From positions 29,884,001-29,948,000 of the forward strand of contig NW_027266297.1 of the NCBI RefSeq assembly GCF_022045235.1: 64,000 nucleotides of DNA. Reading direction: 5' to 3'. Origin of the DNA: Haliotis cracherodii (Eukaryota). Under the pieces are notes generated by a model. It was not told the origin of the DNA. It saw only the letters and a program-made list of their open reading frames with translations, and searched no databases. Position 1 is the first letter of the stretch. Every line of letters begins with the position of its first letter. Below, piece by piece: positions 1-64,000 of the stretch. The translations under genes and the position numbers were made by a program.

Positions 1-97
1 GAAGGAAGAGTGGTAAAGATCCTACCAGACTAGGGTGGGGAAGAGGTTTGAGAAGGAAGAGAGGTAACAGTGGTACCAAACTAGGGTGGGGAAGAGG
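1..97. repeat. Two ~51-bp purine-rich tandem units (probably the end of an array running off the window)
   Basis: gaaggaagag...ctagggtggggaagagg occurs at 1 and 52. Confidence 0.7.
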
Positions 98-2740
98 GCC
101 TCATTTAAAATGAAAAAGAATAGGTGTGTGATAGGCATTACCAGACAAAGGTTGGAAAAGAATTAAACAAGAAGGAGTATGGTAGTGGGTTCGGATTGCT
201 TGACAAGATATCATACGCTCAAATCAAAGAATTAGACAGCTTTTTGCAGTCAATTGTTGGAAGAAAACAAGAAAATTGGGATGCAGATATTAGTCCTGTT
301 TTGCACAGCAAGACAGACCACGTAAACAGCAGTAACAGCATGTTATATTTAGCAAATACCTTTAGCCATATGGAACTCAATCACAACAAAATGCTTTGGT
401 CTGCATGGAGTTTAAATATGGGGCTGTGTGAAAGCATTAGGCTTGTGAGGCTGATAATGCAATGCTATTAAACACACAAAATCAATACTTTTCATTTGCT
501 CTTGAAAAGGATGTTGTGTGTAGGCAAATCTTCATTCAGTAGGCAAGGTGCACTAATTGATAACAAACCTCAACAACACAAATCAATACTCGTCTAGCGC
601 ATTATTACCCAGGTCAAGACATTATAGGAAATATTCAATTCGTGTCTTCATTCTCCATAACTAGTAATAATTCACGTAGAATTTGCATCTTGAATTATTG
701 CAATTTTGTTTAGGTTGATTTTGGTGAGAATTCAACAAAGAAATCATGTAAATTCAGTGATTTGACAGTTGGAGTTGGGTGATCTATTTCATGTAGATTT
801 CAGTAGGGGACTGATCAATTTCAAACCCAGGTCTCATAGTCTCCTGATTAAAACCTATGTTCACGACTCTTGACATTAGCATGCCCATTGTGCTAATCCT
901 TTGCAAAGGCCTAAATGGATGTTTTGCCGATTTTTTCTGTACTCATTTCACATTCGAGTAATCTGACCGAAATGTCAGGAGGCGCCTGGATGAAATAAAC
1001 GTCTCCGTGGCACAGTGAGACTGAACATTGAAATGAACGTGGACGTATTTCTCACAAATCACCTTGCCGTCCACCGAACACCGAACATAGCAGGAAATGT
1101 GTGCTAAACTCCGACTGAGAAATAGTCAATTGAATGATGGGATAGTATTGATCCTCTACCGAGACCATGGTTAACGGACTTCGTGTTTTCTTGTCTGGCC
1201 TTCATGCGCATGTGTCCTTCCAGTGTCTTCATGCACATCTATTATGGAGTGTCTTGCCCACGATCGCCTACAATGCAAGTCGACTGCATGTGTGACCATA
1301 TGCTAATTTTACTACCACACTACGAAGGATAAAGCATACAAGTCCAAATTTTGTAGGAAGGACAAGTGTTTTTTTGTATTTGCAACTTGATCCTGCAACA
1401 TTTTCTCATTCATATTGGATTATTTTAGCCACAGGGAAGAAAGCAGTTTTACTCGTTGATTATTGATTGTAGTTTCCGGAACTATACGTTTAGGTTCTCG
1501 CGATCAAATTATTTTATGCCAGGATGTATTTTCTGATTTCTAACCTAGAAGGTGGCATAGGACTAATGTTCCAAAGTTATTGGATTCTTCAGGGAAATAT
1601 GCAAATCTAAGATTTTGGAATTGGAGAGTTTACAAAAATTTCCCTCATGTATTAAGAAGACCTTGAGATGGTGTCATTGTTAGATTCAGCAATAGTGCTC
1701 CCTATTTGAATTTTGATGACATGTGCTTGAACCAGTAGGCTGATCTATATATGCAGATTGTAATGTGAGAGATTTTCTGCTGCAGGATCATCTACATTTT
1801 GGTTTCGGAGCTTGCAGCTGAATTAGCACTTCAAGGGAACTTTTTTCCTGTTTCATGTTTAGGATTGTCGGTGATATTGAGAAAATAGTTCACAGATTAT
1901 TTCTATATTGAATATGAAATATTCAAACCCCTTTTGTAAATAGACAAGTACTAAATGTGTGTAATGAGAATTTGTTTGGAGGTGCAGCTTTGAATTTAAT
2001 AAAATTGACACTTTTGAGAATTATCTTCATGAATTTTATTGTTTTATTTGAAATAATGTTTTGTGATTATTATTTAACTTCTTTTTTTCAAACATATTCA
2101 GGCTTAAAATCGTCAATGAAACAGTAAGGTTGTGCCCAATTTCATTCTGTACAAAACCTGACAGTAAAATGATACTTTAATGAATATTTCCCTTATCTTT
2201 CAATAGCTTGATGAAATTGACATAAAATAACACCTTTTTATAGTTAATCATAGCTATCATGCACACAATCATACATGCCAATGACTAGAATACACACCTG
2301 GTCGTCTATTGCAGTCATGACAAGAGAAATTCAATATTTGTACTCAAGGTGTACTGGTGTTATTGACAAGATGCATACAATTAGTTCTATCCTTGATGGC
2401 TGGGGAGGACAGGAACGTGTCTTGGGAGATGTACATTTCAAAAGGAAGCATCTTCATGCATGTCTAGAAGGTATTGGTATTGGCTGGTTATGGTTTAGTG
2501 ATTAATGTCACGCTTGAGAACATCTGTCGTTGATATTGGGTGTTAATTTCAATGTGAAAGACATGTGTAAATGTTGCTTTTTTATGCTTAGTGAGTCAGG
2601 TTGTATGATGCTTTTAGCAAATCATTATGGCAGTGAGAAGAATTGGGTGTCACAAATTGTATCTTGTGTTTGTAAAAACTTGGTGATGAGCAAAGGGATT
2701 AATCACTATGCTAGACCACAACGTCTTACTGGAACATATT

Positions 2741-2970
2741 CCCGTAGGGATTCTGCAGTAGAATTGGTTCCCAGCAACCTATGCTGGTCGTCAAAGGTGA
2801 ATTAATGGATTGGATGGTTAGACTCCGTGACTAGGTTGATGTCGTGTCTACCCCGACCGTGTGGTTCGTCACTTACAATATCAATCGGTACATGGGTGGG
2901 TCAATCCTCTATGGTGGCACAATTCGCTGTGCATAGTTGTGTCCGTTGCTCAATTCAGAAACAAATGAAC
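2741..2970 (+). mobile_element. Family C retroposon, diverged subfamily-2 copy
   Basis: cccgtagggattc...agaattggttcccagcaacctatgctggtcgtcaaaggtga aligns to the family C 5' end; 3' boundary approximate. Confidence 0.7.
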
Positions 2971-4164
2971 GGCGTTTTCCTTCATAACAACAGGGTGCCA
3001 TAACCTAGTGAAAACTGTTACATTTTACACAGAATTACAGCAAACCCGATGAAGTGACTCATTTTCAATTTAGTATAATTAAAACAAGTGCAAATAAACA
3101 TCAACCCAAGACGAACCAGCATCGCGTTACTACTGTCATTAACGGCCGAAGATGTCCATTTCAGACTCGTACATTTCATTAGCAGCAATCTCTCCCTATC
3201 CTCATTTGGCAGTTTTTCATTAGATTTGAATTTAGTTTTGACAATTTTTGTCACAATTTGGCCCCCGAGGAGGTCGTTAAGGGATGTAGATATCCGTCAA
3301 TCAACCAGATCCCGGGAGAGACCAAGGGCGAGTGCTTATGTTCGCTAATGCATCGCTGGTCTCGGTGAAAGCATATTACTAGCTGTGCTCATGCAACGTG
3401 CGACTGGAATTTGAGTCTGGATCAGAGTAATTCTCAGTGGTAATTTTCACATCAGATTAGTTAGACCATCATCAGAAACACATCTGTGGAAGTAGATTAG
3501 GGTGTAGCGTTACAATGGAACAATATCGTATCATAATACTCCGTTGATACAAGGGATCAATGTGTATAGATCATGTCACAGAACACGATTGCCATTTAGG
3601 CATCATACTAGAGAACTTTGTTGTAGAGTAACCATTTTTTGTCCCTCTGGGGACAAAAATACATACACTGGCATTTAAAAAGTCACTCTGGTGTAATGAG
3701 GGGTCAAAATATTTTCAGTTCTTTTGACTTGTTAAGAAAATGGATGTTTTAAATAAATAATGTAAACCATAAACATTTGTGACACATTTGTCCTAGACAA
3801 ACTAGGTGGATGGAGAGTGAGTGGTCTCAGGAAAATTACTTTGCAGAGTGACATCCCTTTGCTTGACAGGATCTGCTGGATCAATGAACCATAGATAAGC
3901 CGTGATAATAATCCTTGGTCTGTGATCACTATATCTGTGCTCTTGGTGGTCAAAATATAACCGTCACCACTTTGTACTCTCCTGCTATGAGAAGCTAAGA
4001 GGCACAGATATAACTGATTTGGGATAGAAGCAGCGTTAATCCATCATTCATTTAAACGAAGGTGCCATGAAAGACTATAGTATCAGTGGTGTTCTTGGCC
4101 CTTGTTCACAAGGAACCCTCCCTCAACACCTCCCAACCCCCACCCATCCCAGGTGCCAAAAAAA

Positions 4165-4276
4165 TGGCATTAAAGGGATAAACTAAGGACTGGTCTCCTT
4201 GGAGTCTGTGTATGCTATGTCTGAGTTGGGTACATGTATACAATTGGCATTAATCAGGACTAGTACAAGCAGACAT
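4165..4276 (+). mobile_element. Family D (Meta-domain SINE) internal fragment
   Basis: ggcattaaaggg...aaggactggtc...ggagtc...tgtctgagttggg matches the body of 26918-27275. Confidence 0.65.
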
Positions 4277-4282
4277 TTTGAT

Positions 4283-4387
4283 TTGATTCCCCACATAGGT
4301 ATAAAGTATGAAGCCCATTTTTGGTGTTTCCTCCTACGATATTACTGAAATATACTTAAAGTGGCATAAACCCCCAACTCACTCATT
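4283..4387 (+). mobile_element. Family A SINE, 5'-truncated and diverged
   Basis: gattccccacataggt...gaagcccattt...gtggcataaacccccaactcactca. Confidence 0.75.
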
Positions 4388-6326
4388 CCACAGATTCAAA
4401 TTATGGCAATTCAAATTCAATATAAATTCAAAATGATAATATTTAAATCTTATTTTGTATTTTCATAAAGTGTGTATCAAAATTGTATAAGGTTTGCGAT
4501 GTCTGTGTGAAGTTTAATGCATCTATCTATGAATGGGAATTTTTTATGTCCATTTGATCAGATTGGTACTGGTACTACCAAATGTGTAACTGTAGAAACA
4601 TGTATTTGAAAGATTGAGATAGAAGAACTAAAATTTGAAAATACGTTTTTAAACAAAAAAATGTTTTGCCTCTATACAACACATGTATATTCATATTTTG
4701 AAATATGAATACTTTTTTTGTGATGAATTATCCTGTTGACTAGCTTATATCAAGATCTTAAATAATTGTGACATTCCAATAAATACCATGCTGTTTCATA
4801 AGTCATAACACTTCCTGTTTTGCTTTCAATTTAATTTACTGAGCAGCAATGGAAAGTCTGTTTTCATTCATGCAAATATAATTCAAATTTTCAAATCTAC
4901 AAGAAAAAATAGTTAAAAATTCCCCGAACTATATAAACCTCCCAGATATATACATCTGTCATGAGACCAGCACAGGCAGAAGGGATGTTTGTCCTGCACT
5001 GGAGTTTCATAGTTACAAGCCCCATGGGATAAACAGCTAGAAAAAAATGGCACAGAAGCTGTTTAAACATCCCAGAATCTTGTAAGGGACGAAATCTGAT
5101 CATTTTGCTCTTTGCAATATGTAGGTAAAATGTATACAAAGTTCCATGCCAAAGACAGCCCCCAGATGTGACAAACGTCCTTGCAGCGATAACATCATTT
5201 CCATCCCAAACCGAGTTTAAACAGCTGCATGGCTTTCACTTTAAAGAATGTTGGAGGCTGACAGTTGGGAGGATGAAGCTCATGTAACTCTAAACCGGGC
5301 CAGATTTTACTTATATAGAAACTTACCCTGAAAAACGTTCCTCAGCTGGAAGAGGAATATGTGCCTGTCCTCAACGCCATATTTGGTAATGTGTCCTCGC
5401 CAGCGAAATTGACAAAGAAAATTGATGGACAGAATTGATACCAAAGTGATAGTTGGTGCGGATGCATGTTTTAAAGTAAACATTCTTTGAAATAATTCCT
5501 TTTTTTTTAATTCTGCATTGGAAGGAATTTGGGAAAGTTTTATCAAAATTGTTTGAAATGGGGATGGTTTTTTTAAGATGTAGCAAAGAATCTTGAAAAC
5601 AGAACAAAGTAATGTATTAACCGAGTGTTAAACATTTATGTCTAAATATTCAGGATTTTAATGTTTGGTTGATGGAGAGAAATGTGGTGTCTAAGTTGGT
5701 TTATGTAATGTTTATAAAGCAGAGGGCTCAGTTTCTTTCAAAAGATGTCTAAAGTTTAAAGACGATCACTCCTGAGTGAGAGGAAAGAGTAGAGGATAGG
5801 TGAAATGTCCCAAGTTTATCGTGGGAAAAAAGCATCATGGTACATATATATGCTCCTCATGGTAAAATCATAAAAAATCAAAGGGGAAAAAAGTCATTAT
5901 GATATGCATGCAAAATGGGGATGGAGGTGAGAGGGGAGGGGGAGACTACCAATGACGCTGACATCGACTTTAGTAACTGAGATGATGAAGCTGGTACATA
6001 CACAGAGGATGGAGTTTGTTTGCAAACAGAATTTAGAAGTGGGTGTGTTTGAATGGCATTTTGAGGGGAAGGGGGGATTGAGTGGTGACAAGTTATTGAT
6101 GTGGTCTAGGAGTAGGAATGTATGAGAAATAAGATTGTTGACCTGAACTAAAATTGAAAATTATTTTTGATGGGTTGGGTATGAGGTAGGTGGGTGGTTG
6201 GGTGATAGTTATTGATGGGATGTATGGAGGTGTTGGATGGGATCGAGGATTTAGGCTTGGGTGGGTTGATGGTTGAGGTAAATGGTGGTATCAGACAAAA
6301 GTTGGGTTCGGGTATAGAATCTAGGA

Positions 6327-6570
6327 GACCTGTGAACATCTGGGTTGAGAATTGGTCTTCTGCACCCATGCTTGTCGTAAGAGTTGACAAATGGGATCAG
6401 GTGGTCAGGTTTGCTGACTTGGCTGATGCATGTCATCGTATCCCAACTGCATGGATCGATGCTCATGATGTCAATCACTGGATTGTCTATCCTGACAAGA
6501 TCATTTACAGACTGTCGCTTAGCTGGAATATTGTTGAGTTCAGCGTAAAAAAACAAACAAACAAACAAAC
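6327..6570 (+). mobile_element. Family C retroposon, full length, (AAAC)n tail
   Basis: TSD AATCTAGGA at 6318-6326 and 6571-6579; homologous to 30761 and 62414; no A/B box seen. Confidence 0.92.
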
Positions 6571-6775
6571 AATCTAGGATGTGAGCTTAGACTTTAGGTA
6601 AGGAACCAGGGTTAGATATAGGTAAAGGTGGGTGTAGGGTATTGAATCTAGCATGTGGCATTTCTAGCTAGAGTCTAGATGGAAGGAATTAGGACTGTTG
6701 TGGTTAGAAACAACAGCATGATCTATAACTAGGCTGTATGGTGGTGTGAGAGACTACAGGGCTTGATAGGGTTCA

Positions 6776-7284
6776 TGGGTGGCCCTGTCACCTAAAGCAC
6801 CAAAGTTTACTATACAATTCCCTTAAATAGGTTCAAATATCATTTAACCCTGATTATGTTTCTAGTTTTGTCAGCGCTATACCCATGCTTGTAGTTGTCT
6901 AAGACGCCGCGATTCACTGTGCAGAGTACGTTGCGTCCCTTGGGCACGCCAGAAACCTATGACTGTGGGTTCGAATCCCCGTTCGCCCCGATTATGTTTC
7001 TAGGTTTGTCAGCACAATACCCGAGCTCGTGGGTTTCACCGAAGAGGTAAACATCTGAGACCTGCATCACTTCGGGCTTTCCTCCCACATTAAGCTGACA
7101 CGCAGTGATATAACTGGAATGCTGTTAAAAGCGGAGTTAAACCGTACACACTCACACTCACACGTGTAGGTTTCACCAAAGTGGTAAACATCTAAGACCT
7201 GCATCACTTCGGGATTTACTCCCACATGAAACTGACACACCCTAAATAAAATACTGCTGAACCAAACTTACTCACTCGCTCACT
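6776..7284 (+). mobile_element. Family B V-domain SINE, older copy split by a younger copy of the same family
   Basis: 6776-6894 and 7165-7284 join into one continuous diverged family B sequence ending in actcactc. Confidence 0.8.
6895..7164 (+). mobile_element. Family B V-domain SINE, nested copy truncated at the A box
   Basis: High identity to the reverse complement of 19948-20228; B box ggttcgaatcc; flanked by TGTAG (6890-6894, 7165-7169). Confidence 0.9.
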
Positions 7285-7578
7285 GGAGGAGATTGTAAAC
7301 AGTTGCTGGTTGACAGACTACAGAACTCGGTTGATTGGCACTGAATGGAGAGATGAGAGAGCATGGGTATGGGAACACTGATGGTCAGGAATATGGATCT
7401 GGAATATGGATTTCTGGGCCAGATTAGGGCTACGGAACAAATCACATTGATTATGGCTTCCTTGAATGTGGAAAAATAGTTCATACTTTTTTACTCCAAA
7501 TGTAAAATTGGAAATTGATGCTGATCTGTTGAAATTGACATATTTGAATGTTCCCATTCCCTATTACATGTCTGATTT

Positions 7579-7740
7579 GGGACGGTGAGAAACCTAGTGG
7601 TTAAAGTGTTCGCTCGTCACACCGAAAACCCGGGTTCGATTCTCGACATGGTTACAATGTGTAAAGCCCATTTCTGGTGTCCCCTGCCGTGATATTGCTG
7701 GAATATTGCTAAAAGAGGCATAAAACCATATTCACTCACT
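7579..7740 (+). mobile_element. Family A tRNA(Asp-like)-derived SINE
   Basis: A-box-like acctagtggttaa, B box ggttcgattc, shared tail, tcactcact end; candidate TSD TCTGATTT (7571-7578, 7744-7751). Confidence 0.9.
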
Positions 7741-8629
7741 GTATCTGATTTAAGTATCAATGATAAAGGGAGATTTGAAATTTAGCGGAAATTGAGAATA
7801 TCATCTTTTCTGTTTGACATTCATTGACCATAGATGACTGATAAATTTGAAATGTACAAGCATACTCCATGTCGACCCACTTTCAGACATCTGAATGTTT
7901 ATACAAGAAGCAGGCTTCATCTGATGACTAACATGCATCTTATTTCTGGTAGATATAAAATATTTTTAAATATTTTTTCAAGCATACCATCATTGGCCAT
8001 ATGTGACACATAGCCAGGTGCTGGTTGGAAAGGAACAGCAACAGGAAGCTCTGCGGCTTGTCAATTTCAATACATTTCAGAATGCAATATAAAACCCTTG
8101 CTCTTTTCCCCCTCCTTATTGCCTGTGTACTGGCACTCTTATCAGCGAGGGCCATGTGTATTTCGGTGTAATATACACACTGTTTGTTACCCCAGTGTTC
8201 AGGAAATGAAAGGTGAAGAGATGCTAGGCTCTGAGATACAGCCACGTTGATAACACAAACAATGTCGTAGATAACATGTATGTTTCAGGGTCTTATAGAT
8301 TATTTCTGCCAATTACTTATCTCAAATGAATGCTTTTGTTATTTCTATTGGATGCTTAATTAATGAAATAAGGAATTTGGTAACTGTGTTGTGAGCCAAT
8401 TTCAGGGTTCCGGATGTGTGTTTTTGATAAAGTCAATCATGAATTGTGTCTGGTTATGATTAATATTTTGTTTTGATTCTCGGGGGACTGGACAAAACCT
8501 GTCGGGTTTTAACATGGCTAATAAATCAATTTGGAGTGCAAGTACAAATAGGTTAGATCATCTTAAATTAACTGAGTGAGTTAAAATTTGACATGACATC
8601 AGTGTAGCTTCAGCCATTTAGTTCTGGGA

Positions 8630-9790
8630 AGAATTAAAGAATGAGTGAATGAGTGAGTAAAGGAATGAATGAGTGTAGGAGTGAATGAACGAGTGTGTGA
8701 AGTAATGCATGAATGAGTGTAGGAGTGAGTGAATGAGTGAAGTAATGCATGAATGAGTGTAGGAGTGAGTGAATGAGTGAGTGAAGTAATGCATGAATGA
8801 GTGTAGGAGTGAGTGAATGAGTGAAGTAATGCATGAATGAGTGTAGGAGTGAGTGAATGAGTGAGTGAAGTAATGCATGAATGAGTGTAGGAGTGAGTGA
8901 ATGAGTGAAGTAATGCATGAATGAGTGTAGGAGTGAGTGAATGAGTGAGTGAAGTAATGCATGAATGAGTGTAGGAGTGAGTGAATGAGTGAGTGCATGA
9001 ATGAGTGTAATAGTGACTGAATAGTGAGTGAATGAATCAGCAAGTGAAGGAATGAATAAATGAATGTAGGAGTGAATGAATGAGTGAAGTAATGCATGAA
9101 TGAGTGTAGGAGTGAATGAATGAGTGAGTGAAGTAATGCATGAATGAGTGTAGGAGTGAGTGAATGAGTGAGTGCATGAATGAGTGTAATAGTGACTGAA
9201 TAGTGAGTGAATGAATCAGCAAGTGAAGTAATGCATGAATGAGTGTAGGAGTGAGTGAATGAGTGAGTGAAGTAATGCATGAATGAGTGTAGGAGTGAGT
9301 GAATGAGTGAGTGCATGAATGAGTGTAATAGTGACTGAATAGTGAGTGAATGAATCAGCAAGTGAAGGAATGAATAAATGAATGTAGGAGTGAATGAATG
9401 AGTGAAGTAATGCATGAATGAGTGTAGGAGTGAATGAATGAGTGAGTGAAGTAATGCATGAATGAGTGTAGGAGTGAATGAATGAGTGAGTGCATGAATG
9501 AGTGTAATAGTGACTGAATGAGTGAGTGAATGAATCAGCAAGTGAAGGAATGAATAAATGAATGTAGGAGTGAATGAATGAGTGTAGGAGTGAATGAATG
9601 AGTGAGTGAAGTAATGCATGAATGAGTGCAGGAGTGAATGAATGAGTGAGTGAGTGAATAAGTGAAGGAATGCATGAATGAGTGTAATAGTGAGTGAGTG
9701 AGTGAGTGAATCAGTGAGTGTCGGACTAAGTGAAGGAGGGATTGAATGAATGAATCAGATAGTGTCGGAGTGTGTGAAGGCGTGAGTGAA
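8630..9790. repeat. Complex (GAGT/GAAT)-based minisatellite with alternating 40/44-bp units and larger duplicated blocks
   Basis: agtaatgcat recurs at 8701, 8741, 8785, 8825, 8869, 8909, 8953. Confidence 0.95.
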
Positions 9791-10704
9791 AGAGGGAAGG
9801 AGGGGGAGTTTGGCTCCACATATACTAATGATAGTTCAGGCAGTAAGCAAGTACCAGTGTCTTACTTATATTTAGTCAAGATTTATCTATGGTGCTCTGT
9901 CAATTTTGATAATAGCCAATGGGTTGTCTTGGTATTTATATACGAACTCATTTCCTTCATTTCAAAAGTTATCACCTGACCACTTTAAGAAAACCAGGAC
10001 AACTGCCAATCAAAAGTTGATCAAGAGCAGATAGCATGCATTGAAATCATTGGTAATGTATGAAAATAGTATGATGACAAGTGTGATTAATGGTTTGTAT
10101 TGCAATCAATAAATCAAATTTCAGTGTTTTTCCATGTTTTAAGCGATCAATACATCAATACGGGCCCCATTAACTAGTGGTCACAGTGTGAGGTAATAAA
10201 TCATTAGCAGAAAAACAGTAGTGACCACATGGTGAAATATACACCAGCCTGTCAGTCACACACTGACATAGTTGTCATTATCACTGTGGAAATCTCCAGG
10301 AGTTGGAGGCATAGAGAGGTGGGTCAGACTAGCTGAAGAGCATATTTAACCCTGAATTACATTACACTTTGGGGGATATGTGAAATAGGCAACTGCTGTG
10401 GTAAATAGACAAGCACATATTTCAAATCATGCTTTCTGATTTTCATATTAGTTATTGTTTCAGCAGGTCTGACTAAGGATCTGATTACCCTGAAATAAGA
10501 CGCCTTGGAATTAACGAGTCAGATATGTCAGAATGACATTTGCTTGTAGTTTTAGTCATTTGCATAACTTGATGCGAATCGTTCCTGGCAGAGAGTGATT
10601 GTCGGACCTGAAATGTAAATCGCTTTTGCTGAAATCAACGTGTTAATGAAACATCTCACTATTGTAAAGGCAAACAAGATGTTCAATGCAAAGATTTGAA
10701 TTTG

Positions 10705-11170
10705 GCTCTCATTATCTCAAAGGTTCTGATCCCCAAATGCCAAAATCCTGATCCCTTTCTTTTAATGTTTTAGACCCCTTATCTAAAAATCTTAGTCCCC
10801 TGTTGACAAAGTCTCACCCCACTTATCTCAAAGTTATAAGGATAGCCTAGTGGTTAAAGCAATCGCTCCACACACCGAAGACCCGGGTTCGATTCCCGAC
10901 ATGGGTACAAAGTGTGAAGCCCATTTCCGGTGTCCCCCGCCGTGATATTGCTGGAATATTGCTAAAAGTGGTGTTAAACCATACTCACTCACTCACTCAC
11001 TCACTCACTCACTCACTCACTCACTTATCTGAATGCTTTGGCCCCTTATGTCAAAGTCTTGGTCCCCTTCTCTCAGTGTCATAGCCCCTTTATCTCAAAT
11101 TCTAAGTCCCCTTGTATCGAAGTCTTGTCCACATTTCTCAAAGTCTAGACCATTATCTCAAGACTTTGAG
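10705..11170. repeat. Degenerate ~26-bp tandem repeat (ccccttatctcaaagt core)
   Basis: Recurrent cccc-ttatctcaaag motif, interrupted by a SINE. Confidence 0.65.
10840..11024 (+). mobile_element. Family A SINE with long (ACTC)n tail
   Basis: tagcctagtgg A box, ggttcgattccc B box, shared tail, (actc)~11. Confidence 0.95.
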
Positions 11171-12136
11171 ACAACCATCAGTTTGAGATAAAGGTGCTAT
11201 GTGAATAAGGAGGCACAGTTTGGTCCTTATGATAACACAGAGATAGTAAATAATATAAGAGTTATGAAGTACATACTGTTAATGTTTCGTGATTGTGGTT
11301 TTGAATCGATACCCCATCTTCCATCTCCTGATATAAATGTGCTTCATTACTTCCGTGGTATACGACAGCCTGTTAGCTAATATTGTGGAATTTGGTGCCG
11401 ACAGACCAAGTATAATACATACTCAATTTTTAGATTCGAACCCCAGACTGTTACAACGCATAGCATGACTGTTAACAGTAATTCTGTTTTAACTTTTGCA
11501 TATTTATCTTAACTCCCTAAATTTTTTAAGTTTTTACAAATAAATTCATACTTCACACTTTTTCCCAAAGATAAAAAATCCCAGTGTTGTTTTATGCTTG
11601 CTATGGCGTCCTGTTCTTTCACTGATCTTTATCGTTTTACAATAGTGTGATGTTTGAGATGTCCCTTAGGAACACCAAAGAACTTTGACATCATGCAAGA
11701 CCCTGCAGATGTACCGTTATATCATAAATGTCAAAACTCCTTTGAATATCAATTCAGGAATTAAATACCCCAGCCAACACTGTTTCATCCCCTTGTACAT
11801 TTCTTTAACAAACATGTTGCTTCAAGCCCCCAGCATGTCTATTCCCCTACCGACTTGTCTATTGCACCACCCATCATGCCGATCCACCTGGTCGTGAAAT
11901 TGACGTCAAAGGAGGTGTGAACAGCCTTGTTCATTGCACTTTCATGTCTGTTTCCCCAGACACTCAGTCAGTTTTTACTGCGGTCAATTTGAAACACGTA
12001 GTTGTCAGCGCAGCATCAACTGAAGGGCGGCCAGTTTAGCATGTTTTAAGATCTCTGTGTATCAAGCATATTTCCTTATAACTTTATTCATTTTGTTTCA
12101 GTTCATATTTTTCATAGACTGATGTCATAAAGGTTA

Positions 12137-12330
12137 TAGTAGCCTGTCTCGCAGTCTCTGAAAAATGTTACCTTCCTTTCCATACCTAATTGAAGCAAGT
12201 CTAGATTTTTTACAGATTCTGAATTTCTCACCTTATTGGGGCTCCTTTTCGATTTAAATGGAGTTGGTTTCTATGAAAGTTATATATTTTAAGAAACTAA
12301 ACGTTAGTCTAAGGTTACAGAAACAGCTTG
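12137..12330 (+). repeat. Dispersed repeat family F, diverged copy
   Basis: gcaagtctagatt...gggctccttt...gttagtctaa shared with 38960 and 61832. Confidence 0.55.
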
Positions 12331-12433
12331 CATTTAGTCGTATATTTGACTTCTTTTTCAGTTACACAACTGTAACATGTTTCTTAGTGCTCAAAGCAGT
12401 AAGCAATCACTGACTCACTCAGCCCTGGAAATA

Positions 12434-12584
12434 GTGAGTGAGTGAGTATGGTTTTACGCCGCTTTTAGCAATATTCCAGCATTATCAGAAATGGGCTTCA
12501 CACAATGTACCCATGTCGGGAATCGAACCCAGGTCTTCGGCGTGAAGAGCGAACGCTTTAACCACCAGGCTACCCGACTGCCCC
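12434..12584 (-). mobile_element. Family A SINE, both ends intact, small internal deletion
   Basis: Perfect 12-bp TSD GCCCTGGAAATA (12422-12433, 12585-12596); A and B boxes on the minus strand. Confidence 0.95.
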
Positions 12585-12756
12585 GCCCTGGAAATAAAAA
12601 AAGGCACACTTGCTCAAAAAGCTTTGCAGACCAGTATGGAAGGTCTTGAAGGAAGCTTACTGAACATCAGTACCAACCTAACTGAGTACTGACTTCATGT
12701 CCAATCTTCATCCCCATCAATGTATTGCACTCATTTGCATCATGCATCATGTATCA

Positions 12757-12908
12757 GGGGTGGTGGGGTAGCCTAGTGGTTACAGCATTCCCTCGTCACA
12801 CTAAAAAACGGGTTCAATTCCCATCATGGGTACAATGTGTGAAGCCCATTTCTGGTATCATCTGCCGTCATATTGCTGGAATATTGCTAAAAGCGATGTA
12901 AAACCGTA
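12757..12908 (+). mobile_element. Family A SINE lacking microsatellite tail
   Basis: ggggtggtggggtagcctagtggtt...ggttcaattccc...gctggaatattgctaaaagcg. Confidence 0.9.
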
Positions 12909-12934
12909 CCCTGCCCCACACAGAAGCACATGTT

Positions 12935-13153
12935 GACTTTGACTTTGTTCGAAATGTGCCTCTGTTCAACCAGCAGTGAACAGGTACCTGGTGGGATGAA
13001 ATGGCATTGTGGTTGTTAACCTTCTAGCGCCTAACAGGCAGCATGGGTGGTATACTCCCCAGGGAGCTGAGAATGATTCTTGAGTGCATATTGATCCAGT
13101 GACTGGGGTAATAATAGCGCTTTGAGCGTGCTCCTGAGTGGTGTGGAAATATG
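12935..13153 (+). mobile_element. Family E SINE fragment (CORE-like domain), runs into the gap
   Basis: tgcctctgttcaaccagcagtgaacaggtacctgg...atactccccagggagctgag...agcgctttgagc; homologous to 33340-33550. Confidence 0.7.
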
Positions 13154-13326
13154 NNNNNNNNNNNNNNNNNNNNNNNNNNNNNNNNNNNNNNNNNNNNNNN
13201 NNNNNNNNNNNNNNNNNNNNNNNNNNNNNNNNNNNNNNNNNNNNNNNNNNNNNNNNNNNNNNNNNNNNNNNNNNNNNNNNNNNNNNNNNNNNNNNNNNNN
13301 NNNNNNNNNNNNNNNNNNNNNNNNNN
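13154..13326. other. Assembly gap (173 N)
   Basis: Run of n. Confidence 1.
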
Positions 13327-15039
13327 TACACCATTAATAAGCTTGTTCTTTAGGTTGCTTGAAAGATTCCAAAGTCATCCCAATTGTTTGTAAAAACTGA
13401 CCCTTGTTTGTGGATATTGGTGTCCATTTACCAAACCAACTCAGCATGCATCTACACAATTACACAATTAAACAATTAAACAATTACTTTATTTGTTGAC
13501 AGCTGTAACCTTTGACATGCTATTTGCAATTGACAGCCCTCCCACTGTAGTGTGTGAAAGACACTTACAACTTACCACTATGTATATACAAAAGGATAGA
13601 TTCTATTACTGTTTCATGGTTTTTTGCCTTTTTAATGATTGTAGTTGCTAGTGTGTGATCATGCAACTTACGCCTCTACTGCAGCTATGTGTGACGTACA
13701 TTACCACCTCCCTTCATGGCTTCAGCCTTGTACATCGTCTTGCTTTTAAACACTGTATTTCACCAGCATAACAAACCAATGGAATGTCGAAGTGCATGCT
13801 GCTGTTCCATTCAGTTTGTTATTGATTTTCTCAGTGCTACAGATAGTTGTCCATTGCGGGTTTCATTTACGTCAATTTCGATTATTATTTACTGTGTGAT
13901 AGTTATGTAAGTTTCATGAATCTTGTTTTCCTTGCTTGTTGCATGTGAATTTCACAAAGTTCATGCAGAGCAAACAGATCGGGTCTCATGGTTTTAATTT
14001 GGCTGATAATTGTCATATGTTTGTAATGTGGGTTGTTCTTAGTGAAATAGACGTGTTTACATGGGTATTAATAGTCTGTATCGACTTTTCATATTTCAAA
14101 GGAGTGTATTGGAAATCTGATGCGCTCCGATCGATGTAAATAAAGGGTGATGCATTCTATGTATGTCAAGTGAAATTGTAAATTAAACACAGGACTGATT
14201 TAATGTTCAATAAACCACTTTTTATAATAAGATAACATGAGCTCTATATGCAACTTGAAAAGACCTTGTCAATTTCTATATAAAATGTATTCATATTTAA
14301 CTCAGTGAAAAGTTACTTTAAATAATTCTTTTACAAAAAAATCATCACGGCAGTGTATCTAAAATCATTTGCTAGGACCCATGAAATAATGCACAAGTGC
14401 TTCACACAGAGATTTGCTTCTTCAGTTTATCTTCAAGTTTTTCTGTAAATGTTTGAAAAGGTTAATCATTCAAGCAGACTGTAACTTTTCCAAACATGGC
14501 ACCGTTTTAGGGAATGTGGAATTCAAATGGAATCAGTTTCACTTCCTGAGAGTCAGACGTGCTGTATCACTAAGAAGAACTTGATATTTATAAACGTTTA
14601 TTTATTTTTAGACGATAGTAAAAATCTTCATCTTTCGATCTGAGTCACACAAAAACAATATGAAGAAAATACAAATCTTGTAATATTCGTGTAAGATAAT
14701 CAGTATATTTCCTACGCAAGTGTCGACGCCCTGATCCCAAACCACAAGCCCAAAGCATGAGTACAAGGGAGAGTTATCAAAAAAGGATAGATTAATTTCT
14801 GTTTCTTTTCAAGGTTGAATCCCAGTTTTTGTTATTTTTATTTTATCGCTCAGACAAGTTGGTATTGTGATCTAAATTTGGAACCATGAATAACACAGAA
14901 ATGCTGACTATGAAGAGTTTTACAGCCGTGTTTTGGTAAGTGAGGATTGAGGACAGTGCACACGTTTTACCACAGATGTTGACTTGGATGAAGTGGTAAA
15001 GTTACCAAAGTCATTCATCATGCTTGTAGGGGCATGGTG

Positions 15040-15160
15040 GTTCACAGAGTTGTGCCCCTTAGGCATGGGAGGATCCTATGTGATAGCTGTCCTAAACACA
15101 ACCTGATTTGGTTCCCGATTGGTCAGCATCAACCCCTACTCGTGGGTTTCACTGTAGTGA
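15040..15160 (+). mobile_element. Old family B fragment
   Basis: cagagttgtgccccttaggca and gtcagcatcaacccctactcgtgggtttcac match family B. Confidence 0.6.
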
Positions 15161-15583
15161 TGAGTGAGATCATCCTACCGTTAGTTGTTATGTCATTTTG
15201 CTGGCTTGATGAGACAGAGGTATAAGTCTGCAAAAGACAACAAATTGCAAGTTGGGTGAACATTATCAGCACCATTGTTAGATCAATTTTTTCTTTACAA
15301 TTGTCAATATTTTGGGTCTAACTGACGAAGATACATTAGTCCAGCATTTAAATCATTTGTTCATGTAACAATGAATATTACATTTGATTTCTCCTGCAAC
15401 TTAGATTTGGCCTTAGAGAATGAATGATTTTTCTGTTAGTTTTGATCAAAATCATGATTTTACTCTTTTTGTAAAGACAATTAGGTGATATACATGATAA
15501 ATGTCGTATTTTTTAAGACTGTAGCTGAGGTTGGAAATTCTTGAAATAGGTCAGTGGGACAGTAGTAATTTAAATGTCTTTTT

Positions 15584-15885
15584 ACCCATGGTGATTCCGG
15601 TTAGAATTGGTCCCTAGCAACTTATGCTGGTCGTGAAAGGCGATTTGATGGATCGGATGGTCAGAATCCGTCTCTTGCTTGTGGCGTGTCACTGTACCAT
15701 TGTTGTATATGTCACTTAATGGATCTGGTGGTGGAGCTTGGTGACTTGGGTAATTGTGTGTTAATACACCCTGATGATGTGGAGCGTTGCTCATAATATC
15801 TATCATTGGTTGGTCTGGTCCAAACTGCAGAAAGCCTTCCTGTAGCATGAATCATGCTAAGTGTGTCATAGAGCTACAATCATTT
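15584..15885 (+). mobile_element. Family C retroposon, diverged subfamily-2 copy
   Basis: acccatggtgattccggttagaattggtccctagcaacttatgctggtcgtgaaaggcga; gctcat...tctggtcc later in the body. Confidence 0.75.
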
Positions 15886-15919
15886 TGTGTAGGCGGGCCC
15901 AGATTTACATCAACATGCT

Positions 15920-16330
15920 CCAATAAATATACAAACGCAAATACACACATGACAACATCTTACTTACTTTTGTTCTGCAGTAAATGAACAATCATCAATA
16001 CAAAGCACTATTATGCACATGGAAATGATCTGAACTGTATATTTTCCACTGTAAATGAACAATTATCACATGTACAAAATACAATTATCACATATATAAA
16101 ACAATTATCACATGTACAAAAACAATTATCACATATACAAAAACAATTAAACGTGTGGACAGGATCCAAACTTTCTTTTGTTCTTGTATGAATGAATAAT
16201 CATCAATATACAAAACACAGTTAAGCATGTGCAAATACAGATCTGAACTTACATTTGCTCTGCTGTAAATGAACAATTATCAAATATACAAACACAATTA
16301 TGTATGGTGAAGATCTCAACCTACTTTTAT
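15920..16330. repeat. Degenerate A-rich tandem repeat (acaattatcacatgtacaaaa core, ~21 bp)
   Basis: Core repeated at 16059-16150 within longer degenerate units. Confidence 0.7.
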
Positions 16331-17904
16331 TCTGCTGTTGACAGTATCATTAGCATCTCATACTAACGATGCAGAGCACAAATCATGTCTATTACGCTTC
16401 TGCCATTTACAACACCACAAACTGGTAATAATGTTTCAGGACAAGTTATCGTGGTCTTCCAATAAGCACATCACACTTCAGGACCCATGCTAAACATAAA
16501 GATCCTGATATTTTGTGATAGCAAGGAATCCAACTTTAATGAGACTTTCCAGAGAACTATCCCGTACCACCCTGGCTTGAAATGTTAATAATTGCAAAAA
16601 ATGAAGATGTAATTGAATGGATGCTCATATGACGGAGCAACTCGGGTCAGATAATGATACCTTCAGGATAATTCTACAAATACTTCTCGTATGTTTCAGT
16701 CTGATATAGACAACATGTTGACATGAACTTTGAAAATTTTAAAAAGAGATTGAACTTTTTTACATCTTTTACAAAATGTGTGTAAATTTAGTTTGGGATG
16801 GGCTGAAATGTAAACATGCTGAATATGCTAATGAATTAGTTTGGATCAGAAAGTGGCTATCCAAGATAAGTGATTTTTCTAACTTAGTCATGATATGGTC
16901 CCCTGTTTGGTTTTATGTTGTGAATAACCTTGGTGAGATTTGTCATCAAGAAAAGAACACATTACTTTTGAAGTTAATGAAAAGGAATAAAACGTGAAAA
17001 TGTTCAGTTACCAATTTGATTAGTAATTTGTATGTAAATGGGTTTGTGTTAATATTTTTCCGAATAAATTTCAGTAAATGACCTTGAGGTGGTGTTGATT
17101 TCAAATTGAAGGTCATGTGACAAAATATCTGTCAGGTGATAATTAATAACTCTGTTTATGAATGGAAACAGGTTGTTAGCCTTGAACCACGGCTTTCACA
17201 TACTGACCAGGCTCCCTTTACTTTTTTCTTGAAAAATGAATATAGCTATATCCAGGATAAAAATCCTTGAACGGACAATGCATTTTTATGATTGTGTCAA
17301 CGGAAACATTATCCTGGGACTGACTGATTCACTTCGTGAAAAGGAAGACAGATGTGTTTCCGTATGAAGGAATGAGGGACAAGATGCCAGTTATTTGTGG
17401 AAGACACATGCTTGTTTACATGGGAGTGTATATTCCTAAGTACATTTCATGTACATTTCGAAAGTGACGACGTCAGCTTTCTGTTGACAGTTATGAAGAT
17501 GAGACATGCTTGGCACTTGCTTGCATTTAATCCCTAGCAATGAGATGATAGACTATTATATCACTGGTGTCTTAATTATTTCCACATCCACTTAAGACAT
17601 CTGCGACACTGACAGTTGGGTGGTGTGTGTATTTCCTGACCGCTGATGTATGTATGTCCTTTAAGCTGATGTATTTCATTTGCTGGTGCATTTCAAAATG
17701 TTTTTTAAGACAAATTTGCATATTTGTCAGGTTGACTCGACACTCATGAATAGGCACATGATATTTACCTCTTTGCATTTTCTGGTAATAATCAAAATAA
17801 TGATAATAATGGGAGGGCGTGGTTTGATTAACATTGGGGCTCTTCATGATAGAATTGTATTATGCACTTTTACACATATATATTTGTCTGATGATTCTCT
17901 TGTG

Positions 17905-18915
17905 AAGCATGTCAAGACTCATGATGAAAACATTTCACAGTGTCCTTAAAGGAAGCAAGGATATGGGGGATAATCTCAATGTCAATGTTCATTTCGTTGA
18001 TGGTTCTGTACTGATGGACGGTACAGAAATGAGTGTCAACCAAGCTGCATATGAAATCAGCCCAGACTCGGGTTTTCAAGGAGAGGCTATTTGAACGACC
18101 ACTGCACAGAGTTTATGTACAGTGTGTTGAGAGGAACAGCAGCACTGCAGAGTTCTTTGCTTGGATGAAGTCAGCTGGCCTTAAAAGTGAAACAGAAGGC
18201 TTTCTGTTTACTGCTCAGGACTAGTCACTTCCCACTTGAAACTGACAATGTGTGATATGGCATCAAAATGTAAATATGAAATGTAGATTATACATTGAAT
18301 TTAATGAGACTATCCAACACATTGTTAGTAGATGCCCAGCTTTGGCACAAACATAGTATCTTAAGCAACATGATGGAGTCGCTCAATCCTTTTTATTACG
18401 TCTTCGCCATGCTTGTGGTTTTGACACAGAGGTCCATCCATGGTACGACCCAGAATATGTGACTCAGAGGGCATCATGGAAAATGATAAATACAAATTTC
18501 TTTACAGCGTAAGACCTATTCAGGCAAAGAAACCTGATTTTGTCCTTTTTGATAAATCCAATGAAATCATTTATATTGTTGAATTTTCTGTCCCTTTTGA
18601 CACTAATGTGATTGACAGGATTCAGGATTCAAATATGTACACTTCGCTTTCAAAATGTCACGCTTGCACCCCAAGTACCAAGTTGTCCAACTCCCCATTG
18701 TCCTTGGTGCCTTAGGTTTGGTACCTCCCAATCTGTTGACTGACATTGGGAGAGTACCTGGGTTTGCAGCCTGGAAAACAGCCCTTCTGACAATCTGGGT
18801 AATGCAGAAGGTTGCAGACTCTCCGAAAAGTTCTGGGTGGGTTTGACTAGGCAGCACTTCCTACGAGAAGTCCCATTTGCTGTCTGGGCTGTGTAGAGGG
18901 GGCAAAGGCCCTGAG
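17905..18915 (+). mobile_element. Decayed 3' part of a non-LTR retrotransposon with a restriction-like endonuclease (R4/Dong-like, R2 group)
   Basis: Across stops and frameshifts: WMKSAGLKSETEGFLFTAQD; degenerate CCHC knuckle (CRL...ETIQHIVSRCPALA); KKPDFVLFD...IVEFSVPFDTN; LPIVLGALG. Confidence 0.88.
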
Positions 18916-19044
18916 CGTGGATTGATGCTCATGATGTCAATCACTGGATTGTCTGGTCCAGACTCAATTATTTTACAGACCGCCGTCATATAGCTGGAAT
19001 ATTGCTGAGTGTGGGGTTAAACAACAAATAAACAAACAAACAAA
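18916..19044 (+). mobile_element. Family C retroposon, 3' half
   Basis: gatgctcatgatgtcaatcactggattgtctggtccagac...tagctggaatattgctgagt...(aaac)n. Confidence 0.9.
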
Positions 19045-19947
19045 TGAAAAGAAAACGCATGAAAACCAATGCTTTCAAAGCCTGAGGTATTACTGCATAT
19101 GTAGCTCATATGAATCAAACCAATAAATCCAATTTAGATATTCCTGTTCTACAGTACAAAATCACATTAATATTTATTATACATTAATGTATATACATAT
19201 CAACATTATCAAAATCTTATAGAATATTTTTAATAAATATATAATTTCAAAAAATGAATGTCATTTTTATGTGATCGTATGTTAGCAGCAGCCTTGTAGA
19301 TCCTGGCCATAAACCCTTCTTCGTGTAGATATCAATGTGCATCAATTATTGATGCACAAATCATGCACACACTGTTATATGAGGGAAATGGGTCACTGCT
19401 TCTATTTGTAGAACGGCCTGTGTGGCTTTACACTGTTGATATCTGTCTGGGAGATGATAGATGTTGCATTTCAATGATCCAATCCACACATTATGGAAGA
19501 ATGCATTTCCTCTGATAACAAGCGCCCATTTCGCTTGTACATCGCAGATTGTTTTGCGGAGCTTCATTTGTTTCATTTGGGGCTTAACCAAACACGTATT
19601 TGAGGTGGGAAAATATGGATAGATGATTAATGAAGCTTATGGGCAGAGAGTTACAGCAACTTTAACCTGCCGGGCATCCGTACACATGTGCTGTGGATAA
19701 TTTGCTTATTTTTATTAACTTGTTTATTTCAATTTGATAAGTTCATGTTTAGACTTATCAATGCAATTTGGTGCAAATAGGGCATGTTTTCAACAAACAC
19801 ATGCAATTTTTATGCAAATTGTGTCAGTGGCGCCGGTGCCAGCAGGGCAGGACATTCTTACCATTTACGTGAACACCTAGTGCCATAACTGTTCACTGAT
19901 CCATTCATGTATTTTTCAGCATTATTTTGCCTTTTATGACCAATGGA

Positions 19948-20228
19948 GTGAGTGAGTGAGTTGGGTATAACGCTTCTTTTAACAGTATTCCAGTTATATC
20001 ATGGCATGTCAGCTTAATGTGGGAGGAAAGCCCGAAGTGATGCAGGTCTCAGATGTTTACCACTTCGGTGAAACCCACGAGCACGGGTATGGTGCTGACA
20101 AACCTAGAAACATAATCGGGGTGAACCGGGATTCGAACCCTCAATCATAGGTTTCTGGCGTGCCCAAGGGAAGCAACTCTGCACAGTGAATTGCGGCGCC
20201 TTAGACTACTGGGCCACCAGTCCCCCCG
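19948..20228 (-). mobile_element. Family B V-domain SINE, full length (tRNA-Leu-like head)
   Basis: Perfect 13-bp TSD TATGACCAATGGA (19935-19947, 20229-20241); A box tggcccagtag, B box ggttcgaatcc; V-domain-like cgtgggtttc...tttcctcccaca; (ACTC)n tail. Confidence 0.95.
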
Positions 20229-21386
20229 TATGACCAATGGAAACTGTTTTGGTTGGATATTCTAGATTGGTTATTCTCTGGCGTTGACGTTTTATATTTA
20301 TATTCAGTTTGTATTTTTATTCTTTAATCTACATGTACTGTGTAAATTGTAAAATTGCTGACATGGGGATAGATTTTTGTCACTTAAAGCGACATGTCTC
20401 ACTGATAAGTTATCATTATCGTAACAATCAACTGGTCGAGGGACTAAACATGCCTTTCATTTTGGACACCTGGTGTTATTGTTTCAAGGATTTAGGTTTA
20501 ATACTGTTTTATTTACTTCCATATGTTACCCTTTAGCAAGTTTTGACCACAGCTGTTATACCCTTTAGCAGGTTTTGACCACAGCTGTTAAACAATCTAG
20601 ACTTACAATCGTAGTACAACTGTCTGAAGATGGTTATGAATGTATGGAAGTGTGTTGTATAGTGTCATGGTCGGTTTGTGATAGAGATCCCCCCACAAAT
20701 AATGTTAAAAGGTTTATGACTGTATAACTATCATTAGTCTATGTTTAAAGTTACATTAGTCATAGTGTTAAGATTAATTTGTTATACAAATCTCAGAAAC
20801 ATTATCTTAAAACGCCTGTGTACGTACATCTATCATCAGCCAAGTAAAGCAAACTTAAAAGCTCCATGCTCCTACAACGTAGTTTTCTGTATTTAGAATG
20901 TGAGATTTGATAGTCGTAGTGTTAATATCATTTTGTGATACAAGTCTAGAAAAGTTATCTTCGAAGGTTTATACATGTAGGGCAATTGTTTGTGTATGTT
21001 TAGATGCAGGAGTAGACGAACACTTAGTGTCTGAAAATATATAATTTTGATAGAAACAAACAACTCCATTTAAATTGAAAAGGAGCCCCAATGAGATGTG
21101 AGATTGACAATGTGAACTTGTGAAAAAATGTAGACTTGCTTCATTTAGGGCGAGAGCATTGCAGTAAGGGCTAGCAGAAGGCAAAATAATATGGTTCCGG
21201 GACTATGAGACAGACAGGCATAGGAGTTATGAAAGCTGTAGGGTTAAAGGTCATTTTGTGGTTGAAATCCAGAAAAGTAAAATTCAGGTAGGTTATATTG
21301 AAATGTGAGGTATGTGATCTCAAAGTATGACAGTTGTTTTAGGACAATTTCTCTATTACAATTAGTAATGAGGTGATTTAAAAATT

Positions 21387-21447
21387 GAAATGCAGAGGTT
21401 AATCCAGAAATGCAGAGGTTAACCCAGAAATGCAGAGGTTAACCCAG
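21387..21447. repeat. 20-bp tandem repeat x3
   Basis: gaaatgcagaggttaaYcca x3. Confidence 0.9.
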
Positions 21448-22077
21448 TAATCGGTATGAACAGAACTAATTCAATAAATGACCACACAAGATTAAAAAAA
21501 TAATAAATAAATTATATTTAAACTGACAACCGAAAAATTAAGTCAAATAAGTGGCAGCAGCATTCAATAAAAAATTGCAAATTACAACATATTTTTCTTT
21601 TATATCAATTTAAATAAAATTATCTCAAGCTTTAAACTGTTTACAAAGGCAAGCAAATGTCCTGTGATGCTCATTTGCCACTTGAGAACATATTATGGAT
21701 ATTGTACGCATCAGTGCGCGCTTGATGCTTATCTTGCACCAAAGGAACCTGCAATAAAAATATTAAGTTCAACACAGCATATATGAAACAGATTATTTAT
21801 GGATTAGATTAACAAAATAATACTTTTTTAAATATGGGTTCTGCTTTGTTGGAATGTTTTGATGCAGAATGTGAATGTATTCCTTTTTGGCAGGGGCCAG
21901 TTTATGTTCACTCACAAAAATATTAAGAGGAGTAAAATGGGGAGGGGAGGGGAGGTAGGGGTGCGGTAGGATGTTAAGGTGTTGGGGGGGTGTAAGTCGG
22001 TCAGAGGTTAGGGTTTTATGGTGTTGATAAGTACTTTCATATTAAAAAAATTATTCAGTTATCTTGACAATTTAGTA

Positions 22078-22150
22078 TTAATGGATACCTGGTAGGATGG
22101 GATGTGGTGCAAGTGTGACACCTCACCTTGGAGTTGAAAAGAATATTTGT
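22078..22150 (+). mobile_element. Family E fragment
   Basis: aatggatacctggtaggatgggatg matches aatgggtacctggtaggatgagatg near 33423. Confidence 0.5.
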
Positions 22151-22179
22151 TGTATAGGGACATATCTAATTTGATATTT

Positions 22180-22420
22180 GATCCAGGTCTTCAGCATGTT
22201 TCTTTTAAGAGGGGACTAACAGGATCAGGTGGCCAGGCTCACTGACTTGGTTGATGCATGTCATTCATTGTATCCTAATTGTGCAGATCAATGCTCATTA
22301 TGTCAGTCACTGGATTGTCTGGCCCTGACTAGATTACATACGATTATTTACAGACCGCTGTCATATAGCTGGAGTATTGGTGAGTGCTGTATTAGACAAC
22401 AAAGAAACAAAGAAACAAAA
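22180..22420 (+). mobile_element. Family C retroposon with deleted head
   Basis: gatccaggtcttcagc...taagaggggactaacaggatcaggtggccaggctc...tagctggagtattggtgagtg, A-rich tail. Confidence 0.88.
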
Positions 22421-23700
22421 GATTTCAAATTGAATGCTGTATCACAGCATTGTGATCCTACAACAGAATACTATTGATCAGAGTTGGACTCTCCCTCTCC
22501 CATACACAAACTAAATCTTAGATCTGAATGTCAAAAGAATGATAATTATCAAATCTTGATTGTAATATTCAGTTAATATTTAGGAAAGGCCAATTACTTT
22601 ATTGCATAAATTTACAAATTATGCCTCATTGAAAACTCAAAGTGATGTAAATAATCCCTAATCTTGTACATTTCACACTTTTTGTTATAAAGCTATTTAT
22701 TTTTATTGCTATGACTCAGTTTCTTTAATTGAAAACATGCTGTTCATAAGAATATTGTCAATTTATTGCCGGAACCACATCATAATGTAATCACCATTAT
22801 ATCAGATGCACCCCATATAATTAGCTGTTCTGGCATCTTCCGAAAACATAAAACTGGTTGTAGAAAACATTTATGAAAAAATTATATTAATATTTAAATG
22901 AATGTCTTTCACTGTTTACCTTTAATTCATCTTTGGTTAATGGGATGTGAAATGTTATAAATATGCATACAGAGGTGAAATTTCAGACTCAATTGAGGTC
23001 CACTTCAGCACACTGTAGATGTTATAGCATATTACATTTCAAACCACAGCATGTAAGCATTTGACATTTAAAAGTTCCTAATATTGCTTTCTGATGACTG
23101 TAGCAACAGCTGAAAGATATCATAAAATAGCTTGGATCCCGAGTAAGGTTTTTCGGTTCAGAGGTTTTGCATACATTGTTTTTGGAGCCGAATTTTACTA
23201 AACAGTGAAAGAATTTACAATAACACGTAAACAGTGTGACGTTCATGATAACTTTTATTGACACCACATGTTTCATTCATAGCGATATTCCTTGACTTGA
23301 AATGAACAATGTACATTTCAATTAGGGCTAGGTTAGAAACTGATTTACATTTTCAAAGGTATCATATATATGCATTTAAGAAAAAGGTCTTTCTTTTGGG
23401 ATTACTTTGGGAGACAAAATACTCTTATGAATGACATTAGAATTCATGTTACTTTTTGTAAGAAGGTGCCATAGAGTTAGTCAAAGAATTAATGAAAGGT
23501 GATCTTTATGAAAACATATTTTTGAATTATATCATGAATTTCCTTATGTGAAAGTGACATAAATTATTTGCGAGATGGTTTCTTTTTTTCAACTAAATCT
23601 GATTAGATAATATGAATTGTTGTTTTAGAGTCTTGTTTATGTTTCTTGGACGGACGGATAAATGTTTATTTCTTTTGTCCATCTGTATTATCTTACGACT

Positions 23701-24615
23701 ACAGTCTTTATTTGTCTTAATGTCATCAGATAGTAGGCCTACATTGGACAAGGACAGACGGTAATTTCCTTAATGTCATCACAACTTAGGCCTACATTGA
23801 AAAAGGACAGTCTTTATTTGTCTTAATGTCATCAGATAGTAGGCCTACATTGGACAAGGACAGACGGTAATTTCCTTAATGTCATCACAACTTAGGCCTA
23901 CATTGAAAAAGGACAGTCGTTATTTGTCTTAATGTCATCAGATAGTAGGCCTACATTGGACAAGGACAGATGGTAATTTCCTTAATGTCATCACAACTTA
24001 GGCCTACATTGAAAAAGGACAGTCTTTATTTTTCTTAATGTCATCAGATAGTAGGCCTACATTGGACAAGGACAGACGGTAATTTCCTTAATGTCATCAC
24101 AACTTAGACCTACATTGAAAAAGGACAGTCTTTATTTTCCTTAATGTCATCAGATAGTAGACCTACATTGAAAAAGGAAGTCTTTATTTTCCTTAATGTC
24201 ATCACAACTTAGACCTACATTGAAAAAGGAAGTCTTTATTTTCCTTAATGTCATCACAACTTAGACCTACATTGGAAAAGGAAGTCTTTATTTTCCTTAA
24301 TGTCATCACAACTTAGACCTACATTGAAAAAGGAGTCTTTATTTTCCTTAATGTTATCACAACTTACCGGTAGACATACATTGCAATAGGGCAGTCTTTG
24401 ATTTCCTTAATGTCATCAGCCTGCATTGGACAAGGACACTCTTTATTTTCCTTAATGTCATCACAAATTAGACCTACATTGCAAAAGGACAGTCTTTGAT
24501 TTCCTTAATGTCATCAGGCTACATTGGACAAGGACACTCTTTATTTTCCTTAATGTTGTCAGAACTTAGGCCTTCATTAGAGAAAGAGGGTCTTTGTTTT
24601 CCTTAATGTCATCTC
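23701..24615. repeat. 53-bp minisatellite organised as a 106-bp A/B dimer, grading into hybrid monomers
   Basis: Units start at 23701 (A), 23754 (B), 23807 (A) and so on; shared core cttaatgtcatca...cctacattg. Confidence 0.95.
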
Positions 24616-25615
24616 AGTCTTACAGTTTCCATCTCCAGTAAATATATTTGTCAGCTGGGTGAAATTGGCAACATGTCATGAAATCTAATATGTTGAAATT
24701 AACACACTTTTTGAGGACAATAAGTGAGTGTTCTAACATCACTTATAATATGAGGTCATCATTTATCTGTAAATAGATCATTCTGAAATAGCTATCAATG
24801 TTTGTAAAGCTCAGTTGATGTTAAATGTTATATGCAAAGTTTGATATTTTTTAATGCCTTTGAAAGATTCCATTGTGATTCTAGGAACCCCTCTAACATA
24901 GAAGATTATCTGTTAATGCATCTATTTTAAGCTTCTTTTAAACTGCAAACTCTTAAAGGTCTTCTGCTAGTAGAACCAGTGTACTTGGATTGATAGAAAT
25001 ATGCCTCAATTAGCCTTAAAGAGCGCCTTTAATACACATGTATAAGTAAAACACTCAGTGGTGTTTGATAACTGTAATTTGAAGAGAAGTTGTTGGTTGG
25101 CCAATTTGGCACTGTGAAGTATTCATGATCTATGTGTATGTTTGTATCATGTCAACAACAAAGCCTTGTGGTTTTGTTTGTTTTTGCCATCTTCTTGTAT
25201 TGACATGTCATGGACATGTACGATACATGATACACAGATCAAGCTTGTGTTTTGGTTTAGTGTTTATTTTGATATCTCTCTTATGTTCATTTCAAGATGT
25301 TTTCTTGGGTACTGGTCAGTAATTGGATGACTGGTCTTTTCCTAAGTGGCAACTTATTTTCTGTAGTCGCAGTTCATTTTTGGGACTATGGTCTTTCTCT
25401 GGGTGAGGGGTAATTTATTTGGGGAAGATGGGTAAAAAGGTGGAGGATGGTGGGATTGGGAGTTCAGGTGGTGGTAGGGATGGATGAATGGATGGATAGT
25501 GAGGATGGAAGGGATAGTGAGGGTGGGATGGTGAGGCTGGGGGGAAGAATGGGAAGAGTGAGGAGTGGATGGATGGTGAGGGTGGGGAAAAGATGATGAG
25601 AATTTGGGAAAGCTG

Positions 25616-25720
25616 CTCTCCATGGTCTAGTGGAGAGCGGAAAGTCTGTGGTACGATCCCCAGACGTTTCATTCCAAGAGACATTAAAAGATGGTACTTG
25701 TTGTTACCCTGCCTGGCACA
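25616..25720 (+). mobile_element. Family D Meta-domain SINE, 5' fragment
   Basis: tggtctagtgg A box; cattccaagagacattaaaagatggtacttgttgttaccctgcctggcac. Confidence 0.8.
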
Positions 25721-26917
25721 CGCACATACACTCACACACACTCCGGGACTCCTCCCACAATAATCACAATTGTTTTTTCCACCATAAATGATTTTACTTT
25801 GACCATAACACACTGTACCCTATCATACAACATGGATTTTACAAAAGTACAGAACTAAATTGCCATTCAGCATGCAGTCTTCAAAGGGAGAACTCAGTGT
25901 ATGTTTGACCCCACATCACCCTGTAACTAAACAGCCTTAACAACAAAGCTTACATCTGGATCTATAAGACTCATTTCACATGCTAAATATGCTTACCTAT
26001 CCCTTACTCATACTCTGCAAGCCTCCTCCCATATTGGGAGCCGTTAACAGCCTAATGTATCACAGGCCCCGTTCAATCAATACAGAATAATAGCATTAAC
26101 ATAATATTTACTGCACTGCACTGCCCGCCTATAGCTCTATTCAATAGAATGCAATTTTGGTAATATGATATTTAAGTGAAATTGACATGATATGAACAAG
26201 GATATTTGCATGATTCTTGCTGGAGTGCTGATCTATGCATGGTGATAGGACCAGGGATTGCCATGATTGTCTGCATTGGGTTGGGGAGGGGAGAGAAGGG
26301 GGAGGGATGTATTTGTGTATGATTTGGAGGAGTAGGGTTATTTGGTGCTGAAGACTCACAGAGTCATTTGGGTAAGGAAAATAGATGTTTTCAGCGATTA
26401 GGTAATAATTCTGGTTTGATGTTTTCAAGGTGAAATTGAATCCTCTGCTATGGATGTTTAAATGACAGTAATGACAGGAAATGCTCCATTTCAAGAACTT
26501 TTTAATCCATCTCATAGTTTCTGATAAAATGTCCTGATGAGATTAATGTCTGTGTTAAGATATCTTTGGAATCACGTTGATGTCATTTATTACAGAGGTA
26601 TGAGGATTCAACACTGAAATAGTCACCTTTAGTCAGAAAATGACGTCTGCTCTGATTAAATGAATGTTGAATTAGCCTATAAGAGTCATTTGTAGGTTTT
26701 ATAAGAATGAGTTAGAGCTTGGCAGTTACGTAAAACCTTCATTGCCTTTTGAACCCTTTAAGATGGCGGGTGTAGATGCAACATGTGGTTCGGGAGTGAT
26801 AATCATTGGCATACATGAACGTGAACCTACACTCATCACAACCAGCTAAGGGAGCTAATATTGATGACGATTCAAACCAAAAGTGTGTAATGGACATACG
26901 CATTAGATGTGATATGA

Positions 26918-27275
26918 GGTGAGGTAAGGTGATATGGGGTTTAACGTCGCGTCCAATATTATTGCACTTATATAGCGACGTGCATGTACGTGTGTGTGTT
27001 TGTGTGGTTGCTTGTACTAGTCTAGACTGATGCTGATTTATAGTGCTAGCTCACTGAGATACCATGCCGCAGTTTAACATGAATACCCCACTCAGACACA
27101 GTATAATGACTCCAAGCCGACCAGTCCTTGTTTTAGCCCCTTAATGCCGAGCACCAGACAGGGTAACAACAAGTACCATCTTTTAACGTCTTTTGGTATG
27201 ACGCGGTCGTGAATCGAACCCTGGACCTTCCGCTGTCTTGGCGGACCCTCTACCCCTAGACCACGGAGGTGGTCC
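26918..27275 (-). mobile_element. Family D Meta-domain (MetaSINE/MESC-type) SINE, full length
   Basis: Perfect 13-bp TSD AGATGTGATATGA (26905-26917, 27276-27288); tRNA head followed by GTCATACCAAAAGACGTTAAAAGATGGTAC...CCCTGTCTGGTGCTCGGCATTAAGGG; (CACCT)-type tail. Confidence 0.93.
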
Positions 27276-27687
27276 AGATGTGATATGACATGCACAGGCT
27301 AATCCAGAGGGGGTCCAAGGGGGTCCAACGGGGTCTGGGACCCCCAACCTTTTGAAAACCAAATGTAGTATGTTGTAGGGAGTAAAATTGACTGATGGAG
27401 AATTTTCTGACCTTGACATATATTGCAGCAGCAATGTGCGGATTCTCCTAAGGGAGTTCAGAAGGTACTTTGATTTACCCAGTAGGTGTTTGGTAACTTT
27501 GATTGTATAAATTTCTATTAGCTATGCCCCAAAACATGAGATTCAGATTGTTAGTTTGGATGGATAGCTCAGTCACCTTGAATTTGCTTTGCATTCCTTA
27601 GATGTGCAGGATCCTCCACTGATCATAGGTTTGAAACAAAGATTGCTCCGGTTTCACCAGTATTATCCATTCCATCCAGTTTCATTC

Positions 27688-28282
27688 ACCATAGCGGTCT
27701 CGTGGATAGAGTGTCTGCCCAGAGTTTGGAAAGTTGGTGGTTCAATCTCACGTCACATCTTAATGTTGAAAAATGGTACTTGTTGTTGCCCTGCCTGGCT
27801 CTGTGCATTAAGAGAATGAAACAAGGACTGTTCAGGTGGTACAATCGCACGTTGCTTCATACCTAAAGACGTTGGAAGATGATACTTGTTGTTACCCTGC
27901 CTGGCATTCTGCACTAAGGGAATGAAACAAGGACTGGATGGATGGTTCAGTCTCACATGGCGTCATACCAAAAAACGTTGAAAGATGGTACTTGTTGTTA
28001 CACTGCCTGGCACTCTGCATTTCAAAAGACGTTGAAAGATGGTACCTATTGTTGCCCTGCCTGGCACTCTGAATGAAGGGAATGAAATAAGGACTTGTGG
28101 GTTCGGAGTCAGTACACTGTGTCTGAATGGGGTTATCATGTCTGTCTCAAGATAGCTCAGCAGACTAGCAATATAAAACTTAGTCCAGACTTGTTCATGC
28201 GGCCACACACACTTATTTATGCATGCACATTGCTATGTAAGTGTAATAATTTTTTAACACACCATTAAACCCCATTCCACCC
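27688..28282 (+). mobile_element. Family D SINE with four tandem Meta domains
   Basis: atggtacttgttgttRccctgcctggc block at ~27773, 27879, 27985 and 28039, followed by one body and tail. Confidence 0.88.
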
Positions 28283-28476
28283 CAAATCACCATAGCAGTA
28301 AAGGTCAAAGAACTGCATCACGTCAGGATTTCCTGCCACAGTAAACAGACATGTCATGATATTCATGATAATGGTTATATGTAGTTTTAAACTCTTTTAG
28401 ATGTCATAATCAGTCTCCAATTTCAGCCATTTCACATCATGTTGCACAATATTTGACAAATTTGTTTATATTTCAG

Positions 28477-28643
28477 GCATCCTCGTTATACTGTTTGGTC
28501 ACCGAATATGCCTCAGGCGGAGAACTGTTGGCATATATCAAAATGCATAAAGACTATCGGCTGTCGGAGGATAAATCTCGTACATTTGTACGTCAGATGG
28601 TCTCAGCAATACATTACCTCCATGAGAGGGGCGTAGCTCACAG
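28477..28643 (+). CDS. Internal coding exon of an AMPK-related (CAMK group; MARK/HUNK-like) Ser/Thr protein kinase, subdomains IV-VIb
   Basis: tttatatttcag acceptor and AG/gtagga donor; 167 nt, phase 0 to phase 2; ASSLYCLVTEYASGGELLAYIKMHKDYRLSEDKSRTFVRQMVSAIHYLHERGVAHR contains the hinge EYASGGEL and ends at HR of the HRD motif. Confidence 0.95.
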
Positions 28644-29351
28644 GTAGGAACTGTTAAAAATATATATATTTCTTAAGAATTTCATTTGCAGTCCTTTTGG
28701 TGCCAAGCCTGTTGTTCCAATCCTGGATACCACTAAGGGATTTTGTGAATTTGGTTAGAAATGTGGGCTGGCATGTTGTACATTTCATTCTCACACTTGT
28801 CTATTTCATGTTGTGTGTTGCATATTGTGTTCTCATTAGTGTATATCTACATGCTTGTACATTACATGACAGCAACAACTCCATCACATATACATGGCAT
28901 ATCTTTCAAGACAACATGTAACAAATCATAAACATATTTTTAAAAAGACATGCATATGTTTTTTTATGATTTCTTTTTTCATGTGCGAAGTTCCAACTGT
29001 TCAAACAATGTGCACGACCCATAGTGTCTTAAATGCAATAGACATGGTGGATAGAAATGTCATCTGTCTAAAAACAAAAGCAATAACAGTTTACAAATAG
29101 CAATAAGCACAATAGACATGTAAATATCACCTGTCAATAAAGATGCCTGTGTCATTACAGAGTTCCCAGAAATGTGATTAACATTTGGAATTCACTCCTT
29201 TTAGAATGGATATTTTGGGAAATGACATTTGGTCTTCTCATCTTGACAATAAAATGACCAACATTGAAAATGCATGGACAAGAAATGAGAAATGTTTTTT
29301 GTTTTTGGACATCTTTCATATGAAGATAAAAACATTTGCATTTTTCGAGTA

Positions 29352-30351
29352 CCGTACATGACTGTAGATGAGCCGAATTTTGAGGACCAGAAAAAAAGAT
29401 TCTGTAGAAAGGGGTCGGCTTATGTATGGGTTACATTTCATCAAATTCTATTTCTGTTGGTGAAAAAACTACATCGCATCGCTTCAGGTGAATGAACAAC
29501 ACTATCACAAACTTTGTCAATGAAAATGTGAAATTTGCATTTAAACATCACTAGACATGATGATTTACCATTTCGATTGTATTTTGTGTTATGCTAGGCT
29601 AGACTAGGGATAAAGATTACTGAAATGATCGGAAAAAATAATATCTTAAGTTACTATTTTACTACGAATAATATATTCTGATATGGTGTTATTTTAATTG
29701 CAGGTTTTACAATATATTTCTAAATAATGATAACCATAAACTGAGTTATGCAGTAGCACAATTTGACAAATCACCTTTAAGGTTTCGCCCGATCTCTCTA
29801 ATTTCCATCACAGAAACAACATGTTGACATTTAATGGCCAAACTACAACAAATCCCTGTAAGGATAACATCATCATCATAGTGGAAGCTGACAAAGGCAA
29901 CGCAGCAGTCGTCATCCCAGCCATCATGCTACAACAAATATTACTTTTGATGAGTCAAAGTATGGCAGTTATGATATATGTATCCATTTTCTGTCAATAA
30001 AGGTTCGTGTTCAAGGTGTCAATAGCGGTAATATGATCGTGGTTGTAGTAAATAACAGTGAGTTGGTAAAGTGGACCTTATGGAATGGGGCCAACGGGAG
30101 TTGTAAGAACAACAAAATTAATGTAAATATTATTGATTAAAATTAAAAAAATGATTCCAGATATACAATTAAACATATTTTATTACTGATGGTGTCACAA
30201 CACGATTAACTTGATAATTCAATACAGACATGTTGATATTCTATTTTCAATGACAGATCACATTGAGACGTATTTTTAGGGTGGGGGTCCGGCTTATCTA
30301 CCTCGCTTAACATTTTGATACAGATTTCGGCTTATCTATGGTCATATACGG
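29352..30351. mobile_element. Non-autonomous Tc1/mariner (pogo/Tc2-like, CCGTA-ended) MITE, 1000 bp
   Basis: TA at 29350-29351 and 30352-30353; 26-bp TIR CCGTACATGACTGTAGATGAGCCGAA with 4 mismatches to the right end; subterminal cggcttat repeats. Confidence 0.9.
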
Positions 30352-30760
30352 TACATTCGTAGAATATCATCATTGTTACAGGTGTGCATCCTCAGTTACA
30401 TGGATTTACACAAATTGTAAAAAACATTCTCTGCTGTGAAGAATGTGCATCCACACTGAAGACAAAATCATACATTCACACCAGTAATCTGGTTTTATTT
30501 ATGGCATTCCATCGCAGGGTTGCAAACAGCAATCTTTTTTATGTAGAAAAAGGATAGAAACATGTCCTTAAAAAAATAGGCTTTTTTAATTATCTATTGA
30601 AATATGCATGTATTTTGAATGAATAAAAAACACACTTTAAGATGATTTTTTAATGATGCTTGGTAATTAACTTTGAAAATGAACCAATTCCATTCCTTCT
30701 ATCTACTTCAACTGCAAATGCAGAACCAACTGATGTTTTCCTTGCATGTTCATACTTATT

Positions 30761-31032
30761 GACCCGTGAGGATCCAGGGTTGAATAGGTTTTTAGCAACC
30801 CATTCGTGCCGTAAAAGGTGACTGTGCTTGTCGTAAGTGGCGACTTACGGGATCGGGTGATCAGACTCGCTGACATGGTTGATACATGTCATTGTATCCC
30901 AATTGTGTGGATTGACGCTCATGATGTCAATCACTGGATTGTCTTGTCAAGACTCGATTATTTAAAGATCGCCTTCAAATAGATGGAATATTGCAGAGTG
31001 CGGCGTTAAACAGCAATCAAAATCAATCCACA
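30761..31032 (+). mobile_element. Family C retroposon, full length, duplicated head hairpin
   Basis: TSD TCATACTTATT (30750-30760, 31033-31043); starts GACCCGTGAG. Confidence 0.93.
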
Positions 31033-32270
31033 TCATACTTATTGTCAAAAAACACAAATAGCCGAATGCAATTTTTCAGACCTGTCACATACAAAGAGGA
31101 TTATATATGATAAATAAATGTTTTTGCAGTAAACAGGTAAGTCATACCAAACATTTTTCAACAGAGAAGTTCAAGCTGGAGTGATTTACTGAAGAATCTG
31201 GAAATTACAGGAACTGAACAAGGCTGAACTAGCAACTGATTCCATACTTGATTACAAGAAGCCTTTCCTGAAAAGGCAATATCATAATTTATGAGATAGC
31301 TCTGTAAAATACCCAGGAATGTATAGAATTAATTATTTAGAAGTCATGATTAATAACCATTAATTTAGTATCCCAAAAATATATATATTGGTGCAGTGCA
31401 TTAAGTTGATATTTCATATCACAGATATGGCAAAGCTCTACGTGGCTATATCATGTTAGCAGTATTGATTGTGTGTAGCTAAGTGCGAGTAGTATGTCGA
31501 TTACTAGAATTTCCAATAGCGATAGATTTTGTACAGTTGGCATTGTCTCTTCCATTGTGGTGTCAAATCGAGGAACATAGTTAGTGTGTTTACGGCTTGC
31601 CACCAGCTAGTGATTTGCACTCAACTATCAGCTTTCGGAAAGTATTCACACATCTCTCCCTCGGACTTTTAAATTATTCACTTGGTCAAGGTCGACCATA
31701 ATGAAGGATGTGTTTTGGTGTTGTGTTCTATGTCCAGGAACAAGTTTTTGTGAAAACAATTGTTTTGAAGTTTTAGTTAAGTGAATGCTTTATGATTTCA
31801 GAATTGAGTTTTGATGTTCCTTTTATCTGCAACATTTCATTGGAAACAAAAACAATTAAATTTTCTACAATATGTCCCATTTGTATGTTTGCTGTTTGAA
31901 ATTTGTTCCTGGCAAAAATGAACTTTTAGTTTGTTTTTTCCTCCTGTCAGAAAAACGGAATTTCTGAGGCATTATTTTTATCTGATTTATAGTGTATTTT
32001 TGAAGACTTTGATACCATCACTGTGTAAACATGGATGAGATGGTAGTAGATAGCTAGTGTTTAAATGTCAAGGCTGCATGCTGAAAATAAACAATTTTAT
32101 TCTGTCATCAGATATTAAAATGTTGGTCCTAAAAACCCTGATTGACTAACATAGAAACAAAATCGTCTTTTCATCATCATACTTCAAAGGTTGCCAACTA
32201 CTAGTTTCTTTTTAATTTTTAGGAGTATTGAAGTTTATTGCTTGTGGAATACTTGCATAGCCTTCCACTG

Positions 32271-33222
32271 CTATGATTATGTTTAGGGTGGAGAGATGCT
32301 ATATGTTCCTCCGTTTGGGGTAGCCATGATTATGTTTAAGGTGGAGAGATGCTATATGTTCCTCCATTTGGGGTAGCCATGATTATGTTTAAGGTGGAGA
32401 GATGCTATATGTTCCTCCATTTGGGGTAGCCATGATTATGTTAAGGGTGGAGAGATGCTATATGTTCCTCCATTTGGGGTAGCCATGATTATGTTGGATG
32501 GAGAGATGCTATATGTTCCTCCATTTGGGGTAGCCATGATTATGTTTAGGGTGGAAAGATGCTATATGTTCCTCCATTTGGGGTAGCCATGATTATGTTT
32601 AGGGTGGAGAGATGCTATATGTTCCTCCATTTGGGGTAGCCATGATTATGTTTAGGGTGGAGAGATGCTACATGTTCCTCCATTTGGGGTAGCCATGATT
32701 ATGTTTAGGGTGGAGAGATGCTATATGTTCCTCCATTTGGGGTAGCCATGATTATGTTTAGGGTGGAGAGATGCTATATGTTCCTCCATTTGGGGTAGCC
32801 ATGATTATGTTGGGTGGAGAGATGCTATATGTTCCTCCATTTTGGGGTAGCCATGATTATGTTTAGGGTGGAGAGATGCTATATGTTCCTCCATTTGGGG
32901 TAGCCATGATTATGTTTAGGGTGGAGAGATGCAATATGTTCCTCCATTTGGGGTAGCCATGATTATGTTTAGGGTGGAGAGATGCTATATGTTCCTCCAT
33001 TTGGGGTAGCCATGATTATGTTTAGGGTGGAGAGATGCTATATGTTCCTCCATTTGGGGTAGCCATGATTATGTTTAGGGTGGAGAGATGCTATATGTTC
33101 CTCCATTTGGGGTAGCCATGATTATGTTTAAGGTGGAGAGATGCTATATGTTCCTCCATTTGGGGTAGCCATGATTATGTTTAGGGTGGAGAGATGCTAT
33201 ATGTTCCTCCATTTGGGGTAGC
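32271..33222. repeat. 53-bp minisatellite, ~18 near-identical copies
   Basis: ccatgattatgtttagggtggagagatgctatatgttcctccatttggggtag. Confidence 0.97.
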
Positions 33223-33339
33223 ACCTTGTCCTGTGTACAGTGGAGAGGCCATAATTCAGGCAAGGTTAAGCAACATTGGTTGTGGAGAGGTGGATGGGGA
33301 CTCCTAGCTTCACTTCTGTGATTTTTCAATGCTTCAGTC

Positions 33340-33550
33340 CTGCCTACACTGAAGCAGATATATGTGGTGGCCCCTTAGGCAAGAAACTTTGTTTGAAATA
33401 TGCCTCTGTTCACCCTGCAATGAATGGGTACCTGGTAGGATGAGATGGTAATGTGACTGTGAACCTACATGTGCCTCGTAAGGCATCTTTGGTTGTATAC
33501 TGAGAATGAAAACTGAGTGCACACTGATCGGAATTAAATGGGATTATCAT
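33340..33550 (+). mobile_element. Family E SINE (CORE-like domain), diverged
   Basis: ccttaggcaagaaacttt...tgcctctgttcaccctgcaatgaatgggtacctgg. Confidence 0.7.
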
Positions 33551-33555
33551 TATTA

Positions 33556-33588
33556 CTAGTAGTAGTAGTAGTAGTGTCAGTAGTAGAG

Positions 33589-33628
<40 letters not shown>

Positions 33629-33640
33629 AGGTGGTGGTAG
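33556..33640. repeat. (TAG)n microsatellite
   Basis: Seen directly; it explains the poly-Leu ORF 33410..33754. Confidence 0.95.
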
Positions 33641-34776
33641 TTGTGTTACCATGACAATATCCTGATTTACATTGACTTCTGTGTAGATATGGTGAATGAT
33701 AAATAATTTAATCCTTGGGAATTCGGACTCAGATCTCAATATTCTCTCACCCACTTGTATGCTCTCTGAAGAGTTGCACAGATGTAGGGAATCTCTGTGT
33801 GTGCAGAGCTATCACGTCACAAATTGTGCCATACATGATACTAATCATACTTTGCAGTTGCCAAAAAAGTCAAACTTTGAGCCTGTATTGAATATACTCT
33901 TAAAAGATCATAGCTTTAAAAAATATATTTCCCAGTGCATCTATAAGGGTGTGAAGAAATATGACCCAAACAAATAGTGAAATGCATTGTTGGAAAGGAG
34001 ACGGCATGATACTAGATACTTATTTATCAATGTTATATCCTGTGTGGGAATAAACTTGTTGACAAATGGGAATAAACTTGTTGACAAAAGTGAAAGATGA
34101 GATTTTCAACTTTGAAATATAAAATCTTAAAACTGTGACAATGTTTGACTACAGACACTGGACAAGGATCATGTTGATACAGCTTTTATACACAAGTGAT
34201 GGGGTGGAAATATCGTGACCAAGGCTTGTAGATTTTCTTTGATGGACATGTTGCCCATGTATATAGACATGTCAGTTTAAGATAAGTAGTCTTGAGTATA
34301 ATAACTACACAGGTACACATTTCTTCCAGGCAGTAAGACATACAGGTTAATGTCTAGTTGCCTAGGTTATGATATCATCCGTAGACAACAAATACAATTC
34401 ATCAGTATTTTTGAACAAATGACGCCAACATTCCTGTGATGTAGATATGGTTATAGTGTTCAACAATCTGGACAATGTTTGTGGGGGTATACCCCACCTG
34501 ATGATCACCTGATTGAGGAGGGTTGTCAGAACAGGCTGCTGCACGTTGGGATGAGTCTTGATCTGTTGTCACCCAGGTATTATCTTCATTTTACTTATGT
34601 TTATACCTACAACTACCTACCTGCACACCGGCCTAGATAGACGGGGTCACCCAGTGCCAGCATAGCTCACCTGTGTGGTGGGGAGTGTTGTGGCGACTGG
34701 TGGTATTGGATGGGTACATTTGGTGAGGGTGAGGAGGTGTGTGTTGTTGGGGAGGAAGTGGGTTCAGATAAAAAAG

Positions 34777-35760
34777 GTGGGGTGCTGTGAAGTAGGGTGG
34801 GGTGCTGTGAAGTAGGGTGGGGTGCTGTGAAGTAGGGTGGGGTGTAGTGAGGGAGGGTGGGGTGTAGTGAGGTAGGTTGGGGTGTAGTGAGGTAGGTTGG
34901 GGTGTAGTGAGGTTTAAGGGATGTGGTGGGGTAGGGTGGGGTGTAGTGAGGTAGGTTGGGGTGTAGTGAGGTTTAAGGGGTGTAGTGAGGTAGGGTGGGG
35001 TGTAGTGAAGTAGGTTGGGGTGAAGTGGGGTGTGTTGGGTGTAGTGGGGTAGGTTGGGGTGTAGTGAGGTAGGTTGGGGTAAAGTGGGGTGTGTTGGGTG
35101 TAGTGGGGTAGGTTGGGTTGTAGTGAGGTAGGGTGGGGTGAAGTGAGGTAGGTTGGGGTAAAGTGGGGTGTGTTGGGTGTAGTGGGGTAGGTTGGGTTGT
35201 AGTGAGGTAGGGTGGGGTGAAGTGAGGTAGGTTGGGGTAAAGTGGGGTGTGTGGGGTGTAGTGGGGTAGGTTGGGGTGTAGTGAAGTAGGTTGGGGTGAA
35301 GTGGGGTGTGTTGGGTGTAGTGGGGTAGGTTGGGGTGTAGTGAGGTAGGTTGGGGTGAAGTGGGGTGTGTTGGGTGTAGTGGGGTAGGTTGGGGTGTAGT
35401 GAGGTAGGTTGGGGTAAAGTGGGGTGTGTTGGGTGTAGTGGGGTAGGTTGGGTTGTAGTGAGGTAGGGTGGGGTGAAGTGAGGTAGGTTGGGGTAAAGTG
35501 GGGTGTGTGGGGTGTAGTGAGGTAGGGTGGGGTGTAGTGGGGTTTAATGGGGTGTAGTGAGGTAGGTTGGGGTGTAGTGAAGTAGGGTGGGGTGTAGTGA
35601 GGTTTAATTGGGTGTAGTGAGGTAGGTTGGGGTGTAGTGAAGTAGGGTGGGGTGTATTGAGGTTTAAGGGGTGTAGTGAGGGAGGTTGGGGTGTAGTGAG
35701 GTAGAATGGGGTGTAGTGAGGTAGGATGGGATGTAGTGAGGTGGGGAGTAGTAAGGTAGG
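34777..35760. repeat. G-rich ~20-bp minisatellite (gggtggggtgtagtgaggta variants)
   Basis: Seen directly; + strand almost free of C. Confidence 0.95.
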
Positions 35761-36204
35761 CGGAGGTGAAGGGATGGGTAGGGTTGGAGGTATGGGGGCA
35801 GAGTGTAGAGTGGGATAGAGGTCAAAATGGAAACAGGGAGGACATGGGGAAGAATCTGTTAAAAGGCAGGTAAGGTTTATGTCAGCTGCTTATTCACTAT
35901 ACTCAGGAGGCTACTGTACACATTTATGTATTGTGTGGAGTATAATAAGAAAACCGAGGATCAGGGCGAACATGTTTTTTTTTGTGAAATTAGGGTGGGT
36001 CATAAATAGACACATGTGGCTTCCCTCGGGCTGATTCCTAGAACAGCAGGATGGTAATATAGATATATGTTGGGGATTTGTAGTAAATTAGGTGGGCCAT
36101 ACACCATACAACATCCAATAAAAACAGAGTCAGGTGAAGGGGCGTAGATTAAGGGATAGAAGAAAGTTGAGTGTGGGAAGGAAACTTAGGGGTAGACTGG
36201 AAAC

Positions 36205-36590
36205 TAAGGGTAGGATGGGGGAGGGGGGTTGTGACTGGACAAGGGTAGGGTGGGAGAGGGGGGTTATGACTGGACAAGGGTAGGGTTGGGGGAGGGGGTT
36301 GTGACTGGACAAGGGTAGGGTGGGGGGAGGGGGTTTGTGTCTGGACAAGGGTAGGGTGGGGGTGGGGGCGGTGACTGGACAAGGGTAGGGTGGGAGGAGG
36401 GGGTTGTGACTGGACAAGGGTAGGGTGGGAGGAGGGGGTTGTGACTGGACAAGGGTAGGGTGGGGGTGGGGGCGGTGACTGGACAAGGGTAGGGTGGGGG
36501 AGGGGGTTTGTGTCTGGACAAGGGTAGGGTGGGGGGTGGGAGGTTGTGACTGGACAAGGTTAGGTGAAGGGGAGGGAGTTTGTGACTGGA
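36205..36590. repeat. G-rich ~34-bp minisatellite
   Basis: gtgactggacaagggtagggtgggggagggggtt, ~11 copies. Confidence 0.95.
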
Positions 36591-38959
36591 TTCAACCCCC
36601 ATGCTAAATTGACTTATACAACAATTAAAACAACTTTCCGATCTGGTCCCAACTGGGGCTGAATCTCACTGATAATCACAACATAGAATTCAAATATTTA
36701 TTGTGTTAAGTTGACACCCATACAAAACATACCCCTCTACTGCTTATCTTCAAAGTTAAACTTATGGATACTTACTATCAATGTTAAGTATCAAAACTTG
36801 AACATGAAACTGTCAAGAACAGGTCTAGATATACCCAAGAGGTTTCACCTGAGTTGTTAGCACTATTGTGAGGTCCCTCAACCATGTAACTAGGACAATC
36901 AATATCTGTCAACAAACAAACTGAAATCAACACCCTGTGCAACCACAACATATGGAACAAGAGTCTGTCGAAGTGTCATCAATTTCAGACCTTGTCTATT
37001 TCACTCTGAAAAATCCCTAGTTTCAACTACAAGGTTTACCTGTTCTGACAGATAGCATCATAATTGCCAGTTAATAATTTAGCATCGTCACTATCAATCT
37101 ATATGCAAGTCCAGACAGAAACTAGGACAGCAACATGTACACCATCAGCTGTGAAATATACAACAATACTGTCAGGCTATGTACACCATCAACTGTGGAA
37201 TAGACAACAATACTTATAACAGAGAATCCGGCAGATCGCAACATGTTTGTAGATATACCAGGAGGTCAAAATATACTTTGGAATGAATGGAATTTAGATC
37301 TTTGTGATAATGAAAAGCTTGAATTTTGTAATGTCAATGGCTAAGGATGAGCAACTACACTCTTTTGTCAGCATTTTAGGGTGTTTGCAGCCCTGAAACA
37401 TGTTCCCTGCTTGTTGAAATAAACACCTTTTATTGCAATGATGCACCCCAATAACTTTACAGACCTGTTTATGCTGTTAGGTAATAATGCATTGCTATCA
37501 TCGAGAATCAGGATGAGTATGGCATAGGTCATATGGTTAATTACTGTTATGTTTTCCTCTATTGCTGCAGATTTTACTTTTATCACTTCATAAAAGAAGT
37601 GCCGAAGGGACTTTGAAACAGGAATAGACATGAATTAAGATAGATTATTTAAATATATACTTAGAAAGACTGTCATCATGAACACAGTGAAACCTCTTTA
37701 ATAGGGGCACCTTGTGAAACAAACTGTCCAGTATAAACAGTGTCAACTTTGCAAAGGTTATGTTCCTGTGGTGAAGTTTATTGAATTTATTTAGGAATGT
37801 AATTGAGCGCAGTAAAAAATATACAAATTATGAAAAATGTACCTTTATACCTTTTCAAAACAATTATCCAGAATAGACAGTATCCATATTAAACAGGTTG
37901 ATGTTAAGGTCTTTATGACTTCAAAATTACTAATGCCTAATTCCTGTGGACATAAATCTGTTCAGAAGAAACTATGTATTAATAATGTCAATCCAGATAG
38001 ATTAATGTTTATAAGTTCTCTCCCATCCTTGTACATTCATATAGATATCGCTCATAGTTACTGTTTGGTGTCTAGAAGGTAATGTTTCTGGTGGATTATA
38101 ATGTCTCGCCATTTTCAAATTACCTTGATGCTTCATGTGTTAGAGTTCACCAAAGCACATACTGAACTTTTAAGAGTTCACATAATAATCTACTCTTTAT
38201 CCTGATCAAAACACCCTTAATCCTTCTTCACACTTCGCTCATGACCATCATACGACAACATTGAATATATAAGGATATGTAAGTAAGAGATGATATATAT
38301 TTTAGAAATATCATGTCAAATCCTTTAAGTCCAGTGATAACAAAGCCTATAGGTGCTCTTTGCGAGTTATTTCAAGTTTCTATTACCTCAAAATTGAGGG
38401 TTCGTATGAACTTTAGAAACTTTCTTGTGTGGAAAATATGATATTTAATTCTCAGTAAGCAAAACCCTGCTTATATTTTCATCAGGGTGTCTTTGAAGTA
38501 TGTTTATTGTCTCCGTAAACTTTGTCCCTTAGAAACTATGTGGCTGTGAAGATCAGCACATTCCTAGCTTTGTCCCCTGAAATATTTTTGTCCCCATAAG
38601 CCCTAAGATTGGAGGGGATAACAGATAGCTGTATAAATTTTACACCAGCATGACTACATGAAACTACTGTTAGTTATCGTGTTATCCAGAAAACCGTTAT
38701 TTTCCCCCCTTAATATGAACACAGCAGGAAAGACCCATCTCTTCTGACAGTGTCTTGTTTCAAGTCCCTCCTTCACCTATAAATACTTATCTCTGTACAA
38801 CGGTATCTGACAGTTTATGCTTCACTGATCTTGATATTTACTGTAGTGTACCCAGAAATCCACCAGTTGAGATATATGTTAATATCCATCATGTTAATAT
38901 GAGCATCATTTCAAATGTAAAATTTAGAATGTGAAAAATACACCTTAAATGAAAAGCAT

Positions 38960-39168
38960 TAGTCTGTCTTACAGACCCTGATACATTTATATCAACTACA
39001 GCCCATTCAGGTCTATAATGTTTGGCAAGTCTAGATTACTGCAGTATCTGAAAATGAAGACAATCACTGGGCTCCCTTTTTATTAGATTTTTATTAAGAT
39101 AACTGAACAACTGTTTTTTTCTGTATGATATGTTCATTTCAGAGACTATATGTTAGTCTAGAAAAGCA
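38960..39168 (+). repeat. Dispersed repeat family F (TAGTCT start, AGACTA-N5-TAGTCT hairpin end)
   Basis: Collinear with 61832-62020. Confidence 0.75.
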
Positions 39169-39978
39169 TCAAAGATTGTGTTACAAATATAAAGTATTTA
39201 TTTGTTTTTTCTGTACTCTATTTTCTACCAGGAATTGCCTTGTTTATTACAAGCTGTTACATATCTACTGCTTTGAATAAAAAAATGTTTTCTCAGCTGA
39301 AAGAGAAAAATTATAAATCTTTTGAAACAGGTGTTCCATTTAGTGCACCAGCTTTGGAGTTCATGTATGAAATAAACAACATATTAACTGCCATGTGTTA
39401 CATAGATTTTATTGGGTGATAGGCACAGAACTGAATATCAAAGATATGTGCTTGCATGACATATTGAAATTGACAAGCTGTGCTGGGAAATGCTGGATGA
39501 ACAACAACATAGTTGCATATTTTGGTTTAGATTACATATGTTAAGAGGATATGAATGTATTTTGTAAGGGTGATGTAGGGTGTAAGGGTGATATAGATAT
39601 ATAAAACCCTGAAATGAGCACCACAAAAGGTGTAATTTTTAGGTCTATTGAAATTGACGATGTGGCTAACAGAGCCTCCACTGTGAAACATTCGACTTAT
39701 GCGTAATGTACAACTGACACTTGAGTGACAGACTGAAAATTTCAGTGTAAGACGTATCAGCTTGGAATGCTCTTTTTGTATATATTTATGATGTAATAAA
39801 TTGGTTATACATTCACCTAAGCTTGAAATAGAAGTGAAATAGACATCATTGATAAAGATGCATTTAGAGAGGGTGGAAATATACCATGTACACTTATATA
39901 ACCCCTGTGGGTTTCTGGCTGAGAATAAGGCCCCGTTCCTCTTGCTGGTAAAGACTCTCTCTCTACATAAGGGATCAG

Positions 39979-40085
39979 GGCCCCGTTTCACTAAGCGATG
40001 GTAATGCTACGTCTTTCGTAACTCCTATACTTTAACATAGACTTACGACAGTCGTAGCCTCACAGTTGCTTTGTGAAAAGGGACC
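39979..40085. mobile_element. ~107-bp palindromic MITE (possibly PIF/Harbinger-like)
   Basis: ggccccgtttcactaagcgat versus gttgctttgtgaaaagggacc; inner gctacg/cgtagc. Confidence 0.7.
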
Positions 40086-40240
40086 AAGGTGGTCGGGCTC
40101 TTTGACTTAGCGATTGCATGTCTTGCAAGCCTTGATTGATGCTCATGCTATCGGTCACTGATTTGAATGGTCCAAACTCCACTATTACAGGCCTCTGTAG
40201 TATGGATTAGAGGAATATTGCTGACTGAGGCATTAAACAG
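40086..40240 (+). mobile_element. Family C retroposon, diverged, head missing
   Basis: ggtggtcgggctc...gatgctcatgct...ggaatattgctgactgaggcattaaac. Confidence 0.75.
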
Positions 40241-40297
40241 CCTTCCCTCAATCACTGACTTTTTTTATACATTGTCGTCGTCAGCTTCATGCTGAGT

Positions 40298-40988
40298 ATG
40301 GAAGTACCATCTTCACTGTTATATACCTATGTGGAAATACCATCTTCACTGTTATATACCAGTGTGGAAATACTATCTTCACTGTTATATACCAGTGTGG
40401 AAATAACATCTTCACTGTTACGTACCAGTGTGGAAATACCATCTTCACTGTTATATACATATGTGGAAATTCCATCTTCACTGTTACATACCAGTGTGGA
40501 AATACCATCTTCACTGTTACGTACCAGTGTGGAAATACCATCTTCGCTGTTATATACATATGTGGAAATACCATCTTCACTGTTACATACCAGTGTGGAA
40601 ATACCATCTTCACTGTTACATACCAGTGTGGATATACCATCTTCATTGTTATATACCAGTGTGGAAATACCATCTTCATTGTTATATACCTGTGTGGAAA
40701 TAACATCTTCACTGTTATATACCAGTGTGGAAATTCCATCTTCACTGTTACATACCAGTGTGGAAATACCATCTTCACTGTTACGTACCAGTGTGGAAAT
40801 ACCATCTTCGCTGTTATATACATATGTGGAAATACCATCTTCACTGTTACATACCAGTGTGGAAATACCATCTTCACTGTTACATACCAGTGTGGAAATA
40901 CCATCTTCACTGTTACATACCAGTGTGGAAATAACATCTTCATTGTTATATACCTGTGTGGAAATAACATCTTCACTGTTATATACAG
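40298..40988. repeat. 33-bp minisatellite, ~21 copies
   Basis: gtggaaataccatcttcactgttaYataccagt; produces the 11-aa repeat ORFs on both strands. Confidence 0.97.
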
Positions 40989-41571
40989 CAGCAAGCGTTC
41001 ATTAGTCAAACAACGTCAGCAAGGTGAGAGGAACAAGCAACGGCTATCCTCACATCACAAACTTCAAGTGGGACAGTTATGTGGTTAAAGTGTGTTTTTA
41101 GTCACAGTGTATTGTGTTTCTGGGGGATAGGAGCGAGGGCCTGAAATGTACACCTGACGTGTCTCCACCCAGCTGATACCTGTCCAGACTGGCGCACGTC
41201 TATGTCACTGATGTACCAGACCATGGTCTAATTGACGACTCGCTGATCGGCACAACGTCTGACTCACTGAATCATCGTTTTATGACTATAACCTTGCTCT
41301 TTGCATGGTGAATGTTAATGTGTAAGAAATAGGCTTAATGATAATCTGATAACTACATGCCTGATTATGTGCCTATTGCAGGATAGCCAGGTGTCATTTG
41401 CAAGAGTGATCTTGTACATTATGTAATAAGGCAGATTCAATACAGGAGCACTGAGGTGTATATTCCATGTCAGTTTCAGGGTTGTTTATATCAAGTTGGA
41501 ATGTGTTGAAAGAGATTAACATAGGAGTTTGTGCTATATTATGACAGCATGTGAGATTAAATAAAAGCGAC

Positions 41572-41735
41572 AAACCCTTTCCATTTTCATAAGAAATTTC
41601 TCCCAAAAGCAAAGTCCATTGTACAATTCTGACTATATGAGCATGTGTTTATAAATCACTTTCAAATAGTGATGATACCAGGTGTTCACAAATAGGTGAG
41701 TGTGTCCTGCCTCGCTAGTGGCACCCATTACAAAC
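41572..41735. repeat. Dispersed repeat family G
   Basis: aaaccctttccat...agcaaagtccattgta...ccaggtgtt...cctgc collinear with 53264-53420. Confidence 0.75.
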
Positions 41736-42840
41736 ACATGCAAAGGCATGTCAATTACACACCTGAAAAACACAGGAACATATGGTACAAGTCAAAATAG
41801 GGAATTGCATCGGACATCATTCTTGTCACTAATGCATCAAACTTGGTAATAAGTACAATAGTTGAAATTACCAGTAACATCATCAGAGTTTTATGTAGTA
41901 GATGAACCTTTTTACAATAAGAATATATTTTTAAATTTGTCATTTTCATGATGCTTTTTTTAGTCATTTTTAATATCACACACGCACACGCACTCTCACA
42001 CAAACACACATATATCTATATCAATAGGATTTGAGTTTTGTGACATATTTAATACTATTGATCTTTTCGTATATTTGTCTTATCCTTGACAGGCCTCAAT
42101 GGATCATTTATTTTAAAAATCAAACCACTTACTTACCCTCTAGTAAAGCTATATCTTTAATAAAAAATATTTAAATCATCTCTAATCTTTCTTTTTTTTA
42201 CAAAAATAACCCACAAAGGATTTATCCTATCACATTTAAGCTCCTTGAAATCTTCAACTATGCAATAAATCCATGAAGAGACTATATTATAATACCACTC
42301 ACACCTCACAAGCATACCACATGAAAAATAAGACGAAGAGATGAGAGCTGTTTTAGAGGCCCCTATACACCTGCAATGCTTCAATTGTCAACCCCAAGTG
42401 TTGGTAAACAGCTCTTGCTTACTTAGACACAAGATGAATCTACCCGTGTCAATTTTTGTTTAGCTTTTAAGTCGCCCATTTCAAGGCAATCATGTCAGTT
42501 TTGACACCAAATACCTGTAAGACGGATTTTAGGTTTCATATCAGGTGCGTATACATGTTGACATAATTCCGCAACACGATTTTAATATGCGGTATCACTT
42601 CCTCTACAGAGAAAGTGTTTAGAAAATAGTCCATTTGAAGGAAATGAGCTTATATTTGCTTAATGTGATGAACGTGAAATAAACAAGTTGTCATGTTGAT
42701 AGCACGTGTCAAAGATTCTTGTCAAATGATGTGACATGGGGTACTCATCAGCCTTCTACTGAATGAAAGGATTATCAAAGCAACACAATGACAATAAAGT
42801 GATAAAAGAATTAGATGAACCATGCAAGCTATTCATACAA

Positions 42841-43038
42841 GTGAGTGAGTGAGTGAGTGAGTGAGTGAGTGAGTTGGGTTTAACGCCGCCTTTAACAGTA
42901 TTCCAGTCATATCACGGCGTGTCAGCTTAATGTGGGAGGAAAGTCCGAAGTGATGCAGGTCTCAGACGTTTACCACTTCGGTGAAACCCACGAGCACGGG
43001 TATGGTGCTGACAAACCTAGAAACATAATCGGGGCGAA
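42841..43038 (-). mobile_element. Family B SINE, 5'-truncated at the B box
   Basis: (gagt)n followed by near-identity to 19960-20125. Confidence 0.95.
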
Positions 43039-43125
43039 AGAACTGAAAGAGATTTATGTATACATCTTGACACAGTGTTCCATTGTCTACACAGATTTTA
43101 TGTCATCCCCTAAATGATAAAGTGA

Positions 43126-43328
43126 GTGAGTGAGTGAGTGAGTGAGTGAGTGAGTGAGTGAGTGAGTATGGTTTTACGTCGCTTTTAGCAATATAGCAAT
43201 ATTCCAGCAATATCATGATGGGGGACACCAGAAATGGGCTTCACACATTGTACCCATGTCGAGAATTGAACCCGGGTCTTTGGCGTGACAAGCAAATGCT
43301 TTAACCACCAGGCTATCCGACCACCCCC
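43126..43328 (-). mobile_element. Family A SINE, full length
   Basis: TSD aaatRataaagtga (43112-43125, 43329-43342; 1 mismatch); long (gagt)n. Confidence 0.93.
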
Positions 43329-43619
43329 AAATAATAAAGTGATAATCAAGAAAATAATTCAAAATATCATAATAATGTTCAAAATCTTATAAACTAAATG
43401 TCTTTATCATTTATTATGTAAAATCTGAAAACATTTCTGTTATCCTTAACAAAAATATTGATTAGGAGGTTGTGAAATTGACATAATAAAATTGACATTA
43501 TTTTTTTATAAAATATGAACAAAAACAGTAAAATCATTGTAAATTTAAAAGATCAGTGTCAGATATTTATCTGATAAAAAAGATTCCACTGTATGTAAAA
43601 GTCAACATAGAGGTGAAAA

Positions 43620-43712
43620 TTTTATGAATGGATCACTTAAATTCAGTGATGATATCAGGTGTTCGCAAAAAGGATAAACATTCCTGCTCTACCGGTAGCA
43701 CCCGCCACTCCA
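43620..43712. repeat. Family G core motif
   Basis: gtgatgatatcaggtgttcgcaaaaaggataaacattcctgctctaccggtagcaccc resembles 41669-41727. Confidence 0.65.
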
Positions 43713-44299
43713 CCCAATTTGCAAAAGTAGCAACAAGAAAAAAGTCAAACACAACTAAAGACACATTATAGTCCTTGTTAGTTATTTTCTCAAGGTAACA
43801 AATTCCCAACTGAGCTGAACTGTACATGTCCCTTGACCCCTAATGAACTTGTGAGACTTATGTCTTGTCAAAAGCCATATGTAAGAAAAGGATGTAAGTT
43901 TCATAATGTAACAATAGGCATTGCATTTCAAATAGTGGAAGACAACTCAAGTGTAAATAACATTTTCCCAGCGTGTTCCATTACCGTGAAAATGTACTCC
44001 AGAGGTTAAGTTCTAAATTGTACTGCAAACGAGCAAGTGGAACAATAGGACACTGTGTAAAGGCGCCTGACCTGAGGTTGATATGCATTTAACTCCTATT
44101 ATGATCCAAAATTCAGTTGTTTGTTTCGGGAAATGTTCCAGTGTTCAAATGCTTGGCAGCAATTTTCCATATCTATAACATGGGCTGTTTCTAAGTGTAT
44201 GTGTTTGTCCAAATGCAGGGTGGTGAGGGTCTGTGGTCTGTGTTACAACATGAACATATCAAGGGCAACATTTACAGTTGTTATTCCTAAAGATTCATG

Positions 44300-46900
44300 T
44301 AGTCATATACATACTTTCCCCACTTACAGTGTCATGTGAGTCAGAATAATAGTCATAGTCATACTTTCTTCTCCTTCAGTGTCATGTGAGTCAGAATAAT
44401 AGTCATATGCATTCTTTCCCCTCCTGAAGTGTCATGTGAGTCAGAATGATAGTCATATTCACACTTTTCCCTCCTTCAGTGTCATGTGAGTCAGAATAAT
44501 AGTCATATGCATCATTTCCCCTCCTGAAGTGTCATGTGAGTCAGAATAATAGTCATATGCATTATTTCCGCTTCTGAAGTGTCATGTGAGTCAGAATAAT
44601 AGTCATATGCATACTTTCCCCTTCTGAAGTGTCATGTGAGTCAGAATAATAGTCATATACATACTTTCCCCTCCTGAAGTGTCATGTGAGTCAGAATAAT
44701 AGTCATATGCATACTTTCCCCTCCTAAAGTGTCATGAGAGTCAGAATGATAGTCATATGCACACTTTCCCCTCCTAAAGTGTCATGCGAGTCAGAATAAT
44801 AGTCATATGCATAATTTCCGCTTCTGAAGTGTCATGGGAGTCAGAATAATAGTCATATGCATTCTTTCCCCTCCTGAAGTGTCATGTGAGTCAGAATGAT
44901 AGTCATATTCACACTTTTCCCTCCTTCAGTGTCATGTGAGTCAGAATAATAGTCATATGCATACTTTCCCCTCCTTCAATGTCATGCGAGTCAGAATAAT
45001 AGTCATATGCATACTTTCCCCTTCTGAAGTGTCATGCGAGTCAGAATAATAGTCATATGCATACTTTCCCCTTCTGAAGTGTCATGCGAGTCAGAATAAT
45101 ACCGTATTTTCTTGAGTATAGTGCGCACCCATGTATAATGCGCACCCCCCTCTAGCAGGTTCAATATTTTGGAAAAAAAAGAAATTTGAATATTATGCGC
45201 AGAAAAAAATTACACCGTACCCTTCCAGCGAAGTCCGGCAAACGAACGGGTGCTGAGAAACTTTGTCAGTACAAATTCGAAATTTGAGATAAAAAATCAT
45301 CAGACATGTTTATTTACCGTTTAAATAGTAATTATTGTTCTGCTAGGCATTGTTTTATATCTAGGGATTAAGATTACATTGTGTATTTTCTCGTAAACTA
45401 AGCCGGAAACAGCAATCAGCTGTACACACGTTTTCTTGGAATCGACCGGTGATTCGGTCAAGACACACCCAATGATATAACTTTATAGGATTTTTAATGC
45501 AAGGATCGGCAACAATTGTATCTGAAACTATTTTATTTATCAGGAATAATATATTCCATTATTTTCTTAATTATATGCAGCCTCTACTAAACATATTTAA
45601 AATAATAATAACCCTAAGCGAAGCAGCTAATCGCTATTCCGGGGTATTATTTTTTACATGGAACATGTCTGACCAGTCACCGTCAAGGCTCACACGCGCA
45701 CGTGATCACGTGAGCGCGAGAATTTCATGTTGACATAGAATCGTCAAACAAAAACAAATTTGACTTTTAACGAGTCAAAGTATGTCATTTATGATATATG
45801 TATCCATTCTCTGTCAACTAAAGTTCATTTCAAGGCGTCAATAGCGGTATTCTGACCGTGGTTGATGTTAATAACGGTGAGTTGTGCGATCTTCCGATCG
45901 CTTCACACACGATTTCACAGAAATTAATAAAAACAATATTATAAGGAATTTTGAATAAAATTAATGTAGTAAGTTACAAACATAAGTCCAGAAATACAAA
46001 GAACACTTTTTTATAGACAGACAGTGTAATTACATAAATATTTTGCGTACTTCAGTATGGATTTGTTGACATGGTATTTCCGGTGTTTCGTGCTCACGGT
46101 AATGTCTTTCCATGGGGGAAAAAAACACCCAAACTCATAATTCGTGTATAATGCGCACCCCCTTCTACACAGCTGTGTTTTTTCGAAAAAAAGTGCGCAC
46201 TATACTCAAGAAAATACGGTAGTCATATTCACACTTTTCCCTCCTTCAGTGTCATGTGAGTCAGAATAATAGTCATATGCATAATTTCCCTTCTGAAGTG
46301 TCATGTGAGTCAGAATAATAGTCATATTCACACTTTTCCCTCCTTCAGTGTCATGTGAGTCAGAATGATAGTCATATGCACACTTTCCCCTCCTTCAGTG
46401 TCATGTGAGTCAGAATGATAGTCATATGCACACTTTCCCTTCCTTCAGTGTCATGTGAGTCAGAATAATAGTCATATGCACACTTTCCCCTCCTTCAGTG
46501 TCATGTGAGTCAGAATGATAGTCATATGCACACTTTCCCCTCCTGAAGTGTCATGTGAGTCAGAATAATAGTCATATGCATAATTTCCCTTCCGAAGTGT
46601 CATGTGAGTCAGAATAATAGTCATATGCATACTTTCCCCTCCTTCAGTGTCATTTGAGGTAGAATATTAGTCATATGCATAATTTCCCTTCTGAAGTGTC
46701 ATGTGAGTCAGAATAATAGTCATATGCATACTTTCCCCTCCTTCAGTGTCATGTGAGTCAGAATAATAGTCATATGCATAATTTCCCTTCCGAAGTGTCA
46801 TGTGAGTCAGAATAATAGTCATATGCATACTTTCCTCTTCTGAAGTGTTATGTGAGTCAGAATAATAGTCATACGCATACTTCCCCTCTTACAGGATAAT
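44300..46900. repeat. 50-bp satellite (~28-29 units) split by a MITE
   Basis: gtcatgtgagtcagaataatagtcatatgcatactttcccctcctgaagt; register continues across the insertion. Confidence 0.97.
45102..46219. mobile_element. Non-autonomous Tc1/mariner (pogo/Tc2-like, CCGTA-ended) MITE, 1118 bp, recent
   Basis: Perfect 27-bp TIR CCGTATTTTCTTGAGTATAGTGCGCAC (45102-45128, 46193-46219); TA duplicated (45100-45101, 46220-46221) at the aaTAgtc of a satellite unit; CpG retained. Confidence 0.97.
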
Positions 46901-47081
46901 GTAAGTCAAAATCATTGTCATATTAATCCTTTCCTCTCCTTAAGAATCATGTTAGTGTTCATCATCTGTTTTTAGTCAGCAAAATGCATACTGTATTAAT
47001 AAATAGCAAAGCTGTACATCCAAGATAATGGAATCAGTGTGGTTGCCTCACAGTTATGGCTGAATATACTGGTTTGATAGA

Positions 47082-47219
47082 GTGAGTGAGTGAGTGAGTA
47101 TGGTTTTACGCCGCTTTTAGCAATATTCCAGCAATATCACGGCGGGGGACACCAGAAATGGGCTTCACACATTGTACCCATGTTGGGAACGAACCCGAGT
47201 CTTCGGCGTGACGAGCAAA
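47082..47219 (-). mobile_element. Family A SINE, 5'-truncated inside the tRNA head
   Basis: Perfect TSD GTTTGATAGA (47072-47081, 47220-47229); A box missing. Confidence 0.95.
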
Positions 47220-49019
47220 GTTTGATAGAAGGTGTTTAAATGTCATGTTGTAAATTTGCTGGAACAAAACTTGCACCTCACTAACAATGTCACCCAAGCC
47301 GATCCATGCTATTCACTCAAACGACACCCATTCACACTCTAGCTCACTCAAACACCCACTGACTCACTAACTCAAACATCCATCGAACCACTCTCTAGCT
47401 CACCAGTACAATACCCAAGAGCACATTGATCTACCATATACCTACTAAACTATGCTAGCATGAATAACTTTATCCGCTCAGAGCTGTGCCTATATAACTC
47501 GTACACTGAAAATTATATTGTACGTGGTCCAGTAACCATGACGATGGGATGTATTGAACAGCTGGGGGTGGAGGTTTTAGGTGTATATCATTGTTACGTA
47601 GATATATAGCTCTGCAGGCCCTCTATGTTGCATCCATCAGTTATGGGCCAATTTTCTGCCGCGGTTGCTGATATTTTGGCAATTTGAGTAATTTACTTTT
47701 AATTTGCTTGGGCTTTGTGGTGAAGGGGTCGAGTAGATATTACTCTTCATAGAAACTCATGACTGTGGAAATAATAAATGAGCTGAATACCCATTTCGTG
47801 TTTTTTGGTATTTTTCCACTTTTTTTATTTGTCAATATCATGACTTTGTCAGGATTGTGATGTAGGGTGTTAAATGTTCATTGTCAGTGATTCTTCAGCT
47901 GTCAATAAGTACTGAGTATTAGTTCATGTCCATTACTTCGTCATGGTTGTGGTTGGGAAATATTATTCATTGTCCTAATTCAAGAGATCTTAAGCTGTAT
48001 CTTTTGATTGAATTCATTCATAAATAGAGATGTTTGGTGTGACATTAAAATTATTTCCGAGAGCTTGCTTCATGCAAGGTATATACGAGTTAGTCCCGTC
48101 CACAGATGGGAAATTTCACCTGTGTATGACTATTATTGTTATGGATTTAAGCACATTGAAAAAACGCAATATGTTATTTTAACTTATTTAATTATTCATT
48201 TTGTATACCTTTTGCTTAACAAGTGTTTTAAATATACCTATGCATAGTGTCCAATGTCTCAAAACCTATGACCTTTGACGCAAAAGAGTTATAATTTATG
48301 TGTTGTACATTTCAAGCTGACAAGTCTGTCAGTTACGTTACGACATTTTTGATACATTTTCTGACATCCTCCTTAATGAAAAATGTCTATTGTCATGTAA
48401 TTCATAAAGCATGATCCAAATAACTGCTTCCTGTGGAATTAAAAGTAAATTCCCAAATAAAATATGTCTACTAAACCATGTCAACTTGAGATATTAAATC
48501 TATCATCAGACTGGCCCTTTTCCCCAAAGTTGCTGACACAAACATGCTGATAGTATTGTGACATGTGCATCATGGTCTTGACAGGCTGAGTGTAACATAT
48601 ATGCTATGAGTTACAATAGACCCACAAGCCCCATTTCACATTGTGTGTCAAACAGTTTGTTCGTAAACATGCATTAATCATAACATTTGCGTATGGAAAA
48701 TTATGAAGCACTGATTAAAAGTTAAATACTGTCTAAAATGATTGTAATTATATTGTGTTTATCAGTTGACATATGGGAAGGACAATTATTTATTTTGTGA
48801 AATTACTAAATTGTGATAATTATGATAATATGGGCATGGTAGTTTAGCAAGCATATTTGACTCATTCGTCATTTGTGCCACTAATTGAAATTTGGGGGTT
48901 TATGTTTGATATTGATAGCATTGTTGAGTGAAATATGTGTATCAACTTCATTGAGAGGTAAAAGCATTTTTGACATCACTATAACAACAATAACAGTGAT
49001 GATGATGAACATCTTGTTC

Positions 49020-49291
49020 AAGATTATTCCACTTATAGAGCTATGTGCATGCATATATATGTGTGTGTTTGGCTGTTTGTACTAGCCCATACTTATACTG
49101 GTTTTACAGTGCTAGCCCATTGAGATACCATGCTGCAGTTTAACATAGATACCCGACTCAGACACAGTATGCTGACTCTGACCCCATAAGTCCATGTTTT
49201 ATCCCCTTTCTCCCAAGCCCAGGCAGGGTAACAACAAGTTCCATCTTTCAAATCCACAACCTTCTGTTCTTTGGGCAGACACTCTATCACC
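49020..49291 (-). mobile_element. Family D SINE, diverged with internal deletion
   Basis: gtgctagcccattgagataccatgctgcagtttaacat...ctcagacacagtat...gggtaacaacaag matches 27040-27185. Confidence 0.88.
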
Positions 49292-51120
49292 TATTCAGTT
49301 AGACCATAGAGGCTACAGATAATAAAGAATATGTAGATGATATATGGGTGATGATGATGATGATGATGATGATGATAAAATTCATAACATAAATAAATGT
49401 AAAAAATTTATTCAAATGCTCATGCTTTTGAAATAGAGCCTATGATTACTGTGTTCATGATAAAACATGGTTTTACCTATTGCCAGAGATACTCCAAATA
49501 GGGCGTGAGAAAGGTCATAGTAGATGTACATTTCAAATGTAATAGATAAGGTTGTTTATAGACAAGGTAGGTAACCCAGTGGAGGCATCCAAGCAGCTGT
49601 GACCTCTTGCTATATATAGAGCTGATGACAAATTGCAGTCCTTGAAACACACATGTAGACATGTAGACATGTAGACATGAATTTTATTTCACTAAGGAAT
49701 ATGAATATTAATGATGAAATCGTGCAGTGTATTTTATTTTTATTGTAGTGGGATTCTTTTTGAAATTTGAATTAAATTTTGAAAGTTATTTTTCATAAAA
49801 AGGATTTTGTCAAGCTGTAACAAATAAGGCCTATTTTGTATCAAAATTGTTTTTATGTAGGCCACTGTGTTTCAGCTGTAATATAGCTGTCATGCATTCT
49901 CCATTTAATTCCGATAATGTATGCTGTGTTATTTGCTATAGTTTATACAATATACAACATCAAATGCATGCTTATACAATATCTCTGCAAAATAATAATA
50001 CTTACTCTTTGCAATATGTGTAATATGATAAACTGCATTGAAACAGCTAATGTTGTTCTCATGATATCAAAGAATAAAACATGCATTTTGGGGTGTTTTT
50101 TTTATAAACAATATTAATTGCTTTTGATGTTTGAAAACACTCTCTTGTGAAAGAAATTAAAATGTCACATTAAACCAGTGAATGGATGTTAGATGTTAGT
50201 TGACCTTGGCCCCTTGTCTTAATCTAGCACACATTCATGTTTGCTGAGAGAGAAGAGTACACAAGGGGAGATCACTCTTGTTTGATTGGCCAACTTACAA
50301 AATATTTAGACATCGACAAAATCAATGAATGACCCTTGTTCCTTGCAACTGTGGGACAGTTTCATTGGTTTACTTCAGGTTCAAGCCTTAGGAAATGTAA
50401 CTGATTTCATTCAATGAAACTGAAGGGCTAGTATGAAAGGGACCGACCATTTGATATTTGAGGGGGGAGGGAGGCTTGGGATTTTGTAAGAAGACCAGAT
50501 ATTTAAGACAAGATGTGCATTTTCTGGCACAATAGATTTTTTTTGGGGGGGGGGAATAAAATTCGAGCATATATATTGTTATTTGTAGTACAATATGATA
50601 TATACATTGTTTTTGTCCTTTGTATTTTAGGGATTCCCCAACATTAAGAATGATTGATTCCCATACATCTAATGTTTATCTTGAGAATTTGTTTAGTTTC
50701 AAACTGTCCATGATGGTGCAGGGTTGTTAAAAAATAGATCAGTTTGTTTTCTATAATTTTGAGTTATTGCAGATAAACTGTATGTCACATTGTGAGGAAC
50801 TAAGAGCATGGTTATTTCATGTTTATGATTAATGGTTGTAAAAATTCTCCAATTATTTTGAAAATATCAACATTAATGATAATCAAAAATAAGGGGGTAT
50901 GTTCTATTCACCTCTCCCTCTGTGATGATCAAATGTCTGAATGCTATTCACCTCTTCCTCTATGCTGATCAAATGTCTGAGCACTGATAACTATATCACC
51001 TCTTACTGTATGTCGACCCAAATAAGCAATATATCACCTCTTCCTCTAAACTATCCCGACTGAGCAGGGTGCAACCTCTTCCTCTATCTTCCTACACAAC
51101 TATCCCTTATTTTCTCCCTC

Positions 51121-51302
51121 TGTGGCCCAGTTGATGAAGGCACTGCAATTCACTGTGCAGAGTTGCATCCCTTGGCAACACCAGAAACCTGTGACAATGG
51201 GTTTGAATCCCTGTTCACCCCAATTATGTTTCTAGGTATGTGAGCACCACACCAGTGCTCGTGAGTTTCACCAGTGTGGTAAATGTCTGAGAGCTGCATC
51301 AC
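51121..51302 (+). mobile_element. Family B SINE, 5' part, diverged
   Basis: gtggcccagttg...aattcactgtgcagagttgc...ccagaaacct...attatgtttctagg...ctcgtgagtttcacc. Confidence 0.88.
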
Positions 51303-51574
51303 CAGGCCTTATCACAATCACATGACCGTCACATGACAGGAGAGTACCATCTATTATCTGTCAAGTAAAGAAATGAACAGGGAATCTTCTCAGACCTGTC
51401 ATGGCACTTACTGGCATGGATTACAGAAATGATTTGTTCTTTATTCTTTATGAGCCATATTGATTTCCTTTCTTAAAATATCAGACAGACAGATTGAAAT
51501 AATCTTTTTGTTCCCATTTGTTAATCTTTTTTTACTTCAACTACATTTGCAATATACATCAGTTTGATTACATC

Positions 51575-52806
51575 TGTCAATAAATTATAGTCTGTACCGT
51601 TAAGATGAAATTGTACTGTTAAGATGAAACTTGTACCGTTAAGATGAAACTTCAATTATAGTCTGTACCAGTAAGATGAAACTTGTACCAGTAAGATGAA
51701 ACCTTAATCAAAGTCTGTACCGGTAAGATGAAACTTGTACCGTTAAGATGAAACTTCAATTAAAGCCTGTATGGTTAGGATGAAACTTGTACCGTTAAGA
51801 TGAAACTTCAATTATAGTCTGTACGGTTAGGATGAAACTTGTACCGTTAAGATGAAACTTCAGGTATAGTCTGTACTGTTAAGATGAAACTTCAATTATA
51901 GCCTGTACCATTAGGATGAAACTTGTACTGTTAAGATGAAACTTCAGGTATAGTCTGTACTGTTAAGATGAAACTTCAATTATAGCCTGTACCATTAGGA
52001 TGAAACTTGTACTGTTAAGATGAAACTTCAATTATAGTATGTACCGTTAGGATGAAACTTGTACCGTTAAGATGAAACTTTAATTATAGTCTGTACCGGT
52101 AAGATGAAACTTGTACCGTTAAGATAAAACTTCAATTATAGTCTGTACCAATAGGATGAAACTTGTACTGTTAAGATGAAACTTCAGGTATAGTTTGTAC
52201 TGTTAAGATGAAACTTCAATTATAGCCTGTACCATTAGGATGAAACTTGTACTGTTAAGATGAAACTTCAATTATAGTCTGTACCAATAGGATGAAACTT
52301 GTACTGTTAAGATGAAACTTCAGGTATAATCTGTACTGTTAAGATGAAACTTCAATTATAGTCTGTACGGTTAGGATGAAACTTGTACTGTTAAGATGAA
52401 ACTTCAATTATAGTCTGTACCATTAGGATGAAACTTGTACCGTTAAGATGAAACTTCAGGTATAGTCTGTACTGTTAAGATGAAACTTCAATTATAGTCT
52501 GTACCGTTAGGATGAAACTTGTACCGTTAAGATGAAACTTTATTTATAGTCTGTACCGGTAAGATGAAACTTGTACCGTTAAGATAAAACTTAAATTATA
52601 GTCTGTACCAATAGGATGAAACTTGTACTGTTAAGATGAAACTTCAGGTATAGTCTGTACTGTTAAGATGAAACTTCAATTATAGCCTGTACCATTAGGA
52701 TGAAACTTGTACTGTTAAGATGAAACTTCAATTATAGTCTGTAGCGGTAAGATGAAACTTGTACCGTTAAGATGAAACTTCAGGTATAGTCTGTACCTTT
52801 AGGATG
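51575..52806. repeat. Minisatellite of 20-bp and 32-bp variants forming 52- and 84-bp higher-order units
   Basis: tgtacYgttaagatgaaact with or without tcaattatagtc / tcaggtatagtc. Confidence 0.95.
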
Positions 52807-52871
52807 ATGATGTGTACCTACCTTCTAGTGTAAACATCGTGAATACATGTTGTACAGACATGCAACAATGA

Positions 52872-53049
52872 GTGAGTGAGTGAGTGAGTGAGTGAGTGAG
52901 TGACTTAGCACCGCTTTTAGCAATATTCCAGCAATATTATGGTGGGGGCCACCAGAAATGGGCTTCACACAATGTACCCATTGGGGAAATCGAACATCGG
53001 CCTTCGTGACGAATGAACGCTTTCACCACGAGGCTACCCCAGGGCCTAA
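52872..53049 (-). mobile_element. Family A SINE, diverged
   Basis: TSD CAACAATGA (52863-52871, 53050-53058); (gagt)n. Confidence 0.9.
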
Positions 53050-53263
53050 CAACAATGAATAGATCTTCCAATTATTTATTTTTGTTTGTTTATGAGTAGA
53101 TTAGTTCTTGTTTCAACTATACAAATGATATGAACATGAATAGAAGTGTAGCCTATGTTTGACATTGACAACCACAATGTGGTTCATTATTATTATCAGT
53201 TTTAAATTGTATAATCCAAATGACAATTTATTTTTAAATCTGGAATTTCATTGAAATAAATGG

Positions 53264-53420
53264 AAACCCTTTCCATACTCATAGGAATTATGTGTTATAA
53301 GCAAAGTCCATTGTATGATTCTGACTACATCATAAGCTTGTGTTTATTAATCCCTATCAAATAATGGTGACACCAGGTGTTGCCAAAAAGTTGAATGCAT
53401 CCTGCTTCATCCGAGACCTC
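53264..53420. repeat. Dispersed repeat family G
   Basis: Collinear with 41572-41735. Confidence 0.75.
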
Positions 53421-55187
53421 ATCATGAACAAATCTTATTTATTTTTTCCAATTAGCATGGATTTGGTTATAGGTTAGGAAGCAATGAAAAATGAATATTT
53501 CATTGAGTCACAAAGAGCTTATTGTAACAAATTAAAATTGAAATTAAAACTTCAAAATCACCATGAAACTATAATTGATTTTTTTCTTTGCCCAGTGTCT
53601 AAATGTTTCACAAAATGGAGTCCAGATTCTTCAATAATACATGGCTGGGGCCGTCATGATTCTTGGTAAAATCATGTGCCACCTCACTGCATGGCTTATT
53701 GATCATCCCAAGGAAGCCATCAATGGCCATGTTGGATTTTTTCTGCCGAGCTTTTTCTGTCGAATGTTTCTGTGCGCTGATTCGTAATTAAATCCATTAT
53801 TAAGAGGAGAATGATGATATGAATGATATAGGATCAATGTACAAGTAATGCATGTTTTTACATGGTTTTATGTGCGAAGCGTTGTTGATTTCAGAGTTGG
53901 GTTAGTAGATCATACAGCTTTCTATGTACATTTCACTTGGGGTATCATCAATTACATAATGATCTTGTCTTTGTGTTGTCAATATGAGATAATCACATCT
54001 GTTGGTTATTATGTACATTTCAGTATGTACATGATCAATTTTGGGAAATCAAATGAGACAATCGCCTATATTTGTTAAGACGTACTATTCCGAATGTGTA
54101 TGATAAATTTTAGAAGAATATATGTAATTAACATGTGTATATACTTGTACATATCTCTTCATGGTAGGGTCAATTTCAATATTTACTACATGGATCTGGA
54201 ATGTACTGATAGATTTAGGATGTACATTTCTTGAAAAGGGTTTTGATACTGGAAGGATATCTTTATTTTAATTCAGGTATTTATTTTTGGACTGATTATA
54301 TATTTAATATGATAAAATATTAGACCTATATTGAAGAAGACGATAAACAACTGTTTTCACTTCATTTATATTGACATCTAATTTTCTTAATAGAAAATAT
54401 CCCCTTGCAGGAATGTTGAACCATTTTTTAAAAACTACCTCGCTGTCCATTTTATACCGTATATACATAGAACAAAATATGTACTATTATAGATCAATTT
54501 TGTAAGATGAAAGCATTGTTTTTAGTGCATTCTATTTAACATCTGGTGTCAACATTTCTGTGTCATGAAATTTCGACATGACCTCCTCCATTGCTAGCAA
54601 ACCTCATCAAGATCTAAAATGCTGCATGACTCACAACTAATAATAGTGGATATCCATTCCATCAAATTAGAATGCTAATACAGTCAATCTGTAATACTCA
54701 TGTGGTAATCTGTAGGCAAGTGTGCTTTCTATAGGTGCAATTGTTAATGCTACTATTTGTCAGTTTTTGAATATCTTTCCTTATGGAATAAACATGCAAA
54801 TTGCATGGACGCTCATGATGTCATTCTAAATAAGGGTTTGTCGATAAGACCATGCAGAGAGTATGCGAGCTAGAAATCTGTCAATTCGTAATTAGCTTGT
54901 AACATGTCAAAAGACGAGGGAACGTCAATAGCTTGTAGATGCATCAGCTGGGGTCGTTTATTGCAAAGAGGGAATGAGATAGAACGACATTGCAGGATAG
55001 CACAATTTGACATTTTGAAATTATTTTCTGTCTGTGTGTACGTCTATTTATGGTCTATTTACTGTGTTATTTTACATTAACTCTGGTCTGAAAGAATGCT
55101 GGAGATAGGGAATAATATCTGTGATTAAGGAGTAGTGGTATAATGATTATGGAAGTGATGATAATGAGGTCACTTTTGAGGTGGAGG

Positions 55188-55242
55188 GATGATGATGATG
55201 ATGACTAGGACGATGACGATGATAATGATTATTATGACATCA

Positions 55243-55286
<44 letters not shown>

Positions 55287-55287
55287 C
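55188..55287. repeat. (GAT)n microsatellite
   Basis: Seen directly. Confidence 0.95.
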
Positions 55288-58200
55288 ATAAATGAGTATA
55301 ATAAGGAATGATGAAGTTATGATGTTGACAATAATAATTGATATGTTGGTAGTGGTGGAGAATAATAGTTGATTATCATGATGGAGATTATTTGGCAAAG
55401 CGTTGGATGGTCTTATGGTGGTCAACAAAGGATTGAAGTTACAGTGGTAGTTGATTATAATCACATACTCCATTCCCCCTTCATCAAATATATGTACATT
55501 TCCACCTGACTATGTACATTTCATAATGGACATGGATGTAGCTTTAGGTGTCCATCAATATGTCATCAACACCTTTACGACATTGTTATTCCTGGCCATC
55601 ATCTGTTTCATTACCTGATGCTGGGGTTATGAGGAGGCTATAGTTTCATGGCATTATTATGGTAACATGTCGCTGTATGTTGTGATAACCTTGTCAGTTT
55701 AATGGTCGTCTTTGGAATTGTCAAGCCGTGGCCATAATGTATAAGATGTTGTCCACATATATCAAAATTATGTAATATATGTTAATTATATTAAAAATAT
55801 TATTAAGTTCAGCAGAATTTTAAGCAAAGAAATGTGCAAGATGATATTCATAAGTATAAAGCGTTAATTAAATGCTTCAAAGGTTTGTGAATGTAACAGA
55901 AATGAAATTGACTTGCCAGTGATGAAGAAGGGGATGTTCGCAGGGGGAAGGGCTGATGGGGAGGGGGTGAATGCACCAGCCTGGGAGGTGAGATCGCTGT
56001 TGGGGGCGGGGTATTGTATATCTATGTCAAATGACTTACAGCTGGTCCTGTTTACGTGAGAGCCTCTGATGACTTGTGAAGAGACTTGAGAAGTTAGGAA
56101 TCTCTCAAGCACCCCCCACCCCCCTAAATCAAACACCTCTCCCCCATTGAACACCCCTATCCCATTTAAATACCCTCCCCCTGCCACAAGCCCTTCCTAA
56201 ATCACTGCCCCCTTCAACACAGGTTTGCAGTTTGCAACACCAAGCTCAGCTCTTCCAACATTTCAGTATGTGAAATATGCTATCAAAATTATACTTTTAT
56301 ACTCAAGTTTGTTTAAGATACCATGCATTTTCCAACATACACTATGCATTGCATGCATATATCAATTATTTCATAAGTTATTATAGACAGGTCAATCTGT
56401 AGGCATTTCTTTTAATTTTAGATACATGGAAAATGGTTTAATTTACTTTTTTAATAATCAAAACCTCATATAAATACCATTCATTCAAGATCAACCTGAA
56501 TATTGTGTTATGATATCACATGGTTTGGATAAACTCTTAATAAGATAATAATCAGTTTTAAAGAAAGTATTACAAAAATTGCATAAGCTTGAAAACACTA
56601 ATGAGTTTGTGTGTAACCATGTATTTTTTGTCTATTAAGGTAAATGCAGCAGAGAATCGTATATTCAAGAGCACTTGGTACAGTTGCAAGTTTTTTTCCC
56701 AGACTTCAGGATCTAACACCTGACAAGAACTTGCTGACCAATGTGTTAAACCCATGTCCACTTTTGAAGTTCAAAGGTTAGGTTATGAACTGGACCTTGT
56801 CCAAACTTTGCAACAACATGAAGCCACTATCAAATACACAATGTCTACAAAACTTCGTGCGTGCTACCCTCCACAAGTCTAAGTCCATGCAAACAAATTT
56901 GTAATGCTTTTCATTAACAGACCGAACTGTTTCCAGGGCTCTTCTCTGTCGCTTCATTCACAAGTCCTGCTCGTCCCTGATTGGTCAGTTGTGTGTCACA
57001 TGTACCTATTTACCCTCCCCCTAACCCCTGACCCCCACCCCCAGCCAGATGGTCCTCTGTGTCTGAAGAAGACCCAAGTGCGAGTACAGATGCTGCTTGA
57101 AAACTATCTTCACAGGATGTCAAGATCAAAGAAATATGACACTGACGTCCTTTGCTAGTTGTTCATTACAGGAATGGTGCAATGTATGTCTGCTATAGAC
57201 GCCTTGCTTTCATTTCCGTCCCATGTCTGACACATACTCCTCCGATTTCCCTGTCGTCTGTCCAAGGAACAGATAACGGATAACAGATAACTCTGTAGGG
57301 TGTTTGTCGACTTTACCATTCCGTCTCTTGGCGCTTTGATAACCAGTTTCAGACATCTGTAATCGCAGCAGTAGGAAATGGCTGCCCTTAAACATAATCT
57401 TAAAAGTCAGCATGTTTATGTTTTAAGTTTTTAATTAAGTTAACATTTTGAAACTATTTCAGAAATTTTCAAATTCCTCTCAAGTTTTAATTATCAGCAC
57501 AAGACATCCAGGAAGTTCTCCAGAGAAAGAACCTGGTCTTGATAAGCTAAAAAACAAACAGATAACTCTGAAATATTTCATTGTTTCTTTATTATCCTAA
57601 ACATTTTGAGATGAATAATTTTAGATGCTTCTTTGTGATGATTTGTAGAGCAGTATTATAGGAATTATAAAAATCCTAAACAAGGGAGTTAGAAATATTC
57701 TCAATATTCAAATACATGTACTTGCGAAACCATCAGCAATCTAGTGTTAATGATATTTGCAATGATGCCAATTTTCCTGTGGGCAAATACCACAGATGTT
57801 ATCGGTTATTTTGCTATTGACATGAAAAATTAACTTATTTATGTCAGTGCTAAGCCGGGGGGGGCTTCTTTCTTGTTGTCATGGGTTATTATTAGTCAAG
57901 GGTTTATATAACCTTATTATATTTTATGTGCTGCAACAGGGATGCCCATTTGTAGTTCATTGATTTACATACATAGATGATAAACATGATTTATGTCATT
58001 CCGTCTTATGAAGATGGTACCTTTTTTAAAAGTAAATTTTGAAGATGTCATAAAAACACATTTATAATTTGGGTGCGAAACTACACCAGAGCAACCAGGC
58101 AAGGATTTTGCTATACTTGAGATAAGGGTAGAATTTTTTAGCACTGAAGTTCAGGTGATTTTTGTATAAATGTAATCAGCACTAGCCAGATAGTCAGATA

Positions 58201-59077
58201 TAATTGAGCACCTCTGGTAAAATTTCAATTTTGAAATAAATCTTATTTCTAAATGATACAACTGATGTTACAACTTATTCCAAATATGTGGTAGTAATTG
58301 ATACGTGTAGCCTGAAATTTACATACATTTTTTACATGTTACCCCGAGGAAGGATTTAATGTACATTTTTTTCTTTAATGGATGAATGATGTTTTAAGAT
58401 TGATGAGAAAAAGTTTGGTTGAATTTATGGGTCATCAAATAGACATTTTCATAAATCTTCATTGGTATGATTGATATGAGAAGGCAACATGATTAGTAAA
58501 CGTGTTACATCGGGAATGTATTCCGACTTGTGACTAATCTAAAATACTCAGGTAGATTACCTGTTATTCTGACATGTTAATTTATATGATTTAGGTTGTG
58601 AAATCTTTTGGAAGAAATATTGATATAATATTTTCAGTAAGGGGAATATTAAAATAATATATCAATAGGAGAGGAACAGTTGTGACAGTCATCATACTTT
58701 GAACAGACAACTTTATGAGATAATGAAATTTAACTGTATATGTTTTTCCTGTATAATGCAATCCAGATAACTCTACATCTATAGAAGAAAAAGAAGAAGA
58801 AAAATATTGTATGTGTTTATTTCCTTCTCGGAACATATAGCATATAGTTATGACATTATTATGTATAAAACAAAATCAAATAGAAAATGGCTTATAAATG
58901 TACTATTGAGCTATTTCTTCATTCTATTGCTACTATTTCTACAGATAAGATAAGATAAGATAAGATAAGATTTATTTATATATTTATTACGGAACAGATG
59001 CAATATTTAAAAGACAAAACATTTTGATTCATACATACATGTATCCGTCCTTCCATCCATCCATCAGTATGTACATG

Positions 59078-59168
59078 CCTACCTACCTACCTACCTACCT
59101 ACCTACCTACCTACCTACCTACCTACCTACCTACCTACCTACCTACCTACCTACCTACCTACCTACCT
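59078..59168. repeat. (CCTA)n microsatellite; short (GATAA)n at ~58943-58972
   Basis: Seen directly. Confidence 0.95.
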
Positions 59169-61831
59169 AGAATCATTTAAGACATCCACATATAACAAAT
59201 AAAAAATCGGCAGTTCTCAGAAGATAACCAAGTAGGATACCATACTTGACAAATGCAGACTTATCATGATCATAACTGACATCTGATCATCAGCTGTCAC
59301 TGACCGCTGTTGTCCATAGCGCACTGGCCAGCATCCCTCTGGTGGTACATTAGCACCATCAGGAAGAGCAGAAACAGGGTGCTTATCACGTCAGTCTGAA
59401 GCTAAAACTATTGATGCATCTGGCTTCTGTAATGGCTTTTTATTCAAACAGTGGCCTATAAAATGCTATCCTGATAGCAAAGCTTTTGCCGAAGATAATT
59501 GCAATTAGCATGATTAGAGAAGTGGCACAGGCCCAGATCAATACAACTGAAGAAACAAATGCATAAATGTATGAACTGCTCCTTGACACTGACACCTCGC
59601 TTATAGCGCAATAGATGCAAACATACACTCGTCAATTTCAGTCTGAAATGTACAAGTGAAATGAACATGTAAAATTTATGAATGTATGGAATGTGTTTGA
59701 ATTCAATCTGATTAAAATTAGGGGAGGGGGTACAAGGAAGTGTATGGTCTGTTGGCTCTGCAGAGTGTCTGTGATGCTGTGGAAGGACCATATGAAGCTG
59801 ACAGGAATGAAGGTCATATGGGCATTAATAAGCTATCATCCATCATTTTGGTCCCCAGCTTGGCAGGACTGGTCCACTATATTACATTTGGTTAAAAATC
59901 TGGAATTTCGATACCCAGACTGTGGAAGGAAGTGAAGGTGACAGGCAAAACATTGGATGGTCTTAGTTGATAAATGGCTGTACCAGCCTACATCCTCAGT
60001 CTGTAGCTGCCAACGGAAAATGTCAGAGGCTGTGGTTGTAAATGTGTTGTGTTTCTGCAATGTAGAGTTGGACAGAGTCAAATACATCAGCCAGAGAGAA
60101 TGTGGCTGGACAGTTCAATGCATTTTTACCAAAAATAGATATTATAGATATGGTTTGTGTAAAATATAGAATGAAGGACTTTTAAATAGTATAAACACAA
60201 GACACCGCTTAAATATCATAGTCAAAGGATTCTGACCACTGATTTTTTATCAAGTATAAAATATATATGAACACAAAAAAATTCAACAACAAAAAAGCAA
60301 AAATATCAAATATATATAAAATGGCCATGCCAGAGAACAATTAGTCTCAATCATCTGCCGAAGCAGATTCCATTGGACATGAAAGACAGCCGTGGAAGTT
60401 ATTTGCATAGACCACTAAAAACCAGGGATAGCACCAGGTGTTCGCTAAAGGATAGGAGCACTAGAAGCTTAACATGAAACTTACATTCCTAGTTGCTGAT
60501 TTTCTTGTGTAGATTTCAAACATATTACAGCATATTTCTTAATGCTCTTAATAGATTATATATTCCCATACAGGTTTCGAAATGTCTACATGTCTGTCAG
60601 ATAGATGTTCCTGAAAATAAGGAAATGGCCAATTCAAATCAAGTCCAAAGACTCACAACAGGGAAATTACTGAATTGTCAATTCTTGGTGAATATGTGTC
60701 ACTCTACTCGAGTGTGACATCACTGTGAAAGTTGCTTTATTTTGGGATCTTTCGGAAATAGACACTTTAATTGATTCTGTCACACAGGAACTGTCAGCTG
60801 TCCATTGATCGTCACGTGTGAAATGTACATGACTTTTCTTACACAGATGTCTTTCAGATTTCAGATCTATCACTATGATCCTAATTGTTCCCAAGGACAG
60901 TTTGTAGACATTTTTCATAAGGTGTTAAAATTTTTAAATTGGAGGTATTTGGAGATGTATTTATTGCTTATTACAAAATCTGGTCAATGGATTCAAGTGT
61001 CAATCAAGAGAGGAACTGATTACTCATGGAGGATATTGTAGTCATCAATATTCGCATCAAGAATAACAATTTACAATGATTAACTCAGTGTTAAGTATAA
61101 TTCTTAGAAATATTTCCTGCTAGTTGCGTCTATGTTAAGCCATTTTCTATAATTAACCATACCCAAATATTTTCTATTTATAACAATGTACTGAACATGA
61201 ACTTTATCATAAGCAATGGTTAACTGTTTGGGACAGTATATTTCTTGTGTATTTTATATTGATTTTTCAAATTTAACAAATATGAATAAATATGAATAAT
61301 ATATAATGTAATAAAAATACAATATTTTATAGGCATGTGTCGTCAGAGTTCCCCTAAAATCAAGGACTGTTTAAGAATGGTTCAACTTTCTCATAGGTCT
61401 AAATAACAGCTGCAGAGAATAGGATTGCATCTCCTAAATGCTTCAATGATCTCACAAGATAACTTCTTCATATGAGTTTATACGCTGCACTGAACACCCC
61501 TTCACTCCTGAGAAATGTAAGGATGGTGAGGAGTGCAATGAACTTTATGTTGTTCAAACAGAAGAGAAAACTGTTCAATTCCATCTCAGGTTACACCTCC
61601 TTAGAAGTGAAGGATAATCTGTAGATTTACAAAGTAGAATTCAAAATGTACCCTGGATATTGAATCCATTGACATGAGTGAAACACATAGCAGTTTTCAC
61701 ACTGTCTCCTGTGGAGTTTCTATGCCATGTTGGCACTGTTCCACAAGGTGGTCCATGTGAGATATGATCATCTTCGCATCTTAGCACCAAGTTTGCTTCA
61801 TGCTTGCTTAAAACCAATTAACAAAGAGACT

Positions 61832-62020
61832 TAGTCTGTCATACACCCTAAAAAAATATATCCAATACAGCCCATGCAAGTCTATAATGTTGGCAAGTAT
61901 AGATTATTGCAGTATCAGTATCTGAAAATGAAAGTATCTGGGCTCCTTTAACTATGATTTAACAACTGTTTTTTTCTGTAAAATTTGTTGATTTCAGAGA
62001 CTAGATGTTAGTCTAAAGGA
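61832..62020 (+). repeat. Dispersed repeat family F
   Basis: acagcccat...tctataatgttggcaagt...tctgaaaatgaa...ctgggctcc...tttcagagactagatgttagtcta. Confidence 0.75.
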
Positions 62021-62039
62021 GACTGGATAGTTATTGTGT

Positions 62040-62165
62040 GTGACTGCACAGTTGTGTGTCATTGTACCTTGACCATGTTGTGGATGGTTGTTCATGCTAT
62101 CGACCACTGGTTTCTCTGATCAAGGCTCAGTTATAGCTATAGCTGTAATGTTTCTGACTCACTCA
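62040..62165 (+). mobile_element. Highly diverged family C 3' fragment
   Basis: tgtcattgta...tgtggat...gttcatgctatcgaccactgg...tatagctg. Confidence 0.5.
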
Positions 62166-62413
62166 GTCTCACAATGTGGTTGCTCAACAGTTGGAGAGGA
62201 CAGGAAGTGACCCACTGTGTTCCTGTTCTCGGTAACAGTAATGTGATGATGTTCCCTCCACACTTGCAAATACATGGTATACGTAATCTGGTATTTTCTA
62301 CACCATGCTTCAGATTGTATTATGTTTCATGGAAAATTGACACATCCAATACAGTCAAATAAACTGGCAAACCTTTTTTATAAGTACATTATGTAAGTAC
62401 TCCAAGTTGTATG

Positions 62414-62646
62414 GCCCCGTGAAGATCCAGGTTAGAATAGGTCTTCAGCAACCCATGATTGCCGTAAGATGGAATCAGGAGCTAAGGCTTGCTGACTTAG
62501 TTGATGCATGTCATCATATCCCAATTGCGTGGATTGATGCTCATGATGTCAATCACTGGATTGTCTAACCACACTTGATTATGAACAGACTGCCGTCATA
62601 TAGTTAAAATATTGCTGAATGGAGCATTAAACAACAAACAAACAAA
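62414..62646 (+). mobile_element. Family C retroposon, both ends intact (short deletion after the head), (AAAC)n tail
   Basis: TSD tccaagttRtatg (62401-62413, 62647-62659; 1 mismatch); starts GCCCCGTGAAGATCC. Confidence 0.92.
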
Positions 62647-64000
62647 TCCAAGTTATATGAGATATATGAACATTTACCAGATTTATGGGCCAAAATGTTT
62701 GATTGAAGTTGTGTTGTCGTGTATATTTGTAACTAAAGAAGGAAACCCAAACACTTATCTTGTGACCTTTTAATATTAAAGAGCACATAGAGCACACACT
62801 TCATCACATTTGCAATTTTTTTTTAATTTACTTAAAAAACAAATCATATGGTGTGGGTATTTGTTTGAAAGAGAGAAAGATCCTTAATTAGGAAAACCTG
62901 ATATATTCTCTCTCCGTTAACGTTTTGTATCCACAATATTGACTATTGTGGTGTATGTGGCTCTCCATATCTTAAGCTTAATATCTTTAATCAAGAGAGG
63001 GCTCCCAAGGCTGTCATTTAATGTAAACAAAGTTAGGGGTGACAACAGTCAACTGTACATATATCCCGGCGTAGAATTGCAGGTAGAATGTGGACAGGTA
63101 GATACAGGAAATACCTGGAATATCTCATTATTGACAACCAGGTGAACAGAAAGTGTCACCGTCACCATGTTGACTGTGGAGTTAGTTTACTGTTGTATAG
63201 GGTTCTGTAAACACTTTGGACAGTGTTCCTTATCAGGCAACTGGTCAGAGTGGTGAGCTGATTATGTAATGTTCGATATTGATATGTGGGTGGTCACAGG
63301 TCAAGAAAAGACCAAACTGTCCTTGATCAAGGTGTGAGGTTGAATCACTTTAGGATTTTAGCGTTACAGTGAGATTGTGGAAATTGATATTGAAATTTAA
63401 TAATTGGCTTATGATTGGAAAAATAATTAACATTATTATTCGGAAATATTTGTATGCATAACATAGCTAAGATTTTTCTTTTTATGTGGATGTTTGTATT
63501 ATTTTAATTTTTGGTTGCTTTTTGGTTTTAAGTAAAGGTACAGTGTTATGCAGGATGTGTTTCTAATGTAATGTTTGCAAGGTGTTAATAATTATAGCCT
63601 ATGTTTATTCTAATGACAGTTTGCATGCAACTTCAGTTATTCTGACATAATACATTGCAATCAATAAAGAATGCGTCAGTCATCAGTGACATGTACATGC
63701 GCAATATACATGCCCCCTGCTAACATAATTAACCCTTTAAGTGTTAATCTCACTCATCATGCTCACAGAAATTAATTAGAGATACGAAAATCAACACATC
63801 AAAAGTGCACTGTTTCCCCTTTGACTATTGTAATGTTAAGTAACGCAATGTACGAGGTTTTCCTTTAATGTGCTCACGCCTACACCCTCACAGATGTGGA
63901 CCTGGTCATTAATTTCAGTGTTGACCCAGTCGTATTTCAAGCATTATCAGACTCAGTAAGATCTGGGGCTAATGAAGACCCCATGGCAGGAAATCACACC

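What the first reader, a model, noticed from the sequence alone, without database searches (positions are those of the whole stretch)
30761..30855. Family C: a retroposon without Pol III boxes, headed by a covarying pseudoknot RNA (candidate self-cleaving ribozyme)
SEEN: family C (~240 bp; copies at 2741, 6327, 15584, 22180, 30761, 62414 plus 3' fragments) has TSDs, a microsatellite tail and the same 3' stem-loop as the tRNA SINEs, but no tRNA head or A/B box. The three TSD-bounded copies (6327, 30761, 62414) all start at the same G. Head consensus: GA-CCCGT GAAGATC C GGGTT AGAATA GGTCTTC AGC AACCC ATGC TTGTC GTAAGA GGCGA CTA ACGGG-A-TC. It folds as an outer stem CCCGT/ACGGG closing at the 5' end, a stem GAAGATC/GGTCTTC crossed by GGGTT/AACCC (H-type pseudoknot), and a hairpin TTGTC/GGCGA (alternative register GTCGT/GCGAC). 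The 2741 copy replaces two A-T pairs of the second stem with G-C (AGGGATT/GGTTCCC); 15584 shares one of these (GGTGATT/GGTCCCT). KNOWN: several non-LTR clades (R2, RTE) free their 5' ends from host transcripts using HDV-like or twister ribozymes. The hairpin-CTA-closing-strand end recalls HDV P4-J4/2-P2, but the strand order here is not HDV, hammerhead or twister. From memory only, GTCGTAAGAGGCGACTAA also occurs at the 5' ends of some invertebrate RTE-type elements. INFERENCE: a non-autonomous element that cuts itself out of Pol II transcripts with an uncharacterised catalytic fold and borrows a LINE enzyme through the SINE tail.
Basis: partly seen in the sequence, partly recalled or inferred. 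Interest (0 to 1): 0.9.

Follow-up and report, generated by a model that had tools for sequence, protein, structure and literature searches.

The report
Known LP-SINE with double-pseudoknot head
This is one copy of a very abundant mollusc jumping element of a kind published in 2016 (an 'LP-SINE'); its first ~70 bases form a conserved, doubly knotted RNA also found in other retroelements, and what that RNA does is untested, with self-cutting the leading guess.

Summary
Family C is real. It is a 245-270 bp SINE with target-site duplications, a microsatellite tail, a uniform 5' end at G, and no tRNA head or Pol III boxes. Its 17-nt core occurs about 60,000 times in this genome. This type is already published as 'LP-SINEs' (Matetovici 2016, PMC4758252), including in abalone. 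This scan has flagged the same family on other windows, and one follow-up there called it ordinary.

What I add: a metagenome scan gave about 100 diverged homologues of the head in at least 12 sequence families. The outer stem and the GGGTT/AACCC pairing show no covariation.

The supported fold is two tandem pseudoknots:
- The 5' C-run pairs with the loop of stem S2. This pairing is conserved but does not covary.
- A 4-bp hairpin (AGCA/TGCT) has a loop (CCC) that pairs with the GGG lying after the GTCG...CGAC hairpin. This pairing covaries strongly.

Rfam has no match, and the HDV, twister and hammerhead strand orders do not fit. Self-cleavage stays plausible (about 35%) but could not be tested here.

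The parts
30750..30760 (.). 5' target-site duplication TCATACTTATT
   Evidence: Identical 11-mer at 31033-31043
30761..31032 (+). Complete family C (LP-SINE) copy, duplicated-hairpin subfamily
   Evidence: 87% identical over its full length to a young copy, L049:82-335; bounded by the duplication
30761..30851 (+). Head module: ~69 nt in the family consensus, 91 nt here because of a 22-nt duplication
   Evidence: A profile built from metagenome homologues alone hits 30759-30847 at E=5e-4;
30762..30766 (+). S1 5' strand (ACCCG). Proposed to pair with 30775-30779, which here reads CAGGG, a decayed CGGGG
   Evidence: A C-run at the extreme 5' end and a G-run right after S2a are present in every family. 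They are conserved, so there is no covariation
30768..30774 (+). S2 5' strand (GAGGATC). Pairs with 30787-30793 (GGTTTTT; consensus GGTCTTC)
   Evidence: On alignment A1, pair types at one position are UA:13, CG:10, GC:8, AU:5; 84.5% of cells are paired. Partner-swap test 0/5000
30775..30779 (+). S1 3' strand, inside the S2 loop
30780..30786 (+). Conserved single-stranded block (TAGAATA in the consensus; TTGAATA here)
   Evidence: AGAATA is at least 90% conserved in 72 homologues and was not part of the search pattern
30787..30793 (+). S2 3' strand
30794..30797 (+). S6 5' strand (AGCA). Pairs with TGCT at 30825-30828; the first-unit copy at 30803-30806 is decayed
   Evidence: S6 variants across families: AGCA/TGCT, TCCG/CGGA, CTCG/CGAG, TGTA/TGCA, CGTA/TGCG. 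All 4 pairs change on both sides
30799..30801 (+). S5 5' strand (CCC, in the S6 loop). Pairs with GGG at 30849-30851 to form the second pseudoknot
   Evidence: S5 variants: CCTGG/CCAGG, CCAGG/CCTGG, CCTCC/GGAGG, CCTTC/GAAGG, CCTGA/TCAGG, CCCAT/ATGGG. Partner-swap test 0/5000. The middle pair is UA:49, AU:13
30802..30823 (+). First copy of the duplicated 22-nt unit (S6 3' strand plus hairpin S4)
30824..30845 (+). Second copy of the 22-nt unit; hairpin S4 is GTCG 30830-30833 / CGAC 30841-30844
   Evidence: S4 is nearly invariant: 97.8% paired with no variation
30849..30851 (+). S5 3' strand (GGG)
30970..31012 (+). LINE-type 3' tail shared with the window's tRNA-derived SINEs
   Evidence: BLAST matches to query positions 210-252 at 7686, 10937, 12864, 42919(-) and 47145(-). 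A and B boxes are visible upstream at 10840-10900
31033..31043 (.). 3' target-site duplication
6327..6570 (+). Full-length family C copy; duplication AATCTAGGA at 6318-6326 and 6571-6579
62414..62646 (+). Full-length family C copy with an internal deletion in the head; duplication TCCAAGTTGTATG / TCCAAGTTATATG
22180..22400 (+). Copy truncated or rearranged at the 5' end
2741..2900 (+). Head and part of the body of the older sister family C2 (S2 is GGGATT/GGTTCCC)
15584..15830 (+). Sister family C2 copy
39897..40239 (+). Decayed additional copy

Best explanation
The element is an LP-SINE: a short non-autonomous retroposon moved by a LINE through its 3' tail. Its head is not a small-RNA gene. 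It is a ~69-nt module that also caps the 5' ends of some LINEs and other SINEs.

The head is an RNA structure kept by selection. In consensus numbering:
- S1, 1-6 with 15-20. This is the 5' end paired into the loop of S2, closing with G1.U20.
- S2, 8-14 with 27-33.
- S6, 34-37 with 43-46, abutting S2.
- S5, 39-41 (in the S6 loop) with 67-69.
- S4, a 48-62 hairpin, followed by CUAA.

In brackets: [[[[[[.(((((((]]]]]]......)))))))<<<<.{{{.>>>>.((((.......))))....}}}

These are two tandem hairpin-loop pseudoknots that could stack into one rod, starting at the first nucleotide of the element.

Shown: identity as this SINE type, the uniform 5' end, S2/S6/S5 covariation, and the absence of Pol III boxes and of any Rfam match.

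Inferred: the constraint is on RNA pairing and persists in non-coding SINEs, so the module acts on the RNA rather than as a DNA promoter or a translation signal. The most likely single mechanism is definition of the 5' end of a read-through or Pol II transcript by self-cleavage just before G1. My odds:
- self-cleavage, about 0.35;
- a non-catalytic 5'-end function, about 0.25;
- DNA-level promoter, about 0.2.
For: Type: Matetovici 2016 describes duplication-flanked, tandem-repeat-tailed SINEs in Haliotis, Ostrea, Saccostrea, Littorina and scallops. They have a ~68-70 bp non-tRNA head shared with LINE 5' ends, and body or tail shared with tRNA SINEs. All features I could test here match.

Homologues: 120 metagenome loci carry the core. 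About 100 of them have the whole module with fixed spacing. A profile built from them alone recovers the window copies at E 5e-4 to 2e-3, with alignments running from CCCCGTG through TAGAATAGG to the hairpin.

Structure:
- Partner-swap test on 18 family representatives: S5 4.61 against 3.73+-0.19; S2 4.42 against 3.38; S6 3.56 against 2.26. Each is 0/5000.
- Gap-free, unfitted alignment A2: 91.5% paired against 86.5+-0.5; 51 cells changed on both sides against 19.7+-3.4 (0/500); slid controls 18-40%.
- Alignment A1, which includes abalone: 89.6% against 76.3+-1.0; 105 against 40 cells (0/500).
- Two families carry ~55-nt and ~190-nt insertions between the 5' block and TAGAATAG, yet keep S2 complementarity and still begin at the C-run.
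- Within abalone, C1 to C2 changes S2 from AA/UU to GG/CC and re-registers S5 from CCC/GGG to CUAU/AUGG.

Precedent for a ribozyme role (from papers): HDV-like ribozymes at the 5' ends of R2, RTE and L1Tc (cited), and twister variants at the 5' end of the RTE-clade element Perere-3, with duplications abutting the cleavage site.
Against: - No cleavage evidence of any kind.
- No Rfam hit at E<=10 for five different heads, and no fit to the HDV, twister or hammerhead strand order.
- S1 is conserved but does not covary (879/5000). It rests on position and complementarity only.
- S6 and S5 could be alternative conformers rather than a simultaneous pseudoknot.
- The youngest and most successful abalone subfamily tolerates a 22-nt hairpin duplication inside the second pseudoknot. 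Other families tolerate large loop insertions. That suits a peripheral region but is not expected of a tight core.
- The homologues were retrieved with a pattern covering S4, so conservation of S4 is partly built in.
- Their source organisms are unidentified, so the breadth across phyla rests on the paper, not on my data.
- I could not obtain the published LP or LINE head sequences, so I could not align against them. No supplement was held.
Confidence: 0.6

Rival explanations
1. The head is an internal Pol II promoter taken from a LINE (the published 'LINE promoter' idea). It works as DNA, and the RNA pairing is secondary.
For: Proposed by the authors who described the type. It sits at +1, like the internal promoters of I- and jockey-type LINEs (my knowledge). 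The related case Pr77 of L1Tc is both a promoter and a ribozyme.
Against: A DNA promoter does not explain compensatory changes in three helices, including a long-range one kept across a 190-nt insertion. A dual role is not excluded.
Confidence: 0.2
2. The double pseudoknot is a non-catalytic 5'-end structure. It might shield an uncapped 5' end from 5'-3' exonucleases, or serve as a handle for the retrotransposition machinery, for example at second-strand steps or in RNP assembly.
For: The first nucleotides are buried in a helix (S1). The structure is kept in non-coding SINEs. From my knowledge, R2 RNA has a conserved 5' pseudoknot bound by its protein.
Against: The same head is reported on LINEs of different clades (Nimb, I, RTE) with unrelated proteins. 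That argues against a specific protein handle. There is no direct evidence either way.
Confidence: 0.25
3. One reading: outer stem 3-7/65-69, stem 8-14/27-33 crossed by 16-20/37-41, plus a hairpin.
For: All of these helices can be drawn in the abalone C1 consensus. The nested part (outer stem, S2, S6, S4) is the minimum-free-energy fold of a C1 copy at -24.1 kcal/mol, z = -2.2.
Against: - Partner-swap test: outer stem 2.86 against 2.83, crossing helix 3.53 against 3.54, neither significant.
- In most homologues the 3' strand is CCAGG or GGAGG, which cannot pair with the 5' CCCCG.
- In abalone C2 the 3' strand became AATGG, breaking the outer stem with no compensating change.
- The AACCC segment is the S6 loop, and its covarying partner is the 3' strand.
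Confidence: 0.05
4. The head is a decayed tRNA-derived or tRNA-like head. It would be either transcribed by Pol III through the B-box-like GGGTTAGAAT, or cut by a host tRNA-processing enzyme such as RNase P.
For: - GAAGATCCGGGTTAGAATAGG resembles the variable-loop and T-arm region of the window's tRNA SINE, GAAGACCCGGGTTCGATTCCC.
- The head is about 72 nt, and one C1 copy folds as a cloverleaf.
- Stacked, S1 and S2 make 12-13 bp, the length of an acceptor plus T arm (inference).
Against: - There is no A box, and the invariant C of the B box is an A in all families.
- ARAGORN and the Rfam tRNA model find nothing.
- Some metagenome families show T4 runs right after the head, which would stop Pol III.
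- The cloverleaf is not conserved.
Confidence: 0.08

Closest known systems
LP-SINEs (Matetovici et al. 2016, Genome Biol Evol 8:253; PMC4758252): Haliotis Hdi/Hmi_LP, Ostrea, Saccostrea Sgl_LP, Littorina Lsa_2, scallop MESC SINEs
   Same: - Mollusc host.
- Duplication-flanked short retroposon with a tandem-repeat tail.
- ~68-70 bp non-tRNA head at the exact 5' end.
- Tail shared with tRNA-derived SINEs.
   Different: Nothing found that differs. The paper proposes a promoter role and describes no RNA fold. I could not align against its sequences.
Pr77 of L1Tc/ingi (trypanosomatid LINEs)
   Same: A ~77-nt module restricted to the extreme 5' end and shared between otherwise different elements. 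It is structured and pseudoknotted.
   Different: Pr77 folds as an HDV-like ribozyme and has shown promoter and cleavage activity. This head does not fit the HDV strand order, and nothing about it has been assayed.
HDV-like ribozymes at the 5' ends of R2, RTE and Baggins
   Same: - The 5' end of the element coincides with the first base of a helix closed by a G.U pair.
- Double pseudoknot.
- Hairpin, then CUAA, then a closing strand, like P4, J4/2 and P2.
   Different: There is no P3/L3 hairpin between the P2 and P1 strands, and no P1.1. The partner of the strand after CUAA lies in a hairpin loop, not next to P1. No Rfam HDV-family hit.
Twister variants at the 5' end of Perere-3 (Liu et al. 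2021, PMC8501958)
   Same: A ribozyme module capping an RTE-clade LINE, with duplications next to the cleavage site. The abalone consensus can be laid out as P2 (CCCG/CGGG), P3 (S2) and P4 (S6) with a CCC loop.
   Different: The P2 equivalent cannot form in the other families. The conserved twister loops (GUCCCAAGC, GUAAA, GAGGG) are absent. There is an extra hairpin where twister has 5 nt. No Rfam twister hit.
Schistosome Sm-alpha SINEs and animal retrozymes (hammerhead-bearing non-autonomous retroelements)
   Same: Non-autonomous retroelements that carry a small structured, self-processing RNA.
   Different: Those carry hammerhead cores (CUGAUGA...GAAA), which this head lacks.

Membership tests
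LP-SINE | Short non-autonomous retroposon with variable target-site duplications and a 3' simple-repeat tail | tested here: met
LP-SINE | Head not derived from tRNA, 5S or 7SL; no A or B boxes | tested here: met
   No ARAGORN tRNA. No Rfam match at E<=10. There is only a B-box-like GGGTTAGAAT, which lacks the invariant C
LP-SINE | First ~68-70 bp homologous to the 5' ends of LINEs (Nimb-17_LMi, I-3_DR, RTE-9_CPB) | tested here: inconclusive
   The reference sequences were not obtainable. The module length of 69 nt fits. Homologous heads lie 238 nt upstream of a gag-like ORF with a CCHC motif (L199) and ~330 nt upstream of an RT fragment with a DUF6451 hit at E=1.2e-5, below the curated cut-off (L155). 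None of 161 head copies sampled in the abalone genome leads into a LINE
LP-SINE | Shares body and/or tail with tRNA-derived SINEs of the same genome | tested here: met
   The last ~40 nt are shared with tRNA SINEs at 10937 and 47145(-)
HDV-like ribozyme | Strand order P1-P2-P3-L3-P3'-P1'-P1.1-P4-J4/2(C)-P2', with P1 starting at +1 | tested here: not met
   Threaded by hand on the abalone head and on the commonest metagenome family (CCCCGTGTGGGTT... type). No hairpin lies between S2a and S1b, and no C-rich L3 is available to form P1.1. No Rfam HDV or CPEB3 hits
Twister ribozyme | P1-L1(UAA)-P2-L2-(P3)-P4-L4-P4'-L2'-P2'-L1'-P1' with conserved loops and T1/T2 pseudoknots | tested here: not met
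   Compared with Table 1 of PMC8501958. The P2 equivalent exists only in abalone C1, and the conserved loops are absent. No Rfam hit
Hammerhead ribozyme | CUGANGA and GAAA core around a three-way junction | tested here: not met
   The core motifs are absent from the head (sequence read directly). No Rfam hit
tRNA-derived SINE | tRNA-related head with A and B boxes | tested here: not met
   Contrast the true tRNA SINE at 10840-10985
Any self-cleaving ribozyme | Site-specific self-scission yielding 5'-OH and 2',3'-cyclic phosphate ends | not testable with these tools
   All runs offered were contigs, which cannot show RNA ends

The most novel reading that the evidence does not exclude
The ~69-nt head is a new class of small self-cleaving ribozyme. 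It would be a tandem double pseudoknot that cuts immediately 5' of its own first nucleotide. It would have spread among LINEs of several clades and among SINEs in molluscs and other animals, letting promoter-less elements free themselves from read-through transcripts.
Probability: 0.3. Interest if true: 0.9.

Novelty: new variant of a known kind. Interest (0 to 1): 0.6.

Why it matters
The element itself is known and ordinary. It is one of about 60,000 copies.

What could matter is the head. The authors who described LP-SINEs left open which polymerase makes them and what the head does. They also left open why an identical ~70-nt cap sits on LINEs as different as Nimb, I and RTE.

Three helices covary, including a long-range one. 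That points to function as a folded RNA rather than as a DNA promoter alone. The fold defined here can be tested directly by mutation and rescue.

If the head cleaves, it would be a new ribozyme class and would explain how these SINEs do without Pol III. If it does not cleave, it is still an uncatalogued, widespread structured RNA of retrotransposons and worth an Rfam entry.

Tried and rejected
- Rfam at gathering score on the whole window, and at E<=10 on five heads (abalone C1, the duplicated subfamily, and two metagenome families): nothing relevant.
- ARAGORN: no tRNA.
- Threading by hand onto HDV-like, twister (against Table 1 of PMC8501958), hammerhead and pistol topologies: none fits all families.
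- Fixed-column counting of the pseudoknot helices on MAFFT alignment A1: unreliable, because loop lengths differ between families. I replaced it with a gap-free subset and a register-free partner-swap test.
- Nested minimum-free-energy folds: z-scores only 0.35 to -2.2, and the folds differ between families. This is expected if pseudoknots matter, so it is not informative.
- RNA evidence: all 24 runs offered were Logan contigs. Laying four RNA-labelled runs showed very high contig depth on the SINE body but gave no information on starts or ends.
- Search for a LINE carrying the head in the abalone genome:
  - a pattern for the 3' strand seen in most metagenome families (RAAHCWGG after the hairpin) gave 3 decayed hits;
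  - PF07530 gave none;
  - of 161 sampled heads, all lead into the SINE body or are broken SINEs.
- Pfam, PDB and Atlas searches on ORF pieces downstream of metagenome heads gave only weak leads: DUF6451, and PRE_C2HC at score 0.80.
- The published head sequences: no supplement was held, and no paper text contains the motifs.
- A B-box-like match in the body (GGATCGATGCT) is not conserved in family C2, so I took it as chance.
Full report
**What is at the coordinates**

Window 30761-30855 is the 5' end of a complete short retroposon spanning 30761-31032. It is flanked by an 11-bp target-site duplication, TCATACTTATT, at 30750-30760 and 31033-31043.

- Two more complete copies, at 6327 and 62414, are also bounded by duplications and begin at the same G.
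- 22180 is truncated at the 5' end, 18915 is a 3' fragment, and ~39897-40239 is a further decayed copy.
- 2741 and 15584 carry a related head but belong to an older sister family, which I call C2.
- The window copy has a 22-nt tandem duplication inside the head (30802-30823 and 30824-30845). This marks the youngest subfamily, whose members are 93-96% identical to one another.

**Abundance and 5' end**

The 17-nt core TGYCGTAARAGGCGACT has 60,194 exact matches in the 1.18-Gb genome, against 0 for the reversed control. Of 37 young full-length copies, 31 start with G and 28 with GAC. Where a duplication can be called, it most often ends right before that G, and no regular extra base is present.

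**No Pol III head**

ARAGORN finds no tRNA in the window. Rfam gives nothing at gathering score, and nothing relevant at E<=10 on two abalone heads.

The window does hold true tRNA-derived SINEs, with A box TAGCCTAGTGG and B box GGGTTCGATTCCC. They share only the last ~40 nt with family C. That shared tail is the likely handle for a partner LINE.

**It is a published type**

Matetovici et al. [quoted passage not shown]

- These are duplication-flanked, tandem-repeat-tailed SINEs in Haliotis, Ostrea, Saccostrea, Littorina and scallops.
- Their first ~68-70 bp are shared with the 5' ends of the LINEs Nimb-17_LMi, I-3_DR and RTE-9_CPB.
- Their body or tail is shared with tRNA SINEs.
- The authors suggest a promoter role, and they mention the L1Tc Pr77 promoter/ribozyme as a parallel.

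I found no later paper on the head. I could not get their sequences. So membership rests on matching features, not on an alignment.

This scan has noted the same family on other pieces of this genome. One follow-up (s1-823202) filed it as an abalone LP-SINE with one conserved hairpin and no support for a pseudoknot. I had reached the LP-SINE identification independently.

**Diverged homologues**

One metagenome scan with the core pattern returned 120 loci.

- About 100 of them carry the whole module with fixed spacing: a 5' block CCC(C)GTG, then 7 nt, then CGGG(G); a block TAGAATA; 7 nt; a 4-bp hairpin; the GTCG...CGAC hairpin; then T plus AAA and a short strand.
- They fall into at least a dozen sequence families.
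- A profile built from these alone finds the window's copies at E 5e-4 to 2e-3. The alignments reach well beyond the pattern used in the search.
- The source organisms are not given. Some contigs carry animal-type exons and LINE remnants. I do not claim which phyla they come from.
- A few of the 120 loci (for example L125, L177, L114) look like chance matches.

**The fold that the homologues support**

In abalone consensus numbering the fold is:

[[[[[[.(((((((]]]]]]......)))))))<<<<.{{{.>>>>.((((.......))))....}}}

| Helix | Positions | Variants seen across families | Status |
|---|---|---|---|
| S2 | 8-14 / 27-33 | GAAGATC/GGTCTTC (abalone C1), GGGGATT/GGTCCCC (C2), GTGGGTT/GACCCAC, GCTGGCT/GGCCAGC, GTGGGCT/AGCCCAC, GCAGGTT/GTCCTGC, GTGGGCA/TGCCCAT | covaries |
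| S6 | 34-37 / 43-46 | AGCA/TGCT, TCCG/CGGA, CTCG/CGAG, TGTA/TGCA, CGTA/TGCG | covaries |
| S5 | S6 loop with the strand after the S4 hairpin | CCC/GGG, CCTGG/CCAGG, CCAGG/CCTGG, CCTCC/GGAGG, CCTTC/GAAGG, CCTGA/TCAGG, CCCAT/ATGGG | covaries |
| S4 | 48-51 / 59-62 | GTCG/CGAC | nearly invariant |
| S1 | 1-6 / 15-20 | ACCCG/CGGGT or CCCCG/CGGGG | conserved; does not covary |

Because S1 is conserved everywhere, it can be neither confirmed nor refuted by covariation.

**Numbers**

- Partner-swap test on 18 family representatives, free of alignment register:

| Helix | Self | Permuted | Permutations reaching the observed value |
|---|---|---|---|
| S5 | 4.61 | 3.73+-0.19 | 0/5000 |
| S2 | 4.42 | 3.38+-0.19 | 0/5000 |
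| S6 | 3.56 | 2.26+-0.20 | 0/5000 |
| S1 | 3.36 | 3.17 | 879/5000 |

- Gap-free alignment of 72 sequences, not fitted to any structure: 91.5% of cells paired against 86.5+-0.5 in shuffles. Cells changed on both sides number 51 against 19.7+-3.4 (0/500). Slid controls give 18-40%. The central S5 pair is UA:49, AU:13.
- Alignment of 46 sequences that includes abalone: 89.6% against 76.3+-1.0, and 105 against 40 cells changed on both sides (0/500). One S2 position shows UA:13, CG:10, GC:8, AU:5.
- These changes include transversions, so CpG decay cannot account for them.
- Sequences within a family are related, so cell counts overstate the number of events. The lists of distinct helix variants above are the fairer measure.

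**Further support**

Two metagenome families looked at first as if they lacked the 5' half. In fact they carry it further upstream. They have ~55-nt and ~190-nt insertions between the CGGG block and TAGAATA. Their S2 strands stay complementary across the insertion, and their flanks diverge just upstream of the C-run. So in every family the element begins at S1.

Within abalone, C1 to C2 changes the 3' strand from ACGGG to AATGG and the S6 loop from ACCCA to ACCTA. It re-forms S5 in a shifted register, CTAT/ATGG.

The abalone C1 head has two C-runs (3-5 and 39-41) and two G-runs (16-18 and 67-69), and either pairing scheme can be drawn. The nested version (outer stem, S2, S6, S4) is even the minimum-free-energy fold of a C1 copy. 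It does not survive comparison with the other families.

**What it is not**

- HDV-like: the hairpin, then CUAA, then a closing strand does recall P4, J4/2 and P2, and G1.U20 recalls the G.U at the base of P1. But there is no P3/L3 between the relevant strands and no P1.1.
- Twister: the abalone consensus can be mapped onto P2, P3 and P4. The P2 equivalent cannot form elsewhere, and the conserved twister loops listed in PMC8501958 Table 1 are missing.
- Hammerhead: the core motifs are absent.
- Rfam: nothing for heads from two further metagenome families either.

**Function**

Covariation in non-coding SINEs argues for a role of the folded RNA itself. It argues against a purely DNA-level promoter or a translation element.

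Three observations are what a 5'-cleaving ribozyme would show. The module sits at the exact 5' end. It is carried by LINEs of several clades according to the paper. Purine-rich single strands are conserved (AGAATA, and AA after CGACT, each at least 90% and outside the search pattern). Known cases of such ribozymes exist for R2, RTE, L1Tc and Perere-3.

None of this is evidence of catalysis. My odds are:

| Role | Odds |
|---|---|
| Self-cleavage | 0.35 |
| Non-catalytic 5'-end role | 0.25 |
| DNA-level promoter | 0.2 |
| tRNA-like or host-processing readings | under 0.1 |

The public runs offered were contigs only. They show heavy representation of the SINE body in RNA-labelled runs and say nothing about ends.

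**Limits**

- S4 conservation is partly imposed by my search pattern.
- The hosts of the homologues are unknown.
- The link to LINEs in my own data is weak. There is a gag-like ORF with a CCHC motif 238 nt after a head in L199, and an RT fragment with a sub-threshold DUF6451 hit after a head in L155.
- The young 1260-aa LINE family of this genome could not be fetched.

**Verdict**

The element is known and ordinary. The head is a conserved tandem-pseudoknot RNA that I did not find described, and it is a fair candidate for a new self-processing module.

Noticed in passing
window 10840-10985 (+) and 47100-47235 (-): tRNA-derived SINE with clear A and B boxes and a CTCA-type repeat tail. It shares the last ~40 nt (GCTGGAATATTGCT...GCGGCGT.AAAC) with family C, so the two probably use the same partner LINE.
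   Followed up: partly
window 32273-33222 and 34776-35746: Two minisatellites: a 53-bp unit x18 with 97% matches, and a G-rich 20-bp unit x49. They account for the GC and GC-skew peak at 32-36 kb.
   Followed up: no
own genome, e.g. G000:C34:29225549-29226304 and about 150 other places: A very young LINE family. RVT_1 hits at ~1e-46 have identical 1260-aa open frames at many loci, with 15,279 first-look candidates. The DNA could not be fetched, so its 5' end was not checked for the head.
   Followed up: no
L103, L162, L173, L193, L198, L132 (metagenome loci): A family in which the same head is followed directly by a tRNA-like part with A and B boxes (GGTAGTCTAGTGG ... GGTTCTACCCC), like the scallop MESC SINEs in the paper. 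L132 carries two heads in tandem.
   Followed up: partly
L095, L120, L150 and similar loci; L127, L138, L159, L161 and similar loci: Families with ~55-nt (TAAG-rich) and ~190-nt (CT-rich) insertions inside the loop of the first pseudoknot. S2 pairing is kept across the insertion.
   Followed up: yes
L199:8816-10293: A head lies 238 nt upstream of a gag-like open frame ending in ...RCTKCRKFG (a CCHC knuckle), broken by one in-frame stop. It is probably an I- or jockey-type LINE carrying this head. The contig ends inside ORF1.
   Followed up: partly
window 30801-31200: In four RNA-labelled public runs from the species label of the best DNA-holding runs (organism A) and from two others (C, D), contig word depth on the SINE body is 130,000-235,000, against under 700 on the flanks. 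The label 'RNA' is a guess by the tool.
   Followed up: no
window 30808-30811/30819-30822, and genome-wide: A T/C polymorphism in the hairpin (TGTCG against TGCCG; roughly a third of the first 100 listed genomic matches are TGCCG).
   Followed up: partly
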